A stretch of DNA of 64,000 bases from a virus. Numbering within the stretch: the stretch's first letter is position 1; every line of letters starts with the position of its first letter. The stretch is from positions 1 to 64,000 of IMG/VR virus record IMGVR_UViG_3300035703_000042, one strand, 5' to 3'. Under the pieces are notes generated by a model that worked only from the letters and a program-made list of their open reading frames with translations, had not been told where the DNA came from and made no database searches. Made by a program: the position numbers and the translations under genes. This document shows, piece after piece, positions 1 to 64,000 of the stretch.

Positions 1-2
1 AG

Positions 3-194
3 CCTTATTCGATTGTCGCTGGATCCAGTTACTTGGGAAATTGGTCAAAAATGAATGTGAGATCGTTGATATTGGATCAAATAAATGTTGTTGATCGCTG
101 CGAAATAGGTGCAGCATCGACTGTGACAAAAAATATTATCGAACCAGGCAGATATCTAGGATCTCCAGCCCGTAGATGGGCAGGCAATCACTGA
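3..194 (+). CDS. 5'-truncated hexapeptide-repeat sugar acyltransferase (NeuD/PglD-like), C-terminal part
   Basis: Own translation of frame 3: ...RCEIGAASTVTKNIIEPGRYLGSPARRW..*, the typical IGAxSxVTK...GxPAR tail; TGA overlaps next ATG (TGATG). Confidence 0.7.
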   Translation, partial: PYSIVAGSSYLGNWSKMNVRSLILDQINVVDRCEIGAASTVTKNIIEPGRYLGSPARRWAGNH

Positions 195-1162
195 TGATTT
201 TGACTCCGCCTTATCAATTAATTGATCAAATGGACAGGTTGCCTTCGGAATTTTCGATGGCCGATCATCTAGGTGGATTTGATTTGGATTTAAAAAACGA
301 TCTTTTTACCAGGCTCGATGACTACGCCAGGAACAATGATCGAACATTTATAATAAATGTGGATCAATTTTATCCAAAAAAAATACATGACCATTATAAA
401 AATCTACAAATCAAGTTTGATTACGATTTATTTTTTACCTATCGAAATTTACCAAATAATACATTAGTTGATTATAAGTTACATCCTAAACTCCAATACA
501 AAAATTTTCTCTGTAGTTTCAACGGAAGTCCGCATGTCTCGAGGAAACTTTTGGTAGCTATACTAGACAGGTTTGGTCTTTTTAATCCTTCTTACTCAAC
601 CAAGAACTTTTCTTTTTCAGTTGATCAGTTGGACGGACATATTAAAGATTATACCAACAACGATCAGAATGCGTATTATAGAAAGTTCTTTATTGGTGAT
701 CAAAGCGACAATTTTTTTGAGAAAATATATACTATCAATTATAATCGAACCAATCATTTGAATAATATATCTATTCTTGAGGAATCTATTACAAAAAGTT
801 TTTTACATATAGTTTCAGAGACTATAGCTACCAGTTATTATCCTTTTGTCACAGAGAAATTTTTTTATAGTATTGTTACCAGAGGGTTATTTCTGACGTT
901 TGGTCAACCTGGCTGGTACAGCTATATTGAACACTATTTTGGATTTCGAAAATATCTAAATATTTTTGATTATAGATTTGATGAAATCCAAAACCCAATT
1001 GAACGTTTGATTGAGTTAATATCTATGATTTTAAAATTTTCTAAATTTACTCCCTATGAATGGCACGATCTCAGTATTATGGAGCGCGACAATATCGAAT
1101 TTAACTACGACAATTATTTCAGTGGTGATTATCTAAAAAAAGTAAAAGAATACTGTGAGTGA
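194..1162 (+). CDS. putative glycosyltransferase-like protein (IVSET..TEK family)
   Basis: FLHIVSET-x6-FVTEK..F..G motif resembles GT10-like C-terminal domains; AT-rich; start moved to the ATG overlapping the upstream stop. Confidence 0.5.
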   Translation: MILTPPYQLIDQMDRLPSEFSMADHLGGFDLDLKNDLFTRLDDYARNNDRTFIINVDQFYPKKIHDHYKNLQIKFDYDLFFTYRNLPNNTLVDYKLHPKLQYKNFLCSFNGSPHVSRKLLVAILDRFGLFNPSYSTKNFSFSVDQLDGHIKDYTNNDQNAYYRKFFIGDQSDNFFEKIYTINYNRTNHLNNISILEESITKSFLHIVSETIATSYYPFVTEKFFYSIVTRGLFLTFGQPGWYSYIEHYFGFRKYLNIFDYRFDEIQNPIERLIELISMILKFSKFTPYEWHDLSIMERDNIEFNYDNYFSGDYLKKVKEYCE

Positions 1163-1262
1163 TTTTGGCAACAAAATTAATTTCGACTAGTAAATCAACA
1201 CTTGTTTTTGTTTCTAAAACGTTATACTATACATACATATTGTTATTTTGATTGGAAAAAAT

Positions 1263-2324
1263 ATGGGCAAACCCTTTGACATTTCAAAATTCCGCAAGGA
1301 AATTACCAAAAGTATCGATGGTCTTTCCATCGGCTTCAATGACCCCACTGACTGGGTCAGTACCGGTAACTATGCTCTCAATTACTTGATTTCAGGCGAT
1401 TTCCACCGCGGCGTGCCCTTGGGCAAGGTCACTGTGTTTGCCGGAGAATCGGGTGCTGGCAAGAGCTATATCTGTTCTGGCAATATCGTAAGACACGCCC
1501 AAGAGCAAGGCATCTTTGTTGTTCTCATCGACACAGAAAACGCCCTGGACGAAGCATGGTTGCATGCGTTAGGTGTGAGCACAGATGAAAGCAAGCTCTT
1601 GAAGCTCAGCATGGCCATGGTGGATGATGTGGCCAAGACCATTTCAACATTCATGACCGACTACAAAGCACTACCAGCAGAGGATCGTCCCAAGGTGCTG
1701 TTTGTGATAGACTCGGTGGGCATGCTGCTCACCCCCACTGATGTCAATCAGTTTGAGTCGGGCGACATGAAAGGCGATCTAGGTCGCAAAGCCAAGAGCC
1801 TTACGGCCCTGGTGCGCAACTGTGTCAACATGTTTGGTGCCTACAACGTGGGCATGGTGTGTACCAATCACACCTACGCCAGCCAGGACATGTTTGACCC
1901 CGACGACAAGATCTCAGGTGGACAGGGCTTTATCTATGCAAGTTCTATCGTGGTGGCCATGCGCAAGCTCAAGCTCAAAGAGGACGAGGACGGCAACAAG
2001 ATCTCTGATGTCATGGGCATCCGGTCAGCCTGTAAAGTCATGAAGACCAGATACGCCAAACCCTTTGAAGGTGTGCAGGTCAAGATCCCTTATGAGACTG
2101 GAATGAATCCCTACTCGGGTCTAGTAGACTTGGCTGAGAAAAAAGAGCTCTTGAAAAAGGATGGTAACCGTCTCATGTTCGTGACTTCAGATGGCGAGAT
2201 CATCAAGCAGTTCCGCAAGGCCTGGGAAAACAACGAAGATGGATGCCTTGACAAGTTAATGGCAGACTTTGCAAATCAAAAAGCTGAACTAAGTACTCCC
2301 GACACAAACATTGAAGGAGAATAA
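1263..2324 (+). CDS. uvsX: UvsX/RecA-like recombinase
   Basis: Walker A GESGAGKS, IDTENALD, VIDS Walker B, NHTY, SGG-x-G motifs. Confidence 0.95.
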   Translation: MGKPFDISKFRKEITKSIDGLSIGFNDPTDWVSTGNYALNYLISGDFHRGVPLGKVTVFAGESGAGKSYICSGNIVRHAQEQGIFVVLIDTENALDEAWLHALGVSTDESKLLKLSMAMVDDVAKTISTFMTDYKALPAEDRPKVLFVIDSVGMLLTPTDVNQFESGDMKGDLGRKAKSLTALVRNCVNMFGAYNVGMVCTNHTYASQDMFDPDDKISGGQGFIYASSIVVAMRKLKLKEDEDGNKISDVMGIRSACKVMKTRYAKPFEGVQVKIPYETGMNPYSGLVDLAEKKELLKKDGNRLMFVTSDGEIIKQFRKAWENNEDGCLDKLMADFANQKAELSTPDTNIEGE

Positions 2325-2325
2325 C

Positions 2326-2565
2326 ATGTCCCTGGATCTAGCAAGCGAAATCTGGACCGAACTCAAGAGATACATTGGATCAGTGGACCGCAGCGAAGCT
2401 GCTGATGTTCTTGTGAATCTATTAGTAGATCATGATCACGACGCTGACGAAATACGATCAGCGTTCAAAGGCGATTCGGATGTCAAACAAGCATTACAAG
2501 TTTATTCTGACTCCGAAGCCGACGACGTCGACGACGATTATGAGGACGAGGACGACGAATACTGA
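2326..2565 (+). CDS. hypothetical acidic protein
   Basis: AAGGAG SD upstream; acidic C-terminal tail; lies between uvsX and uvsY. Confidence 0.7.
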   Translation: MSLDLASEIWTELKRYIGSVDRSEAADVLVNLLVDHDHDADEIRSAFKGDSDVKQALQVYSDSEADDVDDDYEDEDDEY

Positions 2566-2567
2566 TC

Positions 2568-3020
2568 ATGTGGTATAGCCGAGTCATCGCGGATCTGTCA
2601 GCTATTCCTGATTTCATCGCTCACTATGAACGTGAGCTAGATACTGCCAAATCAGAGTGTCGCATTGGCGGACTCATTGAAAAGAACATCAAAGAGCTGC
2701 CTGGCATCACTGAACATAGATTCAATCAACTACAAGAAGTTGAAGCGGTGCTTAACTATCTCAATATACAACTGCGAAAGATCCGTCGTAGACATTTCCA
2801 GAAGTATTTAGAAAGCTATGCTCGCGCCCTTACTTCTCGCGATGCAGAAAAATATGTAGACGGTGAGGATGAAGTGATTGACTTTGAGACCATCATCAAC
2901 GAAGTGGCATTGTTGAGAAATCGTTGGTTGGGAATCATGAAGGCCTTGGATGCCAAGCAATGGCAGATGGGACACATTGTGCGGTTAAGAACAGCAGGAA
3001 TGGAAGATATCACAGTATGA
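2568..3020 (+). CDS. uvsY: UvsY-like recombination mediator
   Basis: 150 aa helical protein with KYVDGE and KALDAKQWQ motifs, next to uvsX. Confidence 0.8.
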   Translation: MWYSRVIADLSAIPDFIAHYERELDTAKSECRIGGLIEKNIKELPGITEHRFNQLQEVEAVLNYLNIQLRKIRRRHFQKYLESYARALTSRDAEKYVDGEDEVIDFETIINEVALLRNRWLGIMKALDAKQWQMGHIVRLRTAGMEDITV

Positions 3021-3778
3021 TACATCGAGGGTTTGCCACAGCCGAATCTAGTCATGCGCACAGCATGACTGTGCTTTCACAGTTCTATGAGCACGACGAT
3101 TTCATGTCCAGCATTGGTACCTTGATAGACATGGGCTGCGGTGATGGCCGAGACCTAGAATGGTGGGCCACTCGTACCACTCGAGATGATGCACCTATAC
3201 CATTGAATATACGTTGTACCGGTGTGGATACTCGTGAATCATTGCCGATAGCGCACAAGTACAAGAATATCACATATCATCGCCAGGACTTTGAGCAGCC
3301 TTTCCAAATCAACAAAAAATTTGACGTGGTTTGGTGTCATGACGCATTCCAATATGTGATTGATCCTTTCTCTACATTGAAAAACTGGAGAGACATCACT
3401 CACGATGGGGGTATGCTATGCGTCAGTGTCCCCCAAAACACTGTGATGGAATTCAACACACAGGCCTTTGATCAACCCGATCTACAGTACTGGAATTGGA
3501 CAGTGGTCAGTCTCATACATGTATTGGCTGTTTCGGGTTGGGACTGTGCCAGTGGATTTTTCCTGCGCCCGCCCGCAGATCCCTGGATCCATGCCGTGGT
3601 CTATAAAAGCGAGCATGATCCAATGGATCCAAAAACCACTCGATGGGCAACTCTTGCTGAAAAAAATCTTTTACCGGATACCATGACGCGCAGTATTGTC
3701 AAGAACGGGTATCCTCGACAGCGAGATCTCATGTTACCGTGGTTGGACAAGAGTCTTGCGTCGCTCTCACATCTCTGA
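3017..3778 (+). CDS. SAM-dependent methyltransferase
   Basis: LIDMGCGDG motif I, FDVVWCHDAFQY; ATG overlaps uvsY stop (ATGA). Confidence 0.85.
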   Translation: MIHRGFATAESSHAHSMTVLSQFYEHDDFMSSIGTLIDMGCGDGRDLEWWATRTTRDDAPIPLNIRCTGVDTRESLPIAHKYKNITYHRQDFEQPFQINKKFDVVWCHDAFQYVIDPFSTLKNWRDITHDGGMLCVSVPQNTVMEFNTQAFDQPDLQYWNWTVVSLIHVLAVSGWDCASGFFLRPPADPWIHAVVYKSEHDPMDPKTTRWATLAEKNLLPDTMTRSIVKNGYPRQRDLMLPWLDKSLASLSHL

Positions 3779-4634
3779 CCTGAGATTTCAACACGCGCAT
3801 CATGTGATTCAACGGCAGCCCTTCTTGGATCTCTTCTAGGGTCCATTCGGTGTAACACACGTCGTTGATCCATTGTTGACGTTCGGGCATGACCGGAGAT
3901 TCGATGTTGGCCAAATCAGAATTTCCCACCGGTGCTGCCAGGCTAGAAGATCCAACAAAGGCTGGTACTCCGGCAAGCACAGCTTCCACTCCGGGATTGC
4001 TGCTCCAGTTTACCACAGCCCAGGCATTTTGCAAGCTCTCCTGGAAATCATAGCTGTCGTAGGTGTCGGTGAGTCGTACCGGGTGTTGTATCCTTATGTC
4101 GGGCCCAAGGTAGTCGATGTCCAACCTTTCCCGAGGGTGCCATCTCACCAGTATGGGACGTTGTGAATATCGACGTATCTCTTCTACGGTGTTCTTTACC
4201 CAGAGTCCTGTGGCAGGCATGCCCGTCCATTGTTGGCTGTTTTGGCGCTGGGTGGCGATGACTATGTGCTCACCTGTGCCTTTCCACGGAGCCATACGCA
4301 CACCCATCTGTAGATAACGATCTGCGGGCATCATGTCATGATTGAACAAGCCCTGACGATTGACCCCATTGATGCCAATCCTCCAGGTGCGACCACGAAA
4401 CAAGCCTCCTACTTCCAAGACTACCACGGGCAAGCCCAGCTGACGATAGTGCTGCCAGACTTCGGCGTTCCTGCGCATGCGACCTTCCCAGAGCACGCTC
4501 CAGATCACAGCTACATCGGCCATGAAATCGTTCTTTACTATCACATGCCCGCGACGGGCCAATGCAGCTTCAAAAGCCTGAAATACGGGTCGGCTGTTTT
4601 TGGCGCCGAAGTTATCAAATATACTGAATCTCAT
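3729..4634 (-). CDS. capsule-polysaccharide-biosynthesis-like (KpsC/KpsS-like) glycosyltransferase
   Basis: VRWHP and AVVNWSSNPGVEAVLAGVPAF motifs. Confidence 0.6.
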   Translation of the reverse strand: MRFSIFDNFGAKNSRPVFQAFEAALARRGHVIVKNDFMADVAVIWSVLWEGRMRRNAEVWQHYRQLGLPVVVLEVGGLFRGRTWRIGINGVNRQGLFNHDMMPADRYLQMGVRMAPWKGTGEHIVIATQRQNSQQWTGMPATGLWVKNTVEEIRRYSQRPILVRWHPRERLDIDYLGPDIRIQHPVRLTDTYDSYDFQESLQNAWAVVNWSSNPGVEAVLAGVPAFVGSSSLAAPVGNSDLANIESPVMPERQQWINDVCYTEWTLEEIQEGLPLNHMMRVLKSQVRDVRATQDSCPTTVT

Positions 4635-4678
4635 GCGGTTAAATAGGTAGATATAATAGTTATCAGATTGGGATCAGT

Positions 4679-5500
4679 ATGTCGCGCAAGTTCCAGGTAG
4701 TGACCACTTTCCATGATGCAGGTTATCATGCTTATGGAAAAAGAATGATTGAGACTTTCTTGGCCAATTGGCCACGAGAAGTCGGCCTCAGGGTCTATGC
4801 CGAGAACACAGAGATCTTTGAGCGTGCTGAAAATCTACAAATCCTGGATATTTCTTCAACTATACCGGCTCTTGCAGCGTTTAAACAAAGATGGCAATCG
4901 GTGCCAATGGCCACAGGAAATCAAGCACGTGGTCCGCGAGATCGTCGTGGCAAGCAGCCCGGCATCGGATTTAAATGGGATGCAGTGAGATTCAGCCATA
5001 AGGTCTACGCATTTTGCCACGCAGCACGCGATTGTGATGTTGATATCTTGATCTGGATGGACGCTGATACAGTGTGTCACAGTGCCATGCCTTTGAGCTA
5101 TCTAGAATCACAGATGCCCCTGGGTACCAATCTAGGCTATCTCGGTCGAGAAAAAAAATACAGCGAATGTGGTCTCTATGCCTTGGATCTCATCGCTCCG
5201 GGAAGCCGTGAGTTCGTGGACATTTTCCAGGCCTTCTATGATGATGCTGAATCAGGGATCTTCTCACTCAGTGAATGGCACGACAGTTTTGTTTTTGATC
5301 AGGTCAGGGCGATTATGTCAAGGACTCCGTGTTGGCAGGAACTGAATTGGAGTCAGGGTTTGATACGTGGCGAAGGCCATCCTTTGATCAACAGTGCCTG
5401 GGGAGCCTACCTTGATCATCTCAAAGGTGATCGTAAGCAAACAGGTCGTAGTCGGCAGCAAGATCTTCGAGTCACACGCACAGAAAGCTACTGGCAATGA
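4679..5500 (+). CDS. GT-A fold glycosyltransferase
   Basis: RFSHKVYA, IWMDADT (DxD), EWHDSFVFD, DHLKG. Confidence 0.75.
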   Translation: MSRKFQVVTTFHDAGYHAYGKRMIETFLANWPREVGLRVYAENTEIFERAENLQILDISSTIPALAAFKQRWQSVPMATGNQARGPRDRRGKQPGIGFKWDAVRFSHKVYAFCHAARDCDVDILIWMDADTVCHSAMPLSYLESQMPLGTNLGYLGREKKYSECGLYALDLIAPGSREFVDIFQAFYDDAESGIFSLSEWHDSFVFDQVRAIMSRTPCWQELNWSQGLIRGEGHPLINSAWGAYLDHLKGDRKQTGRSRQQDLRVTRTESYWQ

Positions 5501-6168
5501 AAGCATTCATCATATGCCTTTCGGAGATAAACAGCAGTATCACCAGTGCTCGTGTGTTGCAAAAGGATCTCCATGCTGTGGGCATCGATGCTGATCTGTT
5601 TGAAGGGTCATACGGTGATATTGCCCAACAACAATATCTCGAACATGGTCGAGTGTGCCATCCGTGGTCGTTCAAAGGACCCGACCAGCCCTACAGCCAG
5701 ACTCTCACGGCCCAGGATTTCTTGCCCGGCATCTTGGGTTGTTTTGACAGCCATTATCGCCTCTGGCAACTGTGTGCTGATCTAGGAGACCCTATAATGA
5801 TATTCGAGGACGACATCGAGATCGTGCGCGGTTATCAAGAAGTGGCCTGGCAGGACGTGCTCTCCTTGGCTTTCAGTCACAACAAAAAAATGCAGAAGTA
5901 TCTGCAGTATCTGGACAGTCCCGAAGGCGAACCCCGAGCCGAACACTATCGGCAGGCCAGTATGCCTGGCAACGGTGGTTACGCTCTACATCCGCATGCA
6001 GCTCGCGTGTTAGTGGATACCTATGCTCACACGTTCCTGCCTGCGGACAATGCCATCAATCAGCATGTGGTCAAAATCGAGATCCATAACTACATGATGG
6101 GACGAGCACGCGATAAATTAGCAGGAAACATAAGTCTCACGAGATCAAAAATATGGGAACAGAGATGA
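5497..6168 (+). CDS. GT25-family (LPS-type) glycosyltransferase
   Basis: GCFDSHYRLW and IFEDD motifs typical of GT25. Confidence 0.8.
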   Translation: MKAFIICLSEINSSITSARVLQKDLHAVGIDADLFEGSYGDIAQQQYLEHGRVCHPWSFKGPDQPYSQTLTAQDFLPGILGCFDSHYRLWQLCADLGDPIMIFEDDIEIVRGYQEVAWQDVLSLAFSHNKKMQKYLQYLDSPEGEPRAEHYRQASMPGNGGYALHPHAARVLVDTYAHTFLPADNAINQHVVKIEIHNYMMGRARDKLAGNISLTRSKIWEQR

Positions 6169-6716
6169 TAGATCTTTCATGGTTGGATGTTGGCGGTAAG
6201 AAAAAAGTAGAAGGGCACATGCGAGTGGGCGAGGATGTTCGCGACTTCTGGTTGAAGGTTCGCGAGATCACCGGATTCCGATCCGTCATGGAGATTGGAT
6301 TCAATGCTGGCCACAGCAGCGCCTTCTTGCTGGAATTGTTTCCTGACATCACAGTGGTGAGTCACGATATTGGATGGCACAAATATACTGTGCCCAACAG
6401 CGAATTGGTGAAACAACGCTACGGCGATAGGTTCGAGTTTGTGTTGGTGGACAGCTTGCAGATCCGTGCCAAGCATCTACGTGGCAGATTTGATGTGATG
6501 TTCATTGACGGGAATCACGACACAGATTGGATCGACAGCGATCTGCGTCTTTGGATGCAGACTGACATTCCCTATGCCGTGGTCGACGATCTACAGGTCA
6601 AGACCGTGAACACTGTGTATAAGAAATATCTCCCACACTATCAAGAACTGCATCGCGGTCAGTATCACAGCAACACCGGTTCTCCGGTCACGGCCAGTCT
6701 GATAAAGGCACGATGA
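6165..6716 (+). CDS. class I SAM methyltransferase (Methyltransf_24-like)
   Basis: MEIGFNAGHS, FIDGNH, VVDD motifs. Confidence 0.85.
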   Translation: MIDLSWLDVGGKKKVEGHMRVGEDVRDFWLKVREITGFRSVMEIGFNAGHSSAFLLELFPDITVVSHDIGWHKYTVPNSELVKQRYGDRFEFVLVDSLQIRAKHLRGRFDVMFIDGNHDTDWIDSDLRLWMQTDIPYAVVDDLQVKTVNTVYKKYLPHYQELHRGQYHSNTGSPVTASLIKAR

Positions 6717-8005
6717 AAACACTGATCTATCAGTACTGGCAATTCTCGGATTCCACACGAGATTTCTGGAAGCTGAGTGAGCAGAGCATGCGACAGTATG
6801 CAGCTCGCATCGGTGCCGACTATCGTCTCATACGGTCGGGCGCACCATTCACTCCATACTACGGCATCTTCTTGCCTTTCTTGCAGGGCTGGTGTCACGA
6901 TTATGATGCCATATGTTTCGTAGACAGCGATGTATTGGTCACCGTGCATTCACGCAACATATTCGAGTCAGCGAGCAGCAGCCTACCCACGGTGAGTCTC
7001 ATGAACACAGGTCCACTTGTGGTGGATCCCATTCCTGCCAGTGACAGCTGGGATCATCGCGGACACGCCAACAGTGGAGTGGTAGTTTTTCCTCGATCCA
7101 GTTATCGTCGAGTTACAGGATTCGTTGGCAATCTCTCGCAGCACTGGCAGGACAATCACGATCAATGGGGCAGTTTTGATCAGCTGGTGATCAATCGCCT
7201 GTGTCTCGAACATGGATTCTCGGAACTGGATTGGCGATTCAACTACCATCTCGGCAGATATGATGCTGATCAAAGATGGGCAGCAGACTTCATCCATTAT
7301 CATAGGAAAAACAAAAGTCGCATGGCCGACGATTTTGCCGATGATCGAATCATGAATCGCGGACATCGAAAAGTCATCGTGCTAGGTAGTGGCCCTGACA
7401 TGCCCATGATCAACGACTGGGACACCGGAGACTGTGTGATCGTTGGTCTCAACAGTGTTTATCGTGGCACCGACAAGTGGACCTATCTCCTCAGCCCTGG
7501 CGACTTTCCTGACAAGCCCATGCTACGCAAGCTCTATAACCACAATCGTGTGCCTTTTGAGTCTGGGCAGAAAGTCTACTATCCCGAAAGCGTGCCCATG
7601 GGTTGGCGCACAGCATTTGCACACTATTGTCCAAAAAAGAGTCACACAGATGCTGTGAAAGAACTAGGTATGGTGTCCTACTTTGGACTCATGTACTGGG
7701 TCATGCATTTTCTCAAACCCACTCACATAGCCTGTCTGGGACTGGACATGGACTATGAACCTGATGCTGCCGGTGCCACCAGCTTTTATGGAGTTGGACT
7801 TGACATGCGTACTCGCGGCGTTCCTGATTTTGTGCATCAGATCAACACCTACTTTGACGGCGACTTTTCAGTGATGGATCGTTGGTTTGATCGATTACAG
7901 ATCAATCTCGGCGACACTCGAGTCTATAATCTTTCCACGCGCCCACGAAGCCGGTTACCTTGGGATCGTATCAACATCAACGAGTTCTTGGAGTTGCGGC
8001 AATGA
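6713..8005 (+). CDS. two-domain glycosyltransferase (GT-A domain plus Rossmann-like GSGP domain)
   Basis: N-term FVDSD, NSGVV, DQ..N; C-term VIVLGSGP and LGLDMDY. Confidence 0.6.
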   Translation: MKTLIYQYWQFSDSTRDFWKLSEQSMRQYAARIGADYRLIRSGAPFTPYYGIFLPFLQGWCHDYDAICFVDSDVLVTVHSRNIFESASSSLPTVSLMNTGPLVVDPIPASDSWDHRGHANSGVVVFPRSSYRRVTGFVGNLSQHWQDNHDQWGSFDQLVINRLCLEHGFSELDWRFNYHLGRYDADQRWAADFIHYHRKNKSRMADDFADDRIMNRGHRKVIVLGSGPDMPMINDWDTGDCVIVGLNSVYRGTDKWTYLLSPGDFPDKPMLRKLYNHNRVPFESGQKVYYPESVPMGWRTAFAHYCPKKSHTDAVKELGMVSYFGLMYWVMHFLKPTHIACLGLDMDYEPDAAGATSFYGVGLDMRTRGVPDFVHQINTYFDGDFSVMDRWFDRLQINLGDTRVYNLSTRPRSRLPWDRININEFLELRQ

Positions 8006-8655
8006 ACAACATCACAGTGGCCTGTGTGCTCAGGCAAGGTGGTTGGGCTGACTATGATGCTGGCTGGGTGGAGAGACTGCAGAACATGGTAAGCCGTAAT
8101 CTCCAGAGGCCGCATAGGTTCGTGTGTTTCAGCGACTGCGATGTGCCTTGTGAACGCATCCCTTTGTTGCCCACAGATCCTGATGTGCGTGGTTGGTGGG
8201 CCAAGATGCAGTTGTTCCGCCCAGGTATTTTGTCAGGGCCGGTGTTGTACCTCGATCTAGACACTGTGATCTCGGGCAGTCTCGATGAGGTAATTGATCG
8301 AGTTGAATATCAAGACATGGTGATGTGGTGGGAATCGGACCGTGCCATTGCCAGCAGCGCCATCATGTGGTGGCGACAGGACTTGTCAGAGCTGTGGAAC
8401 ATTTATTGCCAAGATCCCGATCACTGGCATCGAGAATATCGAGTATCACCAAGGCTGGGAGATCAAGCCTTTGTATCTGAACGAGTGACCACTACTACGT
8501 TCCTAGATCATTGCCCCAGCGAGTGGTTTCACATAGCCAGCAAGAGTGATCATCGTGTGGAACTTTCCCAGGTCAGGATACTCACCTTCCGCAAACGAGC
8601 CAACAAGCCGTCTACCATGCCCAATCATCCCTTGGTCAAGGCGCATTGGCGATGA
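8002..8655 (+). CDS. GT8-like glycosyltransferase
   Basis: WWAKMQLF, YLDLD, GDQ motifs; paralog of 12869..13612. Confidence 0.75.
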   Translation: MNNITVACVLRQGGWADYDAGWVERLQNMVSRNLQRPHRFVCFSDCDVPCERIPLLPTDPDVRGWWAKMQLFRPGILSGPVLYLDLDTVISGSLDEVIDRVEYQDMVMWWESDRAIASSAIMWWRQDLSELWNIYCQDPDHWHREYRVSPRLGDQAFVSERVTTTTFLDHCPSEWFHIASKSDHRVELSQVRILTFRKRANKPSTMPNHPLVKAHWR

Positions 8656-9574
8656 ACTTGCGCATGTGACTCCAGGCTTCGCCGCTCCTTAATTCATCAA
8701 AATTCCAATGGCTCATGGCCAAGCGTTCTATCCAGGCTTGCCGATCGGGCATTACGGGAGATTCAATGCGGCTGAGATCAGTGTTGGCTATTTCCCGGCA
8801 TTGGCTGCGCTCGGGATCGGTGACAAATACTGGATATCCCTCGATGGCCGCAGCCACGGCTGGACTGGAATTGTGATTGACCACTGCCCAGCAATTACGC
8901 AAGTCGTCCTGCAAGGTAGTTCCCGCCCGGCTCACACTGACATTGTGTAAGTCGCCCGATGAGTCAAATCGTCCAATATAGGCAGCAGCGGCTTTGTCTC
9001 CTGGGTGTGGTCGTATCACTATGGGGCGGTTGGTCCAGTTGCGTATTTCTAAGATAGTGGTAGCCGCCCAATCTAACACATGCTGTCCATTCATGCTCCA
9101 TCCACCATTTCTTTGCATGCACAACAAGATATGACTGCCGTTGTTGCGATACGGCTTCAACGAAATGCCAAGATCACCACTGATTTTTTGCCAACGCTGG
9201 GGATCTACATGGGTGTCGCAGTAGATACCGGTGTTGGCAAAAACACCATTGAAGCTGTATCTCAGATAGTGCAAAGGATTTCGCGTATTGGCATACAGAA
9301 ATAGATTGCTGTCCACGGCCACTACATAGCGATTTCTTCGCAGTTGGTTTTTGATCACTGTGTCTCTCAACACCAAGTGCGGTCTTGTCTTTTTTTCCTG
9401 TGTGATCCATCCTTGTATCACAGCCACATCTGTGCCGTGATACAAATGGTCCTGCACATCTATCACAGCATCGCCGCATTTGCGTGCGCCTTCGCTGAAA
9501 TAGTTCAAGAGATCGATCTTTTCTTGATTCTTGTTGTTGGGTACAGTGCGATGATACACAGCCAGACTGGTCAT
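8636..9574 (-). CDS. KpsC/KpsS-like glycosyltransferase
   Basis: IRPHP and AVVNHNSSPAVAAAIEGYPVF motifs. Confidence 0.6.
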   Translation of the reverse strand: MTSLAVYHRTVPNNKNQEKIDLLNYFSEGARKCGDAVIDVQDHLYHGTDVAVIQGWITQEKKTRPHLVLRDTVIKNQLRRNRYVVAVDSNLFLYANTRNPLHYLRYSFNGVFANTGIYCDTHVDPQRWQKISGDLGISLKPYRNNGSHILLCMQRNGGWSMNGQHVLDWAATTILEIRNWTNRPIVIRPHPGDKAAAAYIGRFDSSGDLHNVSVSRAGTTLQDDLRNCWAVVNHNSSPAVAAAIEGYPVFVTDPERSQCREIANTDLSRIESPVMPDRQAWIERLAMSHWNFDELRSGEAWSHMRKFIANAP

Positions 9575-10566
9575 CGTTTCAATGCTTCCTGTATCATGGG
9601 TTCGATCCTTTGCCATACGATGCCTGATCGCATTTCACGTGTGCTCCATTGGCTGTTGGCCAAGCCTTCCAGCCATTCTTCGATCTCTCCGCGCGGGGCC
9701 TGACGAGGATCCAACACTTCAGATATGTCGTGGCTGCTCACGGGCCAGGCAAAGTTGCCTTGATCTGTGGCTATCACTGGCACACCTGCCAATATGGCAT
9801 CGATGCTGGCACCGCTACTAAAGCTCACGCAAACATCACTGCGATCAAGATCCTGCTTCAAGGTACGGGACTTACCGTCACTCCAAGTGATGTTTTCGTA
9901 ATTCTTGAACAGCAGGGCCGATATCTCGCCGAAGAATTCTTGACCGCCTTTGTCACTCATGGCCGGGTGTGTGCGGATCACTATGGCGCGATCCGTCACG
10001 GACCGTATCTCGTCCACGGTGTCCGTGAGCCATTCGCTCATGCGTGTGCCTCTGAGGCTGGCATCACCGGGCAGTTGCACGGTCACTAGTATAACACCTT
10101 TCCCCCGTTTTTTCCAACCGGGGAATCCAGGAATCTCGTATTTCTCTTCTAACTCGGCAAATCGCTTGGGCAGCAGTCGTTTAGGATCAAAGAATCGTCC
10201 TTGACCATTGAGGAATCCATTCACTCCCACTCGGTATTGAGAATATCGATCAGCGATCACACGTCCCAGCAATGGTGTTTCGATGATGACCACACAGCGT
10301 GCTTTCTTGGCAAGCTCTTGCTTGATCACGTGATGATCTCCGGCGCGGTCTTTGGTGCTACCAAACTGTATGCCCACATCGCACTCGGGCATGTTCTTGT
10401 CATAGCATAGAACGAGCTCTATGTCAGCAGTGCTCAGCAACTCGTCGGTGCCATCCACTGAGTGTCGTTCAAAAAAGTAAGACTCGAGTCCGGCATAGAA
10501 TGCTCTCAGCACATTTTTTTCTATGTTGTTGGCTGCGGAATTCACAGCTACCAGGATTTTCTTCAT
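9571..10566 (-). CDS. KpsC/KpsS-like glycosyltransferase
   Basis: QLPGDAS, IRTHP, SFSSGASIDAILAGVPV motifs. Confidence 0.6.
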   Translation of the reverse strand: MKKILVAVNSAANNIEKNVLRAFYAGLESYFFERHSVDGTDELLSTADIELVLCYDKNMPECDVGIQFGSTKDRAGDHHVIKQELAKKARCVVIIETPLLGRVIADRYSQYRVGVNGFLNGQGRFFDPKRLLPKRFAELEEKYEIPGFPGWKKRGKGVILVTVQLPGDASLRGTRMSEWLTDTVDEIRSVTDRAIVIRTHPAMSDKGGQEFFGEISALLFKNYENITWSDGKSRTLKQDLDRSDVCVSFSSGASIDAILAGVPVIATDQGNFAWPVSSHDISEVLDPRQAPRGEIEEWLEGLANSQWSTREMRSGIVWQRIEPMIQEALKR

Positions 10567-11366
10567 GTGGTACTTTCTAAGATTCGCTGGGCTGTGCCAT
10601 CCCGTAGTTCGGAAACATGGAACTGCCCATAAGACAACGATCTCAACCAACGTTGGATCTCGTCTGTGTCAGGCCAAAACGGCGATTCTATCAGGGCAAG
10701 ATCTCGATTGGCCACGGGATCCGCTGCATGGACTGGACTGGATACAAACGCCGGTACTCCGGCCAGCACAGCTTCGATGGCGGCCGTGGAGTTGAAAGTG
10801 ACCAAGGCCCAGGCATCCTTCAACAGCTCTGACAAGGGTTCGGTGATGGTGCGATACTGTCGACTAGGCACACGCTCGCGCACGACAATGGGCCGATCTG
10901 AACTTTGTTTCAGTGCGGCTACAGTGTGATCCACCCACTGCTTGCGATCGATACCATAGACTCGACAAGGCTTGTCATCGGGAACAGCGACGATGATGTG
11001 AGATCCCGACCTACGCTGCTTGGGCACAGCGATTCCAAGGCGACCCAATCGATCACCGGGACGATCGGGAAACTCTCGATGTTGCACATCGTTCTTGACT
11101 ATCCTGTGCCAGAGTTTCCAGCCATTGGGATTGGCTGCGCTGGGCGAATTTCCAAAATAGCCTGAATCCATGTAGTAGAAATCTCGGCCGTCCCGCACAC
11201 ACTGTTCGCGGAGTTTGTGCTTGAGTATGCCACGCATGATGATGGGTGCCGTGCTCTGTGAGTAGTCAAAGTCGAGTGTGCTAGTGGGCGCCTGCCCTGC
11301 GGCCTGTGCCATCATGTTGATGTACTCGTCGCTGCCATCTTTGCTGAGGTACACCCAGGGCATCAT
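10563..11366 (-). CDS. KpsC/KpsS-like glycosyltransferase
   Basis: DSGYF, LVTFNSTAAIEAVLAGVPAF motifs. Confidence 0.6.
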   Translation of the reverse strand: MMPWVYLSKDGSDEYINMMAQAAGQAPTSTLDFDYSQSTAPIIMRGILKHKLREQCVRDGRDFYYMDSGYFGNSPSAANPNGWKLWHRIVKNDVQHREFPDRPGDRLGRLGIAVPKQRRSGSHIIVAVPDDKPCRVYGIDRKQWVDHTVAALKQSSDRPIVVRERVPSRQYRTITEPLSELLKDAWALVTFNSTAAIEAVLAGVPAFVSSPVHAADPVANRDLALIESPFWPDTDEIQRWLRSLSYGQFHVSELRDGTAQRILESTT

Positions 11367-12061
11367 CGAGCTGCCTGGGTGATATCGTGCTGCTGGCAGT
11401 GTTCGGTGAGGATGCGCTCACGGTGCCACACTTCGCTTTGCGGTGTATCGGCATATTCGTGGAAACAGGGTGTGCCCAAGGTGTAGTGCAACAACTTGGC
11501 TTCAGGGTTGGCGCCATACTCATCGGGCAGCCAATTCCATGTAGGCGGAAGTTCACCGATACGATCATCGTCGAGCCAGGAAAATCTATGCAGATATGCA
11601 CCTGTACTTTTTTGTACGAATTCGGGAGTGAGTCGCCGGTTGGGGAAATTACTGCAGTTCCACACTATCACCGAACTCCAGTTTTTCCTGGGGTAGTTTT
11701 CGTTGGGACTGCCCAGATATTTCTCTGACTGTCGAGTCTCGTAGTCGTGCTTGACCACCATGACATCTTTGTCCAATGACATGAGATCATAGAGCTCGAC
11801 GATGTCTCCGCGTACCACCATGTCTCCGTCTATGAAGATGGCCCGGCCGCTCCAGTTCATGAGATAGGGAACCAGGAATCTCGAGTAGATGAAATGGTTG
11901 CTACCGTCAGTATGGGTTTCTTCGTACTCGCCCAGCAAGTTCAGGGCCAAGGGAACGATGGCCACGGGCTGACTGGCATTGCGTATGATCGAGTTCACGC
12001 ACACATGATAGGCGATGGCTTCTCTGGGATCATAGCCCACGAACACAGGTATGGCTTTCAT
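11363..12061 (-). CDS. GT-A glycosyltransferase
   Basis: VFVGYDPRE, SRFLVP, FIDGDM, RKNWSS, LHYTLGTP. Confidence 0.8.
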   Translation of the reverse strand: MKAIPVFVGYDPREAIAYHVCVNSIIRNASQPVAIVPLALNLLGEYEETHTDGSNHFIYSRFLVPYLMNWSGRAIFIDGDMVVRGDIVELYDLMSLDKDVMVVKHDYETRQSEKYLGSPNENYPRKNWSSVIVWNCSNFPNRRLTPEFVQKSTGAYLHRFSWLDDDRIGELPPTWNWLPDEYGANPEAKLLHYTLGTPCFHEYADTPQSEVWHRERILTEHCQQHDITQAAR

Positions 12062-12828
12062 AGCCGTCGTTCGATGTCTTCTTCCACGCAGGCATCGCCG
12101 TACTGTATCTCGATGATCTTCAACGGCCCATCGGTTTCATTTCTCAACTGGTGCCATTGCTCGTAGTCGATGTGCAAATACTGATGGGCTACGTAGTCTC
12201 CTTGATGCTCGGCGTCGGTGCTGGCAACATCCAAAGACCACACCGATGCTGTGCCTTCGCTGACGAACCAAAATTCTTTTCTGTGACGATGGCGCTGCAT
12301 GCTAAGAGCTTGCCCGGGATTGACTGTGAGTTCCTTGACTTTGACACGAGCATTGGGTTCGTGTAGCACGCGATAGTAGCCCCAGACACGTTCGGTCTTG
12401 GGCGCCTTCCATTCTTCCAAGATCCATGAGCTGGAATTCTTTTTGTCATCGCCGCCCACAGCGAATCGGAATTCCAGGTTGCTGTCCTCATAGTCCATCT
12501 CGGGTATGTTTGTCTTGGTGCGATCCCCGCCATTGGCAAAAACGATGCGTGCCTGTGGGTAGCTCTGTCGTACCATCCATATGGCTCGTTTAGCTGTGCC
12601 GTCGTCGTCGTTGAAATCAATGGCATGATCCACACCTTGTATGTTTTTGACTATCTCCAGCCGTTCATGCAAGGGCATGAACGCCCGACCTTTCTTGCGT
12701 GTGAGCCAAGCATCGCTGTTGACACCAACGATGAGTTTATCACCTAGCTTGCGAGCTTCGCGGAAATAGGCGATGTGTCCAGAATGAAGTGGGTCAAACC
12801 CACCAGTGACAAGTACGATGGTTTCCAT
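12058..12828 (-). CDS. cytidylyltransferase (HxGH) fused to mannose-6-phosphate-isomerase-type cupin
   Basis: GGFDPLHSGH, NGGDR, SSS; C-term WG, SMQRH..E.W, H.L.N, IEIQ.G...EEDIER. Confidence 0.85.
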   Translation of the reverse strand: METIVLVTGGFDPLHSGHIAYFREARKLGDKLIVGVNSDAWLTRKKGRAFMPLHERLEIVKNIQGVDHAIDFNDDDGTAKRAIWMVRQSYPQARIVFANGGDRTKTNIPEMDYEDSNLEFRFAVGGDDKKNSSSWILEEWKAPKTERVWGYYRVLHEPNARVKVKELTVNPGQALSMQRHRHRKEFWFVSEGTASVWSLDVASTDAEHQGDYVAHQYLHIDYEQWHQLRNETDGPLKIIEIQYGDACVEEDIERRL

Positions 12829-12868
12829 GAAGATATTTATATACGCACAAAACGGTTAAATATCATTC

Positions 12869-13612
12869 ATGCAAGATTCTACCATGCACTGTGCCTGTGT
12901 GATACACGGCGATGCCTATCCTTGGAGATATGTGGAAAATCTCCATGCCATGATAGCGAAAAATACCACCCGGGAATTTCGCCTGCATGTTTTCACTGAG
13001 GCAGACCGCCCGGTGCCTGCGCACATGATCAAGCACGAGCTCACACCATGGCCTGCGGTACACGGGCCTAAAAAAGCCTGGTGGTACAAGATGCAGATGT
13101 TTGATCCCAAACACTATCGTGGACCGTTGTTGTACTTTGATCTTGACGTAGTGATCACCGGCAACATTGACTGGATTTCAGGACTCGATCAGGACAAGTT
13201 TTGGGCTGTGCATGATTTTCGAAGACTCTGGAGGCCGACCTGGGCCGGCATCAACAGTTCGGTGATGTTCTGGAACACAGGTCGGATGCAGTGGATCTGG
13301 CAGAATTTCCTGGAGAACAGCATCGAATCCACTGTGCGGAGATTCCACGGAGACCAAGATTTCCTGAATTCCCAGCTTTCGGTGTCGATCAAGAGATTTT
13401 TCCCAACCGACCAATTCCTGAGCTGGCGGTGGCAGGTCATGGATGGCGGCATCAATGTCAAGACTCGTGCCTATGCTCAACCGGGATCTGGAGCAGCCAT
13501 AGATCCACGCACCCAAGTGATCGTGTTCCACGGTCAGCCCAAACCACACGAAGTCACCGATCTTGAGATACAACGTCTCTGGAACGCCCAGGTTGACCAG
13601 AAATTGGTATAA
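12869..13612 (+). CDS. GT8-like glycosyltransferase
   Basis: WWYKMQMF, YFDLD, NSSV, GDQD, FHGQPKP. Confidence 0.75.
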   Translation: MQDSTMHCACVIHGDAYPWRYVENLHAMIAKNTTREFRLHVFTEADRPVPAHMIKHELTPWPAVHGPKKAWWYKMQMFDPKHYRGPLLYFDLDVVITGNIDWISGLDQDKFWAVHDFRRLWRPTWAGINSSVMFWNTGRMQWIWQNFLENSIESTVRRFHGDQDFLNSQLSVSIKRFFPTDQFLSWRWQVMDGGINVKTRAYAQPGSGAAIDPRTQVIVFHGQPKPHEVTDLEIQRLWNAQVDQKLV

Positions 13613-13621
13613 TAGTACAAT
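13593..13621 (+). promoter_or_regulatory. sigma70-type early promoter
   Basis: (GG)TTGACC-17nt-TACAAT. Confidence 0.7.
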
Positions 13622-13651
13622 CAAGTCTACAGTGAACTTTGGGAGCGCGAC

Positions 13652-13852
13652 ATGGGCTACACCGTTTTCGATCGTGACGTAAACTACGGGCCACGCAAGG
13701 GATTGGAAGGACCGTTCCACTACCCAAATGGGCAGGTGCTTTACTATGACGCCCGAGTCGGTGAATACTGGGATCCAAGAACCGATTTTTTCGTGGATCG
13801 CGAGGATGTTGCGCGTTTACAACAGCAGATTTTTGATCGCATAAGCGGTTGA
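13652..13852 (+). CDS. small hypothetical early protein
   Basis: GGAG SD; LEGPF..YYD..G.YWDP motif; flanked by two promoters. Confidence 0.75.
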   Translation: MGYTVFDRDVNYGPRKGLEGPFHYPNGQVLYYDARVGEYWDPRTDFFVDREDVARLQQQIFDRISG

Positions 13853-13877
13853 CCAATAATTCACGATCACATATAAT
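13849..13877 (+). promoter_or_regulatory. sigma70-type early promoter
   Basis: (GG)TTGACC-17nt-TATAAT. Confidence 0.8.
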
Positions 13878-13909
13878 AAGAACATACATTAAAACAACAG
13901 GAGCTAGCA

Positions 13910-14932
13910 ATGACCCAAGTGAAATTTCGACGTGGCACCTATCGCAATCACGACGTGACCGGACTCAGCTTCGCATTGGTGCGTGATTTCCAGACTGACG
14001 CCCGTGGCGGCAACGTGGTAGTAAAAAACGATGGTCAGTTTCCGGGATTCGCAGACAATATCCGCATCCGCGTAGACAGCCTACATGACATTGAATTCCA
14101 AGGAGACAGCTCAGTGACATCTTCCAATACTGTAAAGTTCGCACCACAGGTCAAGCAAGAAACCGACGAAGAAGTCATGACCCGTATTGAGCAACGGTTC
14201 TCGATCCTTGACGACATGACCAAAGCAGCCATCGCTGGTGACATCCGTGCCATGATCGTTGTAGGCCCTCCCGGAGTTGGCAAGAGCTACGGTGTTGAGC
14301 ATCAGCTGGAGAAGGCTGGTATGTTTGACCAGATCTCTGGCAAGAAGATCAAGTACCAAGTGATCAAGGGTGCTATGACTCCCATCGGTCTGTACTGTAC
14401 ACTTTACAAGAACTCAGACCCGCGCAATGTCTTGGTGTTTGACGACTGTGACTCGATCCTCTTAGACGATGTGGCATTGAACATCCTCAAGGCTGCCCTG
14501 GACTCGGGTAAGAAGCGCCGCATCCACTGGAACGCTGACTCAGCCATGTTGCGTCGTGAAGGCGTGCCTGATCAGTTCGACTTCAAAGGTTCGGTGATCT
14601 TTATCACGAACTTGAAGTTTGACCATCTCAAGTCTAAAAAACTCCAGGACCATTTGGAAGCCTTGCAAAGCCGCTGTCACTTTCTGGATCTCACCCTGGA
14701 TACCACACGTGACAAGATCCTGCGTATCCGCCAGATCTTCCGCAAAGGTGATCTGTTCCAGGACTATGATTTCACGCCCGAGCAAGGCGAAGAGATCGTA
14801 CAATTCATGCAAGAGAATCATGCTCGCCTGCGTGAGATCAGCCTGCGTATGGCTCTTAAGATTGCCGATCTCACCAAGATTGGTGCCAACTGGAGAGCCC
14901 TGGCCGAAAGCACTTGCATGAAACATGAGTAA
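13910..14932 (+). CDS. AAA+ family P-loop ATPase
   Basis: Walker A GPPGVGKS, Walker B VLVFDDCD, FITN sensor, ALQSR. Confidence 0.85.
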   Translation: MTQVKFRRGTYRNHDVTGLSFALVRDFQTDARGGNVVVKNDGQFPGFADNIRIRVDSLHDIEFQGDSSVTSSNTVKFAPQVKQETDEEVMTRIEQRFSILDDMTKAAIAGDIRAMIVVGPPGVGKSYGVEHQLEKAGMFDQISGKKIKYQVIKGAMTPIGLYCTLYKNSDPRNVLVFDDCDSILLDDVALNILKAALDSGKKRRIHWNADSAMLRREGVPDQFDFKGSVIFITNLKFDHLKSKKLQDHLEALQSRCHFLDLTLDTTRDKILRIRQIFRKGDLFQDYDFTPEQGEEIVQFMQENHARLREISLRMALKIADLTKIGANWRALAESTCMKHE

Positions 14933-14984
14933 ACGTAGTGCCCAAATGATCGACTAAGTCTAGCTCCTAGGTCATTTGGTTTTT

Positions 14985-15015
14985 AGAGGTGCCGTATTAC
15001 GGCACCTCTTTTTTT
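14985..15015 (+). terminator. rho-independent terminator
   Basis: AGAGGTGCCG-tatta-CGGCACCTCT followed by T-run. Confidence 0.85.
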
Positions 15016-15042
15016 GACATGTGTAAATAAATCCTATACACT
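15014..15042 (+). promoter_or_regulatory. sigma70-type promoter, probably leaderless uvsW transcript
   Basis: TTGACA-17nt-TACACT, 6 nt before ATG. Confidence 0.65.
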
Positions 15043-15048
15043 ATATCA

Positions 15049-16509
15049 ATGAAACAAGCCACTCTGATAATACGCGACGAAGTCAATGTCAAAATCGAAG
15101 GTTTGGACCTGGATGCCCGACGGCGTTTGGTAAACCAGTTCAAGTATGAAGTGCCGTATGCGCGATATCTGCCGGCAGTAAGGTTAGGGCGCTGGGACGG
15201 CAAAGTGGCCTACTTCCAGATGGGCGGTAGCACTTATGTGAACCTCTTGCCTGAGATCCTGCCCTTGCTGGAGGAAATGGACTACGACGTTGACCTTGAT
15301 GATCAGCGCGACTATCAGACCTTGTTTGAGTTTGAGCCAGTTACAGAAACCACGTTCGCACACATCCGGTGGCCCGCTGGACATCCGCAGGCTGACACCC
15401 CCATAATGATGCGCGACTACCAGGTAGAGATCATCAACGATTTCCTGGCCAACCCGCAGTGCCTGCAAGAAGTGGCCACCGGGGCAGGCAAGACCATCAT
15501 GACAGCGGCCCTGAGCCACAGCATCGAGCGATATGGTCGCAGCATCGTGATCGTACCCAACAAGAGTCTTGTCACCCAGACCGAACGCGACTATCGCAAT
15601 CTCGGTCTTGATGTGGGCGTGTTTTTTGGCGACAGGAAAGAATGGGGACACCAGCACACCATCTGTACCTGGCAGAGCCTCAATGTGTTGCTCAAGAACA
15701 CCAAATCAGGCACCGCGGACGCCACCATTGGTGAGTTTTTAGAAGGTGTGATCTGCGTGATCGTGGATGAGGTACACATGGCCAAAGCTGATGCCTTGAA
15801 AACCCTGCTCACGGGCGTGATGTCACAAGTGCCGATCCGATGGGGGTTAACCGGAACCGTGCCCAAGGAAAAGTTTGAAAGCCAGGCCCTGCTAGTGAGC
15901 CTAGGGCCGGTAGTGAGCCGTTTGGCAGCGGCTGAACTGCAAGAGCGCGGAGTGTTGGCGCAGTGCCATGTCAACATCGTGCAGCTGGTAGATCACACGG
16001 AATATAACAATTATCAGAGCGAGCTTAAATATCTCTTGGAAGAACCGGGCAGGCTTGACACCATGGCTCGGTTGATCCAAGAAGTGAATCGCACTGGCAA
16101 TACGTTGGTGCTGGTGGATCGTGTGGCTGCAGGGCATGCCCTAGTAGAGCGTTTGGGTGATCGTGCAGTTTTTGTATCCGGGGCCACCAAAGCCGGAGAA
16201 AGGCAGGAACACTATGACTCTGTGGCAGAGGCAACAGATAAAATCATTGTCGCTACTTACGGTATCGCGGCGGTTGGCATCAACATTCCCAGGATTTTCA
16301 ATCTGGTGCTTGTGGAACCTGGCAAGAGTTTTGTTAGAGTTATCCAAAGCATTGGTCGGGGCATCCGCCGAGCCGAAGACAAGGACTATGTACAGATCTG
16401 GGATATCACGAGCACTTGCCGGTTTGCGAAGAGACACTTGACCAAGCGGCGCACCTATTACAAAGAAGCTCGGTATCCGTTTACACAGGAACGACTCGAA
16501 TGGCAATAA
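15049..16509 (+). CDS. uvsW: UvsW-like SF2 DNA helicase
   Basis: RDYQ, ATGAGKT, DEVH, GLTGT, QSIGRGIR. Confidence 0.92.
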   Translation: MKQATLIIRDEVNVKIEGLDLDARRRLVNQFKYEVPYARYLPAVRLGRWDGKVAYFQMGGSTYVNLLPEILPLLEEMDYDVDLDDQRDYQTLFEFEPVTETTFAHIRWPAGHPQADTPIMMRDYQVEIINDFLANPQCLQEVATGAGKTIMTAALSHSIERYGRSIVIVPNKSLVTQTERDYRNLGLDVGVFFGDRKEWGHQHTICTWQSLNVLLKNTKSGTADATIGEFLEGVICVIVDEVHMAKADALKTLLTGVMSQVPIRWGLTGTVPKEKFESQALLVSLGPVVSRLAAAELQERGVLAQCHVNIVQLVDHTEYNNYQSELKYLLEEPGRLDTMARLIQEVNRTGNTLVLVDRVAAGHALVERLGDRAVFVSGATKAGERQEHYDSVAEATDKIIVATYGIAAVGINIPRIFNLVLVEPGKSFVRVIQSIGRGIRRAEDKDYVQIWDITSTCRFAKRHLTKRRTYYKEARYPFTQERLEWQ

Positions 16510-17201
16510 TATTGTCTCGACAAATAAAAAAATATACAAAAAAAAGACTGTTGGTGTGTGGAGACAGTTTTTTTTATGATGCAAAAAAACGATTTCCTGG
16601 ACTGCACTGGTCACAGCGTTTGCCCGACCATATGATAGTGGACAATGCTGCTTATGGTGGTGCCAGCAATACCTGTATCATGGACCAATTCATTGAGCGG
16701 TTTGATGGGCACGATGTTGTGATATTTGGGTTCACACATGCCTGGAGAATAGAGTTCGCCAGGCCACTCAAGTCAGAGCTGGAAAACTACAATGGAAAAT
16801 GGTTGACCAACTGCTATCCATCACGCATGAGCCACCGTCAGACTCAATTCTACGATGATTACTGTGACCTAACAAGTCCTGACGCAGAAATCGTACGACA
16901 ATGTTCGATCATGATCGGTGCAGTAGAAATGGCACGTTCTCTCGCCCGGGTCTACTATAGCCTGGGAGGCGGTGATTGTCTGGCCCAAGACCTCGGCAAC
17001 GACTACCCAACAAGTACCTATGTCAAAAAATTCCGAGATCAGCAAATTCCGTTCAATCTCACACGTTTTTTTGAAAGCGATGATTATCGCGAATATCGCC
17101 ACCTAGATGGCACGGATTCACATCCACCATTCCACATTCATCTGACAGAAATACAACAACGATTCGCGGATCAGGTCCGAGATTTAGTTGACAACCACTA
17201 A
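16500..17201 (+). CDS. SGNH/GDSL-like hypothetical protein
   Basis: VCGDSF, GASN, C-terminal H; start uncertain. Confidence 0.5.
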   Translation: MAIILSRQIKKYTKKRLLVCGDSFFYDAKKRFPGLHWSQRLPDHMIVDNAAYGGASNTCIMDQFIERFDGHDVVIFGFTHAWRIEFARPLKSELENYNGKWLTNCYPSRMSHRQTQFYDDYCDLTSPDAEIVRQCSIMIGAVEMARSLARVYYSLGGGDCLAQDLGNDYPTSTYVKKFRDQQIPFNLTRFFESDDYREYRHLDGTDSHPPFHIHLTEIQQRFADQVRDLVDNH

Positions 17202-17216
17202 CAACTCAGTTATTAT
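17188..17216 (+). promoter_or_regulatory. sigma70-type promoter (leaderless)
   Basis: TTGACA-17nt-TATTAT, 6 nt before ATG 17223. Confidence 0.65.
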
Positions 17217-17222
17217 ACAACG

Positions 17223-17723
17223 ATGAAAATACTGACCTTGGACAATCGTCCTTATGACCTTGATACCCTGCCCGAAGAAGTGGATGACATGCGTTTTGCC
17301 ATCCTTGACAATTCGGACCCCAGCAACCCAGATTATCACTACATCCCTTTGATATTCCTGGAGAGTTTCAACGCACCCGCTCTGGTGCTAAAGATCGGCG
17401 AACGTACCTTGCGCATGCCTGTGGATTGGCAAGTGTTGATCGGCGAACCCGATCTCGGCGATCTTGAAGTGTTGCCATTGACATCTATCAATGACCGCGG
17501 GTTCAAGGTGTTCCAATTCAACCCACTCACCAGTTTCCGTCCCAGCTTTCCCGACATTGAAATCGTTGATGTCTATCACGAAGTCACATGGTATGCACCC
17601 AAGCTCAAGAACGGGCAGTTTCTCGCGGTGCCCATCGAAGACGGCGATCAACCACAGTGTGTGTATTTTGTCAAAGATGTGAGCCGCAACTGCGAGATCG
17701 TAGACTATAACAAGGCCTGGTGA
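17223..17723 (+). CDS. hypothetical phage protein
   Basis: Clean 166 aa ORF with own promoter and typical codon usage. Confidence 0.75.
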   Translation: MKILTLDNRPYDLDTLPEEVDDMRFAILDNSDPSNPDYHYIPLIFLESFNAPALVLKIGERTLRMPVDWQVLIGEPDLGDLEVLPLTSINDRGFKVFQFNPLTSFRPSFPDIEIVDVYHEVTWYAPKLKNGQFLAVPIEDGDQPQCVYFVKDVSRNCEIVDYNKAW

Positions 17724-17729
17724 TTTCGG

Positions 17730-18449
17730 ATGCGATTGGTCGTATGTGGTGACAGCTTTAACGTAGAAGACGATAGATACCCCAACATACATTGGATAGA
17801 TCATCTACGCCGTCTGCGTCCAGACATAGAGATCGTCAATCTTTCACAGCGTGGTGCCAGTAATGGTCTTATCGCACTACAGACATTACAGGCCATCGAG
17901 CTTGATCCAGGATTTGTTGTGATATCATTTTCCGGAATTGAAAGATACGAAGTTGACAATCCTGCTGCCAATCAAGCATTGCCAACCAAGTACAATGTGG
18001 AAAGCATCAAGCAGTGTTCGATAAACTATTTTCAATCCACCAAAACCCTTTCGCACAGTCGGGATACCACCGAGTTTGACATTTATCAACGATGGATAAC
18101 CATGGTGCAGTCCCAGTTCATGAACGACCTGCGAAATCGTCTCATCATGGCATCATGTCTGTTTTCCTTGCTGAGCAAAAACATTGGGTTCTGCTATTCT
18201 CCGGGCAATCTTGGTCAAGTACCCGAAGTAGATCTCAAAATCAAAACTCAAGATTTGATGCTGTCTCTCACAGATTTACAAGCTCATGACCCTTTGTTGG
18301 CGTTTGATGATCACAAATTGGCCACCGATTTTTGGTCGCCTAGTCAGCCACATGGACCAGCGCATTTCCATATCATGGATTCACAATGGCAAGAACATCA
18401 TTGCAAAAACATAATCTCTCATATAAACTTGTGTAACAAACATGGATAA
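17730..18449 (+). CDS. SGNH/GDSL-like hypothetical protein
   Basis: VCGDSF, NLSQRGASN, FH near C-terminus; paralog of 16500. Confidence 0.55.
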   Translation: MRLVVCGDSFNVEDDRYPNIHWIDHLRRLRPDIEIVNLSQRGASNGLIALQTLQAIELDPGFVVISFSGIERYEVDNPAANQALPTKYNVESIKQCSINYFQSTKTLSHSRDTTEFDIYQRWITMVQSQFMNDLRNRLIMASCLFSLLSKNIGFCYSPGNLGQVPEVDLKIKTQDLMLSLTDLQAHDPLLAFDDHKLATDFWSPSQPHGPAHFHIMDSQWQEHHCKNIISHINLCNKHG

Positions 18450-18885
18450 ACTATCGATACAAAATGAGATGCGACAGTTCGATCGCAAAAATCGCGACTT
18501 CTACAATGATCTCACTGACGAAGAACGAAAAAAGTTTTCCACCTATCTCATGATACGTTGGGGATCGGCCGTGGAAGGCAGTGCTGATCTCCAGGAGTTT
18601 TATCTCGTAGCCACCAATGAACGGCTCAACAAGAGATTCTTCGAAATGACGCGCCATCCTGGGCTGCAATGGTTATGCGCTACAACCGTAAGTCCAGACA
18701 TGGGCACACATCGACATCTCTGGATCTCTCCCAAGAAAAAAGACGGCAACAGCAACAGCGAAATCAAAAAGAAGCTGATGAAAATCATGCCCGCGGCCAA
18801 GATCGATGATATCGAGGTACTAAGTCAACTTGTCACTCGCAAAGAGCTAGCTGAATATGCCAGAGAACACGGCGACACGGACTGA
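18442..18885 (+). CDS. putative clamp-loader small subunit (gp62-like)
   Basis: YLMIRW, NE..N, HP.LQW, W..PKK pattern reminiscent of T4 gp62; replication context. Confidence 0.5.
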   Translation: MDKLSIQNEMRQFDRKNRDFYNDLTDEERKKFSTYLMIRWGSAVEGSADLQEFYLVATNERLNKRFFEMTRHPGLQWLCATTVSPDMGTHRHLWISPKKKDGNSNSEIKKKLMKIMPAAKIDDIEVLSQLVTRKELAEYAREHGDTD

Positions 18886-19555
18886 GTTCCAGTGCCGATA
18901 TTGCACTAAATCTTTCCAGCGAGAAACCAGTCTCGCTGTGCATGTTTGTGAACCCAAACGCAGGTACAGCGAGCAAAATGAAGTGGGGGTGCAAATAGGA
19001 CTCAACGCTTATCTGAGATTCTACGAAATCACCCAAGGATCGGCACGTCTTAAAACCTTTGAGGATTTCGCTGCCAGTGCTTATTATCGTGCGTTTGTTA
19101 GATTTGGGCGTTATTGTCAAAGCATACGCGCCGTGAACGTGCCCAGGTTTGTGGACTGGCTGCTCAAGAACAACCGGAAGATAGACCACTGGTGCAGAGA
19201 TACTGTATACACCGAGTATCTCCAAGAGCATGTGCGGGTAGAATCGGCCACAGATGCCTTGAGTCGTGCTCTAGAAGAAGGCATCGCCTGGGGCGAACGC
19301 ACAGGAAACCCGGATCGCGACTTCTTGAGATACGGCAACGACAACGTGATCTGCCAGGCAGTGACTACTGGTCGCGTCACTGCCTGGGTGCTGTATAATT
19401 CCGAATCCGGGCAGGAATTCCTGGCTCGCATCAACAACGAACAAGTGGCCATGATCTGGCCTTGGATCGATTCGGATCATTGGTTCCGTAGATTCCAGGA
19501 CTATGCAGCAGACGCTGAATGGGTGCGAGAAATGACACGACAAGCAGGATGGTGA
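18857..19555 (+). CDS. Zn-finger-containing hypothetical protein
   Basis: N-terminal C-x2-C-x12-H-x-C (CRYC...HVC). Confidence 0.65.
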   Translation: MPENTATRTEFQCRYCTKSFQRETSLAVHVCEPKRRYSEQNEVGVQIGLNAYLRFYEITQGSARLKTFEDFAASAYYRAFVRFGRYCQSIRAVNVPRFVDWLLKNNRKIDHWCRDTVYTEYLQEHVRVESATDALSRALEEGIAWGERTGNPDRDFLRYGNDNVICQAVTTGRVTAWVLYNSESGQEFLARINNEQVAMIWPWIDSDHWFRRFQDYAADAEWVREMTRQAGW

Positions 19556-19556
19556 T

Positions 19557-20126
19557 ATGAGCGCAGACATCGACATCGACTTCGCTGACAGGAACCATGC
19601 TCTATCATTGATACAGCACGTGCCGGCTCGACAAACCCATGACGGTCAATCACGGCGACACAATTCTGGCATTTATGTCACGGACATACCTAGAGATCCT
19701 GTGCGTGGCTGTGCGGCCATCGACTACGATGAAGCCGAACAACGCGGCTATTTCAAGATTGACTTTCTCAACATGTCAGTGTATCAGCTGGTGAGAGATC
19801 CCGAGCACTATCAAGCCATGCTGGATCGGGAACCTCCATGGTCGAGATTGTGGACCGATGCTGCCTGGGCCAGCCAACTGGTGCACGTGGGCAACTATAC
19901 CTCACTGCTGGCCATGATGCGGCCGGATTCTGTGACCAGGATGGCCGCATTCATATCTGTGATACGTCCTGGCAAGGCACACCTACAGAACCAACCCTGG
20001 GATCAGGTCTTTGCATCGGTGTGGGACGGTGATGACAGTCGCGGATACACGTTCAAGCGCAGCCATGCGGTGAGCTATGCAGCTCTAGTGGCCTTGCACA
20101 TGAATTTAATCGATACGGCGGACTAG
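19557..20126 (+). CDS. miniature DNA polymerase III alpha (DnaE)-like catalytic fragment
   Basis: DIDIDF, HNSG, KIDFL, IRPG, F.RSHAVSYA motifs of family C polymerases in 189 aa. Confidence 0.8.
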   Translation: MSADIDIDFADRNHALSLIQHVPARQTHDGQSRRHNSGIYVTDIPRDPVRGCAAIDYDEAEQRGYFKIDFLNMSVYQLVRDPEHYQAMLDREPPWSRLWTDAAWASQLVHVGNYTSLLAMMRPDSVTRMAAFISVIRPGKAHLQNQPWDQVFASVWDGDDSRGYTFKRSHAVSYAALVALHMNLIDTAD

Positions 20127-20483
20127 GGTGATGCTGCGTCGCTTGGTTTTGCGTCGCGATATGTCAGACAAGCTGCAAACAGGACCGTGTATGATGTCGA
20201 GATCTTTGTTGGCAAACGTCCTGAGATAAGGGCGGAACGGATCCCACTCGCTTTTGAGAAAGATGTTGATGGGGATACTGCGGTTGCTTTCCCACCACCA
20301 AATGTTGGCAAGATCCAGGAAAAGTCTTTTGAGTTCGGCATCGTGTATGTTGCCAAAGTCGTAGATAGTGGTTATACGATCGTCGCGATTCTGTACTATA
20401 CCTACATACTCCACACCGGCATGCACACACAGCGTGATAAAAGGATACTTGGATGTTAGTGTCTCGAACAGATTATCGCCCAT
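20106..20483 (-). CDS. hypothetical phage protein
   Basis: 125 aa ORF, WWWESNR..PINIFL, basic tail. Confidence 0.7.
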   Translation of the reverse strand: MGDNLFETLTSKYPFITLCVHAGVEYVGIVQNRDDRITTIYDFGNIHDAELKRLFLDLANIWWWESNRSIPINIFLKSEWDPFRPYLRTFANKDLDIIHGPVCSLSDISRRKTKRRSITLVRRID

Positions 20484-20503
20484 AAATATTGGTGGAGATC
20501 TTT

Positions 20504-21295
20504 ATGTATTCAACCCCTGCCTATTTATATCAACAAATCCAGCAAGTTTTAATGATAGATATATCCGGACAGGGTGCGGTATTTGACCGGAGATGGCAAC
20601 CTGTGTATGCAAAATCATTGAAATTGAACCTGGGCGTGGACAATGTGATCCTGTTCCAGTTCCTCAACCAAGACCAAAAGCCTGTGAATATCTCGGGCAG
20701 TACTTTCACCTTCCGCATCATCAGCCAGAACGGTGACAATCTCTTGTATGCACAAGAGTTGGTGGCATTGAGTGCAGCCACTGGACGAGCCAAGGTCACT
20801 ATCCCTGCAGCTGATTCTGTGTATTTCCAACCACAACCGGCATCATGGAGCATTGAAGTGAGCTCAGGAGTATTGGACCAGGCCGTGTACACCGATGCTT
20901 ATTCTTCGGCTCGCGGCGACATTGACATCGTGGATTCGGTGTTTCCAGCATTCGTGGCCAGTTCGATGCTGACCATCCCTGCGCAGGCACCAGCCAACAA
21001 CATTTTCTATTCTTCTACGGTGACCACAGACGGATCAAGATTGACCACATTCCAGATGGACAACGGCAATCTCACCGGTAACCTGTCAGTGCAAGGCGCC
21101 ACCGATGCCACGGCCAACACCGTGGAATGGTATGATGTGTCTTTCCAGGACCTACGTACCGGCAACACAGTGGATTCGGTGTCGTTTTCTGACAGCAACG
21201 AGCGCCTGGGATTCAACGTAGAAGGTTATCATCCCTATCTACGCTTGCAGGTACAGATCGACGCAGGCGCTGTAGATCTCATCCAATATCGTTGA
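20504..21295 (+). CDS. putative virion structural protein (beta-rich)
   Basis: S/T/N/V-rich; N.DQKPVNISG Ig/BppU-like segment; CATAAATA late motif upstream. Confidence 0.55.
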   Translation: MYSTPAYLYQQIQQVLMIDISGQGAVFDRRWQPVYAKSLKLNLGVDNVILFQFLNQDQKPVNISGSTFTFRIISQNGDNLLYAQELVALSAATGRAKVTIPAADSVYFQPQPASWSIEVSSGVLDQAVYTDAYSSARGDIDIVDSVFPAFVASSMLTIPAQAPANNIFYSSTVTTDGSRLTTFQMDNGNLTGNLSVQGATDATANTVEWYDVSFQDLRTGNTVDSVSFSDSNERLGFNVEGYHPYLRLQVQIDAGAVDLIQYR

Positions 21296-21323
21296 TCATT
21301 CCAGCGAAATCCGTTAAACTGTC

Positions 21324-22307
21324 ATGATGTTAGATCTGACAGCATATCTTCCTGCCCGCCACAAAAAGACAGCATCTGGCTGGATCAGCTTCAATGCTCC
21401 TTGTTGCGTCCACAGCGGGGAGACCGCTGATCGACGCCAGCGCGGCGGCCTCAAGAGCACAGATCAGGGCTGGAGCTATCACTGCTTCAATTGCGGATTC
21501 ACTGCCAGTTTCGTGCTGGGTCGCAGCCTCAGCTTCAAGGCACGCCGACTACTGTCATGGTTGAACGTGCCCGATGACGAGATCGAGCGCATCAATCTCG
21601 AAAGTCTGAGGCATCGCACCATGGAAGGTGTGCTGGAACAGCGGCAAAGGTTGGTAGAACACTTATCCAGCATCGAGTTTGAAGAGCGCGATCTACCCAC
21701 TGATGTGTACGGCATCAATGGCAACGATGATCCAGCCCTGGCTCTGCGTGCTCGCGGATATCTACGAGATCGCGGTGTGCCCATGGACTATCCATATCTA
21801 TTCAAAAGCATGCCGAGGCCAGGCATAGTGATACCATTCACCCACAACGGAGTGATAGTGGGACATTCGACGCGATTCCTGGATGATCGTAATCCCAGGT
21901 ACATACACGATATCCAGCCTGGCTATGTGTTTGGTCGTGATCTCCAGCGTGATTCTTGGACTCACGTGATCGTGGTCGAAGGCGTGTTTGATGCACTCAG
22001 CATTTCGGCCATGGCAGTATTGCATGCCGACATATCTGATCTACAAGCCCGACTCATACGCAGTCTAGGGCGTGAAGTCACAGTGGTACCTGACCGCGAC
22101 GAAGCTGGTATGAAGCTGGTAGATCGGGCCATGGAGCTGGGCTGGGCCGTGAGCATGCCCAATTGGCCCGAGGGAGTCAAAGACGTCAATGATGCAGTGA
22201 AGGTCATGGGCCGATTGCCTGCCCTGATAACTATCATGCAGGCGCGGGAAACCAACCGTGTCAAGATTGAACTAAGGAAGCGCAAATGGCTGTCAAAAAA
22301 CTCCTAG
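21324..22307 (+). CDS. DNA primase (gp61/DnaG-like)
   Basis: Zn-binding CC..H/HCFNC; TOPRIM VVEGVFDA, PDRDEAG, KDVND. Confidence 0.9.
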   Translation: MMLDLTAYLPARHKKTASGWISFNAPCCVHSGETADRRQRGGLKSTDQGWSYHCFNCGFTASFVLGRSLSFKARRLLSWLNVPDDEIERINLESLRHRTMEGVLEQRQRLVEHLSSIEFEERDLPTDVYGINGNDDPALALRARGYLRDRGVPMDYPYLFKSMPRPGIVIPFTHNGVIVGHSTRFLDDRNPRYIHDIQPGYVFGRDLQRDSWTHVIVVEGVFDALSISAMAVLHADISDLQARLIRSLGREVTVVPDRDEAGMKLVDRAMELGWAVSMPNWPEGVKDVNDAVKVMGRLPALITIMQARETNRVKIELRKRKWLSKNS

Positions 22308-23017
22308 TGTACGGATTGCCCAGGACAGGCACGTCTGTGATACAGGCGGTGATAGCCGACCAGATATTACAGCTACCCAATCGCGGCGAGCCTTTTTCTC
22401 AGGTGGGGAGAAATCTTCCTAGATATCTCGCCGACGCCACCGACACTGAAAGCATATATCAATGGACTCGGGAAGTCACTGATGGTGTTTTTAAATTCCT
22501 ATCCAGCAATCGTGGACAGTATGATCTAGCCCGCGTGCTATCTATGGGATTTGATCATGTAACAGTGATTCGCCGCAAAGATCATATTGGCTCTCTCTTG
22601 AGTCAGGCACACGCCGATGCGTCGGGGTGTTTTCACTATCACGGTAATCCTGAAAATCGTTATCTATATACAAATTTAGTAAAACAGATGTCATTCTCGG
22701 TTCCTCAACAAGCCCAGATGAGTTGGTTAAAAAATTATTTTCTAAATCTCCAAGGCATTGAGATCATCGAGAGATCGGGCATTGACTGGGAGATTGTGGA
22801 CTACGAAAAATTCATTGACACTGGTAATCTAACTGTGACCGGTATCGATTATTCCACAGACTGGTCTAGCGTCAGCACCATTCCCTTGTGCATCGACTAT
22901 CGCAGTTTGTGCACCAATCTCGATGAGATAGAGTCATTGATAGATTACTGGCTTTCTCGTCGCGATACAGTGGGGAACCTGTTACGCGAGATTGACACGC
23001 TTATCTCAGAGTTGTAG
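22286..23017 (+). CDS. sulfotransferase-like P-loop protein
   Basis: GLPRTGTS 5'-PSB motif, R-x7-S, YE motif. Confidence 0.65.
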   Translation: MAVKKLLVYGLPRTGTSVIQAVIADQILQLPNRGEPFSQVGRNLPRYLADATDTESIYQWTREVTDGVFKFLSSNRGQYDLARVLSMGFDHVTVIRRKDHIGSLLSQAHADASGCFHYHGNPENRYLYTNLVKQMSFSVPQQAQMSWLKNYFLNLQGIEIIERSGIDWEIVDYEKFIDTGNLTVTGIDYSTDWSSVSTIPLCIDYRSLCTNLDEIESLIDYWLSRRDTVGNLLREIDTLISEL

Positions 23018-23020
23018 TAT
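22992..23020 (+). promoter_or_regulatory. sigma70-type promoter for the helicase gene
   Basis: TTGACA-17nt-TAGTAT. Confidence 0.55.
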
Positions 23021-23046
23021 AAACACAGACACAAGGAAAACACATT

Positions 23047-24453
23047 TTGTCAAAAGACTACGGAGTCGACCTACAACGACTGTTCTTAGAAATGATGCTG
23101 CAAGACGCAGAGAACTATGTGCGGGTGCAGAACATCTACAATGCCGAAAACTTTGATCGCAGCCTGCGTGCCGCGGCCGAGTTCGTAAAAACTCACAGCG
23201 ATGAACACAAGACCCTGCCCACCCGTCAGCAGGTGCGTGCAGTGGCCAATGTGGATCTACAAGAGATTCCCGAATTCAATGACGGGCACAGTGAATGGTT
23301 CCTCAAAGAGTTTGAATCATTTACCAAACGCAGAGAACTCGAACGTGCCATCCTCAAAAGCGCTGACATGCTGGAAAAAGGCGAGTTTGAACCCGTGGAA
23401 CGCCTGATCAAGGACGCAGTGCAGATATCCTTGACCAAGGACATGGGCACAGACTACTTCCATGATGCACGCAACAGCATCGAACACTATTACAGCAACT
23501 CGGGAGTGATCTCCACGGGATGGCCGCAGTTGGACAAGGTATTGTACGGTGGTTTCGGACGCGGGCAGCTCAACATCTTTGCCGGTGGATCTGGCTCGGG
23601 AAAATCATTGGTGATGATGAACATCGCACTGAACTGGCTGCAGGCCGGATTGAGTGGAGTTTACATCAGCCTGGAACTCAGTGAAGAACTGTGTGCCCTG
23701 CGTACTACGGCCATGCTGGCCAACATGGGCACCAAGGAAATCCGCAAAGACCTCGACACAGCGGCCATGAAAGTGAACCTCCTAGGTAAGAAGTCAGGTC
23801 GGTATCAGATCAAGGCCCTGCCGGCGCAGTCAAACATCAACGACATCCGTGCTTATTTGAAAGAAGTGCAGATACAGACAGGCATGCGGGTAGACTTCGT
23901 GATGGTGGATTACCTTGATCTCTTGATGCCGGTGTCGGCCAAGGTTTCGCCCAACGACTTGTTTGTCAAGGACAAGTATGTGAGTGAAGAACTCAGAAAT
24001 CTCTCGGCCGAGCTCAACATCTTGTTGGTCACGGCTTCACAGTTGAATCGATCAGCAGTGGAAGAGATCGAGTTCGATCACAGCCATATTTCGGGCGGTA
24101 TCTCCAAGATCAATACTGCAGACAACGTGTTTGGCATCTTCACTAGTCGTGCCATGAAAGAGCGCGGTCGCTATCAGATCCAATGCATGAAAACTCGTAG
24201 TTCGAACGGAGTAGGCAACAAGATCGATCTTGAATACAACGTGGAAACCATGAGGATCACTGATCCCGGCGAAGGTGCCGATGACTCAGCGTCGGGCTTC
24301 GCAGCCAAACGTGCCAACATCTATGACACTATCAAGGCCAAGGCACAGGTCCGACCCGCCGACGATGATGAAGGCGAGGATGTGCCCAAGATACAGGCCG
24401 AAGTCAATTCCAACAAGCTCAAACAAATGCTGAGCCAGATCAAAGGATCTTGA
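23047..24453 (+). CDS. replicative DnaB-like (gp41) helicase
   Basis: GGSGSGKS, SLELSE, VDYLDL, TASQLNR, KTR; TTG start with AAGGA SD. Confidence 0.93.
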   Translation: MSKDYGVDLQRLFLEMMLQDAENYVRVQNIYNAENFDRSLRAAAEFVKTHSDEHKTLPTRQQVRAVANVDLQEIPEFNDGHSEWFLKEFESFTKRRELERAILKSADMLEKGEFEPVERLIKDAVQISLTKDMGTDYFHDARNSIEHYYSNSGVISTGWPQLDKVLYGGFGRGQLNIFAGGSGSGKSLVMMNIALNWLQAGLSGVYISLELSEELCALRTTAMLANMGTKEIRKDLDTAAMKVNLLGKKSGRYQIKALPAQSNINDIRAYLKEVQIQTGMRVDFVMVDYLDLLMPVSAKVSPNDLFVKDKYVSEELRNLSAELNILLVTASQLNRSAVEEIEFDHSHISGGISKINTADNVFGIFTSRAMKERGRYQIQCMKTRSSNGVGNKIDLEYNVETMRITDPGEGADDSASGFAAKRANIYDTIKAKAQVRPADDDEGEDVPKIQAEVNSNKLKQMLSQIKGS

Positions 24454-24457
24454 CCTC

Positions 24458-25597
24458 ATGACAACACCAAACATCAAAAACTTTTATTGCCCCGACATTT
24501 ACAAGAGTATTTTTTTACGTAGCATAGGTGAAAATCGAATCGAGCTAGGATTTTGTTGCCAATCCCGAGTTGACAGGATTGACTTAGACAATCTAAACTC
24601 GGCACTGTCAGAGAAAAGGCAGCGTTGGCAGGAATCTAGTGGCAAGAGCGATTGTATGAATTGTATAAATCTAGAATCGCGAGGTTTGACTAGTCGTAGA
24701 CATGCGTCTATGGAATATTTTTCAAATCTCGGAGAAAAACTGGACGAACATACAGATTTGATCAATCTAGAATGGAATTGTGACAACGTTTGTAATCTAG
24801 CCTGCCTGACCTGCGGTCCTGTTTTTAGTAGTCGATGGATGCAAGAAATCAATAGTTACAGTTGGAAAGATAGACGTAAACATCGTATATTAAACAAGTC
24901 AACTTTTGTAATCGACAATCTAGACATTAAAAATTTACGTCGCGTATATTTCAACGGTGGGGAGCCGTTGTTGACTGATGATCATAAAAGAATCATGGAC
25001 AAACTTCGAAGCAATGGTAGATTATCGCAGTGTGAGATTTCCTACAATACCAATTGTACTATCTTTCCTGATGCTCAGACATTGGATTTCTGGAGAGAAG
25101 CCAAACTTGTGAGATTGTTTCTAAGTTTGGATGCCATTGGAGAAGCTTTTGAATTTATCAGATGGCCGGCTCGATGGCATCTTGTAGAGAAGTTTCTTGA
25201 ATTTATAAAATCTCAGGATTTCAACATCATATTGGATATAACATGTACTGTAGGTATACACAATGTATTTTATTTACATACCCTAAGAAAATGGCAAAAA
25301 GATAATCTGCCTTGTAATCATCAAGGAGATCCGGTGTCTCTTAATTTACAACCTTGCGGTGATATGAGCTGGGGAGGTAAAAGTCTATCGTTGACAAATG
25401 TGAGTCAAATGGTTAGAGACGATATTGAGCACTATTGTAAAGAACATGATTTTGGTGATGTCAGGGCGTGGCTATCAACAGAATCAAACTCCAATGACGA
25501 TAGCACGTGGATAAAATATCTCGACGAGATCAGCAACGTGCGCGGGGTGGATTGGAAAAAATCTCTAGTCTATTTGGCCGAGAGATGTCGTATTTGA
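24458..25597 (+). CDS. radical SAM protein with N-terminal SPASM/twitch-like Cys cluster
   Basis: CNLACLTC, GGEP, YNTN, SLD..G..FE.IRWP; AT-rich. Confidence 0.85.
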   Translation: MTTPNIKNFYCPDIYKSIFLRSIGENRIELGFCCQSRVDRIDLDNLNSALSEKRQRWQESSGKSDCMNCINLESRGLTSRRHASMEYFSNLGEKLDEHTDLINLEWNCDNVCNLACLTCGPVFSSRWMQEINSYSWKDRRKHRILNKSTFVIDNLDIKNLRRVYFNGGEPLLTDDHKRIMDKLRSNGRLSQCEISYNTNCTIFPDAQTLDFWREAKLVRLFLSLDAIGEAFEFIRWPARWHLVEKFLEFIKSQDFNIILDITCTVGIHNVFYLHTLRKWQKDNLPCNHQGDPVSLNLQPCGDMSWGGKSLSLTNVSQMVRDDIEHYCKEHDFGDVRAWLSTESNSNDDSTWIKYLDEISNVRGVDWKKSLVYLAERCRI

Positions 25598-25604
25598 TAA
25601 CAAG

Positions 25605-26657
25605 TCAAAAACTATCATCCATCAATCTCGCCAACTCGGGCAATGATTCACGATAGTTGGTATTTTTAAGCTGATCTTGCTTTAAAAGTTCGTTGGTAAA
25701 TGTTTCAATATCAATCTCGTGTCCTGTGATCTCACTGTAACCATCGAGAAAATCATGGTCTTTTAGCGATTTCTTGATGCCCACGGGCGCCTTGTCCAAG
25801 CTGGCCCATTTAGGATAATACACTATATTCTGATTGTATTTCAGACCCTGCGACTCAAACCAATCCACGGTTTCGTCATAATAGATAGCGTTGACACTGC
25901 TAATAGTGTAGCTCACAGACAAGTTATCAGTGATGGTACGATATTGATCGAGGTTGCTGAGTAATTTCTGCCATTTTCCGGGCCAGCGAAGATATTCGAA
26001 TCGAGACTCGATACCGTCTATGCTAATACAAATGTTAATGTCTTTGAATTTTTTTATGACTTTGATCCAGTGATCGTCCAAAGTCACACTGCCATTAGTT
26101 ACAAAACTTATAAAACATTCGTGATTGTTGTAATCTAACAAGGTTGACAATATTTTCAAAGTATTGGGATCAAACAACGGTTCTCCGCCTAACAACGAAA
26201 TTCGACATGCTTTAGCCCAATTGATATCCAGGTCGTCAATGTTGATTTGATGTGATTGATCTCGGAGTATACCCAGACGTTTTTCAAGTTCTACCCACCG
26301 AGTACTTAAATTACCGTTGCATGTTACACAGGCTTGATTGCAAAGATTCCCCAGCATGATTTGATATATCAAAGGTTCGTAACGACCTTGACGCACATCT
26401 TCTTCGATGGAGATAATATCTCTGTCCAGCTTGGAATCAAGAAATATGTTTTCTTGCTGTCTTCTACTTCTCATGCCCTGTTCTTCAAGTTTCCAGCATT
26501 TCTGACACTCGTGCGTCCGATGTCCTGAAAGAAGATTTTCTCTCAGTGAAAGTAGATCAAATTCTGCCGGTAATAGGCAGCAAGGAGTGAACCGATTTTT
26601 GCTTAATTCAAGGCTGTACCAAGGTAACACGCAGAACGTTGGACTAAGATTATTCAT
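25605..26657 (-). CDS. radical SAM protein (twitch-like N-terminus)
   Basis: FCVLPW, PCC, CQKC, CNQACVTC, GGEP, TNG, SIDG. Confidence 0.88.
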   Translation of the reverse strand: MNNLSPTFCVLPWYSLELSKNRFTPCCLLPAEFDLLSLRENLLSGHRTHECQKCWKLEEQGMRSRRQQENIFLDSKLDRDIISIEEDVRQGRYEPLIYQIMLGNLCNQACVTCNGNLSTRWVELEKRLGILRDQSHQINIDDLDINWAKACRISLLGGEPLFDPNTLKILSTLLDYNNHECFISFVTNGSVTLDDHWIKVIKKFKDINICISIDGIESRFEYLRWPGKWQKLLSNLDQYRTITDNLSVSYTISSVNAIYYDETVDWFESQGLKYNQNIVYYPKWASLDKAPVGIKKSLKDHDFLDGYSEITGHEIDIETFTNELLKQDQLKNTNYRESLPELARLMDDSF

Positions 26658-26715
26658 GATAATCTATTTACGAATCTAGTCTTGACAATCAAATAAATAT
26701 TTTGAGGGCTATAAA

Positions 26716-26973
26716 ATGCAGAAAAAAACACGCAGCATACTTGAAGAGCTAGAATCCATACACGAAGAAAAGTATGCAGACCGCGATCGGCGATACATCA
26801 TTGAAAGTCGTGCATCCAATGTGATCGCATCGGCTATACGCCTGGTCGAGCAGATCGAAAGTACCTACGGTCCTGAACAGGCCGAAAATCTAGTCAGGAA
26901 ACTGCTGAATTCAATCCGCGATCGCGACCCCGGCAAGTTTATACGCACTGTGAGACGCACCGATGTTGAATGA
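26716..26973 (+). CDS. hypothetical protein (possible head-associated)
   Basis: GAGG SD; ATAAATA late motif upstream. Confidence 0.7.
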   Translation: MQKKTRSILEELESIHEEKYADRDRRYIIESRASNVIASAIRLVEQIESTYGPEQAENLVRKLLNSIRDRDPGKFIRTVRRTDVE

Positions 26974-28912
26974 AGGCGGTAATGTATTCCGCGACAAACA
27001 AGGCCAGCCAGCTACCCAACGGATAAAACGCGAGGACATTTCAGCCACGGTGCGTTGGTTAGAATCCGTAACTGGCCTAGATCTCACCGGCGACGAACGC
27101 GACGAGCAAGGTGTTCCTGTGCGTTGGCTAGGCAGCACTGGACGCAGGCCCGATTCCGGTGACATCGATCTCGTGGTCACCGACGCTACCAAAGATCAGC
27201 TCTATCAACACCTTGTTTCGTGGTCGAAGAAAAATGGTCAAGATCCCAGTGAATGGGTCAAACGTGCCGGCGAAGTACACCTACGCACACCTATCGCCGG
27301 TGATGCTGATCGTGGGTTTGTGCAGACCGATTTCAACTTTTACAGTGATCCTGCCTTGGCCAAGTGGGCGCAGTTTTATATGAGCGGTACCAGCGACGGC
27401 TACAAAGGCATGCATCGTAATGTGCTGTTGTCGAGTCTGGCCAAACCTTTGGGCATGAAGATCGGTGGCAATGGCATGATCAATCGTGCCACCAATGAAC
27501 CCGTGCGTGGCGGGCTTGATCCCGACCTAGTGGCGAGAATGATACTGGGACCTGGGCATACCCGCCAGGATCTTAGAACAGTGGAAAGCATATATGCTGC
27601 CCTGGATTCTGACCCACAGCGTGATGCCAAGCTCGCAGATTTCCGTGCCTTTCTAGATCGCGAAGGTTTGCCCGAGCCCGACACCGCAGTCACTGAAAGC
27701 GATGTCCACTTCATGGCACGCCTGCGGGACCGCATCGTGAACCAGGGCATGCAGCCCTTGGTGGAACAAGATCAGACCACGGTCCGCAAAGATCCCAGGA
27801 TCCCCCATCCCGAGGATGCTGTGTTCCTGGGCGGATCTGCAGCAGCCCTCCAACAACTGGCAGCCCTGGAGTATGCAGCCAAACAGCCTGAAAACATCAC
27901 CATCAAGTGGGATGGTAAACCGGCCTTGATCTGGGGTCGTATGCCCAATGGTCGACTGGCTGTGATGGACAAGTACATGTTTGATGCTGGGTTCGCTGCA
28001 CAGAGCCCTGAAGATTGGAAGCGGTATGATCAACAAAAAGCCACAGGCCAACTGAGACCCGACGTGTATCCCAAGATTCGGGCCATATGGCCAGGTCTCG
28101 ATCGCGCTACGACAGGTCCGGGATTTTACTGGGGCGATCTTCTCTGGGCTGGACGACTGCAACCGCAACAAGGACAGTATGTGTTCCAGCCCAACACGGT
28201 TCGATATACCATACCAGCCGACAGTGCCACAGGCAAGCTGATTTCAGACACCACCGGTGGCATAGTGGTACATCAGAAGTTTGACAACCTCGGCGACAAA
28301 ACCGCGCAGATCTGGGACGGCTCGGGCCTGGAGAATGTCAAAGGCGGTGTGGCCATACTTGGTCCCACCCTAGGCACCAAATTCCAGATTAGACCGCCCA
28401 ATCTCGCTGCAGCAAGGTCAGTGATCAAACAGTACGGCAAGGCCGTGGACGAATTCTTAGCCAGTTTGCCCACGAGTGTGCGGCAGAAATTGCAGACTTT
28501 TTTCAATCAAAGGATCACCGGTGGAACCACTTTCCAGCTGGCCAACTGGTTGAAAACCAACACCAGTGGCCGCCAGTATCAAGAAATGGTAGTGGGAAAT
28601 CCCCGACCTGATGGCAGCTATGATGCCAAGTCTGGCAACCTGCCCGGCAAGCTGTTTGCATTAGATGCACAAAACAAGCTGATCCCCAGCGCGGCCTATG
28701 AAGGCATCACAGAGATCTGGAACGCAGTGTACGATGTCAAAACAGCCATGGCCCAGCAGCTGGAACAACAGGTCCAGGGTCTGGGCCAAGAAACTGCCGG
28801 GCAAGCACAAGGCGAAGGTTTCGTGGTCAACACCCCGCACGGCTTGATCAAGCTGGTAAATCGCGGTGTGTTTGGCTCTGCCAATCGCCAGGCCAACCCT
28901 CCAAGACGGTGA
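26963..28912 (+). CDS. fusion of a Pol-beta-type nucleotidyltransferase and an RNA-ligase-like covalent nucleotidyltransferase
   Basis: GSTG-x5-GDID and VQTD; then KWDG, WGDL, EGFVV, KLV ligase motifs I, III, IV, V. Confidence 0.7.
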   Translation: MLNEGGNVFRDKQGQPATQRIKREDISATVRWLESVTGLDLTGDERDEQGVPVRWLGSTGRRPDSGDIDLVVTDATKDQLYQHLVSWSKKNGQDPSEWVKRAGEVHLRTPIAGDADRGFVQTDFNFYSDPALAKWAQFYMSGTSDGYKGMHRNVLLSSLAKPLGMKIGGNGMINRATNEPVRGGLDPDLVARMILGPGHTRQDLRTVESIYAALDSDPQRDAKLADFRAFLDREGLPEPDTAVTESDVHFMARLRDRIVNQGMQPLVEQDQTTVRKDPRIPHPEDAVFLGGSAAALQQLAALEYAAKQPENITIKWDGKPALIWGRMPNGRLAVMDKYMFDAGFAAQSPEDWKRYDQQKATGQLRPDVYPKIRAIWPGLDRATTGPGFYWGDLLWAGRLQPQQGQYVFQPNTVRYTIPADSATGKLISDTTGGIVVHQKFDNLGDKTAQIWDGSGLENVKGGVAILGPTLGTKFQIRPPNLAAARSVIKQYGKAVDEFLASLPTSVRQKLQTFFNQRITGGTTFQLANWLKTNTSGRQYQEMVVGNPRPDGSYDAKSGNLPGKLFALDAQNKLIPSAAYEGITEIWNAVYDVKTAMAQQLEQQVQGLGQETAGQAQGEGFVVNTPHGLIKLVNRGVFGSANRQANPPRR

Positions 28913-28926
28913 TTTTTTGGTACCGG

Positions 28927-28934
28927 TATAAATA
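28927..28934 (+). promoter_or_regulatory. T4-type late promoter
   Basis: TATAAATA, 40 nt upstream of a gene with strong SD. Confidence 0.7.
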
Positions 28935-28973
28935 AGTGTAGGGCGAGAGCCCAACATTTAAGGAGATTTTAAA

Positions 28974-29438
28974 ATGGCATATTTCCCACCCGCTAATGGT
29001 GATTCGCAACCAGTATTTGCGCTTGACATCAACAATGGTCCTCAGCAGGGCAACATCGGTTCTACCGACGCTCTGGTGCAGATGGCCGGCCCCAAGCTGG
29101 ACTTCTTCAAGATCCTGGTCAAAGATTCCGGCGCTGCTGCGATCGACCTTCGTAACCAGCTGGGCAACGTAACCAGTGGTGTGTTCACACCTGGTGTCGT
29201 TAATCAGATCAACCAAGCTATCCAGCGCACAACAACCATCGCTATGTATCAGGTTGAAGCTGACAACACCGGACAGATCTCTATCGCTGTCTACCCCGCT
29301 GATGCTTACACAGCAGCTACACTCCAGACCACAATCCAGGGTCTGGGCAACGTGCAGATCACTGCTTCAGACGGCACAGTGACAGGTGTTGACGTTTCCG
29401 GCACACTCGTGACCGAGCCTGGCTTCAAGCTGGCCTAA
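28974..29438 (+). CDS. probable abundant virion structural protein
   Basis: Late promoter, TAAGGAG SD, own terminator, strongly biased codons, A/T/G/V-rich. Confidence 0.65.
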   Translation: MAYFPPANGDSQPVFALDINNGPQQGNIGSTDALVQMAGPKLDFFKILVKDSGAAAIDLRNQLGNVTSGVFTPGVVNQINQAIQRTTTIAMYQVEADNTGQISIAVYPADAYTAATLQTTIQGLGNVQITASDGTVTGVDVSGTLVTEPGFKLA

Positions 29439-29453
29439 TCAGCGTTTGCTATC

Positions 29454-29485
29454 AAAAAGCCCTAGAATTTCTAGGGCTTTTTTTT
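29454..29485 (+). terminator. rho-independent terminator (possibly bidirectional)
   Basis: AAAAAGCCCTAG-aattt-CTAGGGCTTTTTTTT. Confidence 0.9.
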
Positions 29486-29504
29486 GGCCGTTAAATACCC
29501 TACT

Positions 29505-29927
29505 ATGCGCATCTGCTGCCGAACTCGTTATGATATCACCGCCACAGGAATCAAAAGTGCTTTCAACAAAAATCGATTACCGATACAGGACGCACAGGGC
29601 GACGAAATCTCTGATTCTCAGAGCTGGAATCGTGCCAGAAATCGACAGAGAAACTGGGAAACCATAAATCAGATCATCGCCCTAAGAACATTGCCCCAGG
29701 ATGTTTCTGTGCCTGAAAAAACCCAGCACGATGGTCAAACTTGGTGGCAGTTTGGATTTGAAGTTGAAAGTCCGGGCACCGTAGAACTCGATGGAGATCC
29801 AGTGGGAGTGCTTGTATCTGACAGCCGAGACGTTCCCATGTTGACCGGTCTCGACGAAGATGCTGGTGTTGCATCGGCCATGGAACCAGGCTCCAACATC
29901 GTTTTCTGGGTTGACAACGATAAATAA
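29505..29927 (+). CDS. hypothetical protein
   Basis: ORF 7 nt after TAAATA; RN.QRNWET motif. Confidence 0.7.
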   Translation: MRICCRTRYDITATGIKSAFNKNRLPIQDAQGDEISDSQSWNRARNRQRNWETINQIIALRTLPQDVSVPEKTQHDGQTWWQFGFEVESPGTVELDGDPVGVLVSDSRDVPMLTGLDEDAGVASAMEPGSNIVFWVDNDK

Positions 29928-29948
29928 ACCTAGAAAAGGATTTATGAT

Positions 29949-30212
29949 ATGGCAGACACCACTGATATCGAGAAAAAAAGTCTCGAAGCACACGTAGAAC
30001 TGTGTGCCGAGCGCTATCGTTTCCTGGAAGAAAAGCTGGAAACCATGGAAGAAAAGATTTCCAATCTGAATGCAGTGGTCCGCGAAGTCCATGACATGAT
30101 ACAGAACATGAGCGACCGTCGTGCTGATCAGATACAGACCTGGGGCCTGGGACTCATCGCAGTGATGGTGGCAGTGATAGGATATTTGTTGGCCACCTAC
30201 GTGATCAAATGA
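29949..30212 (+). CDS. coiled-coil protein with C-terminal TM helix (XhlA/holin-like)
   Basis: LEAHVELCAERY coiled coil plus hydrophobic C-terminus. Confidence 0.6.
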   Translation: MADTTDIEKKSLEAHVELCAERYRFLEEKLETMEEKISNLNAVVREVHDMIQNMSDRRADQIQTWGLGLIAVMVAVIGYLLATYVIK

Positions 30213-30712
30213 CTAGATCACAATCCGCACTTGATCGCTTGCAACATCTAGTCGAAGCAGATCTCCCTGATCTTGCCAAGAACGCCATAGTACCATTGTC
30301 CGACAATGCGTATCAGGTTTTTGATAGGTATGTATTGAACATACAAAAATCACGACGAGCACAAGTGATGCGTTACGGAAATCTTGTTTCTGAATTTACA
30401 TCAGCAAGATTGGCCCTAGCTTGGTGTATAGCAGACAAATACAACCAGCAGCGTCTGAGAGAACAAATACTGCAACTGGATCAGCAAAAAAGCATGCTGA
30501 TCAATGATCTGGCTGTGAGAACAGCATTGGCCGAACGCATGCGCGATCGAACCTTCGTGGAAGCCAAGATCGATACCAAACGCTACCGACTCCAACAGCT
30601 GGATTTCCGCTTAGACAAATGTGTAAATCTGGCTAAATACTGGCAAACACAAGGATTCAATAATGAAACTGTACGAACTGGACGCACGCCGTCGAAAAGA
30701 ACAAGTCGCTAA
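30209..30712 (+). CDS. hypothetical protein
   Basis: ATGA overlap with upstream gene. Confidence 0.65.
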   Translation: MTRSQSALDRLQHLVEADLPDLAKNAIVPLSDNAYQVFDRYVLNIQKSRRAQVMRYGNLVSEFTSARLALAWCIADKYNQQRLREQILQLDQQKSMLINDLAVRTALAERMRDRTFVEAKIDTKRYRLQQLDFRLDKCVNLAKYWQTQGFNNETVRTGRTPSKRTSR

Positions 30713-31478
30713 GGTCTTCGAGAGTCATCTCGGGACCCGCGCCGATTTCAGCCGCCTTTCCTTGCCCAAGGCTCGCCACATGCTGGGTCGTGTGCGCGAA
30801 GTCATCAGCGAGCATCGTAGCTGCGTCAGCTTCCACTTCAGCGAGAGAAATCCCGAATATCTCAAGCTCATGATGATGGAACAGGCCCTGGAAGATCACA
30901 TCTCTGAGATGGACGCTGGCGGCGTTGTTGCCGTTGACGTCAAAGATCCCAAAACACAGGCCACCCTGAAAAAAGCTCAAGCTGGTCAGAATCTCAATCC
31001 CGACGAGCAGAAAATCGTCACTGCGATAGCCAGCATGAAGAAAGAGGGCAAGAAAGCCAAATCCATGGTTTCTGAGAGCGAAGTGCAGCAGGCACAAGTG
31101 GTGCTGGCAGCGCAAGACATGGTAGACCGTGTGCAAAAGATGATGGAACAGATCAGCGAGATGCAGTTCAAAGATCTCCCAGCCCTGGCCGACAGCATCA
31201 AGAACGACATGGGTGTTGAGCAGTCACAGCAGTTCCAAGCCGCAGCTTCAGCAGCTCTGGGCACACTGCTGACATCTGTGCAGGCTGGCAAGCAAGAACT
31301 TGAAGCTGCACAAGGTGTGCTCACCGGTCAAGCTCCTGCTGTGCCAGGTATGGATCAACCTGTGGCCGAACCCGATGCAGAAGCCGGCGATGAGCTGGGC
31401 GCTGATCTAGAGCTAGATGCCAATCTCGACGACGAAGAAGACGAAATCGCAGCCGATCTCGGACGCGAGCGTAGATAA
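30663..31478 (+). CDS. probable internal head/scaffold-type protein
   Basis: MKLYEL N-terminus, helical, acidic tail, late motif GCTAAATA upstream. Confidence 0.55.
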   Translation: MKLYELDARRRKEQVAKVFESHLGTRADFSRLSLPKARHMLGRVREVISEHRSCVSFHFSERNPEYLKLMMMEQALEDHISEMDAGGVVAVDVKDPKTQATLKKAQAGQNLNPDEQKIVTAIASMKKEGKKAKSMVSESEVQQAQVVLAAQDMVDRVQKMMEQISEMQFKDLPALADSIKNDMGVEQSQQFQAAASAALGTLLTSVQAGKQELEAAQGVLTGQAPAVPGMDQPVAEPDAEAGDELGADLELDANLDDEEDEIAADLGRERR

Positions 31479-31819
31479 TGCGCATCAACGAGGTGGATTC
31501 AGCTGCTGCTGATTCACAGCGATTGGCAGCCATGACACAGTTCTTGATCGGTCGCAGCGACGACACTGATGCCAAGAAAGTCATGAATCTCGATTCGTAC
31601 CTGCAGCTGGCCCAGAACCAAGGCATCAGTCTTACCAAACAGAGCTTGATCGATCTGAGTCAGCGTGCTCCGCTAAAGAATCTCATACAAAATGTCGAAG
31701 ATGACATAGTCACGTTTCGTGGTGACGAAGGCGACAAAGTCACTGACACCATGACCGTGGACCAGGCCAGGAAGAAGGTAGATTCCATGGCCAAGCGTGC
31801 TGCCAAGAAAGGTATGTAA
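31478..31819 (+). CDS. hypothetical (possible internal head protein)
   Basis: MRINE N-terminus; TAATG coupling. Confidence 0.6.
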   Translation: MRINEVDSAAADSQRLAAMTQFLIGRSDDTDAKKVMNLDSYLQLAQNQGISLTKQSLIDLSQRAPLKNLIQNVEDDIVTFRGDEGDKVTDTMTVDQARKKVDSMAKRAAKKGM

Positions 31820-31821
31820 AT

Positions 31822-31938
31822 ATGGAAACTTTGTTTTGGGTCGCTGTGGGTGCTTTTATCGGTTGGAACTTCCCCCAACCATTCTGGGCTAAAATCGTGC
31901 AGTCCAAAATCGTTGACCTTTTCAATAAAAAAGTCTAA
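31822..31938 (+). CDS. small membrane protein (38 aa, not in ORF track)
   Basis: METLFWVAVGAFIGWNFPQPFWAKIVQSKIVDLFNKKV*, fills the gap after 31819. Confidence 0.6.
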   Translation: METLFWVAVGAFIGWNFPQPFWAKIVQSKIVDLFNKKV

Positions 31939-31966
31939 CATAGTTTTTTAAATCTAAGAATAAAAC

Positions 31967-32869
31967 ATGGCCGAACGAATACTACTCGATCGACTCGAGT
32001 TCTATATTACCAACGTCTGTAACCTTACCTGTAACGGTTGTAATCGTTACAACAATTACCATTTCAAGGGGTGGACGGCCTGGGACGAATGGGCCGAGGA
32101 TCTTGAGCGTTGGTCAAAGTACATCGACATCCGACATCCGGTGATCCTGGGCGGCGAACCCTTGATGAATCGTGATATCGTGAAATGGGTCAAAGGCTTG
32201 CGTCGACTATGGCCCGATCATTCAGGAGTGCAGATCCAAAGCAATGGTACCAGGATCGATCGTGTGCGTGGTTTGTACGATGTGCTGGATCCCAAAGAAG
32301 GCAACTGGATCGGTATCAGCATACACAACCCTGATGACAAAGAAGAGATTTTTTCGCGCATACGCAACTTCCTCACACATCCCATACGCGAGACTGCAGA
32401 TAAAAATCATCCCATTGGCAGCGATTTCCAGTTCTACGATGCCAATAACATGTATGTGCATGCTTGGATGAGTAACAAGTTTGTACAGAGCAATATCATC
32501 GAGCGTGATGATGGTACGTTTACAGTATACAATCACGACAACCCCGAACGCGCACATGAGATCTGTACTTTCCGCAGATTCAAGAACTATCACTGGATCA
32601 ACGGACGCATTTACAAGTGCGGACCTGCAGCTCTCATGCCCGAATTTGATCGCCAGCATCATTTTGACATATCCGAAGAGGATCGTGCTATCATGCACGG
32701 ATATCGAGGACTGAGTGTGGACGAGTTTGACGAGCGAGGGCACGACTTCCTTGCCCACATCGATGACATGATTCCGCAATGCAAATTTTGCCCCCAGGAC
32801 TACGATTACAAACCCATTACATTTTCAGACCGCAAAAAGAGTTGGCGGATCAGCACAGAAATATTATAG
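31967..32869 (+). CDS. radical SAM protein
   Basis: CNLTCNGC, GGEP, SNG, C-terminal YKC and CKFC. Confidence 0.88.
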   Translation: MAERILLDRLEFYITNVCNLTCNGCNRYNNYHFKGWTAWDEWAEDLERWSKYIDIRHPVILGGEPLMNRDIVKWVKGLRRLWPDHSGVQIQSNGTRIDRVRGLYDVLDPKEGNWIGISIHNPDDKEEIFSRIRNFLTHPIRETADKNHPIGSDFQFYDANNMYVHAWMSNKFVQSNIIERDDGTFTVYNHDNPERAHEICTFRRFKNYHWINGRIYKCGPAALMPEFDRQHHFDISEEDRAIMHGYRGLSVDEFDERGHDFLAHIDDMIPQCKFCPQDYDYKPITFSDRKKSWRISTEIL

Positions 32870-32908
32870 TTAAACTCGCATGCTGGAGCACCAAGCATAA
32901 GTACTTGT

Positions 32909-33511
32909 ATGAAAAACAAGTATGGAATCAAAAAACAGTGCCTACATTGCGGAGAAGAATTTATAACGAAACTTAGGCTAGTTGACTATTGTTCTCAGCC
33001 CTGTAAGAACCCTAACAACAGACCAGGTCATATTCCCTGGAACAAAGGTAAGACATTAACTCAAGAACAAAAAGCAAAACAAAATACAACAGGGTTAACA
33101 AAAGGTCGGGGATGGAACAAAGGACTCCCTAATGAACTTGCTCGAAAAAGATTTTTAGAGAATAATCCAAATAAAGACGGACGAGTTAACAATCTAAGAC
33201 CTAAAAATTATATAGATGATGAGTTTTCTGCTTATAAGAGAGAATGTCGTAAAGCCACTTATAGAAGTGTTTATCAGATGAAGAAGGAAGGACTGGTGCC
33301 TGAGAATACTGGTAAAAGAAAAAACCAGTACCAGTTAGATCACATAATTCCGTTTAGACAAGGTTATGAACTTGGGATAGATCCCCGACTCATTGGGAGC
33401 AGACAAAATCTGCGTTACATCTTAGGCGAAGAAAATAGATCGAAGTGGGATCGTTTTCAGCCCGACGATGTTTTAAAATCAGTTATAGGAGACAATCATG
33501 GCTTACAGTAA
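32909..33511 (+). mobile_element. free-standing HNH homing endonuclease with NUMOD-like repeats
   Basis: CxxC..CxxxC, (P/G)WNKG x2, LDHIIP...NL...EN.SK; AT-rich; 3' end overlaps iscU start. Confidence 0.8.
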
Positions 33512-33894
33512 GGCCGTTATTGATCATTATGAGAACCCGCGTAATGTGGGTTCGTTTGACAAAGGAGATACGCACGTTGGGACCGGTATGGTTGGCGCCC
33601 CAGCGTGCGGATGACGGAGACGTCATGAAACTACAGATCAAGGTCAATGAAGATGGCATCATCGAAGACGCGAGGTTTAAAACTTACGGCTGCGGATCAG
33701 CCATTGCCTCCAGCAGTCTTGTCACCGAGTGGGTCAAAGGCAAGACACTCGACGAGGCAGCAACTATCAAGAACACAGCGATCGCCCAAGAGCTCGCTCT
33801 TCCGCCTGTTAAAATCCATTGCTCAATACTGGCTGAAGATGCCATCAAAGCAGCCATAGAAGACTACAGGAACAAACATGGCCACGCCAATTGA
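33498..33894 (+). CDS. iscU: Fe-S scaffold IscU, interrupted by a 7-nt insert (join 33498..33611, 33619..33894)
   Basis: MAYSKAVIDHYENPRNVG..VGAPACG-stop, then +1 frame DVMKLQIKV..GCGSAIASSS..LPPVKIHCS; joined product 129 aa; GGAG SD. Confidence 0.9.
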
Positions 33895-34093
33895 AACAGT
33901 GATATTGTGGGCATTGATCATCAGCGGTGAACCGCGTGTGCAAGAAGTCTATCGCACCGAAGAGCCGTGTGTGCGTGCTGCGAGATCGCATCGTGCTCAA
34001 GGAACTTTCGCTTACTGCATGCCCACTAATCAGTTCACGGTTGAAACTAGCACGCATCAACTTCGCAGCCTGGGAGTATTGTTGAATGATTGA
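33878..34093 (+). CDS. small hypothetical protein
   Basis: Overlaps both iscU and iscA; AGGA SD. Confidence 0.55.
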   Translation: MATPIETVILWALIISGEPRVQEVYRTEEPCVRAARSHRAQGTFAYCMPTNQFTVETSTHQLRSLGVLLND

Positions 34094-34415
34094 GATCACC
34101 GACACAGCCGCAGAGCGAGTACAGCAGGCCATCCAACGACGTGGTCGAGGCGTAGGTATCAAGATTGGCGTAAGAACCACCGGGTGTTCGGGACTGGCCT
34201 ATACCTTGGAATTTGTTGATACGGCACCAGACACTCAACAAGGCATAGAACACTACGACATCAAAGGTGTTGGCGTTTTTGTCAACACCGAGCACTGTGT
34301 GTATTTGCAAGGCATGACCATCGACTATCAGCGCCGGGGTCTCAACGAAGGCTTCGAATTCATTAACCCCAACGAAAAAGACCGCTGCGGTTGCGGCGAA
34401 AGTTTCCGAGTTTGA
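34086..34415 (+). CDS. iscA: Fe-S cluster carrier IscA (HesB family)
   Basis: GCSGLAY, F.NPN, CGCGESF. Confidence 0.95.
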   Translation: MIEITDTAAERVQQAIQRRGRGVGIKIGVRTTGCSGLAYTLEFVDTAPDTQQGIEHYDIKGVGVFVNTEHCVYLQGMTIDYQRRGLNEGFEFINPNEKDRCGCGESFRV

Positions 34416-35128
34416 TAAATCAACGTTTCGATTATGCCCCGCTGTCACGCGAAACTGTGAACGGCCGTAGGCTTTATGCCGCCCCCAATGGTGATCGTCT
34501 TCCGTCAGTGACTACCATCCTTGATGCTACCAAGCCCGCAGAAAAGCGAGCAGCATTGCAGGCCTGGCGTGATCGAGTGGGTCATGAACAAGCACAGCAG
34601 ATCACCACCGAAGCAGCAAATCGTGGCACCCGGATGCACACCTATCTCGAGCACTATGTGCGCAGCGGCGAGCTCAAGGAGCGTGGTAGCAATCCATTTT
34701 CCTGGCCCAGTCATGCCATGGCAGCCACAGTGATCGATCAAGGTCTGGGCCAGGTTGATGAATTCTGGGGAGTGGAAGTTCCCTTGTATTTCCCCGGCAT
34801 CTATGCCGGTACCACCGACTGTGTGGGCATACATCAAGGTCAGGCTTCCATTATGGACTTCAAGCAAACCAACCGACCCAAGCGAGAAGAGTGGATCGAT
34901 GACTACAAACTACAGCTCTGCGCCTATGCTGAAGCACACAACGAAGTGTACGGAACATGCATCCAAAAAGGTGTGGTCTTGATGTGTGTAAAGCCCACAG
35001 TCGATCCAGAAACACAGACTGTGACTACACCGCCGCAGTATCAGGAATTCGTGATCGAGGGTCAAGAATTTGAACATTGGCGAGATCAATGGTGGCGTAG
35101 GGTCGAACAGTACTATCTAACCTGCTAA
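34412..35128 (+). CDS. PD-(D/E)xK exonuclease
   Basis: LPSVTTIL, RGT..H, AGTTD, DFKQ, QL.AYA. Confidence 0.88.
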   Translation: MINQRFDYAPLSRETVNGRRLYAAPNGDRLPSVTTILDATKPAEKRAALQAWRDRVGHEQAQQITTEAANRGTRMHTYLEHYVRSGELKERGSNPFSWPSHAMAATVIDQGLGQVDEFWGVEVPLYFPGIYAGTTDCVGIHQGQASIMDFKQTNRPKREEWIDDYKLQLCAYAEAHNEVYGTCIQKGVVLMCVKPTVDPETQTVTTPPQYQEFVIEGQEFEHWRDQWWRRVEQYYLTC

Positions 35129-35155
35129 ATACAGGATCAAGCAAGGATCCCAAAA

Positions 35156-37030
35156 GTGGCTATAGTACAAGTATCTCGTATCACCAATCGCAAAGGTCTC
35201 ACTGAGAACCTGCCGCAGCTGGCCGGAGCCGAATTGGGCTGGTGTGTGGACAGCCGTAGACTGTTTATCGGCAACGGTACCCTGCAAGAAGGTGCACCGG
35301 TGATCGGTAACACAGAGATATTGACCGAGTTCTCCAATATCACTGCTCTCAGCAACTACACCTACGAAGATATCGCAGTGGGATACGCTGCACAGACTGG
35401 TCCTAATCCCAGCGACCCGGTGGTGCGCACTGTGCAGGCCAAGCTGGACGATTTCGCATCAGTGAGAGATTTTGGTGCCACCGGCGATGGTATCACCGAT
35501 GACACAGCAGCTATCAATCGTGCTCTTTATCAGCTCTACTGTCGCGAGACCAACAGCCAGATACGTCGTTCTCTTTATTTCCCGGCAGGTACTTATCGAA
35601 TAACAGGAACGATTGTTATTCCCACATGGGCCAAACTGGTGGGCGAGGGTGCCGATTGTACCATTATGTTATTTCAATTGGCTCCCTCTTGGCAATATTT
35701 AGAGTTACCCGATTTGTCGTTGGTAGGAGCTATTCCTTATACAGCAGGAGCGATTGTAACCGATTCGGGATCCTATTATGAAGCGATAACTAATGTGCCT
35801 GAAGGAATCGAAATAACCAATACTTCCTTTTGGCAAGAGATTATATCAACCTGGACTAGTACGCAGACCTGGGCAAAAGGATCAATCGTTGTTAATTCAG
35901 GTATCTATTACGAAGCACAACAACCAGTTCCAGCGGGCATTTCAATCTCTAATTCTACATATTGGTCCGTAACATCATTTTACAGTGCTCGCTTTGGAGA
36001 CAGCCTGCAGCAAATTGGTGTCAACATTGGTACCAATGGAGCCACACCGCCTAGGAACATTGAAATATCATCGATGACGTTCCAAAACAACGCTGAAACA
36101 GATGTGTTCCTGGTCGAGGATGCCACTCAGTGCTGGTTCTCCAGCGTGAACTTTGTCGGACCACTCACAGACCAAGACATCATCGTGGGTCTGGCAGTGG
36201 ATGACATTGCTGGTGTGAGATTCTCGGGCAGTTCAAATCAACTCACATTCGACAAGTGCAGATTCTCCGGTCTCACCTATGGCATCAACACCAATGCAGA
36301 GATACAAGATGTCACGGTCAGCAACAGCAAGTTCAGTGTGCTTTATCAGGGCCTGGTGTTGGGCACCGGAACACTGGAAGGGGTGGGACCCACTGGTGTT
36401 CGTGCGGTATTCAACATGTTTGATGATGTCTATGCCGAAGGTGTGATCTACGGGGCAGTGAGCCTGAATGCTACAGCACACAATGTTTTCTATGATGTGG
36501 GCAACAACTTTACCAACAGTCCAGCCACTCCCATCGTTAGATTCGACGACGACAACAATGTTTCTTTCAGCGACATGTTTGAAAGAGACAACACCGATGC
36601 CGTGACACAGCCACGAGTGGCAGTCATAGGCGGATCCAACTCCACAGCCACAGTGATGCAGCTGGGTCGCTATGCTCGCCGCAGCGGACTCAGCACAGCA
36701 TTGCCGGCCAATGCCACCACTACTTTTTTGCAAGTAAACCGCGATGATGTCAAAGCATTTCGTGTGGATTACACCATGGTCGATGGCGAATTCATCCGGA
36801 CTGGTACAATGACCATCACTGCCAAAGGCGGAAGTGGTGCAGACACTGGCTTAGCATACTCGGACGACTATACTGAAAATTCTACGTCTCCTGCGACCTC
36901 TCCTGTTGCCAGGTCGGTCATGTCAGCAGCGATGGCCACTGTGGGTGCAGACACTGTAGTATCGGTGCGCTGCGCTACACCCGGTGGATCGGCTATCACA
37001 CTTTCCTACTCAGTCGAACATCTCGCTTGA
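35156..37030 (+). CDS. tail fiber/tailspike with pectate-lyase-like beta-helix
   Basis: LAGAELGW..D..RLFIGNG anchor; SVRDFGATGDGITDDTAAINRA, YFPAGTY. Confidence 0.85.
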   Translation: MAIVQVSRITNRKGLTENLPQLAGAELGWCVDSRRLFIGNGTLQEGAPVIGNTEILTEFSNITALSNYTYEDIAVGYAAQTGPNPSDPVVRTVQAKLDDFASVRDFGATGDGITDDTAAINRALYQLYCRETNSQIRRSLYFPAGTYRITGTIVIPTWAKLVGEGADCTIMLFQLAPSWQYLELPDLSLVGAIPYTAGAIVTDSGSYYEAITNVPEGIEITNTSFWQEIISTWTSTQTWAKGSIVVNSGIYYEAQQPVPAGISISNSTYWSVTSFYSARFGDSLQQIGVNIGTNGATPPRNIEISSMTFQNNAETDVFLVEDATQCWFSSVNFVGPLTDQDIIVGLAVDDIAGVRFSGSSNQLTFDKCRFSGLTYGINTNAEIQDVTVSNSKFSVLYQGLVLGTGTLEGVGPTGVRAVFNMFDDVYAEGVIYGAVSLNATAHNVFYDVGNNFTNSPATPIVRFDDDNNVSFSDMFERDNTDAVTQPRVAVIGGSNSTATVMQLGRYARRSGLSTALPANATTTFLQVNRDDVKAFRVDYTMVDGEFIRTGTMTITAKGGSGADTGLAYSDDYTENSTSPATSPVARSVMSAAMATVGADTVVSVRCATPGGSAITLSYSVEHLA

Positions 37031-37455
37031 CTTGGTCCTCAAAATTCGAAACTCGTCTCTTGGATTGGAATCATCTCAGAGATCAGTGTCGTGAATCAGA
37101 TCAAGCCGATATCTTCCTAGAAATCAACGACTGGTGGTTTGAGTGCCCGTGGCGTCCGTATTATCTCCACTGGGACGATCTGCCAACATGGCCCGATCCC
37201 TGGGATCTTTTGGCCGACAATGTTTACTGCGATCTTGCTCGGGCACTGGGAATCGTGTATACTTTAATGTTACTTGAACGTGACCAAGTCATGACTGTGG
37301 AGATAGCCGAAACCGATCAAGGCAATTTAGTCCTGGTCGATGGAGGAAAATATATATTGAATTGGTCCCGGGGCGAGGTCTTAAATATCACTTCAACACC
37401 AATCAACATCAAGCGAATCATTGATAGCAGTCGATTAAAAAACAAACTAGGTTGA
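37027..37455 (+). CDS. hypothetical protein (W-rich)
   Basis: TTG start overlapping upstream stop; WP.PW, C..ARALG. Confidence 0.65.
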   Translation: MTWSSKFETRLLDWNHLRDQCRESDQADIFLEINDWWFECPWRPYYLHWDDLPTWPDPWDLLADNVYCDLARALGIVYTLMLLERDQVMTVEIAETDQGNLVLVDGGKYILNWSRGEVLNITSTPINIKRIIDSSRLKNKLG

Positions 37456-37458
37456 ACC

Positions 37459-39756
37459 ATGACACAAATTCAAGTTTTGAAACGCGATGGAAATCGCGAA
37501 CCGCTGGACATCGAGAAGCTGCATCGCGTAGTTTTCTGGGCCACAGAAGGTATCACCGGTGTCAGCGCCAGCGAAGTAGAAATCAAAAGCCACATACAAT
37601 TCTATCCCGGTATCAAGACCGCGGACATACAAGAAACTCTGATCAAAAGTGCTGCAGATCTCATCACTGAAGAAACACCCAATTACCAATATGTGGCAGG
37701 TCGATTGATCTGCTATCACTTGCGTAAACAAGTCTACAGTAGATTCGAACCCTGTCACATACGCGAGCTGGTAGAGAAAAATGTCCAGCGTGGATTCTAT
37801 GATGCCGGGCTACTTGACGCTTACAACAGCGAAGAATGGGATCGCATCAATGGATTCATCCGTCATGACCGTGATGAACAACTGACCTATGCAGCCATGG
37901 AACAGTTCCGCAGCAAGTATCTGGTGCAGAATCGTGTCACCAAAGAAATCTTTGAAACACCGCAGATGGCCTATGCGTTGATCGCTGCCACCTTGTTTTC
38001 TGCCTATCCCCGGGAAACAAGGATGACCTGGGTGAGAGATTATTATGATGCCATCTCCACGCATCAGGTCAGCTTGCCCACACCTGTGATGGCAGGAGTT
38101 CGCACACCTCAACGCCAATTCTCATCGTGTGTGCTGATCGAGACCGACGACAGCCTTGACTCGATCAATGCAACAACATCCAGCATCGTCAAGTATGTGA
38201 GCCAGAAAGCTGGTATCGGCATCGGCGCCAGTCGTATCCGTGCGCTGGGGTCTCCGATCCGCAGTGGTGATGCCTATCACACCGGTGTGATCCCTTTCTA
38301 TAAACTGTTCCAGTCGGCCACACGAAGCTGCAGCCAAGGCGGTGTCAGGAACGGTGCTGCTACCTTGTACTATCCCATCTGGCATCTCGAAGTAGAAGAT
38401 CTCTTGGTGTTGAAAAACAACAAAGGCACCGAAGATAATCGTGTGCGGCACATGGACTACGGTGTGCAATTTAATAAAGTCATGTACGAGCGTTTGTTGG
38501 CCAACGGAGACATCACCCTGTTCTCGCCCAACGATGTGCCCGAGATGTTTGATGCGTTTTACACCGACGTGGATCGTTTCCGCGAGCTCTATGAGCGAGC
38601 TGAACGCAATACCAAGCTGAGAAAAAAGACCATCAAGGCTGTGGATCTGTTCACTAAATTCATGCAAGAGCGCAAGGATACCGGGCGCATCTATCTCATG
38701 AACGTGGACCATGCTAACACACATGGTAGTTTCCGTCCAGAAGTGGCGCCTATCCGGCAAAGCAATCTCTGTTGCGAGATCACGCTCCCCACACGTCCAC
38801 TCAATGATATCAACGACGCTGATGGCGAAATCGCCCTTTGCACACTTTCTGCCATCAACTGGGGTGCGTTCCGTGAACCCGCAGACATGGAACGAGCCTG
38901 CACCTTGGCCGTGCGCGGCCTTGATGCCTTGTTGAGTTATCAAGATTATCCCATCCTGGCCGCCGAATTGGCCACACAAGGACGTCGTCCCTTGGGTGTG
39001 GGCATCATCAATTTGGCCTACTGGATGGCCAAGAACGACATGAGCTACAGTGAACCCAATCTCGAATTGATCGATCGCTGGGCCCAGCACTGGAGCTACT
39101 ATCTCATACGCGCATCAGCTGATCTAGCCCAGGAACAAGGTGCTTGCCCGCTCAGCGACCAAACAAGATATCACACAGGCGTGCTGCCCGTGGATACGTA
39201 CAAACGCGAAGTGGATGAGTTGGTGGCGCACCAGGATCATGTGGACTGGGCTGGACTACGAGCACAACTCCGTGAAACCGGAATCCGCAATTCTACCTTG
39301 ATGGCCTTGATGCCGGCGGAAACATCGGCCCAGATCTCCAATGCCACCAATGGAGTAGAACCTCCCCGGAGCTATGTTTCAGTCAAACAAAGCAAGGATG
39401 GTGTGTTGCGCCAGGTAGTGCCCGAGTATCGTCGTCTCAAGAACAAGTACGAGCTATTGTGGAACCAGAAGAGTCCTGAAGGCTATCTCAAGATCATGGC
39501 TGTGCTGCAGAAATACATTGACCAAGGTATCTCTGTGAACACCAGCTACAATCCACAACACTACGAAGATGAAAAAGTGCCCATGAGCGACATGCTCAAG
39601 CACCTCATCATGTTTTACAAATACGGCGGCAAGCAGCTCTATTATTTCAACACCTATGACGGATCCGGTGAAATCGACATTGACAAGCTGTCCGCACCCA
39701 GTGTAGAATCACAGCAGGAGTCAGACGACGCTGACTGCGATAGCTGCAAAATTTAA
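37459..39756 (+). CDS. nrdA: ribonucleotide reductase class Ia alpha subunit
   Basis: ATP cone (KRDG), SSC, NLCCE, YY, C-terminal CDSC. Confidence 0.97.
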   Translation: MTQIQVLKRDGNREPLDIEKLHRVVFWATEGITGVSASEVEIKSHIQFYPGIKTADIQETLIKSAADLITEETPNYQYVAGRLICYHLRKQVYSRFEPCHIRELVEKNVQRGFYDAGLLDAYNSEEWDRINGFIRHDRDEQLTYAAMEQFRSKYLVQNRVTKEIFETPQMAYALIAATLFSAYPRETRMTWVRDYYDAISTHQVSLPTPVMAGVRTPQRQFSSCVLIETDDSLDSINATTSSIVKYVSQKAGIGIGASRIRALGSPIRSGDAYHTGVIPFYKLFQSATRSCSQGGVRNGAATLYYPIWHLEVEDLLVLKNNKGTEDNRVRHMDYGVQFNKVMYERLLANGDITLFSPNDVPEMFDAFYTDVDRFRELYERAERNTKLRKKTIKAVDLFTKFMQERKDTGRIYLMNVDHANTHGSFRPEVAPIRQSNLCCEITLPTRPLNDINDADGEIALCTLSAINWGAFREPADMERACTLAVRGLDALLSYQDYPILAAELATQGRRPLGVGIINLAYWMAKNDMSYSEPNLELIDRWAQHWSYYLIRASADLAQEQGACPLSDQTRYHTGVLPVDTYKREVDELVAHQDHVDWAGLRAQLRETGIRNSTLMALMPAETSAQISNATNGVEPPRSYVSVKQSKDGVLRQVVPEYRRLKNKYELLWNQKSPEGYLKIMAVLQKYIDQGISVNTSYNPQHYEDEKVPMSDMLKHLIMFYKYGGKQLYYFNTYDGSGEIDIDKLSAPSVESQQESDDADCDSCKI

Positions 39757-39769
39757 CGAGAGATCTCAC

Positions 39770-40897
39770 ATGAGCGTACTGAACCTAAGAAAAAATCGAG
39801 ATCATACCCAGAGTCTCGCCTTCCTTGATCCTGCTGGCGGAGTAGGCATGCAGAGATACGATACTCTCAAGTATCGCCAATTCGACAAACTCACTGACAA
39901 GCAGTTGGGTTTCTTCTGGCGGCCGGAGGAAGTGGATGTGTTGAGAGATGCCAAGGATTTCCGCGATCTCACTGCCCACGAGCAACACATCTTCAGTTCC
40001 AATCTCAAACGCCAGATACTCCTGGATTCGGTGCAAGGTCGTGCGCCCAGCCTGGCGTTCGCACCCTTGGCCAGCCTGCCTGAACTAGAGACATGGATCG
40101 CGACCTGGACCTTTTCCGAGACCATCCATAGTCGCAGTTATACTCACATCATACGCAATGTGTATTCAGATCCTGCACAGGTATTTGATGAGATGCTGGA
40201 CATCGAAGAGATCATACTCTGTGCCAATGACATCACCCGCTACTACGATGAACTGGTAGACTACAGCGTGCAATATCAACTCCTGGGCGAAGGTACGCAT
40301 TCAGTGAACGGTAAAACAATCACTGTCAGCGAGCGAGAACTCAAGCGACGCTTGTGGTTGGCTTTAGCATCAGTGAACGTGCTGGAAGGAATCCGATTCT
40401 ATGTGAGCTTTGCTTGCTCCTGGGCATTCGCTGAACTCAAGAAGATGGAAGGCAATGCCAAGATCATCAAATTCATAGCCAGAGACGAAAATGTACACCT
40501 GGCATTTACACAACAGATGTTGAAACTGTTGCCCCAAGACGATCCCGACTTTGCTGAAATACGGGGAGAAACACAGGCCGAAGTGGTGGCCATGTTTGAT
40601 GCTGCTGTGGCACAAGAAAAAGCCTGGGCCGAATACTTGTTCCGTGACGGCAGCATGATTGGCCTCAATCGCCAGCTCTTGTGCGACTATGTGGAATGGA
40701 TCGCACACAAACGCATGACTGCCATTGGCCTACCCACTGTCTACAAGGGCGGAAGCAATCCCCTGCCCTGGACAGCCAAATGGATCGCTGGTGCCGATGT
40801 ACAAGTAGCACCACAGGAAACTGAAATCTCTTCCTACGTGATCGGTGGCACACGCCAAGACGTCACAGAAAATACCCTGTCAGGATTGAGCCTATGA
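39770..40897 (+). CDS. nrdB: ribonucleotide reductase class Ia beta subunit
   Basis: FWRPEE, ETIHSRSY, EGIRFY, DENVH, APQETE. Confidence 0.97.
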   Translation: MSVLNLRKNRDHTQSLAFLDPAGGVGMQRYDTLKYRQFDKLTDKQLGFFWRPEEVDVLRDAKDFRDLTAHEQHIFSSNLKRQILLDSVQGRAPSLAFAPLASLPELETWIATWTFSETIHSRSYTHIIRNVYSDPAQVFDEMLDIEEIILCANDITRYYDELVDYSVQYQLLGEGTHSVNGKTITVSERELKRRLWLALASVNVLEGIRFYVSFACSWAFAELKKMEGNAKIIKFIARDENVHLAFTQQMLKLLPQDDPDFAEIRGETQAEVVAMFDAAVAQEKAWAEYLFRDGSMIGLNRQLLCDYVEWIAHKRMTAIGLPTVYKGGSNPLPWTAKWIAGADVQVAPQETEISSYVIGGTRQDVTENTLSGLSL

Positions 40898-41172
40898 AAC
40901 TCACAGTCTATAGCAAGACACATTGTCCTTATTGTGTAAAAGCCAAACAGTATCTCTCCAACAGCGGCATCGACTACGACGAAATCAACATCGAACAAGA
41001 TGACTCAGCTCGGGAATTTGTGGTCGCCCAAGGACATCGCACAGTACCACAGATCTACTATCAAGGTCGCTTGTTTGTCGAGGGCGGCTGTGATGGATTG
41101 ACCAAGATGACTCGACAAGAAATCATATCCGAGCTTGAACTTCGCAACGAACTTTTGAATGGAACCCTATGA
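40894..41172 (+). CDS. glutaredoxin
   Basis: CPYC, TVPQI, GG. Confidence 0.93.
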   Translation: MKLTVYSKTHCPYCVKAKQYLSNSGIDYDEINIEQDDSAREFVVAQGHRTVPQIYYQGRLFVEGGCDGLTKMTRQEIISELELRNELLNGTL

Positions 41173-41468
41173 AATTGGAAAAAAACACAGTCTACACTTT
41201 TAAACTCAACACCGGTGAAGAACTGGTAGCGAGATATGTGTCAGACGAAGGAGATCATTTCGTGATCGAGCATCCCATACTCACAGTGATCTCTCCGCAA
41301 GGACTGCAGATGATGCCAGGCCTGTTTTCGGCCAATCTGGACCAGACTTTGCAACTAAATAAATCTAGTTGGGCCATGATCGCAGAAACCCGGGAAGATG
41401 TACGCAACAGTTGGATCCAAGCCACTACCGGGATCGTTCCAGTCAAGAAACAAATCATCACTGGGTGA
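41169..41468 (+). CDS. Sm/LSm-like phage protein
   Basis: FKLNTGEELVA beta-rich start and TTGI tail. Confidence 0.5.
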   Translation: MKLEKNTVYTFKLNTGEELVARYVSDEGDHFVIEHPILTVISPQGLQMMPGLFSANLDQTLQLNKSSWAMIAETREDVRNSWIQATTGIVPVKKQIITG

Positions 41469-41487
41469 GTGGTCTGAAAGGACACTG

Positions 41488-41781
41488 ATGCCAGCCAGCG
41501 CAAGAAAAACCGATGCCGGAGTCACGCACTGCAGTAGCTATACCATCGCTACCGGCAGCGACGATGTATTCATCAACAATCTCGCAGCGGCACGTGTGGG
41601 CGACTCCAGCACCAGTCATTTACGTCCGGCTGGGCCCATATGTGTTTCACATGTGAGCCAGATCGCTGCCGGCAGCCCCGATGTGTTCGTGAATGGTCGT
41701 GCCATGGCACGTGTGGGCGATCCACTCACGGCCTGCACCACCATCGCCCAAGGCAGCCCCAATGTAAAGGCCAACGGATAA
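41488..41781 (+). CDS. PAAR spike-tip protein (gp5.4-like)
   Basis: GS..VFIN..AARVGD repeats. Confidence 0.9.
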   Translation: MPASARKTDAGVTHCSSYTIATGSDDVFINNLAAARVGDSSTSHLRPAGPICVSHVSQIAAGSPDVFVNGRAMARVGDPLTACTTIAQGSPNVKANG

Positions 41782-41782
41782 C

Positions 41783-44161
41783 ATGGCCACTGGAGCTCTC
41801 AGTTCTAACATGGTCAATGCTGGGAGTGGAATCACTCCCAATGTGGACAATTCTGCACCACCTTATTACAGCCTGGGCGTGAGTCCTGATCTCATCACTG
41901 CCATGGGCGATTACAACGCCCTGCCTCAGATCGCCAAGTACAAGCAGATCTATGATGCCTTGTTTGATGAAGCTGGCTATTCTGTGCTGAGGACAAGATG
42001 GGACGAATTACAGTTGGGCAGCTGGCCTGCACTCACTGATGGTGCTCCTTACCCCGGTATAGCAGATTTCTCGGGGGGTCCAGCACCGATCAACACCTGG
42101 AATCTCACAGCATATAGCTCGGGAGGAGCCGATGATCCCACAGCAGCTGGACCCCCCAATTGGCGTGTGCCTTACTCTCCCAGGGACTACTATGCCATTG
42201 AGCCCGATGCTAGATACCAGACGCGTTTTGTGCTCACCAACGCTAGATTGATCATGGGCTATGCCAATCCCAGGGGCACCGACGAAGACAGAGATCTCAC
42301 CAGGTTCGCCCAAGTCAATGGCATCTGCTCGGCCTGGCGCACACAGGCCAATGAGATGATCAATTCTTCAGTGAACAGCGAGATATTGGCCACGGCTTTT
42401 CCTGGCATGCAGAGTCTCAGCACTGGCGGAGTCAGCCAAGTCAGTGCTTCGTTTGGTGCGTTTGGTCGGGACCTGTTGGCTCTGGGCCAGATGATCAACC
42501 TCGCACAGTTGGACTATCTAGGATACCCTAGCACTTTGCTACGCCAGATACTGGCAGTGGGAGGCATACTCCCTGGCATCTACGACACCGTATTGGGACT
42601 AGGCATATCTGAAACAGTGATCACAGACGCACAACGGGCCAGCGCACCTCTGCCGCCCACCGTGGAAGCCGATCTCTATCGTGCTTTTGGATTTGTGATC
42701 GGCGAAGATCTCGACGAGGTCCTGGAGCTCTTGGACATAACCACCTCGGGCATCACATCCATGGCACAGCTCTTGGATCCTGTGAAAATTTTTCCCGAAA
42801 GTTATGGCACCTTGCAGGTACAGATACCCCAGGACGGTGCTGGGTTCACGTCAGTGCCCATCTACCAAGGCACTGCCATCAACTCTTCGATCGCCCAGCT
42901 CTTCGAGCAAAACGAAACCTACCTCACTCTGGCCACTGTGATCCCTGCCGACCAGGCCCTGGCCAACTCGGCCTTGATACGCAGCCTGTATCAAGTAAAA
43001 AACATCAAGAACATAGAGTTCCAAGATTTCGCCGAGAGCACCTCTACGCTGGAAAATAACACCGGCCTTGGCCAAGTCAATGCTCTCGCAGCACCGGTGC
43101 CTCCTGCAGTACAGAGCACCATCAACAGCAGCCTGGCCACAGGAACAGGACCTGACGGAACTATCACTCTCTTTGACATGATTGGCACCGCAGCTGGTCA
43201 TATACACACGGAAAAGTTTAACCAGACCATGGAGGAGTTCAAACTCATTGACTTTACTGAGTTGATACGACTCTATGATCTTTGCATCAATGTGATCCTG
43301 GGCGTGTATGATGTCAACTACTACTCGATCAATCCTCCTTCCCTTACTTCGGGCGGATCAGGATACACATCAGCATCGGCCACCATAGATGCTCCCACCG
43401 GGGACTACTGCCGGATCATCCCGGCTTTTATGCTGACCATAGACATTGATCCCCTGGAAGGTACTGGCCCGGTGAGTTCGATCACAGCCACCAACTTTGG
43501 CAGTGGTTATCGTGACAGTGACACAGTGAACATCACTATCACCGGGGACGGTGGCGGAGCCACAGCTACCACCACTATCGGACCACCTTCGTTTGCGTTC
43601 GTGAAGTTGCCCGATGGTCGTGAATTCCAGAGCTGCGGCAATGCCATAGCTGGTCGTCTTGAAGCGCTCAAGGCCTTGATCTACTCGGGGGCGAACGGAG
43701 ATAACAATGTTCCTGGTCCGTGGAACACTGTGGAAGCCGAAGCCAAACTGTTGATCAACAACCACCCTGAGCAAGTAGAACAATGCAACGACTATTGGGC
43801 CCAGATGGCCAGCCAACTCAACACCGAAGCCAAGAACAGATACCCAGCCGAGCTGATATTTGATTTCGCAGACCCACCGTCGGACGCCAAATTCCAAGAC
43901 CTCAAGGACAACAGCCGCCCGTCGGCCCTGGCTCTAATCTCTTCCCTGCAGAGTCTGGGCACTAATGCCGAAGAAGGCGGATCAGCTGCCATGTTCGAAA
44001 AGATCGCCCAGACCAACAACCTCGGCGGTCAGAGCGTGATAGCCAGCCTCAGGGAAGGGCGCAACAATGAATCCTTGCTCAATGCTGGTGTGGGGTCGGA
44101 CACTCAACTGGAAACTTCGAATCCCCGGGCACTACCGGCCACTCTTTCGCCAGCCCAATAA
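41783..44161 (+). CDS. large virion (baseplate/tail) protein
   Basis: 792 aa after PAAR; GSGY repeats; C-term REGRN. Confidence 0.55.
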   Translation: MATGALSSNMVNAGSGITPNVDNSAPPYYSLGVSPDLITAMGDYNALPQIAKYKQIYDALFDEAGYSVLRTRWDELQLGSWPALTDGAPYPGIADFSGGPAPINTWNLTAYSSGGADDPTAAGPPNWRVPYSPRDYYAIEPDARYQTRFVLTNARLIMGYANPRGTDEDRDLTRFAQVNGICSAWRTQANEMINSSVNSEILATAFPGMQSLSTGGVSQVSASFGAFGRDLLALGQMINLAQLDYLGYPSTLLRQILAVGGILPGIYDTVLGLGISETVITDAQRASAPLPPTVEADLYRAFGFVIGEDLDEVLELLDITTSGITSMAQLLDPVKIFPESYGTLQVQIPQDGAGFTSVPIYQGTAINSSIAQLFEQNETYLTLATVIPADQALANSALIRSLYQVKNIKNIEFQDFAESTSTLENNTGLGQVNALAAPVPPAVQSTINSSLATGTGPDGTITLFDMIGTAAGHIHTEKFNQTMEEFKLIDFTELIRLYDLCINVILGVYDVNYYSINPPSLTSGGSGYTSASATIDAPTGDYCRIIPAFMLTIDIDPLEGTGPVSSITATNFGSGYRDSDTVNITITGDGGGATATTTIGPPSFAFVKLPDGREFQSCGNAIAGRLEALKALIYSGANGDNNVPGPWNTVEAEAKLLINNHPEQVEQCNDYWAQMASQLNTEAKNRYPAELIFDFADPPSDAKFQDLKDNSRPSALALISSLQSLGTNAEEGGSAAMFEKIAQTNNLGGQSVIASLREGRNNESLLNAGVGSDTQLETSNPRALPATLSPAQ

Positions 44162-44165
44162 GCGG

Positions 44166-44195
44166 TTGACCGATAAATCCCAGACCTGGTATACT
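44166..44195 (+). promoter_or_regulatory. sigma70-type promoter
   Basis: (GG)TTGACC-18nt-TATACT with extended TG. Confidence 0.65.
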
Positions 44196-44349
44196 TGTGG
44201 CAACACTGCGATATCAGGATTCATTTAACAGCGTGAGTGATGTTGAGGGTCAAGACCAATGGTCCCGAGCAGCCTGATATCTGAGATTTTGACCTGCTCG
44301 CCCACCTTCATGGTGCCACTGGATGCGCCAACGAATCACTTGGTCCAGA

Positions 44350-44401
44350 GTTGGTAAGTGCTTGCTAACCAATGTTAGTGAGCACTTACCAGCTGGTTTT
44401 T
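44350..44401 (+). terminator. 20-bp hairpin followed by T-run
   Basis: GTTGGTAAGTGCTTGCTAAC-caat-GTTAGTGAGCACTTACCAGC then TGGTTTTT. Confidence 0.6.
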
Positions 44402-44408
44402 GCCCAGG

Positions 44409-44437
44409 TTGACCGGAAATGAGTCTTTTCGTATAAT
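44409..44437 (+). promoter_or_regulatory. sigma70-type early promoter
   Basis: (GG)TTGACC-17nt-TATAAT. Confidence 0.8.
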
Positions 44438-44469
44438 ATACTCATACAGTAAACAACAAGGAGCAGACG

Positions 44470-44868
44470 ATGTCTACAGCAATCTACGAAGAACTCAGCC
44501 AGCAAGAACTGCGCGAACTCCGTATGCTCGGCGCCACCCGTGAGCAAGTGGAAGAAGCCGTCTCCAGCTATCTGCGTGAAGGCGACTCGGCGGTGAAGAT
44601 CATCACTCGCATGATGATGTCGGCCTGGCGCGAACTGAACTGGGGCGAAGTGGAAGATGCTCGCCAGACCCTGAACCGTGTGAAGATCACCATCCAGCGA
44701 TTCTATCGCGGCGATGAACGTGACTTCTTTTTTGACCCTGCTGGCCAGGCCTACTCGATCCTTTCGGATGCCCAGCATCTCATGGAGTACGATGACATGG
44801 TTCGTGCCAAGATGTGCATCGACGAAGCAGTGCAATTCATTGAAAAAGGAGACAACATCCGTGTCTGA
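44470..44868 (+). CDS. hypothetical early protein with internal duplication
   Basis: AAGGAG SD; two similar helical repeats. Confidence 0.75.
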   Translation: MSTAIYEELSQQELRELRMLGATREQVEEAVSSYLREGDSAVKIITRMMMSAWRELNWGEVEDARQTLNRVKITIQRFYRGDERDFFFDPAGQAYSILSDAQHLMEYDDMVRAKMCIDEAVQFIEKGDNIRV

Positions 44869-45073
44869 TATCTACACCACTGACATCGTCACCACCGTTC
44901 GCTTTAAGGTGCGCCACATTGGTCAGCTCAGCGATGAGGAGATCCAGCAGATGATCCCTGAAGTCCTGTGCTTTGAATATATGCTGGGCTCAGACGACTG
45001 CCCCACGGTCCAATCCTACTCTGTGATATCAGACGAAATCAAACATGCCAACACTCCCGAGGAGACTGTATGA
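44861..45073 (+). CDS. hypothetical early protein
   Basis: GTG start with AAGGAG SD. Confidence 0.6.
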   Translation: MSDIYTTDIVTTVRFKVRHIGQLSDEEIQQMIPEVLCFEYMLGSDDCPTVQSYSVISDEIKHANTPEETV

Positions 45074-45228
45074 AGACCTTAAACGATGTGATTGAACAAC
45101 TGATTTATCTTTCAGAAATTCGCGGCGAACTGGACCTTGAAGGCAATGCCCGCACCGAACAGCGGATCGCCGAACTCAACGCCGAGTACCTGCGCCTACA
45201 GTCCTTGGAACAGCCGGTTGACCAATAA
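45070..45228 (+). CDS. small hypothetical protein (52 aa, not in ORF track)
   Basis: GAGGAG SD, ATGA overlap; MKTLNDVIEQLIYLSE... Confidence 0.6.
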   Translation: MKTLNDVIEQLIYLSEIRGELDLEGNARTEQRIAELNAEYLRLQSLEQPVDQ

Positions 45229-45247
45229 TGGTGATTTCGGCTATAAT
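45218..45247 (+). promoter_or_regulatory. sigma70-type early promoter
   Basis: (GG)TTGACC-18nt-TATAAT. Confidence 0.7.
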
Positions 45248-45276
45248 ATAGCATAGTTAGAAATTAGGAGCCAGAC

Positions 45277-45711
45277 ATGAACACCGCAGTCACACTTACC
45301 GCAGAAGAGTTCACCCGAATCCATAACGCTCTTTGCTTCGCCCCTAACCGAGGACTCGAAGCCACCGTGGATGCCATCCGTGAGGCTCTGGCAGGTGCTT
45401 ATCAGCAGGAAGAGGCTGACTTTGATCGCAAGATAGCATACTACAGTCGATTCCGGGACGACAACGACCTTGAGGCGGTCTGGTCCATCTACGAACTGCC
45501 TGAGTATGGATTTCTGAACGATCATCCCTGGCCGGGTGCCACTGTCATGACCTACCAAGGTCACACCGTCCAAATCGCAGGACCCACCTGGGGCGATTTG
45601 TATCGCGCCGCCGATGTCTGCATCCGCGAGTCGGGAGACTTCCACCACTGCTTCATCGAGGCGTTTGATCTCCGCAACGGCAACGAACTGAGAATGACCA
45701 CCGGATCATGA
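45277..45711 (+). CDS. hypothetical early protein
   Basis: AGGAG SD; TW.DLY.AAD..IRESGD.HH.FIE motif. Confidence 0.75.
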   Translation: MNTAVTLTAEEFTRIHNALCFAPNRGLEATVDAIREALAGAYQQEEADFDRKIAYYSRFRDDNDLEAVWSIYELPEYGFLNDHPWPGATVMTYQGHTVQIAGPTWGDLYRAADVCIRESGDFHHCFIEAFDLRNGNELRMTTGS

Positions 45712-45801
45712 TTCGAGCTCTGCTATTCATTGTGATAGGTATATTCTTGGCTCTGCTATGGCAAGATCCAGCCGATGCATTTTTCCAATTGGAGAATCTA
45801 T

Positions 45802-47193
45802 ATGACAATGTCAAGACCTTGGTCATCAACGGAGTTCAACGGCTTAAAAGTGGCGGCTGATTGGATACGCGATCTCGAGAGTTCCGACAGCAGACTACAC
45901 AAGGAAGCGGTAGTCGAGAAGGCTCTCATGGCTGCTCGACTGGGGTCTTCCTCGGCCCAGTGTTTTCTCTACAATGCTTACCTGGCCTATAATCCCTTCT
46001 ATGTTTACGGTGTCAAGTCGGTGCCGGAAAGTTCAGGCCTGGAAGATCGAGCCAACCCTTGGGTCAAGTTTTGGGCCCTGTGCGAAAGCCTGCGCACACG
46101 ATCAGTGACAGGCGGCAATGCCCGTGCAGCCATCGAAGCCATGATGCAGGAGTTTGACTCTGCTCAGTGGAACGGGCTGGCTCGGCGTGTGTTGATCAAG
46201 GATTTCCGTTGCGGCATCACAGACCGAACATTGAACAAGGTGCTGAAGAACACTGACTGGGCCATCCCCACCTTTGAGTGCCAGTTGGCACAAGACAGCG
46301 AGGGGCAGCCCAACAAGATGCGGGGTCGCAAGCGTCTGGAAGTCAAACTGGATGGTGTACGGGTTCTGGCTGTGTGCTATGCCAGCCTCGGTACAGTGAA
46401 CCTGTTCAGCCGTAATGGCAAAGCCTTCGCCAACTTTGGACACATCGAACAGGCCTTGATCCCGCATATCCGTCAGCTCAGTGTCAAGATGTTTGGATCT
46501 GTCACAGATTTTGTCCTCGACGGCGAGATCACAGGTCGCAGTTTCCAAGAACTCATGCGCCAGGCACAACGCAAGCGGGATGCCGATGCCGCAGATGCAG
46601 TATACCATGTGTTTGATGTCTTGCCCCGAGAGGACTTCTATCGTGGCCATTGGAATGCTCAACAACACAAACGACTGACCATGTTGGAGAAAGTGCGAGA
46701 ATTACTGGTCGAACAATGTCCCTCAGTGCAAGTCATGCCAGGCATGGAAGTGGACCTTGACACAGCCGAAGGACATGACGTCATGCGCAGATTTGCCGAA
46801 GCTTCGGTTGAGCAAGGCTACGAAGGCATCATGATCAAGGATGTTGACGCTCCCTACCAGTGCAAGAGGTCTAGTTTTTGGATGAAATGGAAACCAGTAA
46901 TCACTGTGGATCTGGAGGTCTTGGATGTGGAAGCAGGAACCGGAAAGAACCGGGGTCGTTTGGGCGCTCTCGTATGCGGTGGGCAAGATGGCGGGCGTGA
47001 TATTCGGGTCAATGTTGGTAGTGGCTTTACAGATGATCAGAGATCCGCTATATGGCTGGATCGGGATAGTGTTGTTGGCAGTGTTGTGGAAGTCATGGCT
47101 GATGCAGTGACGCAGAATCAGGATGGTACCTACAGTCTCAGATTCCCAAGATTCGTGAGATTCCGCGGATTCGACAAAGGAGAAAAACTGTGA
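45802..47193 (+). CDS. ATP-dependent DNA ligase
   Basis: KLDGVR, LDGE, EGIMIK, WMKWKP, VGSGF, SLRFPRF. Confidence 0.95.
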   Translation: MTMSRPWSSTEFNGLKVAADWIRDLESSDSRLHKEAVVEKALMAARLGSSSAQCFLYNAYLAYNPFYVYGVKSVPESSGLEDRANPWVKFWALCESLRTRSVTGGNARAAIEAMMQEFDSAQWNGLARRVLIKDFRCGITDRTLNKVLKNTDWAIPTFECQLAQDSEGQPNKMRGRKRLEVKLDGVRVLAVCYASLGTVNLFSRNGKAFANFGHIEQALIPHIRQLSVKMFGSVTDFVLDGEITGRSFQELMRQAQRKRDADAADAVYHVFDVLPREDFYRGHWNAQQHKRLTMLEKVRELLVEQCPSVQVMPGMEVDLDTAEGHDVMRRFAEASVEQGYEGIMIKDVDAPYQCKRSSFWMKWKPVITVDLEVLDVEAGTGKNRGRLGALVCGGQDGGRDIRVNVGSGFTDDQRSAIWLDRDSVVGSVVEVMADAVTQNQDGTYSLRFPRFVRFRGFDKGEKL

Positions 47194-47288
47194 AACATAT
47201 ACCGAGAAGTGAGTGGTTGTCGTATTTGATCTGGCGCATCCGGCGCCTGTTCCAGAACAAGCGTTTCGTTTAACAACAAGGAGGCAAC

Positions 47289-47423
47289 ATGGGTTGGCAT
47301 CTGGGATTTTACATTCTCGCAGTACTCTGTAGTGTGGTCAGTCTTGTGTCTGGCGACCTCAATGTTTTGGCCATTGGCCTGTTGATGAGTATCATGGGCA
47401 TATTGTCAGAAAAACTGAAATAA
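47289..47423 (+). CDS. small membrane protein (44 aa, not in ORF track)
   Basis: AGGAGG SD; MGWHLGFYILAVLCSVVSL... Confidence 0.55.
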   Translation: MGWHLGFYILAVLCSVVSLVSGDLNVLAIGLLMSIMGILSEKLK

Positions 47424-47441
47424 ATCTTGACCCATGTGCTC

Positions 47442-47468
47442 AAAAGCTGTCGCGATGCGACAGCTTTT
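47442..47468. terminator. perfect hairpin, likely bidirectional terminator
   Basis: AAAAGCTGTCGC-gat-GCGACAGCTTTT. Confidence 0.75.
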
Positions 47469-47484
47469 CGTCTATAATTAAACG

Positions 47485-47710
47485 TGCAGTGAATGGGCAC
47501 AATTGGAGCACTGTTTCTCTGGGCTCGGGTACATATTCGAGGCCCATGGCCAAGGCGAGAAACGTCAGACTCCGAGGTTGTGGCACCGCCTGGTATCGCC
47601 GGTCACTGGGGCGATGCTAAAACTGTGATCATGTACCAGAGATTGGTACCTCTGACTCAGGAGTAGGCCATGAGGATGACACGGTGAAAAGCATGTGACA
47701 CATGCATCAA
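47485..47710 (+). ncRNA. candidate multi-stem structured RNA
   Basis: Non-coding gap after TATAAT with several stems (see findings). Confidence 0.4.
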
Positions 47711-47730
47711 CTCAGAGACCGCTAGAGACT

Positions 47731-48036
47731 ATGTCAAAGATGTATGATCCACTTAGAACAACGACCCAGGAACTGCACCGATTTTGGTTCACGATCGCTA
47801 CGTTGGAACAATGGTATGCCATCATGCGCGAGTGCCGATCTGCGTTTGGTGATCAATGGCGCACGCAGAGCAAGGTACGGCGACGCCTGGAAGAAAAACA
47901 CAGATACTCACAAGTGCCTAGATCTGTGATAGAAGTCTGGTTTGACTTGCCCGATCCCAGGATCGCCACATGGATCAGCATCAAGCTCGGCGTAAGAGTA
48001 CAGGACCACGAGTCCCAAAAGTCCATAAATAACTGA
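47731..48036 (+). CDS. hypothetical protein
   Basis: W-rich ORF ending at the late motif of the next gene. Confidence 0.6.
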   Translation: MSKMYDPLRTTTQELHRFWFTIATLEQWYAIMRECRSAFGDQWRTQSKVRRRLEEKHRYSQVPRSVIEVWFDLPDPRIATWISIKLGVRVQDHESQKSINN

Positions 48037-48038
48037 TC

Positions 48039-49466
48039 ATGTATCTAACTTACATCATGTTGCTGGTGGCTCTTTGCCTGTCAGCAGTGGCCGCATTTTA
48101 CAGCATAGTGGGACTCACAGCCATTTTTGCCGCTGCTGCTGTGCCCATCGTCATCATGGGATCCATCTTGGAAGTGGCCAAGCTGGTGGTCACGGTTTGG
48201 TTGCACGAATACTGGCGCGATATCAAATTCTCAATGAAGGCATATTTGGTACCAGCAGTGGCCATACTCATGCTGATCACCAGCATGGGAATCTTTGGGT
48301 TCTTGAGCAAGGCGCACTTGGATCAAACCGTGCCCACTGGCGACGTGGCCGCTCAAGTGGCCATCATTGATGAAAAGATCAACAACGAGCGCGATACCAT
48401 AGCCAATGCCCGGGCATTGCTGACACAGTTGGATCAAGCCGTGAACAACATTGGTGCCGCACCTGATCGTGAAGTGAATGGCCGCGTGGTATCATCGGCC
48501 GAACGTGCCTTGCAGGTGCGTCGCCAGCAGGCTCGTGATCGTGCAAATCTCACTGAAACCATCGAAGCTGCACAGGCCCGTATCATAAAATTGCAGGAAG
48601 AAAAGGCTCCTTTTGCCAAGGAGCTGAGAAAAGTCGAGGCCGAAGTTGGTCCCATCAAATACATCGCTGCCTTGATCTACGGCGACGATGCCACCGACAT
48701 CAATCTCTTGGAACGAGCCGTGAGATGGGTGATCATAATCTTGGTCTTGGTGTTTGATCCCTTGGCTGTGATGATGCTGTTGGCCGCCACCGAAAGTCGT
48801 CGCTGGGAACTGGAACGACGTCGTCGATTGGCCACAGAACACGTATTGCCTGACACTGCCGGAGAAACGAACGATGAATCAGATCATGCCCATGTTGATC
48901 ACACGCCTGTGGTTGAACCACCTCGAGGAGATGTTGACCCTGACCCTGCCGTGGCTGACGCCGTGGATACAGGACCAGGACCAGGACCCACTATGGTGGA
49001 ACCGCAGCTTGAACCAGATCATGACATTGACGAGGATGATGACGACGATGCCGACGACGAACCGATCAAGCAGTCCAAGCGTTTGTGGAAACTAGATAAC
49101 CCAGACAAAACTATCAAGGAACAGCGACGCCTTTATGAATTGGGGAAAATCGATCATCTCCCGTGGTTGGACTATCTAGAAAGAGACGAGATAACCAGTG
49201 AATTCGGCACAGAATTTCCAGTATCGGCCATCAAAGGCGATCTGTTTGTGATGATCAATCAGGTTCCTACTTCGCTTTACAAATACAATGGCATCAAGTG
49301 GATACAGATTGACAAAAACATCACAGATCGCTATGCTTATAATTCAGCTTACATCGACTATTTGATTGCCAAGATTAGTACCGGCGAATACGACCCCGAT
49401 TTGCTCAGCGACGGCGAACGGGCACAACTTGAATCTCGACTCAGACAAGACTTGATCAATGAATGA
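48039..49466 (+). CDS. membrane protein with long coiled coil
   Basis: 3 N-terminal TMs, [21 protein letters not shown], fourth TM VFDPLA. Confidence 0.75.
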
Positions 49467-50658
49467 ACCCACCCAATGCTGTAGTTTTTGTGGCAAACCC
49501 AAAGACCTTGTAGGAAAACTCATAGTCAGCGACTCAGTGGCTATCTGTAATGAGTGTGTGGCTTTGTGCGAAGAGTTACTAGCGGATTCCCCTGGCAGTG
49601 TCATCACCGATCTCGACGATGATAAAATGGATCCTATGCGACTCAAGGATTTCTTGGACGAATATGTGATCGGTCAAGATCAAGCCAAGATCATGCTCAG
49701 TGTAGCGATCGTAAATCATTACAAACGCATACAAAATACCAGCAACAAAGAGATCTCCAAGGCCAATGTGTTGATGCTGGGACCTACCGGGTCGGGCAAG
49801 ACTCTCCTGGCACAGACAGTGGCGCGATATCTAGATGTGCCTTTTGCTATCGCAGATGCTACCAGCCTCACCGAAGCAGGTTATGTAGGCGACGACGTGG
49901 AAAGTCTGATCGGGCGTTTGTATGCCAACTCCGGCAATGATGTGGCTCGTACACAGCGCGGTATCGTATTTGTGGACGAAATTGACAAGATCGCACGCAA
50001 GAGCGAAAATGCATCAATCACTCGAGACGTGTCAGGCGAAGGCGTACAGCAAGCCTTGCTCAAGCTAGTAGAAGGAACTGTTTGTCGAGTACCCGTGAGT
50101 GGGGGGCGCAAGCATCCCACTGGTGACATGGTCGAAGTTGACACACGAAACATATTGTTTATTGCCGGTGGTGCTTTTGTGGGATTGGAAAAAATTATCA
50201 GCAATCGATTATCGGGCACCAGCATCGGATTCAACAGCCTGGTAAAACAAAAACAGCAAGTCGATCTATCAATGAGCACACCCGACGATCTTGTGAGATT
50301 TGGTCTCATTCCTGAATTGATTGGTCGTTTCGCCAGCGTGGTGTCACTGCGAGAATTGGAAAAATCAGATCTCATGCGCGTTTTCACCGAAGTTAAAAAC
50401 AACTATGTGGACCAGTATTGTTGGTTGTTTCAACAAGACGGTGTGGACTTACATATCTCACAAGATGCTTTGGAAGGCATGGTTGATCGTGCTATCAAAT
50501 CAGGCACAGGCGCCCGTGCTTTACACAGCGAGATAGAACGAGCCCTGATGCCGCACATGTTTTATATCAAGAAGTATATATCGCTGGGGATCAAAAGCAT
50601 CGACATCACTGCGGATCTGGTAAATAATCCGCGTTCGATACAGGAGACGTCACATTGA
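49459..50658 (+). CDS. clpX: ATP-dependent Clp protease ATPase subunit ClpX
   Basis: C4 zinc finger, [36 protein letters not shown] loop, GAR. Confidence 0.95.
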
Positions 50659-50879
50659 GTTTACACGGTAGATCAGTCATGGTTGGGCCCGACGGCAACG
50701 TCGAAAAAGCTCTGCGCAAATTCAAGAAGAAAATACAGAATTCCAACCTCTTGATTGAATTGCGAGAGCGAGAAACCTACACCAAGCCAACCACTCGTAG
50801 GAAACTCAAAAAAGGTGCTGCCAAAAGTCGTTGGAAAAAATATCTGCGCAGCCAGGAACTTCCTCCCAGGCAGTATTGA
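50655..50879 (+). CDS. rpsU: ribosomal protein bS21
   Basis: [12 protein letters not shown]...RE.Y.KPT.RR; TTG start with AGGAG SD. Confidence 0.88.
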
Positions 50880-50880
50880 T

Positions 50881-51879
50881 GTGCGGTCTTGCTTTTTTGT
50901 CGAAGAACAAAAACTAGTCTATTCAGCCAATCATCACGGATGTTCTGATCTCAATGACATTGATGCTACCCGTGAAAAAATACAACACGATCTCAAAAAC
51001 GGTGGCAATCTAACGTCACCAATCACTGAATTAGTTGTGACTTTTGCCAGCGAAGGACATGGTGCCCATGAAGCACGCTGCCTGGCTCGAGCCTTGAAAT
51101 CTCTTTTGCTACTGCAGAAGCTGGGTTTTGTGTTTTCTGCCATTGTGGATGATCTATACGACTATCCTTATCGTTGTGTGCCAACGGTCATGACTGACCA
51201 TTGTGAATGGTTTTCTCGATTCCAAAAAGTAGAAAACAATATCCGAGACTTGGAATTAGATCGAAAGTTCCTTTGCCTAAATCGAAGACCCAGCGCGATA
51301 CGAGAGAGATTGGTGTTTTTCTTGGAAAAATCATTGTCTGTATCCAGCGCTCGCATCAGCCTGGGAACACAATCCAATCATTATCAAGGGCCGCGCACAT
51401 GGGTAGATGGTGCTCGCTGGATTGATGGTTTAGCCGATCAAGATCGATCACACGATTTATCTGATATTAGATTCCAGTCTTGTCTGATCAATGTAGTGTC
51501 TGAAAGCAGCGATCAATCCGACAACACGGTTTGGTCATCCAAGTTCATTACCGAAAAGACCTGGAAGGCCTACGGCATGTATCAAATCCCAATTTGGATG
51601 GCGGTGCCGGGTCTGGTATCCTGTGTTAGATCCATGGGATTCGACATGTTTGATGACATCTGCGAACATCACGATTACGATACAATCCAAGACGAACATC
51701 AAAGACAGGATCGTTTGATCGAAATAGTCGCCCGCATCGATGAAATCTACAGCATCTCTGATCTCGGTCAGTTACGACAGGAAATCTGGCCACGTCTTGA
51801 ACAAAATCGACGACTATTAGAAAAAATAACAGCGACCTCAGGCCGGTTGTGGTCGCAGGCACTGAGAGAAATCTGGTAA
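50881..51879 (+). CDS. glycosyltransferase-like (IVSE..TEK family)
   Basis: FLCLNRR, INVVSES, FITEKT.K, GFDMF..YD; start uncertain. Confidence 0.5.
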   Translation: MRSCFFVEEQKLVYSANHHGCSDLNDIDATREKIQHDLKNGGNLTSPITELVVTFASEGHGAHEARCLARALKSLLLLQKLGFVFSAIVDDLYDYPYRCVPTVMTDHCEWFSRFQKVENNIRDLELDRKFLCLNRRPSAIRERLVFFLEKSLSVSSARISLGTQSNHYQGPRTWVDGARWIDGLADQDRSHDLSDIRFQSCLINVVSESSDQSDNTVWSSKFITEKTWKAYGMYQIPIWMAVPGLVSCVRSMGFDMFDDICEHHDYDTIQDEHQRQDRLIEIVARIDEIYSISDLGQLRQEIWPRLEQNRRLLEKITATSGRLWSQALREIW

Positions 51880-52569
51880 ATGAAACGTTTTTTCACGTTT
51901 GGTGATAGCTGGAGCTATGGTGCAGAACTACAGCGACATGAAAAAACTTTTGGTGAATTGATAAGTCAGCAACTAGGCATACGCTGGCATGACTTTTCAG
52001 TGGCCAGTACGTCAATACCTCATTTGATCCTGCAGCTCAACCGTGCCAAAGAATATTGCGATATCAGAGATCATGACTGGCAGTTATCGGGAACCACTGC
52101 TCTGTTTTTCTTGACCAGTCCACATCGAGATCTTGTATGGCGAGATGGTCGAGACAAAGAGCTGCACACGGTGCCGGTGTATCTCAATCCTTCCCACGAG
52201 TCAGACATAGATATACGCTGGTACACCGAATGGCACACGCCCGAGCTGGCCACTTATCGGGTGAACACCACTCTCATGGCCTTGCACCATCTCTGCAGGT
52301 ATCATGGCATCGATGATCGATATGTCTGGGGGTGGGATCGCGTAGAACTCTGTCCCGAAGTGGACCGCGGAAGATTCTGGGATTTTGGTGCCAGCACAAT
52401 ATTAGATCTGTTTGACGACATCGATCATCGAGGGTCAATAACCACGTATTCTAACACACATCCCAATCGGTATGTGTGGCCCAACAGCGGGCATCCCAAT
52501 CAGCAAGGACATCAGCGCATAGCAACTGCGCTGACACCTTGGTTAGAACCTACTTTTCGACCTGTTTGA
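51880..52569 (+). CDS. SGNH/GDSL-like protein
   Basis: FGDSWSYG and HPN..GH motifs. Confidence 0.65.
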   Translation: MKRFFTFGDSWSYGAELQRHEKTFGELISQQLGIRWHDFSVASTSIPHLILQLNRAKEYCDIRDHDWQLSGTTALFFLTSPHRDLVWRDGRDKELHTVPVYLNPSHESDIDIRWYTEWHTPELATYRVNTTLMALHHLCRYHGIDDRYVWGWDRVELCPEVDRGRFWDFGASTILDLFDDIDHRGSITTYSNTHPNRYVWPNSGHPNQQGHQRIATALTPWLEPTFRPV

Positions 52570-52696
52570 CGTTGTCGTTGTGCTTGAACTCACCGCCACC
52601 ACCGGCAGTGCCCGAAGACTTCTTTTTCTTCATCACAAAAGCGATTACTACTACAATGGCCACGATGGCCACGATGATTCCTGTATCAAGTTCCAT
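52550..52696 (-). CDS. small single-TM protein
   Basis: AGGAGG SD; TM followed by KKKK. Confidence 0.65.
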   Translation of the reverse strand: MELDTGIIVAIVAIVVVIAFVMKKKKSSGTAGGGGEFKHNDNVKQVEK

Positions 52697-52747
52697 GATT
52701 TTACCTCCTAAAGAGCACAAGTATTTACTCGGATACTGCACAAGCAG

Positions 52748-52778
52748 TTGACACAGCACGAGTTTTCATGTATAAATA
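52748..52778 (+). promoter_or_regulatory. overlapping sigma70 and T4-late promoter of hsp20
   Basis: TTGACA-17nt-TATAAA, the -10 being part of TATAAATA. Confidence 0.7.
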
Positions 52779-52780
52779 CA

Positions 52781-52839
52781 CTTGTAGCGCCGATGTTTGG
52801 GCTACACAAGTCATTCTTGCTTAACGAAAGGAGAATACA
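52781..52839 (+). promoter_or_regulatory. ROSE-like RNA thermometer
   Basis: TTGCT (52817-21) pairs with SD AGGA leaving a bulged G; upstream hairpin. Confidence 0.65.
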
Positions 52840-53280
52840 ATGACTAAAATCACTAGTTTTGACCTCGCACCTTTTTACCGCAACACAGTGGGTGTCGATC
52901 GCTTGTTTGATCGCATCACACAGCAGTTTGAATCTGCTGCCGCTGTAGGTAACTACCCTCCCTTTGACACTGTCAAAATCGCCGAAGACAGCTATGAGAT
53001 CCGCATCGCTGCCGCTGGATTCCGGCAAGACGAGATTGATGTAGAACTCAATGACAGTGTACTCACAGTCAAAGGAAGCCACCGCGACCAGCCACGCCAG
53101 GAAGTAGAATATCTACATCATGGTATCAGCAGTCGCGACTGGGTCCGTCAGTGGACTCTGGGAGAATACGTGGAAGTCAAAGGTGCTATCATGAAGGACG
53201 GCATCCTTACCATCCGTTTGGAGCGTATAGTGCCCGAGACCATGAAGCCTCGACGCATTGAGATCGAGTATCAGGTGTAA
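52840..53280 (+). CDS. small heat shock protein (Hsp20/IbpA family)
   Basis: NYPPF, AAGF, YLHHGIS.R, DGIL.I.L, C-terminal IEI. Confidence 0.93.
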   Translation: MTKITSFDLAPFYRNTVGVDRLFDRITQQFESAAAVGNYPPFDTVKIAEDSYEIRIAAAGFRQDEIDVELNDSVLTVKGSHRDQPRQEVEYLHHGISSRDWVRQWTLGEYVEVKGAIMKDGILTIRLERIVPETMKPRRIEIEYQV

Positions 53281-53334
53281 ATAACTGGGTGGGCCAGTCC
53301 CACCCTTTTGATAACAATCACAACAAGGATCACG

Positions 53335-53643
53335 ATGTCTAATCCCGAGACCAAAACACACATCAGCCCCATGACCGATCTCGCAGAACCTCCCATGTTC
53401 CGTGTGATCTATGTCAACGACAATCAGACCAGCATGGAATTCGTGATCGAGAGCCTCATCGATCATTTCCAGTACACACCGGTCACGGCTGAGAAAATCA
53501 CCATAGACATCCACGAGCAAGGAGCCGCTGTGGTAGCTGTGCTACCCTATGAAGTGGCCGAGCAAAAAGGCATAGAAGTCACTGTGTCAGCTCGTGCTGC
53601 TGGATATCCCCTGCAGATCAAACTCGAACCCGATAACGGTTAA
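53335..53643 (+). CDS. clpS: ClpS N-end-rule adaptor
   Basis: PPMFRVIYVND..T.MEFV, IH..G.A.V, AE.K, PL. Confidence 0.9.
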   Translation: MSNPETKTHISPMTDLAEPPMFRVIYVNDNQTSMEFVIESLIDHFQYTPVTAEKITIDIHEQGAAVVAVLPYEVAEQKGIEVTVSARAAGYPLQIKLEPDNG

Positions 53644-54431
53644 ACCGGAACTTCGATCCGTAAGGGATGGTAAACTATCTTGCGGAAGTCGCTGTCTCCG
53701 CGTCCTCTGCAGTTGTTGACAAATCTGATACCACCGGCCAAGCGATCCACAGCACTGTGATAGTGCCCAAAGCACCAGTGGCTGATCTTGGCTTCGGTAT
53801 CTACCTGCAAAACTTGTTCCATGTAGGAATTGCCCATGCAGTTGATCCTGTATGTACCATCGAGATCTAGATCATGATTGATCAAGTTTATGGTTGGCAC
53901 AGTGTGTGTGACGATCACGATTCGTCGAACATCTTGATGTGTTTGCAGTCGTTGAACCGAGTTCTTGAGATACATAGCATCGGCCACGGCCATGTCTTCG
54001 ATGGTGTCTAGAGTCGATGGCTGGCAACCTACTTTTTGTTGGTACCATGCTCGAGTCTGATCGTAGTCTATGCTGCCATCGAGATTCCAGCTCCACCAGC
54101 CATTGGTAGATAAAATGGCCACACCTTCTACCACCACGGCATTGTCCTGTAGATACAAAACATTTTCTATGTTTCGCAATCTACGTTTGATTTCTCGATA
54201 TCGACCGGGGATGTCATCAATGGCGTCGCGATACTCGTCGTTGCCGTCGATGTAGAACACACCTCGATAGCATTGGCCGAGATGCTGTAGAGTGGTCACA
54301 AGAGAGTCGAGATCTCGAGACACGTCCCCGGCCACTATGCAAAATTGGCTGGTCGGTTGTCCTCTCCAGTCAAACTTGTTGTCCCAGGATTCAATGTGTA
54401 GATCTGAAATAAGGTCGAATGCAAATGTCAT
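53640..54431 (-). CDS. calcineurin-like metallophosphoesterase
   Basis: SDLH, AGD, GNDE, TH..P, GHYH. Confidence 0.85.
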   Translation of the reverse strand: MTFAFDLISDLHIESWDNKFDWRGQPTSQFCIVAGDVSRDLDSLVTTLQHLGQCYRGVFYIDGNDEYRDAIDDIPGRYREIKRRLRNIENVLYLQDNAVVVEGVAILSTNGWWSWNLDGSIDYDQTRAWYQQKVGCQPSTLDTIEDMAVADAMYLKNSVQRLQTHQDVRRIVIVTHTVPTINLINHDLDLDGTYRINCMGNSYMEQVLQVDTEAKISHWCFGHYHSAVDRLAGGIRFVNNCRGRGDSDFRKIVYHPLRIEVPV

Positions 54432-54455
54432 GATACATATTTAAAAGGAAATGCC

Positions 54456-54830
54456 ATGAAGATTATTTTTGCTACGCACGATGAAGCGGATCAACTCGCT
54501 GAAAAATACACCATACTAGAGCTGGATACGCTGAGATTCCAGGACGGAATGCCTCGCACGGCCTGGTGCTTGGTGGCCATGGATGATGTCACACTGCAAG
54601 ACATGCCAGTGATACAACAATTCCGTGACCTGCACAATCGCATGATGTCAAACTACAAAAAGCGTAACTGGAAGTATTGCCAGGATGCTCTCGAGCATCT
54701 GCAGGGACGATGGAAAGGTGAGCTAGATTCTTTCTATCAGGACATGGCCAATCGTGTAGCTGGATATCAAGAACACGAGCCCGACTCGGACTGGGATCCT
54801 GTGATTGACCGAGAGATCAAAAATCCTTGA
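54456..54830 (+). CDS. hypothetical protein
   Basis: AAGGA SD; helical C-terminus. Confidence 0.7.
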   Translation: MKIIFATHDEADQLAEKYTILELDTLRFQDGMPRTAWCLVAMDDVTLQDMPVIQQFRDLHNRMMSNYKKRNWKYCQDALEHLQGRWKGELDSFYQDMANRVAGYQEHEPDSDWDPVIDREIKNP

Positions 54831-56046
54831 CCCAGGGGTAACGTTGCTGTATCTGACTAAATCTGTGAGGATCAGTTTTTTCTAAGTAATCACAAAATTT
54901 AAATATCCATCCGGAGTAGTGATCAGACATTTGTATTTTTTGTGAATGAAAATAATCAGCTAGGTAAAAAACATTTCCCCCTGGCATCGAGAGGTGCTTG
55001 TCTTTTTGTATTTCTTGTGCTGCTTGCATGTTTGAATGCAGTTCTTTCAGCAAACGATCTTCAAACTCTTGGCTGAAAAAATGACGATGATTGTGATTTA
55101 TCACCGATTGGCATTTTTCGATTAATCTTTCAAATTCGCTGTCGCTCAACGAGCATATTTTTTCTATTTCTCTGACTATCATCGAAAGACGTCGCTGGTG
55201 GTCAATTTCAAAATCGTAGTCTTCGTTCCACACCTGGGAAAAGGTTTGGAACCCATAATTTTTTAAATATTCAAGGGAACCTGTGCCAGCTACAACAAAA
55301 AAAGGTTGGCGCATCACCATTGGTTTAAAAACCTTTTCTGTCAGGTGTATTTTATCGCAGTCAAACAAGGTTTCGGCCACGATCTGTATGCTGCCGAGGT
55401 TGACGTCTTGGGCAATGATTTTAGCACTATAGGTGCTGTCTACGTCGGAAAAATCACGATTCCAGTTGTAATATACCTGCTCTTTTAATTTGAAAAGCTG
55501 TTGCACTAATTGACTTCGGTATTGACGTGTTCCGGTATGATCCCGGGAATACAGCATGAATCGTCTTTCTGGATGCCGTGTGGCGTGAATATCAGCGTGC
55601 CATTTCCAGTGACGGAACCAGTCTCGGGCAATCAGTCCATGCCAAAAATAGTAGCAGTCTACAAATCCTTGATCTTTGATTAATTGTATATCTGTGCTGT
55701 TGATTTCGCTGTGACAGAAAATGGGCCAAGTAGTTCCGTGGGCAATCACACATAACATCTGTTCAGGACTTACATGGTCCCACATGCTGTGTTTTTTTGA
55801 TCCTGTGTACCAATTTTTATAAGTAATCAGCGCATCGGCAAAAAAAGGTTCTTGGTCGTGCATTATCGTAATGTCTCCGCAGAGATACTCGACACGATTT
55901 TCGTGATATCTTTTTTCGTCGTAGTACGGCATGAGATCGCACAGATTTTTAGATCCGTGAGTTTGGAAGGTCCAGATCATGCCACGGGTTTTGTCCCATC
56001 CATAGTGGGAATCAAAAAAGCTGTAAAAATTATCAACGGAGAACAT
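54817..56046 (-). CDS. glycosyltransferase-like (IVAET..TEK family)
   Basis: DQEP, HSE, IVAET, HLTEK.FKP, YGF.TF; AT-rich. Confidence 0.55.
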   Translation of the reverse strand: MFSVDNFYSFFDSHYGWDKTRGMIWTFQTHGSKNLCDLMPYYDEKRYHENRVEYLCGDITIMHDQEPFFADALITYKNWYTGSKKHSMWDHVSPEQMLCVIAHGTTWPIFCHSEINSTDIQLIKDQGFVDCYYFWHGLIARDWFRHWKWHADIHATRHPERRFMLYSRDHTGTRQYRSQLVQQLFKLKEQVYYNWNRDFSDVDSTYSAKIIAQDVNLGSIQIVAETLFDCDKIHLTEKVFKPMVMRQPFFVVAGTGSLEYLKNYGFQTFSQVWNEDYDFEIDHQRRLSMIVREIEKICSLSDSEFERLIEKCQSVINHNHRHFFSQEFEDRLLKELHSNMQAAQEIQKDKHLSMPGGNVFYLADYFHSQKIQMSDHYSGWIFKFCDYLEKTDPHRFSQIQQRYPWVKDF

Positions 56047-56048
56047 GA

Positions 56049-57290
56049 ATGAATATAGGATTTATTGGATTGGGCAAACTGGGCCTCGACTGTGCCGAAG
56101 TGTTTGCAGAGAAGCACACTGTGCGCGGCTACGATATTTACCCACGGGCCAGTGACTCGGTCAAAGTCTGCTCGATCGAAGAGACTGTGAACGAAAGTGA
56201 GTGGATCTTTATCGCTGTGCCTACCCCACACGAAGAAGGCTACGATGGATCGGTGCCCAGCAGTCACATGACACCCAAGGATTTTGGTCACGATGCAGTG
56301 AAACAGAGCCTGGAGGCAGTGAACGCACATGCTCGCTCGCCCAAGAAAATCGTGTTGATTTCCACAGTGTTGCCAGGAACCACACGCCGGCATTTTATCC
56401 CTTTGCTGGACAAACAGCACCAGTTCCTTTACAATCCCTATCTCATCGCCATGGGATCGGTGAAGTGGGACATGGTCAACCCCGAGATGGTCATGATCGG
56501 CACTGAGGACGGCAATCCCAATGCTCTCGCAGGCGAGCTGATTGATCTCTACAAAACCATCATGAAAAATGATCCCAGATATGAGATTGGCACCTGGGAC
56601 GAGTGCGAAGCCATCAAGATTTTCTACAACACATTCATTTCCGCCAAAGTGGGTCTGGTCAACATGATCCAGGATTTTGCCATGCGCATCGGCAACATCA
56701 ACGTGGATGTGGTCACCAACGCCCTGGCCAAGTCGACCATGCGCATCATGGGGCCCAAGTACATGACCGCGGGCATGGGTGATGCTGGTGCTTGCCATCC
56801 CCGAGACAACATCGCCCTGCGTTGGTTGGCCGAAGAATATGACATCGGCTACGATCTCTTTGACACAGTGATGCATGCTCGTGAAATCCAGGCCAAAAAT
56901 CTAGCCCTGTTCCTGGTCAAGCACGCCCAAGAGCGTGGTCTGCCGGTGGTCATCCACGGCAAAGCCTACAAGCCCGATGTGCCTTACTGTATCGGATCTT
57001 ACTCCACCCTGGTAGGCCACTATGTCAAAGAAGCCGGATTGCCAGTGGTCTATGTCGATCCCTTGGCCGATGACAGTGCCGAAGTGGTCGAAACATTTGA
57101 TCAACCTGCAGTGTTCCTGTGGGCGCACAACCGCAAGATCACCTACGAATACACCGGTGAGCAAGCAGACACACAACCTTACTGTGCATTCAAACCTGGC
57201 TCTGTCATCGTTGATCCCTGGCGTAAACTGGAATCGCACGACGGAATCGAGGTCATACATTATGGCAACACCCGGATTCAGGCAGTATAG
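56049..57290 (+). CDS. UDP-glucose/GDP-mannose dehydrogenase family
   Basis: GLGKLG, AVPTP, STV.PGT, K..YN, GACHPRD, YKP. Confidence 0.9.
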   Translation: MNIGFIGLGKLGLDCAEVFAEKHTVRGYDIYPRASDSVKVCSIEETVNESEWIFIAVPTPHEEGYDGSVPSSHMTPKDFGHDAVKQSLEAVNAHARSPKKIVLISTVLPGTTRRHFIPLLDKQHQFLYNPYLIAMGSVKWDMVNPEMVMIGTEDGNPNALAGELIDLYKTIMKNDPRYEIGTWDECEAIKIFYNTFISAKVGLVNMIQDFAMRIGNINVDVVTNALAKSTMRIMGPKYMTAGMGDAGACHPRDNIALRWLAEEYDIGYDLFDTVMHAREIQAKNLALFLVKHAQERGLPVVIHGKAYKPDVPYCIGSYSTLVGHYVKEAGLPVVYVDPLADDSAEVVETFDQPAVFLWAHNRKITYEYTGEQADTQPYCAFKPGSVIVDPWRKLESHDGIEVIHYGNTRIQAV

Positions 57291-57780
57291 TATCGCTCGA
57301 TTCTGGGATGACGAGTTCAAGAGTCTCCCTTATCGATTTGAGCCATTCAACGATCCTATGACCATGGCCCGGTGGCAAACACTGGGCTACATGGGCAACT
57401 ACTGTGGTGCCTTGGCTGACATGAAAGGTCCACAGCCGTCTTGGAATACCAGGTTCGTTGAATACTACACAGCTTTGGGGTGGAAGGATATTGGCACCGC
57501 TTACTATCGCATGGGTGCCAATACTGTGATGCCCGAGCACGTGGACACTTATCGACGCTACATCGAATTGTTTGGGCTCGAAGGTCAGGCATCGTCGATC
57601 CGGCGTGCCTTGATTTTCCTTGAAGATTGGCAGCCTGGGCACTACCTCCATGTCTGCGATCATGGCATAGTAAACTGGCGTGCCGGCGATGTAGTTGAAT
57701 GGACACACGATGCTCCTCATTCAGCTGCCAACATCGGTGCCGTAGATAGATACACTTTACAGATCACAGGACACATTTGA
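57262..57780 (+). CDS. 2OG-Fe(II)/cupin-type hydroxylase
   Basis: HVD (HxD), H.AAN, RYTLQITG. Confidence 0.7.
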   Translation: MATPGFRQYSIARFWDDEFKSLPYRFEPFNDPMTMARWQTLGYMGNYCGALADMKGPQPSWNTRFVEYYTALGWKDIGTAYYRMGANTVMPEHVDTYRRYIELFGLEGQASSIRRALIFLEDWQPGHYLHVCDHGIVNWRAGDVVEWTHDAPHSAANIGAVDRYTLQITGHI

Positions 57781-58706
57781 AGATACACAGCTACAACGAA
57801 TGGAGCCAACTGCGAGAGATCGTGGTAGGTTCAGCTTCGGGCGCTAATTGGCCCTCCAGCGACCCAGTGTTTGCTCTCGAGAGCGAAAAGACCACCTGGA
57901 AAGAAACACCGGTACCTGCGGGCGCTGTGCCCCAGTGGATCATCGATGAAAGCAACGAAGACCTTGAAGATCTCTGCGGTATACTGCGCACCGCCGGGGT
58001 CACTGTGCATCGTCCTCGCGCCAACGATTTCGTAGCCACCGAAGGCATGTACAACTACTGCCCCAGAGATCGATTGTTGATTGCCGGAGATCGCATCATC
58101 AATCCGGCCATGATGTATCCGTGCCGGGATCAGGAAATCGATTATCTAGACTTTGTTACCGAAGGCAACACGGTGGTGTCCATGCCCCGAGGTCACGGCA
58201 TGATCTTGGATGCAGCCAATGTGGCTCGATTGGGCGACACTTGGCTGTTTTTAGAAAGTTCTTCAGGAAACCAGGCCGCTGCCGAATGGCTGGGCCAACA
58301 GCTTGACAATGTCAATGACAATGTCAAAGTCGAGGTATGCAACTTTTATGCCGGTGTACATATCGACAGCACTGTGGTTCCTTTGCGCGAAGGAGTGGTC
58401 ATGCTCAATGCTGCTCGTGTATCGCCAGAAACTGTGCCCAAGTGCCTAAAAAACTGGCACAAGATCTGGATCGAGGACTGTGTGCCTATTTCTTTCCACG
58501 AGTATCCTTATGCCAGCAAATGGATTGGCATGAATACCTTGAGCATAGATAGCCGCACTGTGATCGTGGATCGCAATCAACCTGAAATAATTAAAACATT
58601 AGAGGCGTATAGATTTACTGTGATACCTGCACAGCTCAGGCACAGTCGTACTCTTGGTGGTGGGTTCCACTGCGTGACCTTGGACACGTGGAGACAAGAT
58701 GATTGA
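57777..58706 (+). CDS. amidinotransferase (glycine/inosamine-phosphate amidinotransferase family)
   Basis: NEW..L.E, CPRD, DAAN, HIDST, GGFHC. Confidence 0.88.
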   Translation: MKIHSYNEWSQLREIVVGSASGANWPSSDPVFALESEKTTWKETPVPAGAVPQWIIDESNEDLEDLCGILRTAGVTVHRPRANDFVATEGMYNYCPRDRLLIAGDRIINPAMMYPCRDQEIDYLDFVTEGNTVVSMPRGHGMILDAANVARLGDTWLFLESSSGNQAAAEWLGQQLDNVNDNVKVEVCNFYAGVHIDSTVVPLREGVVMLNAARVSPETVPKCLKNWHKIWIEDCVPISFHEYPYASKWIGMNTLSIDSRTVIVDRNQPEIIKTLEAYRFTVIPAQLRHSRTLGGGFHCVTLDTWRQDD

Positions 58707-59769
58707 GATACAGTCGCTAGCAACCAGTCTCGAGCAACAGATACGCGATGCTGTAGATCGCAACATGCAGACCTATGTGGAAAAAGAAATTCAGCGTTTG
58801 GTGTTGGATCCTGCCTGGATGGAAAAAATGCAGGCCGTCGTGAACCAGTCTTTTATCCGCCGCTTCCATGAAAAACTCAGTGTGGTCGATGTCGGTGATC
58901 TGATCAGACAGGAACTGGACTCGTCCATTGACCGCTTCCGCGCCCGACTCACTGCTGAATTCAAAACCACAGGCATGGTCGATGCGGCCAGCGACACACA
59001 ACTGGTGATCGAAGATGCAGTGACTACCATAAACAACAGCCTGGCCGTGAAAGATTTGGCCGTGGCCATTGACGGATCTGTGGGCGGTACACTCACAGTC
59101 AACAATCTCTGTGTACGTGGTTCTGTAAACACTGACAATCGATCATGGCGCGAGATCGAAGAGTCGGCCGCCGATCGCGCCATTGCGCGTATCACTGAAC
59201 AATGGCGTTCGCAGATCGTGGCAGACGTGGTCGGTATCATACAATCGGGCAGCGACTTTGAATTCCGACAAATCAACGTCAATGGACATCCGGTGTTTAC
59301 CGAATCGGGCCTGTCCGGCCACATACGAGAAAGCAGCCTGGAAAAACTGGGCACCTTGCGTGATCTCACTGTGAGCGGGCATGTGGAGCTCAATGATACC
59401 ATGACCGTGAATCGACGCAGAGTGGGTATCAACACACGCGACCCAGAAATGGCTCTGTCGGTCTGGGACGAAGAAGTCAGCCTGGTGGCTGGAAAGATCA
59501 GCCAGAACACTGCGTTCATGGGCACCAATCGTCGCAGTGCCTTGCACCTAGGGGTGAATCGTACTGCACAGATCGAGATCGACGAAGAAGGCATCACCAC
59601 CGTCAAGCAACTGAAAGTGGGGAGGTTCAGGATCGGGCATGAGGATCAAGTACCGGGCTATCAAGGCACACGCGGCGACATAGTATTCAACAGCGATCCT
59701 AAACCCAACACTGCTTTTGCTTGGATCTGCTTGGGCGGATTCAAATGGCAAGCAGTGAAAGGTCTGTGA
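58699..59769 (+). CDS. hypothetical, possibly virion fiber-like
   Basis: SSL..LGTL..L.V.G, VGINT, GDIVFN..P..W.C..G.W tail motif. Confidence 0.55.
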   Translation: MIEIQSLATSLEQQIRDAVDRNMQTYVEKEIQRLVLDPAWMEKMQAVVNQSFIRRFHEKLSVVDVGDLIRQELDSSIDRFRARLTAEFKTTGMVDAASDTQLVIEDAVTTINNSLAVKDLAVAIDGSVGGTLTVNNLCVRGSVNTDNRSWREIEESAADRAIARITEQWRSQIVADVVGIIQSGSDFEFRQINVNGHPVFTESGLSGHIRESSLEKLGTLRDLTVSGHVELNDTMTVNRRRVGINTRDPEMALSVWDEEVSLVAGKISQNTAFMGTNRRSALHLGVNRTAQIEIDEEGITTVKQLKVGRFRIGHEDQVPGYQGTRGDIVFNSDPKPNTAFAWICLGGFKWQAVKGL

Positions 59770-60323
59770 TGCGTATAAATTGGATATTCGCTGACGGCTA
59801 TCATCTTGACCCTGGGCGCGATCCAGATCAAATCAAAAGCATCGGACCGGCCTGGGGCAGTTGGCGCACTTGGCGTAGTTGCGGCACCGACAATGTGATT
59901 TGTCATGATTTTGGAAAAGCTCGAGAGCTGGTGTCTCGAGCTTTTCATGCTGTCTGCAATTTTTATGTACCTAACAAGCACTTTGCTGATCTTGGTAGAC
60001 CCATTGGTGCTCGTTTATACGAAGGAGAATTCAAGCATGATCTCGATCATCTCGAGGACATCGTGGCCATGCATCTTGTATCTACAACATCAGACATAGT
60101 GCTTTTGGTTGGCTTTGATTTGAAACCGATTCCTGTTGATTTGGATCAACACGGTTTGATCAAAATTAAAAATTACTACGGATTGGTTCGGAGTATCATC
60201 GCAGCCGATCCGGCAGTGCAATGGGTTTTAGTTGATCATTCAAACAGTATCGATCCTGTGTTTGGAGATCTTCCCAATCTCACTTGCGATGAATTTGACA
60301 ATGTGCTAAAGTTGCTAATCTGA
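59769..60323 (+). CDS. hypothetical protein
   Basis: TGATG coupling; LLVGFD motif. Confidence 0.65.
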   Translation: MRINWIFADGYHLDPGRDPDQIKSIGPAWGSWRTWRSCGTDNVICHDFGKARELVSRAFHAVCNFYVPNKHFADLGRPIGARLYEGEFKHDLDHLEDIVAMHLVSTTSDIVLLVGFDLKPIPVDLDQHGLIKIKNYYGLVRSIIAADPAVQWVLVDHSNSIDPVFGDLPNLTCDEFDNVLKLLI

Positions 60324-60345
60324 CAACTACAGATTGGTGACCGTT

Positions 60346-61422
60346 ATGTCTGTTCCGCGTGTGGGTTTCTGTTGCAAATGGCTCACTGACCCCGCAGAGT
60401 GCGGCGGTATGAAAGTAAATGCTGCCAATCGTGAACTCAATGGACGTAGCACCACCATGCGCTGGTTGCGCGAGCATCGCGACCAAGCCGAGCAGCGACA
60501 GTGGGACATCATGAATCACAACGCCGCTGCCGCACTGCGCATGGTCGAGACCGTGGGTGCCTTGCCCGAGACTTTGAGGATGGTTCGCTTAGGATCAGAA
60601 ATGCTGCAAGGATATACCGAAGGAGACTGGCAAGCGTGGTGGCAACGCCGAGAAATCCAAGACCATTGCGAACGGATTTTTGCCCCCATTGGTGAAGCTG
60701 CACGACGCTTGGGTGTAAGGCTCAGCTTCCATCCTGGTCAGTTCTGTGTGCTGGCATCCGAGAGCGACGACATCGTAAATAGAAGCATAGAGGAGTTTGA
60801 ATATCATGCAGATATGGCCAGGTGGATGGGGTATGGACGCGAGTTCCAGGACTTTAAAATCAACGTCCACATATCGGGTAGAAAAGGTCCAGCCGGTATC
60901 AAAAGCGTCCTTGGGCGTCTCTCACCAGAGGCGCGAAATTGTATCACCATCGAAAACGACGAAATGTCCTGGGGACTCGACGCCAGCCTCGAACTGGTCG
61001 ACGATCTCGCTCTGGTGCTAGACATCCACCATCACTTCGTTAAAACCGGTGAGTATATTCGATCCTCGGATGACCGAATTAAACGTGTTCGAGACAGTTG
61101 GCGTGGACGTCGACCGGTTATACACTATAGTCAGAGTCGAGAAGATGTGCTAGTAGGGCACGATCCTGACGTATTGCCAGACATGGAGTTGTTGCTAAGC
61201 CAAGGACATAAAAAGGCCCGTCTCCGTGCTCATTCAGACTTTATGTGGAATCAGGCCTGTAATCGATGGGCCATGGAACACTGGGAATGGGCCGACATAC
61301 AAGTGGAGGCTAAGGGTAAAAATCTAGCACGGGACCAACTATTTCAATTCTGGAAAAATCTCAAAGAACCCATGACTACGATTCTTGAGACGAAAACAGA
61401 TTCCTCGTCCGATATTCAGTAG
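60346..61422 (+). CDS. uvsE: UV DNA damage endonuclease (UvsE/UvdE)
   Basis: RLSFHPGQF, H..G, IENDE, DIHHH, HYS, AHSD, EAK.K. Confidence 0.92.
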   Translation: MSVPRVGFCCKWLTDPAECGGMKVNAANRELNGRSTTMRWLREHRDQAEQRQWDIMNHNAAAALRMVETVGALPETLRMVRLGSEMLQGYTEGDWQAWWQRREIQDHCERIFAPIGEAARRLGVRLSFHPGQFCVLASESDDIVNRSIEEFEYHADMARWMGYGREFQDFKINVHISGRKGPAGIKSVLGRLSPEARNCITIENDEMSWGLDASLELVDDLALVLDIHHHFVKTGEYIRSSDDRIKRVRDSWRGRRPVIHYSQSREDVLVGHDPDVLPDMELLLSQGHKKARLRAHSDFMWNQACNRWAMEHWEWADIQVEAKGKNLARDQLFQFWKNLKEPMTTILETKTDSSSDIQ

Positions 61423-61974
61423 ATTACTAACATCAGTGACTGATTGGCCTTGGTTCATTAGATCTATGGCCTGTTTGAACTTGTTATAGTTTTTGGTATT
61501 TTTCCCGCGTAAGACAGCTAGCCGCCTTTCTTGAGTGCAAGGAATTTTTTGACCGTACATTGGATTTTTAGAACCTATTTTTGATTCTGACAGTTTTTTG
61601 CGCCATTGATCTGTTCTTGGAATTCCTCGAAGCTTGGCACTTCGTTTATTGAGAGTTAAGGTGTTTGGTTTCCATCCGATCTTAGACGGCGGTCTAGAAT
61701 CTGCAACTATATTAGAGAGATGGATCAGCCCAATATTTTCAATTAGTAACTTTTCATACTCGTAGGCTTCAACCTCTGTAGCAAAATGTTTTATGATTTC
61801 AACTATTACCTCTAGCCCATCTTGATGTATTTTATTGATGATTCGATCTTTGTGAGGATTTTGATTACCATCTTTGAAGCAACTGTGTGTAAATGCTCTA
61901 TTTCCCGATCCCTTGCCAATATAAAAAGGTGTATTTGATCTTGGATCTATTAATTGATAGACATAGTATTTCAT
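61339..61974 (-). mobile_element. GIY-YIG homing endonuclease with NUMOD3-like region
   Basis: YVY..FYIGKG..R, E..LI, N; KLSESK.G.KNPMYG; AT-rich. Confidence 0.82.
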
Positions 61975-62005
61975 AGCATTTTTATTTATCACAACGGTAT
62001 TAGAT

Positions 62006-62326
62006 ATGCACCATCTTCAAAAATTTCATGACATGATTGACAGTGTATTCCGACCAACCCTAGAATGGATCCGCAATGACTACCGCGTTTACCCTTTTCG
62101 TTTCTGTGTCGAAGTGGTGGCTTGGGCTCTCAGCATTGGTTGTAGCCTCGTCATGGCTATTACAGTACCTGAGCCCCCTTTACTCGCTCTATATCCTGCT
62201 TGGATACTCGGTTGCGGCCTTTATGCTTGGGCTGCTTGGGACCGCGGCAGTTTTGGCATGCTTGCCAATTATCTGCTGCTGGTCGCTATTGACACCACAG
62301 GACTGATTAGGTTGTTGATTTCTTAG
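62006..62326 (+). CDS. small multi-pass membrane protein
   Basis: Three hydrophobic segments; start could be 62033. Confidence 0.65.
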   Translation: MHHLQKFHDMIDSVFRPTLEWIRNDYRVYPFRFCVEVVAWALSIGCSLVMAITVPEPPLLALYPAWILGCGLYAWAAWDRGSFGMLANYLLLVAIDTTGLIRLLIS

Positions 62327-62618
62327 CGGTAGAGCGTTTCACTGCAGCCTTGGCTTTGGTCGCTGCTTTTTTTGCACCGGCTTTTGCTTTTTCAACAACT
62401 ACCTTGGCATCTTCGGCATCGACTTTGCCATCTTTGTTGACGTCAGCAGCTTCTTTGACCACTGCAGTCGTATTGTCCAACGCGGCCTTGACGTCGTTGA
62501 GGTCTACTTTGCCGTCAGCATTGACGTCGGCGGATTTAACGCCTTTTTTGTGATTGGATGCCAGTACTACAGCGAGTGCAGCCACTAGTACGATGGCGAT
62601 GATCAGTTCGATACTCAT
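62307..62618 (-). CDS. membrane-anchored protein with EF-hand/dockerin-like repeats and K/A-rich tail
   Basis: TM N-terminus; DVNADGKVD and DVNKDGKVD; AAGGAG SD; late motif. Confidence 0.75.
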   Translation of the reverse strand: MSIELIIAIVLVAALAVVLASNHKKGVKSADVNADGKVDLNDVKAALDNTTAVVKEAADVNKDGKVDAEDAKVVVEKAKAGAKKAATKAKAAVKRSTAKKSTT

Positions 62619-62683
62619 TGGTATTCTCCTTTGGAACTTTATTTAGCCTTGGGACATTAACTACGCCTATAAGTACCATGTAA

Positions 62684-63811
62684 ATGTCAGGACTTGAAAT
62701 GAGGATTTTGCCCGATAACTTTTGCAGATTGCCCTGGAACGGACTCGATGTTGGTCCACAAGGTGGATTCAAACCTTGCTGCAAATATCGCGAAGATATC
62801 GCGCAGGACCTCGACGGTTATCTCCACAGTGAAAAACTAGATCTCCTGCGGCAGGAATTCCTGTCCGGTCAGCACCCTGCTGGATGTCAACGCTGTTGGG
62901 ACGACGAAGCTGCGGGTATTCCCAGCAAACGCCAATTAGACAATGCCTATACTTTTGGCGGACAAGAAGTGGTGTTGGATGGTGTACGCACACTGAGCCT
63001 TCCGTTTGGAAACACCTGTAATCTGGCCTGTGTTACCTGCGGAAGCCACAGCAGCAGTCGTTGGGTCACCGACGAACGGAAACTGCCCAATCGATTTGGA
63101 CGCCAGATCTTTGGTCACAGCCAATTTTATCGAGATCCCGGGTTCCTGGATCGCATCGCTGGCCTCTGTGACGATGTCATACACATCGACATACCCGGCG
63201 GCGAACCCTTTTTCTCGGATCGAGATCTACATCTGGGCTTCTTGCAACAGTTGAAGAATCCACACAATATCAAACTGCACTACACCACCAATGGCACCGT
63301 GTATCCTGATCCCGAGTTCTGGGCAGTCTGGAGTCGTTTCCGTGCCACGGATATACAGGTCAGCATAGATGGAGTGGGTGATCGTTTCGAATATATCAGG
63401 CATCCGGCCCAATGGCACGAAGTTGAGAAAAATCTTTTCCGATATCGAGATCAGGGCACTACACAGATATCCATCAGCCACACAGTGAGTTGGCTCAATG
63501 TCATGTACCTCGACGAGTTCGTTGGATGGTGCCAAACAAACTCCTTGCCTGAGCCCTATCTTGGTCCGGTAAGCCGTCCGGCCTATCTTGACGCTAGATG
63601 CTTGCCGTCAGCAGCCAAATCACGGATAGCCCATCATCTCCGATCGAGTTCGCATGCCATGGTGCGGCAGTTTGCCGACTATCTCCTCCAAGACCTCGAT
63701 CGGGACCTCTGGACACAGGCACAGGACTGGGTGGCGGAACTGGATCGATTACGCGATCGGGACTGGCGCCAGACTTTTCCCGAACTCGAGCAGGTCATCC
63801 AAAATCCATAA
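62684..63811 (+). CDS. radical SAM protein (twitch-like N-terminus)
   Basis: FCRLPW, PCC, CQRC, CNLACVTC, GGEP, TNG, SIDG. Confidence 0.88.
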   Translation: MSGLEMRILPDNFCRLPWNGLDVGPQGGFKPCCKYREDIAQDLDGYLHSEKLDLLRQEFLSGQHPAGCQRCWDDEAAGIPSKRQLDNAYTFGGQEVVLDGVRTLSLPFGNTCNLACVTCGSHSSSRWVTDERKLPNRFGRQIFGHSQFYRDPGFLDRIAGLCDDVIHIDIPGGEPFFSDRDLHLGFLQQLKNPHNIKLHYTTNGTVYPDPEFWAVWSRFRATDIQVSIDGVGDRFEYIRHPAQWHEVEKNLFRYRDQGTTQISISHTVSWLNVMYLDEFVGWCQTNSLPEPYLGPVSRPAYLDARCLPSAAKSRIAHHLRSSSHAMVRQFADYLLQDLDRDLWTQAQDWVAELDRLRDRDWRQTFPELEQVIQNP

Positions 63812-63869
63812 AAACGGGTTAGAATTTTGTTGCGCTGCCACATAATTATCATATATACTATAGCAGAGT

Positions 63870-63927
63870 TAGATGCCGCATGGGGCGGGTCTATACCAAG
63901 CTACTCGCTAAACCAAGGAGAAACACC
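63870..63927 (+). promoter_or_regulatory. second ROSE-like leader
   Basis: TCGCT (63905-09) opposite AGGAG (63916-20); upstream bulged-G hairpin. Confidence 0.55.
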
Positions 63928-64000
63928 ATGATTGACTATACCAAAATCGACTTCAGCAAGTTTGACGCTACCAAGATGTTCAACCCTGACCAAATGATTG
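63928..64000 (+). CDS. 3'-truncated ORF (MIDYTKIDFSKFDATKMFNPDQMI...), possibly phasin-like
   Basis: Strong AAGGAG SD, open to window end; function is a guess. Confidence 0.55.
   Translation, partial: MIDYTKIDFSKFDATKMFNPDQMI

Follow-up and report, generated by a model that had tools for sequence, protein, structure and literature searches.

A candidate homing cassette in a phage iscU gene combines an HNH-like nuclease gene with a short insert that ribosomes may hop

Results

A putative homing cassette interrupts iscU

The window analysed here is a stretch of 64,000 nt of viral DNA (positions 1 to 64,000 of the IMG/VR virus record IMGVR_UViG_3300035703_000042). With a probability of about two in three, we interpret its positions 32870–33618 as a selfish homing cassette composed of a leader, an HNH-like nuclease gene, codons 1–38 of iscU and a 7-nt insert, in which the insert would confer immunity to the nuclease and IscU would be made by a ribosomal hop. 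According to this model, the nuclease would recognise the highly conserved uninterrupted VGAPACG-DVM sequence in the iscU genes of co-infecting, cassette-free phages and break the DNA at or beside codons 37/38. If the break were repaired with the cassette-bearing genome as template, the insert would be transferred along with the nuclease gene and the neighbouring 5′ part of iscU. The carrier would be shielded by the insert, which alters the spacing within the target, or in some lineages by substitutions in the same ten codons. Because of its stop codon and, in most cases, a change of reading frame, the insert would allow IscU to be made only via the hop: a ribosome with peptidyl-tRNA(Gly) on the take-off GGN codon and a slowly decoded stop codon (once AGG) in the A site would hop 4–9 nt to the second GGN and resume at Asp39, yielding wild-type IscU.

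All features of the locus lie on the plus strand. iscU begins at the ATG at 33498, preceded at a distance of 6 nt by a Shine–Dalgarno sequence, AGGAG (33487–33491, as read from the sequence), that lies within the nuclease ORF. The stop codon of the nuclease gene (33509–33511) falls inside iscU and the two genes overlap by 14 nt. Part 1 of iscU (codons 1–38, 33498–33611), which we assign to the mobile cassette, ends with Cys37 (TGC, 33606–33608) and Gly38 (GGA, 33609–33611), the proposed take-off codon. After Gly38 the gene is interrupted by the 7-nt insert TGA-C-GGA (33612–33618), consisting of the stop codon TGA (33612–33614), a spacer C (33615) and the putative landing Gly codon GGA (33616–33618), so that the junction reads GGA/TGAC GGA/GAC. 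The codons GAC GTC ATG follow directly, in another frame than part 1. Part 2 of iscU (Asp39 to the end, 33619–33894) is read in the +1 frame with respect to part 1 and belongs to the backbone DNA outside the cassette. Both halves match the Pfam NifU_N profile above its cut-off of 22 bits, part 1 over positions 1–35 (E 4e-10, 40.3 bits) and part 2 over positions 36–125 (E 1e-36, 126.1 bits), and their translations contain the IscU scaffold motifs PACG, GCGS and IHC (Cys37, Cys63 and Cys106). The original prediction had described an AT-rich free-standing nuclease gene directly upstream of iscU that overlaps it by 14 nt and supplies its Shine–Dalgarno sequence, and each of these sequence statements holds. 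It had also placed the insert about 100 nt further downstream, in the most conserved codons (Cys37-Gly38-Asp39), and the measured distance from the nuclease stop codon is 101 nt. We propose that the 7-nt insert is both a coding gap and the determinant of immunity.

We considered several other origins of the interruption. A sequencing or assembly error was ruled out, since contigs from two other studies contain the insert without indels and dozens of other insert-bearing contigs exist. An alternative genetic code was likewise ruled out: the inserts use all three stop codons, their frames differ, and the long ORFs of the window are intact under table 11. Transcriptional slippage was rejected as there is no homopolymer at the insert site.

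The nuclease gene and its leader

The leader (32870–32908) begins directly after the termination codon of the radical SAM gene that precedes it. It includes a motif resembling ATAAGTA/ATAAATA and the 5′ strand of a hairpin stem that spans the nuclease start codon, and it is kept in nearly all nuclease-bearing loci, where the DNA further upstream is unrelated. In the window this hairpin, predicted by RNAfold, corresponds to TACTTGT-ATGAAAA-ACAAGTA. Similar hairpins occur in many loci; covariation across them was weak and no better than in the best shuffle.

The free-standing nuclease gene (32909–33511) encodes a protein of 200 residues and is AT-rich, with a GC content of 0.36–0.39 compared with approximately 0.50 in the flanks. 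The protein carries a zinc-finger-like CxxC...CxxxC motif at its N-terminus, a pair of WNKG repeats resembling NUMOD3, and the nuclease motif DHIIP...N...N at its C-terminus. In an alignment of 13 diverse family members, D144-H145, N167 and N176 are invariant, corresponding to the D/E-H dyad with its catalytic His, the structural Asn and the metal-binding Asn or His that characterise HNH (beta-beta-alpha-metal) nucleases (here H-N-N). Profile searches gave a match to phrog_5104 (E 3e-9) and weak matches to HNH PHROGs. The window protein had no Pfam match at E ≤0.01 and reached no curated Pfam cut-off, and its relatives matched PF01844 (E 0.016 and 0.17) and HNH_4 (E 0.02) at the DH motif, all below the cut-off. 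A sequence-profile search of the PDB returned no significant match. In the AF2 model, residues 100–195 were predicted with pLDDT values of 78–87, and the top Foldseek and VIA matches were nearly all HNH nucleases, albeit weak ones (E ≥0.26, Z ≤3.4); neighbours in the ESM Atlas also include HNH families. Based on the invariant DH...N...N residues, the sub-threshold Pfam and PHROG matches, the ESM Atlas neighbours and the best structural matches, we consider the protein a probable HNH nuclease. The predicted HNH identity is accordingly retained as probable, at a level below every curated threshold.

The nuclease gene is present in one copy in the 95-kb record. Every IMG/VR homologue for which downstream sequence is available lies directly 5′ of a phage iscU. 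A search of cellular genomes returned one distant relative only, and a collection of cultured phages contained no carrier of the cassette, the only relatives being of the C-terminal nuclease domain, in T4-like phages. One such distant homologue, situated between genes 18 and 19 of Acinetobacter phage Acj61, keeps the DH...N...N residues. No tRNA genes were identified within the window.

The nuclease gene occurs together with inserts or substitutions at the putative target site

We compared 227 unique iscU alleles. The uninterrupted canonical VGAPACG-DVM site was found in none of the 56 nuclease-linked alleles, an insert being present in 44 of these and substitutions in the ten site codons in the remaining 12; all of the latter read VGAPSCG-DVL, TGSPACG-DVM or VGAPACG-DLM. 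Among alleles with no nuclease gene or with only a remnant of it, the canonical site is kept in 158 of 167, a set that comprises 165 uninterrupted alleles and two insert-bearing ones (L045 and L006); for the uninterrupted alleles without a nuclease gene, the site is invariant in 158 of 165. Carrier alleles would on these counts differ from susceptible alleles at the target site, and we infer that this ten-codon stretch is the target.

The predicted co-occurrence of nuclease and insert across phage iscU loci was confirmed in separate samples, in clear contradiction to an independent occurrence of the two. In the sample collected through iscU itself, the nuclease gene accompanies four of six insert alleles, with a remnant in one more, and none of 74 insert-free alleles. 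In a metagenome sample of insert alleles collected independently of the nuclease, the gene was identified in 39 of 51, remnants in two more and no nuclease gene in 10. Over phylogenetically independent pairs, nuclease and insert were found together by 11.5 to 0 (sign test, p ~5e-4). The linkage is incomplete in both directions, which qualifies two aspects of the original claim. The insert is missing from 12 of the 56 nuclease-linked alleles, so the insert is one means of protection and about a fifth of these alleles have substitutions instead; about a fifth of insert alleles (10 of 51) have lost the nuclease gene, or never had it.

The cassette is patchily distributed and probably mobile

On the tree of the backbone exonuclease, insert alleles are scattered, requiring nine changes compared with 11 after shuffling, and they do not cluster in the flanking genes. 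The nuclease trait requires 25 changes on the iscU tree. Comparison of two closely related loci (L068 and L036) was informative: their upstream DNA is 97–100% identical and the identity breaks exactly at the upstream stop codon, the differences from there on consisting of a clean insertion of some 640 nt (leader and nuclease gene), a diverged 5′ part of iscU and the insert. After the insert, identity is 85–92%, still below that of the upstream flank. The nuclease gene is missing from syntenic loci such as L011 and L019, and the upstream neighbour genes vary between cassette loci.

These observations bear on an explanation without homing, in which nuclease gene and insert were co-inherited within one phage lineage and their association reflects shared ancestry. 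Consistent with it, the 5′ parts of iscU in insert alleles form nearly one clade, which indicates that the insert probably arose once, and the sampling of nuclease-bearing loci was not random. We nevertheless regard shared ancestry as a very improbable account. It is contradicted by the absence of clustering in flanking genes, by the 25 changes of the nuclease trait, by near-identical upstream flanks that occur both with and without the cassette, by upstream neighbours that vary among loci, and by the significant independent-pairs test.

The insert is linked to the iscU sequence 5′ of it and not to the sequence 3′ of it, with a boundary at the insert. On a tree of iscU nucleotides 1–99 the insert trait requires two changes (insert alleles are almost one clade), and on two segments of equal length 3′ of the insert it requires 31 and 32 (shuffled ~41). 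A sliding comparison revealed an excess of identity among insert alleles at iscU nucleotides 46–135, peaking 10–55 nt upstream of the insert, and the Mantel correlations were 0.35 versus 0.16. In the nuclease tree the insert classes are intermixed; together with a correlation of only 0.35 between nuclease-gene and iscU 5′ distances, this suggests that the cassette recombines internally. Displaced remnants of the iscU 5′ end, of four to 37 codons, were identified upstream of the cassette in at least eight lineages. They never reach past Cys37, and the longest, of 37 codons, occurs in one lineage only (L155/L156) and ends exactly at Cys37. Both the recombination boundary and the ends of the remnants correspond to the predicted location of the break. 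Taken together, this comparative evidence on linkage and mobility supports well the predicted interpretation of the locus as a mobile nuclease-plus-recoding selfish element.

An alternative is that a mobile nuclease cuts elsewhere, for example between the genes at the insertion point or near the start of iscU, and that insert and substitutions are repair scars or hitch-hikers instead of determinants of immunity. Free-standing nucleases such as SegG can cut hundreds of nucleotides from their own gene. The left junctions, which lie at iscU codons 4–29 in several lineages, are in keeping with such a cut, as is the peak of identity 10–55 nt upstream of the insert. We consider a distant cut unlikely: the ten canonical codons are intact in no nuclease-linked allele, three unrelated types of substitution and all inserts fall within them, the linkage ends sharply at the insert, and the longest remnant stops at Cys37. 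As the protective insert of T4 lies about 20 nt from the nick, a break 10–50 nt upstream of the iscU insert would still fit the homing model proposed here.

Insert variants and decoding of the interrupted gene

The interrupted gene was found in 84 unique contexts in IMG/VR and metagenome contigs, which contain 25 distinct inserts of 4, 6, 7, 8 or 9 nt. The predicted 7-nt length applies to the window, and the family as a whole spans 4–9 nt. All 25 variants follow one grammar, namely GGN, a stop codon (once AGG), 0–3 nt, GGN and GAY (Gly...Gly, Asp). Over the 84 contexts the A-site codon is TGA in 41, TAG in 23, TAA in 19 and AGG in one, and the base after the stop codon is C in 45 of 83; a stop codon followed by C is a weak termination context, as in prfB. 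The Gly codon preceding Asp is invariant across the 25 variants, as expected of a landing site. The take-off and landing Gly codons do not match in 31 of 84 pairs and often differ beyond the wobble position. Because the inserts place part 2 in all three frames, no single frameshift explains all of them, and a Gly-to-Gly ribosomal hop would be the only mechanism that fits all 25.

A mobile homing nuclease could also be combined with decoding that involves no hop, in which +1 or +2 frameshifting or stop readthrough translates the spacer and the second Gly codon and gives IscU with one to three extra residues between Gly38 and Asp39. For the 7-nt inserts, a +1 shift at GGN-stop would produce C-G-X-G-D, keeping the C-G and G-D pairs. 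UGA-C is the prfB shift context, and the 31 non-matching pairs are awkward for cognate re-pairing at the landing site. Such decoding would, however, require three different mechanisms for the 7-, 8- and 6/9-nt classes, and a GGN codon followed by T cannot re-pair in the +1 frame. It would also place a spacer that is free in length and sequence into the most conserved loop of IscU, which is invariant in nearly all uninterrupted nuclease-free alleles (158/165), and the invariance of the second Gly codon in 25 of 25 variants speaks against it. We judge it to have only a small chance of being correct.

Another possibility is that the interrupted iscU is not read through and represents either a decaying pseudogene or a gene for two polypeptides, residues 1–38 and a fragment whose translation restarts at Met41. 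Division of a gene into two functional parts by a homing nuclease has precedent, and many inserts are followed by a GGAG-like sequence with an ATG 5 nt later. This explanation appears highly improbable. Both halves of iscU are under purifying selection, with dN/dS values of 0.15 for part 1 and 0.08 for part 2 at saturated dS (>1), and neither half has a further stop codon. In the landing frame, the first codon of the downstream ORF is always for Asp and the second for Val or occasionally Leu; they vary synonymously, and these codons between the insert and the ATG are kept in that frame. Moreover, in five alleles, including the DVL alleles L082-84, L150 and L159, the 20 codons that follow the insert contain no in-frame start codon, and GGAGAT is forced by the Gly-Asp codons and occurs in uninterrupted alleles as well.

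With respect to signals that might assist the proposed hop, RNAalifold identified no take-off RNA structure shared among the alleles, and the mean z-score was approximately zero. A 5-bp hairpin is possible only in the TGAC...GTCA subfamily, which includes the window. A search of cellular genomes for insert-bearing iscU returned none, which is weak evidence because the search pattern was modelled on the phage alleles. Our literature search found no paper linking iscU with bypassing.

Comparison with known systems

Bonocora and colleagues are said to have described in 2011 that T4 mobA and gene 60 form a mobile cassette of an HNH homing nuclease and a 50-nt translational bypass. The iscU cassette resembles it in pairing a nuclease of HNH type with a non-coding insert that falls within invariant Gly/Asp codons of a gene of essential type, and in having a Gly take-off codon, a stop codon or hungry AGG first in the insert, and a Gly landing codon before Asp. 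In both systems some relatives retain the insert after loss of the nuclease, and the insert presumably blocks self-cleavage. The two differ in the target, which is the topoisomerase II large subunit in T4 and iscU here, and apparently in domain order, with the nuclease motif C-terminal in the present family. Here the nuclease gene lies upstream of a target gene of intact length that is not split. The gap of T4 measures 50 nt and is accompanied by a take-off stem-loop, whereas the iscU gaps measure 4–9 nt, have no conserved stem-loop and often have take-off and landing codons that differ beyond wobble; in addition, substitution-type immunity alleles coexist with insert alleles at iscU. A tblastn search with 13 family members against T4 bases 1–6500, covering mobA and 60.1, gave chance matches only (E ≥0.77), a limited comparison given that T4 mobA is defective. 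The absence of similarity fits the predicted origin independent of T4 mobA. Homologues of gene 60 also show the hungry AGG in the A site (Manning and Atkins, preprint 10.1101/2022.08.31.505936).

The association of a homing nuclease with translational bypassing is known from one homologous family, gene 60 of T4 and its relatives, and was called unique in a 2022 survey. The iscU cassette would be a far smaller counterpart of the mobA/gene 60 cassette that evolved independently of it, and thereby a second, independent origin of the nuclease-and-bypass solution. The locus would support the idea that bypassing evolves so that selfish DNA can break up a nuclease target lying in unchangeable codons.

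The locus also shares features with other mobile elements. The free-standing Seg and Mob homing endonucleases of T4-like phages spread by intronless homing. Like them, the iscU-linked nuclease is encoded by a small AT-rich ORF that is wedged between conserved genes, overlaps the downstream gene and is patchy among relatives, with co-converted flanking markers and target polymorphisms in the carrier. In contrast to them, immunity here would mostly depend on an insert that requires translational recoding, and the family is dedicated to one target gene over many unrelated phage backbones. Mitochondrial "byp" elements of Magnusiomyces (PMC5009743) are short mobile inserts in coding regions that the ribosome skips between matched codons, as proposed here for iscU. 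The present inserts are those of a phage gene and measure 4–9 nt. The byp elements are mitochondrial and measure 27–55 nt, and they are not known to be associated with a nuclease gene.

Synthetic "stop-hops" have been observed in E. coli (Weiss et al, 1987, as described in Atkins et al, 2016, PMC5009743), and the 6-nt iscU variant GGT TGA GGA has exactly their form. Unlike these constructs, the iscU inserts are natural, conserved and under selection, and they would also entail hops of 4 and 7–9 nt. The same review states that natural in-frame stop-hops were unknown and that shorter analogues of gene 60, although long presumed, had not been found. With their differing hop lengths, stop codons and take-off/landing pairs, the 25 natural variants would constitute a ready-made mutational series, suited to the study of ribosome hopping without the elaborate signals of gene 60.

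We can tentatively extend the model, in a form that we regard as possible though rather less than even in likelihood. Phage iscU may represent a natural allelic series of programmed hops of +4, +6, +7, +8 and +9 nt whose origin and diversification would lie in an arms race against a dedicated homing nuclease, in which nuclease lineages would come to cut formerly immune alleles and alleles would escape through spacer length or substitution. The canonical iscU of the host might also be cut, leaving the immune phage copy as the sole working scaffold. Finally, efficient hopping might depend on a feature of the nascent peptide, a role suggested by residue 26, twelve codons 5′ of the take-off codon, at which all 46 insert alleles and none of the 181 others have Gln or His.

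Organization of the interrupted iscU locus

The IMG/VR virus record from which the window comes spans 95 kb and is 27% complete according to CheckV; genes in the window include those for ribonucleotide reductase, DNA ligase, helicases and tail-spike-like proteins. The local gene order, all on the plus strand, is composed of a radical SAM gene (31967-32869) followed by the nuclease ORF (32909-33511), a split iscU (33498-33611 and 33619-33894; Pfam NifU_N), a 71-codon ORF (33878-34093) overlapping both of its neighbours, iscA (34086-34415) and, 3' of iscA, a PD-(D/E)XK exonuclease gene. The nuclease ORF has a GC content of 0.36-0.39 vs about 0.50 in its surroundings, extends 14 nt into iscU and has within it AGGAG (33487-33491), which serves iscU as Shine-Dalgarno sequence. 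At the interruption, TGC GGA is followed by the 7-nt insert TGA C GGA (33612-33618) and then by GAC GTC ATG. Deleting this insert restores the invariant PACGDVM motif, and the two pieces of iscU match NifU_N profile positions 1-35 and 36-125. Everything that the original prediction had stated about the sequence of this locus proved correct.

The insert is real. Contigs of the probable source run match the region without differences, and contigs of two other studies span it free of indels; we regard as stronger support the presence of the same kind of interruption in related loci. The 71-codon ORF matched nothing in Pfam or PHROG, and its homologues (37-45% identity) were identified in few related loci only (L002, L004 and L008).

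Proposed decoding of the interrupted gene

We compared 84 unique insert contexts comprising 25 distinct inserts, with lengths of 7 nt (52 contexts), 8 nt (16), 9 nt (14), 6 nt (1) and 4 nt (1). Every context follows a common form, namely a take-off GGN, a stop, a spacer of 0-3 nt, a landing GGN and GAY; the codon after the take-off is TGA in 41, TAG in 23, TAA in 19 and AGG once. Because all three relative frames are represented, a single frameshift or readthrough event was ruled out as an explanation for all inserts. Every insert would be accounted for if peptidyl-tRNA(Gly) hopped from the take-off GGN to the landing GGN, with wild-type IscU as the predicted product. The alternatives, a pseudogene or an iscU expressed as two polypeptides, are opposed by several features of these alleles. 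Both the length and the sequence of the spacer are free to vary. The landing codon encodes Gly throughout, and the ORF downstream always begins with Asp and then Val or occasionally Leu, with synonymous changes. In five insert alleles, the first 20 codons past the insert include no start codon in frame. Over 46 insert alleles, dN/dS is 0.15 in the 5' half and 0.08 in the 3' half; dS exceeds 1, and additional stops are absent.

The stop is followed by C in 45 of 83 contexts, and a C there makes for weak termination. A search of the insert site for conserved RNA structure found none. In the window, UGACG-GAGA-CGUCA (33612-33625) can pair as a 5-bp hairpin starting at the stop codon; this pairing is common to relatives in which a TGAC insert precedes GAC GTC ATG and is absent from the other insert classes. 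Codons for take-off and landing are neither identical nor wobble-compatible in 31 of the 84 contexts, mostly GGT to GGA, which counts against simple cognate re-pairing; two P-site G:C pairs may be enough for landing. Residue 26 of IscU, 12 codons before the take-off Gly (CAC in the window, 33573-33575), is Gln or His in 46/46 unique insert alleles and in 0/181 others, where nine different residues occur. This may reflect shared ancestry or a nascent-peptide requirement for hopping.

Association of the nuclease gene with the insert

As the original prediction had proposed, nuclease and insert tend to occur together. An iscU-based scan of IMG/VR identified 80 loci, 6 interrupted after Gly38 and 74 uninterrupted; the nuclease gene lies directly upstream in four of the former and none of the latter. 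The remaining two interrupted loci have only its last 44 codons (L006) or none of it (L045). Nuclease-based scans yielded about 95 loci, and iscU is the next gene in every one with enough downstream sequence. Insert alleles were also collected by a metagenome pattern scan, irrespective of the nuclease; among 51 with enough upstream DNA, 39 were preceded by a full nuclease gene, 2 by remnants and 10 by none. By the pattern of that scan, no insert-bearing iscU was found in cellular genomes, which yielded only one distant nuclease relative.

Two extra iscU scans around the insert-free nuclease-linked alleles brought the collection to 227 unique alleles. The proposed target motif VGAPACG-DVM is interrupted in the 44 alleles with nuclease and insert, in the single allele with a nuclease remnant and insert, and in the single allele with insert and no nuclease. 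The 12 alleles with nuclease and no insert are all substituted, as VGAPSCG-DVL (7), TGSPACG-DVM (2) or VGAPACG-DLM (3), and an uninterrupted canonical motif was found in no nuclease-linked allele. Of the 165 alleles with neither element, 158 are canonical and 7 variant; four further insert-free alleles, whose upstream DNA was too short to score the nuclease, are canonical. Among the seven variants are the nearest relatives of the variants linked to the nuclease, which is what loss of the nuclease gene would be expected to leave. In phylogenetically independent pairs (n = 15), the target variant accompanied the nuclease in 11.5, against 0 (p about 5e-4). Two lineages (L006:1905-2036 and L380) have only the last 44 nuclease codons upstream of an insert-bearing iscU and look like decaying cassettes in which the insert persists.

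Mobility and boundaries of the cassette

The gene order of the window is common to many loci with or without the cassette, and insert alleles are scattered on the tree of the flanking exonuclease (9 changes vs 11 expected from shuffling). Mean pairwise identity is higher among insert alleles than between insert and non-insert alleles only across iscU nt 46-135; this excess is absent from the upstream genes, the rest of iscU, iscA and the exonuclease gene. On trees of 99-nt iscU segments, the insert trait changes 2 times for nt 1-99 before the insert, and 31 and 32 times for nt 16-114 and 115-213 after it (shuffled, about 41), so linkage stops at the insert.

A cassette-bearing locus (L068) and a cassette-free one (L036) are 97-100% identical in upstream DNA up to a point directly after the upstream stop codon, where about 640 nt absent from L036 begin in L068; the 5' part of iscU is then 74-79% identical, and the part after the insert 85-92%. 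A leader of about 39 nt from this break is shared by the window (32870-32908) and almost every carrier, and the DNA upstream of it is unrelated between carriers. The leader (with the nuclease start region, 32870-32935) has at its 3' end a conserved ATAAATA(C)TTGT ATG, similar to a late promoter box of T4 type. The start codon of the nuclease gene falls in the loop of a predicted hairpin (TACTTGT-ATGAAAA-ACAAGTA in the window) with weak covariation support; such a hairpin could hold nuclease expression down, as happens for homing endonuclease genes of T4.

At least eight lineages have a second, displaced iscU 5' end upstream of the leader. These remnants comprise 4 codons (L154), 6-8 (L147, L125/126 and L146), 11 (L164), 12 (L114), 29 (L173) and 37 (L155/L156), and none extends past Cys37. 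In L155, a complete Shine-Dalgarno-led ORF, MAYS...GAPAC, ends directly after Cys37; next come the leader, then the nuclease gene, then an entire iscU of cassette type. In the simplest reading, the recipient iscU would have been broken at codons 37/38 and resected to varying extents, and where upstream homology was absent the resected end would have been joined illegitimately to the incoming cassette. The remnant lengths would then be footprints of the break, with the 37-codon case representing one lineage.

Several independent comparative tests support the homing cassette originally proposed. Judged from sequence, we give the combined model of a homing cassette, insert-based immunity and a ribosomal hop a probability of roughly two-thirds.

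Probable identity of the nuclease

The product of ORF 32909-33511 is a probable HNH (H-N-N) nuclease. Thirteen diverse homologues share an invariant CxxC...CxxxC motif, a pair of invariant NUMOD3-type WNKG repeats and a C-terminal D144-H145...N167...N176 motif. No match reached a curated threshold in Pfam or a PDB profile search. The assignment is based on the agreement of individually weak lines: matches to PHROG HNH families, sub-threshold Pfam HNH or HNH_4 matches in relatives (E 0.016-0.17) precisely on the DH motif, HNH annotation of ESM Atlas neighbours, and top Foldseek and VIA structural matches that are nearly all HNH (E >=0.26, Z <=3.4).

A distant homologue is encoded by the T4-like Acinetobacter phage Acj61 (NC_014661; L318:2147-2773) as a 208-aa "hypothetical protein", with 36% identity over the nuclease domain (E 6e-13) and a common DHIIP...N...N. 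It is free-standing between gene 18 (tail sheath) and gene 19 (tail tube), overlapping the latter, a placement typical of phage homing endonuclease genes. Proteins of this type are probably unannotated free-standing homing nucleases in several T4-like Acinetobacter phages.

Comparison with T4 mobA/gene 60 and other elements in iscU

The closest known system is the T4 mobA/gene 60 cassette, in which a bypass insert of 50 nt, placed at invariant Gly/Asp codons, moves together with an HNH nuclease and blocks nicking (10.1101/2022.08.31.505936). The two share the cassette logic, a Gly take-off, an A site occupied by a stop or AGG, and relatives in which the insert persists without the nuclease. 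However, the target here is iscU, the nuclease has no detectable similarity to the T4 mobA region, and its gene sits outside iscU instead of dividing it. The gap measures 4-9 nt and has no stem-loop, substitution-type immune alleles exist beside insert alleles, and mismatched take-off/landing pairs distinguish iscU from gene 60 homologues. Shorter counterparts of gene 60 have long been presumed, and no natural in-frame stop-hop was known as of 2016 (Atkins et al, 2016; PMC5009743); the gene 60 cassette was called unique in a 2022 survey (10.1101/2022.08.31.505936). Our literature searches for iscU linked to bypassing found no paper.

Selfish elements of several kinds appear to have a hot spot in phage iscU. 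In one nuclease-linked lineage (L169:3090-4496; also L170 and L172-L174), about 340 extra codons are inserted in frame into iscU, exactly where the second cluster ligand lies (KTYG / C...SHN / CGSAIASS), with the intein hallmarks Cys1, terminal His-Asn and +1 Cys and a below-cut-off Pfam Hint match (E 8e-5). Just downstream, ORF 4508-5269 features WNKG repeats and weak DUF559/Vsr-like matches.

Follow-up and report, generated by a model that had tools for sequence, protein, structure and literature searches.

How can a gene carry a stop codon inside its most conserved motif and still encode its protein? This question is raised by an iscU gene within a stretch of 64,000 nucleotides (the window), positions 1 to 64,000 of the IMG/VR virus record IMGVR_UViG_3300035703_000042, a 95-kb record of a freshwater giant phage with an estimated completeness of 27%. 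Read directly, positions 33606-33627 of the window are TGC GGA TGA C GGA GAC GTC ATG. An earlier note, made from the letters alone, had described this interruption and proposed that peptidyl-tRNA-Gly hops over 7 nt between two matched GGA codons to yield full-length IscU, assisted by a small hairpin with a GNRA tetraloop around the stop. The sequence and coordinates that it gave are exact. The 7 nt are also present in independent data, since in three other studies (X2, X3 and X5) the site 33612-33618 is crossed by Logan contigs without a gap. Together with inserts at the same codon in 161 other loci, these contigs rule out a sequencing or assembly artefact. None of the public runs listed as containing the sequence is an RNA data set. 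The features of the locus are collected in Table 1.

Table 1. Positions in the window of the interrupted iscU gene, its upstream neighbour and the associated signals.
Feature	Position	Strand	Evidence or remark
Putative HNH-type (His-Me finger) homing endonuclease gene, free-standing, 200 aa	32909-33511	+	14-nt overlap with the iscU start
iscU part 1, codons 1-38 (Met1-Gly38), with ligand Cys37	33498-33611	+	ATG at 33498; Cys37 TGC at 33606-33608; Pfam NifU_N E 4e-10
Conserved RNA hairpin 5' of take-off	33571-33609	+	11-bp stem 33571-33581/33599-33609 plus inner stem-loop
Take-off codon GGA (Gly38)	33609-33611	+	GGN before the stop in 161/161 interrupted loci
Coding gap: stop TGA 33612-33614 and spacer C 33615	33612-33615	+	Stop after Gly38 in 24/24 classes
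Landing codon GGA	33616-33618	+	GGN throughout; variation at the third base only
iscU part 2, Asp39-Asn129 and stop, with Asp39, Cys63, His105 and Cys106	33619-33894	+	GAC GTC ATG at 33619-33627; stop codon at 33892-33894; Pfam NifU_N E 1e-37
SD-like GGAG (33616-33619) and Met41 ATG (33625-33627), possible restart site	33616-33627	+	Anti-SD energy -6.6 kcal/mol
6-bp GNRA hairpin around the stop	33611-33626	+	Real in the sub-lineage of the window; not conserved across the element

Skipping 7 nt yields a 129-aa IscU with the motifs PACGDVMKL, GCGS and LPPVKIHC, and the earlier note's statement that removal of exactly these bases restores the protein is borne out. Pfam NifU_N matches the 38-aa N-terminal part over profile positions 1-35 and the 92-aa C-terminal part (read from 33616) over positions 35-125. 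The joined reading aligns to intact homologues without gaps and keeps the NifU_N ligands Cys37, Asp39, Cys63, His105 and Cys106. Both parts are under purifying selection, with dN/dS within one insert class of 0.18 for the N-terminal part and 0.11 for the C-terminal part, values that intact alleles share. The joined reading frame is open in every one of the 121 complete cases (121/121), with no further stops or frameshifts, and the argument that two intact halves speak against decay is upheld.

The interruption belongs to a family. Six further carriers of an insert at the same codon were found among the 80 closest viral loci, and pattern scans of viral and metagenome collections, one of which required nothing between the stop and the ATG, identified interrupted iscU in 161 viral and metagenomic loci, which represent 100 distinct contexts, fall into 24 insert classes and show 38 haplotypes at the junction; these counts, and the P values given below, ignore shared ancestry and recombination. 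A single rule describes every interrupted locus: Gly38 is encoded by GGN and followed by a stop, a spacer of 0-4 bases, another GGN and then GAY GTN ATG. The stop is TAG in 13 of the 24 classes, TGA in 9 and TAA in 2, and the spacer of 0-4 nt is hypervariable across them. The fourth base, counted from the start of the stop, is C in 12 of the 24 classes, including the TGA-C of the window, and a stop with C as its fourth base is a weak context for termination. In several classes a G ahead of the landing codon creates an out-of-frame GGG, and one class (L190) has the form GGT TAG GGC, an exact 9-nt insert. When the iscU genes of related phages are aligned, as the earlier note had proposed, the order Gly-stop-N(0-4)-Gly is conserved, while matched GGA codons and the pairing of the GNRA hairpin are not. 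Among 185,579 species genomes of prokaryotes, a scan gave three chance matches, none of them in iscU, and searches of the literature for iscU with bypassing or with homing endonucleases turned up no published account of the element. In the iscU gene tree the interrupted alleles are not monophyletic and require 12 parsimony changes; we read this scatter as recombination and the poor resolution of a 390-nt gene rather than as 12 origins.

Insert length, counted as stop, spacer and second Gly codon, is 6, 7, 8, 9 or 10 nt, and all three frame relations between the two parts of iscU therefore occur. A +1 frameshift at the window's stop, which had been offered as an alternative decoding, is excluded by this spread, since 6-, 8- and 9-nt inserts occupy the same codon and inserts of 6-10 nt there cover all three frames. 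Insert classes follow the clades of the nuclease encoded upstream, and in the nuclease tree the 7-nt class GGA-TGA-C is sister to the 8-nt class GGA-TGA-CA. A change of frame between sister classes leaves only a frame-independent mechanism as a fit.

We consider it likely, from the comparison of these alleles, that the 7 nt are an immunity insert of a homing endonuclease and that a short hop of peptidyl-tRNA-Gly carries decoding across it. The mobile cassette would comprise the upstream HNH gene, the reshaped iscU codons 26-37 that form the hairpin, and the stop-containing insert of 6-10 nt after Gly38. Decoding would pause once GGA (Gly38) occupies the P site and the A site presents a stop, which is decoded slowly. 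The inner stem-loop of the upstream hairpin would by then already lie outside the ribosome, and the outer stem would zip up as its 3' arm emerges and so pull the mRNA forward. Peptidyl-tRNA-Gly may then let go and re-pair with the next GGN, 7 nt downstream in the window and 6-10 nt downstream in its relatives, and decoding would resume at Asp39 to give a normal 129-aa IscU. The junction peptide GDTHVGTGMVGAPACGDVMK, whose Thr-His occurs in interrupted alleles only, would be diagnostic of such a hop; across the family, interrupted alleles have the signature (T/P/A/S)(H/Q)VGTG...APACGDVM(K/R). Synthetic stop-hops run at only about 1%, which speaks against the hop unless the iscU hairpin raises this yield sufficiently; for iscU we infer both the hop itself and its efficiency. 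Termination and restart at Met41 probably also occur to some extent alongside the hop. Of the original proposal, the hop to full-length IscU is the part that has gained most, being the best-supported reading across ~100 alleles and all frames, whereas the GNRA hairpin and the matched codons both fail across the family.

The hairpin that is conserved lies 5' of the take-off codon. In the window it has an MFE of -24 kcal/mol (z -3.2), and its 3' arm encodes Pro-Ala-Cys and extends as far as the first G of the take-off codon. Each of the 61 unique interrupted alleles forms 10 or 11 of the 11 pairs, whereas the 68 intact alleles average 6.2, and the 51 nt ending at Gly38 have an MFE of -25.1 kcal/mol in interrupted and -13.7 kcal/mol in intact alleles (P = 2e-21, ancestry ignored). 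Covariation is pronounced. Among 41 distinct sequences, pair 9-39 is CG in 20, AU in 16, UA in 4 and GC in 1, and pair 12-36 is UA in 21, CG in 12, GC in 3, UG in 3 and GU in 2, with zero unpaired at either. Overall the paired fraction of cells is 96.5%, compared with 89.1% in shuffles (none of 500 attains the observed value) and 32-43% in slid controls, and RNAalifold independently predicts the same 11-bp helix. The occurrence of G-U pairs points to a structure at the level of RNA rather than DNA. Residue 27 toggles between His and Gln in a manner that preserves pairing between the third positions of its codon and that of Ala36, from which it appears that RNA pairing has overridden protein sequence. 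Precedents for a role in forward movement exist. According to PMC6321510, refolding upstream hairpins beside a shift site stimulate forward and oppose backward shifts, also in a 70S system, and pairing of exiting mRNA or a 5' stem-loop is the proposed driver of gene 60 bypassing in 10.1101/2024.12.09.627546.

The GNRA hairpin singled out by the earlier note does exist in the window. Its region folds no better than shuffles (z -0.35), and the hairpin is confined to the sub-lineage of the window and is missing in GAT GTA variants and in most other insert classes. On the strength of this z value and its absence from most classes we reject it as a stimulator.

The gene directly upstream of iscU in the window encodes a protein with an N-terminal four-Cys finger, WNKG/NUMOD3-like repeats and a D-H...N...N motif. 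Across 18 homologues the invariant columns are C11, C14, C28, C32, D144, H145, N167 and N176. Weak matches to Pfam HNH were obtained for 10 of the 18 members (best E 0.0014) and to NUMOD3 for 3 of the 18, although the window's own protein has no Pfam match at E <= 0.001. The top fold matches are HNH nucleases and are weak (VIA-align Z <= 4.3), namely 4h9d (Z 4.3) and 5h0o (Z 4.0). Foldseek gave no hit at E <= 0.001, with HNH nuclease matches at an E of ~1, and a profile search of PDB sequences with the nuclease returned nothing credible. The assignment to the HNH type is thus based on the motif together with weak but consistent profile and fold matches. Distant paralogues of the nuclease in two genomes (G001 and G004) adjoin long ORFs with no obvious split.

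This gene is linked to the insert. Relative to a syntenic intact locus (L033) the nuclease gene is a clean insertion of ~616 nt, and an HNH gene lies directly upstream in 42 of the 58 interrupted loci with enough flank and in 0 of 68 intact loci (Fisher P = 1.6e-20, not ancestry-corrected). Six of these 42 genes are remnants, and orphan inserts also occur. The remaining 16 loci retain the insert and intact iscU halves without an HNH gene of the window type upstream; two of them (L118 and L158) have different upstream ORFs with NUMOD3 motifs, and no recognisable endonuclease is encoded by the ORFs downstream in loci that have an insert but no HNH gene. In the homing model that we infer, placement of the insert in the most conserved iscU motif would destroy the target of the endonuclease and render the carrier immune, the endonuclease would cut the intact alleles of co-infecting phages, and repair would copy the patch, often along with the nuclease gene, into the cut allele. 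The distribution of identity around the insert has the corresponding mosaic form. One locus (L001) is 100% identical to two others (L005 and L113) from -40 to +20, in flanks that are 63-73% identical, and patch identity in same-class pairs is 0.84-0.98 compared with 0.77-0.79 in intact pairs at equal flank divergence. A patch of ~60 nt around the insert thus moves between iscU backgrounds, being identical in alleles that otherwise share only about 65% of their sequence.

GGN flanks the gap on both sides in 161/161 loci, as GGA and GGA in the window. The weight that the earlier note gave to matched take-off and landing codons does not survive the wider sample: one tRNA-Gly could serve 22 of the 29 combinations of class and landing codon, while 7 of the 29, about a quarter, cross GGY with GGR. 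No covariation of third bases between take-off and landing codons was found, and 22 of 29 is the expectation from marginal frequencies. If a hop does take place, the GGT to GGA and GGA to GGY cases would require two-of-three pairing. No tRNA genes were found in the 95-kb record (27% complete), and four complete jumbo relatives of 329-525 kb have 12-53 tRNA genes each, with Gly(GCC) and/or Gly(UCC) included. Among the tRNAs read in the fetched loci of these four relatives, which are most but not all of their tRNAs, none has a suppressor anticodon; reassignment of the stop codon or a suppressor tRNA was rejected on this basis, and suppression of the stop is unlikely.

What happens to a ribosome that reaches the stop is best addressed by the bases that follow the spacer. 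These nine bases are always GGN GAY GTN, including in the scan that did not demand them, and the at least 15 changes within classes are all (15/15) at third positions and synonymous. Were the nine bases free, this pattern would have a naive P of 1.6e-9, a value that ignores ancestry and recombination. In the Val40 codon there are 0 changes at GT and 8 at the third base. No consistent start codon precedes GGN GAY GTN across interrupted loci. The Gly-Asp-Val codons downstream of the insert therefore behave, by these substitution patterns, as translated codons. The main caveat is recombination with intact alleles. The nine bases nevertheless travel with the insert, given that the patch from -40 to +20 is identical across divergent flanks and exceeds the identity of intact pairs. 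Only a ribosome coming from the first half and resuming at Asp39 would account for the pattern, which a restart at Met41 does not.

A restart at Met41 is nonetheless the alternative that fares best, and a candidate because the SD-like sequence before Met41 is enriched. Translation would end at TGA 33612 and begin again at ATG 33625 through the GGAG, and the 38-aa and 89-aa pieces would assemble into a scaffold without Asp39 and Val40, the hairpin merely biasing post-termination ribosomes forward. The stop lies 10 nt ahead of the in-frame ATG, and the mean anti-SD energy is -4.96 kcal/mol in interrupted and -3.06 kcal/mol in intact alleles (P = 3e-9, ancestry ignored), with the enrichment at the right distance for a start and strongest in the 7-nt classes (Table 1 for the window). 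Such a mechanism is also frame-independent, and unmatched take-off and landing codons pose no problem for it. In the 9-nt classes, however, the SD (-2.2 to -3.7 kcal/mol) is no better than in intact alleles. The invariance of the first and second positions of GGN GAY GTN is unexplained, above all that of the GT of Val40, which falls in the spacer between SD and ATG, and a covarying 11-bp hairpin abutting the take-off codon is left without a clear role. The split product would moreover be without Asp39, which we take to be a conserved cluster ligand of IscU. Homing endonucleases that divide genes into functional pieces are documented, namely MobE in nrdA and MobA in topoisomerase (reviewed in 10.1101/2022.08.31.505936). 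On balance we regard an IscU made in two pieces as unlikely, with a modest chance of being right.

A second alternative places the slide after termination. The 38-aa peptide would be released, and the ribosome, still holding deacylated tRNA-Gly, would slide to the next GGN and produce pieces 1-38 and 39-129. This would explain the conserved GGN GAY GTN and the independence of frame, and the hairpin could supply the driving force, but nothing in the data favours such a slide over the hop. Unscheduled restarts are seen mainly when ribosome recycling fails, and the yield of a slide is consequently expected to be very low. We consider this version improbable.

It is also conceivable that the insert simply inactivates iscU, an auxiliary gene, and that the resulting pseudogene is kept by the drive of the linked homing endonuclease. 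Against such a selfish scar, the dN/dS values of 0.11-0.18 in both halves within an insert class equal those of intact alleles, the 121 complete joined frames have no second lesion, the 16 loci without the window-type HNH gene keep the insert and intact halves, and compensatory changes maintain the hairpin. This reading is largely refuted, and we see only a slight chance of its being correct. Least credible of all is a recoding specific to each class (+1 for 7 and 10 nt, -1/+2 for 8 nt, readthrough for 6 and 9 nt) that would add two or three residues before Asp39, for while the stop is often in a putatively weak termination context (12/24 classes), three mechanisms would be needed at one site with the frame switching between sister lineages, the residues that would be added (D, E, N, R, S, L, I, P or K) are free to vary although they would lie in a cluster-binding loop, and no suppressor tRNA is among those read in the four complete relatives.

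The preferred reading, a hop over an immunity insert, has its closest parallel in T4 gene 60. There, according to Manning and Atkins 2022 (bioRxiv 10.1101/2022.08.31.505936, citing Huang 1988 and Bonocora 2011), a programmed bypass is carried by the MobA HNH homing-endonuclease element. In the mobA/gene 60 system the bypass insert confers protection from the nuclease, and it often outlasts a nuclease gene that has decayed or disappeared (10.1101/2022.08.31.505936). The iscU locus resembles gene 60 in its Gly take-off codon, the immediate stop and a Gly landing codon before the resume codon, and resembles the mobA/gene 60 system in the insertion within an invariant motif, the adjacent HNH-type gene, the decay or loss of that nuclease and the converted patch around the insert. 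Both also have an mRNA stem-loop upstream of the take-off site that is proposed to drive the forward movement. The differences are equally clear. The gap in gene 60 is 50 nt and in iscU 6-10 nt, with no sequence homology; iscU lacks a conserved take-off stem-loop around the stop and has no room for an internal mini-SD. The 5' hairpin of iscU covaries strongly and reaches into the take-off codon with its 3' arm, while the 5' stem-loop of gene 60 is not conserved between clades. In the gene 60 family one tRNA always serves both the take-off and the landing codon, which need not hold for the iscU inserts. Finally, iscU is not also split by the nuclease gene, and its hop, unlike that of gene 60, is predicted from sequence. 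By homology the iscU cassette appears to fall outside the gene 60 family, and it would work like gene 60 with a different, simpler architecture.

[quoted passage not shown] 1987, as summarised in PMC5009743). Both are frame-independent and have a slow A-site codon, and the L190 class reproduces the exact 9-nt form, the decoding of iscU being predicted. The synthetic versions are artificial and have no dedicated stimulator, in contrast to the dedicated hairpin and 0-4-nt spacers of the iscU family. In their review, Atkins et al. 2016 (PMC5009743) knew of no natural stop-hops and noted that shorter counterparts of bypassing had long been presumed. It is somewhat more probable than otherwise that the iscU inserts represent the first natural family of programmed short stop-hops, a portable module of ~50 nt that works in any frame by two-of-three re-pairing and was evolved by a homing endonuclease. 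If so, the whole module would run from a refolding 5' hairpin through a Gly codon, a stop and a spacer of 0-4 bases to another Gly codon, and a homing endonuclease would have placed an immunity insert inside an invariant active-site motif with the protein unchanged.

Two further systems invite comparison. The byp elements described by Lang, Nosek and colleagues in Magnusiomyces capitatus mitochondria are, as summarised in a secondary source, likewise short mobile inserts in conserved genes that bypassing renders harmless; the A-site codon at take-off is slow, and there is some latitude in the matching of take-off and landing codons. They differ from the iscU inserts in being 27-55-nt GC-cluster-like sequences in a eukaryotic organelle, present at many sites per genome and without an endonuclease partner. 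MobE in nrdA of phage Aeh1 is a homing-endonuclease-linked interruption of a conserved and still functional gene as in iscU; there the nuclease gene sits between two separately translated pieces with added tails. The interruption in iscU instead consists of 4-7 apparently untranslated bases, beyond which the codons behave as translated.

Otherwise, programmed bypassing is known in T4 gene 60, in homologues of that gene and in a single lineage of yeast mitochondria. Gene callers will annotate iscU genes of the kind described here as broken or split. The ~100 natural variants differ in the length of the gap, its frame, the stop, the codon pairs and the base pairs of the hairpin. They amount to a ready-made mutational series with which to ask how a ribosome releases and lands, and whether forward sliding can be driven by a hairpin that refolds where the mRNA leaves the ribosome. 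Beside the mobA/gene 60 system, the iscU cassette would be a second, independent case of a homing endonuclease travelling with a recoding signal, and suggests that the two exemplify a general route by which selfish elements enter invariant coding motifs.

The interrupted iscU of the window and its associated cassette are set within an Fe-S gene neighbourhood, which runs from a radical SAM gene through the nuclease and iscU to an IscA/HesB-like gene, the end of which is overlapped by a PD-(D/E)XK nuclease-like ORF. The 71-aa ORF between iscU and iscA, which shares a 17 nt overlap with the iscU end, has no family match and represents an insertion of ~200 nt relative to the syntenic intact locus L033. 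Counterparts with 37-45% identity are present in L003, L006 and L009, and they occur at interrupted and intact iscU loci alike.

Features flanking iscU in the window and at two other interrupted loci
Feature	Location	Strand	Match
Radical SAM gene	window 31967-32869	+	
71-aa ORF, between iscU and iscA	window 33878-34093	+	
IscA/HesB-like gene	window 34086-34415	+	Pfam Fe-S_biosyn
PD-(D/E)XK nuclease-like ORF, next after iscA	window 34391-35128	+	
Different ORF with NUMOD3 motifs	L118:3542-4261	-	weak PHROG homing-endonuclease matches
Different ORF with NUMOD3 motifs	L158:4209-4790	-	weak PHROG homing-endonuclease matches

Interrupted iscU is also carried by relatives that are complete jumbo phages of 329-525 kb (G001-G004, the contigs behind L116, L084, L098 and L119). 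Direct terminal repeats are found in one of these, and their tRNA clusters comprise 12-53 genes, with Gly(GCC) and/or Gly(UCC) among them. The public sequencing run X1 comes from a sample that may be the source of the window. As seen at a loose end at window 33598, this sample also contains an iscU allele without the interruption (...CCCGCATGTGGTGACGTGATGAAG...), so that alleles of donor type and of target type occur together in one community.

Upstream of iscU in L005/L086, L089, L145, L166, L173 and L179 the nuclease gene is reduced to fragments beside a still intact insert and hairpin, and these fragments look like stages of endonuclease decay. At the interrupted loci L118 and L158, a different ORF with NUMOD3 motifs occupies the position of the window-type nuclease, which suggests that one endonuclease has been exchanged for another there, a kind of replacement also described for the MobA-borne translational bypass element of phage T4 gene 60.
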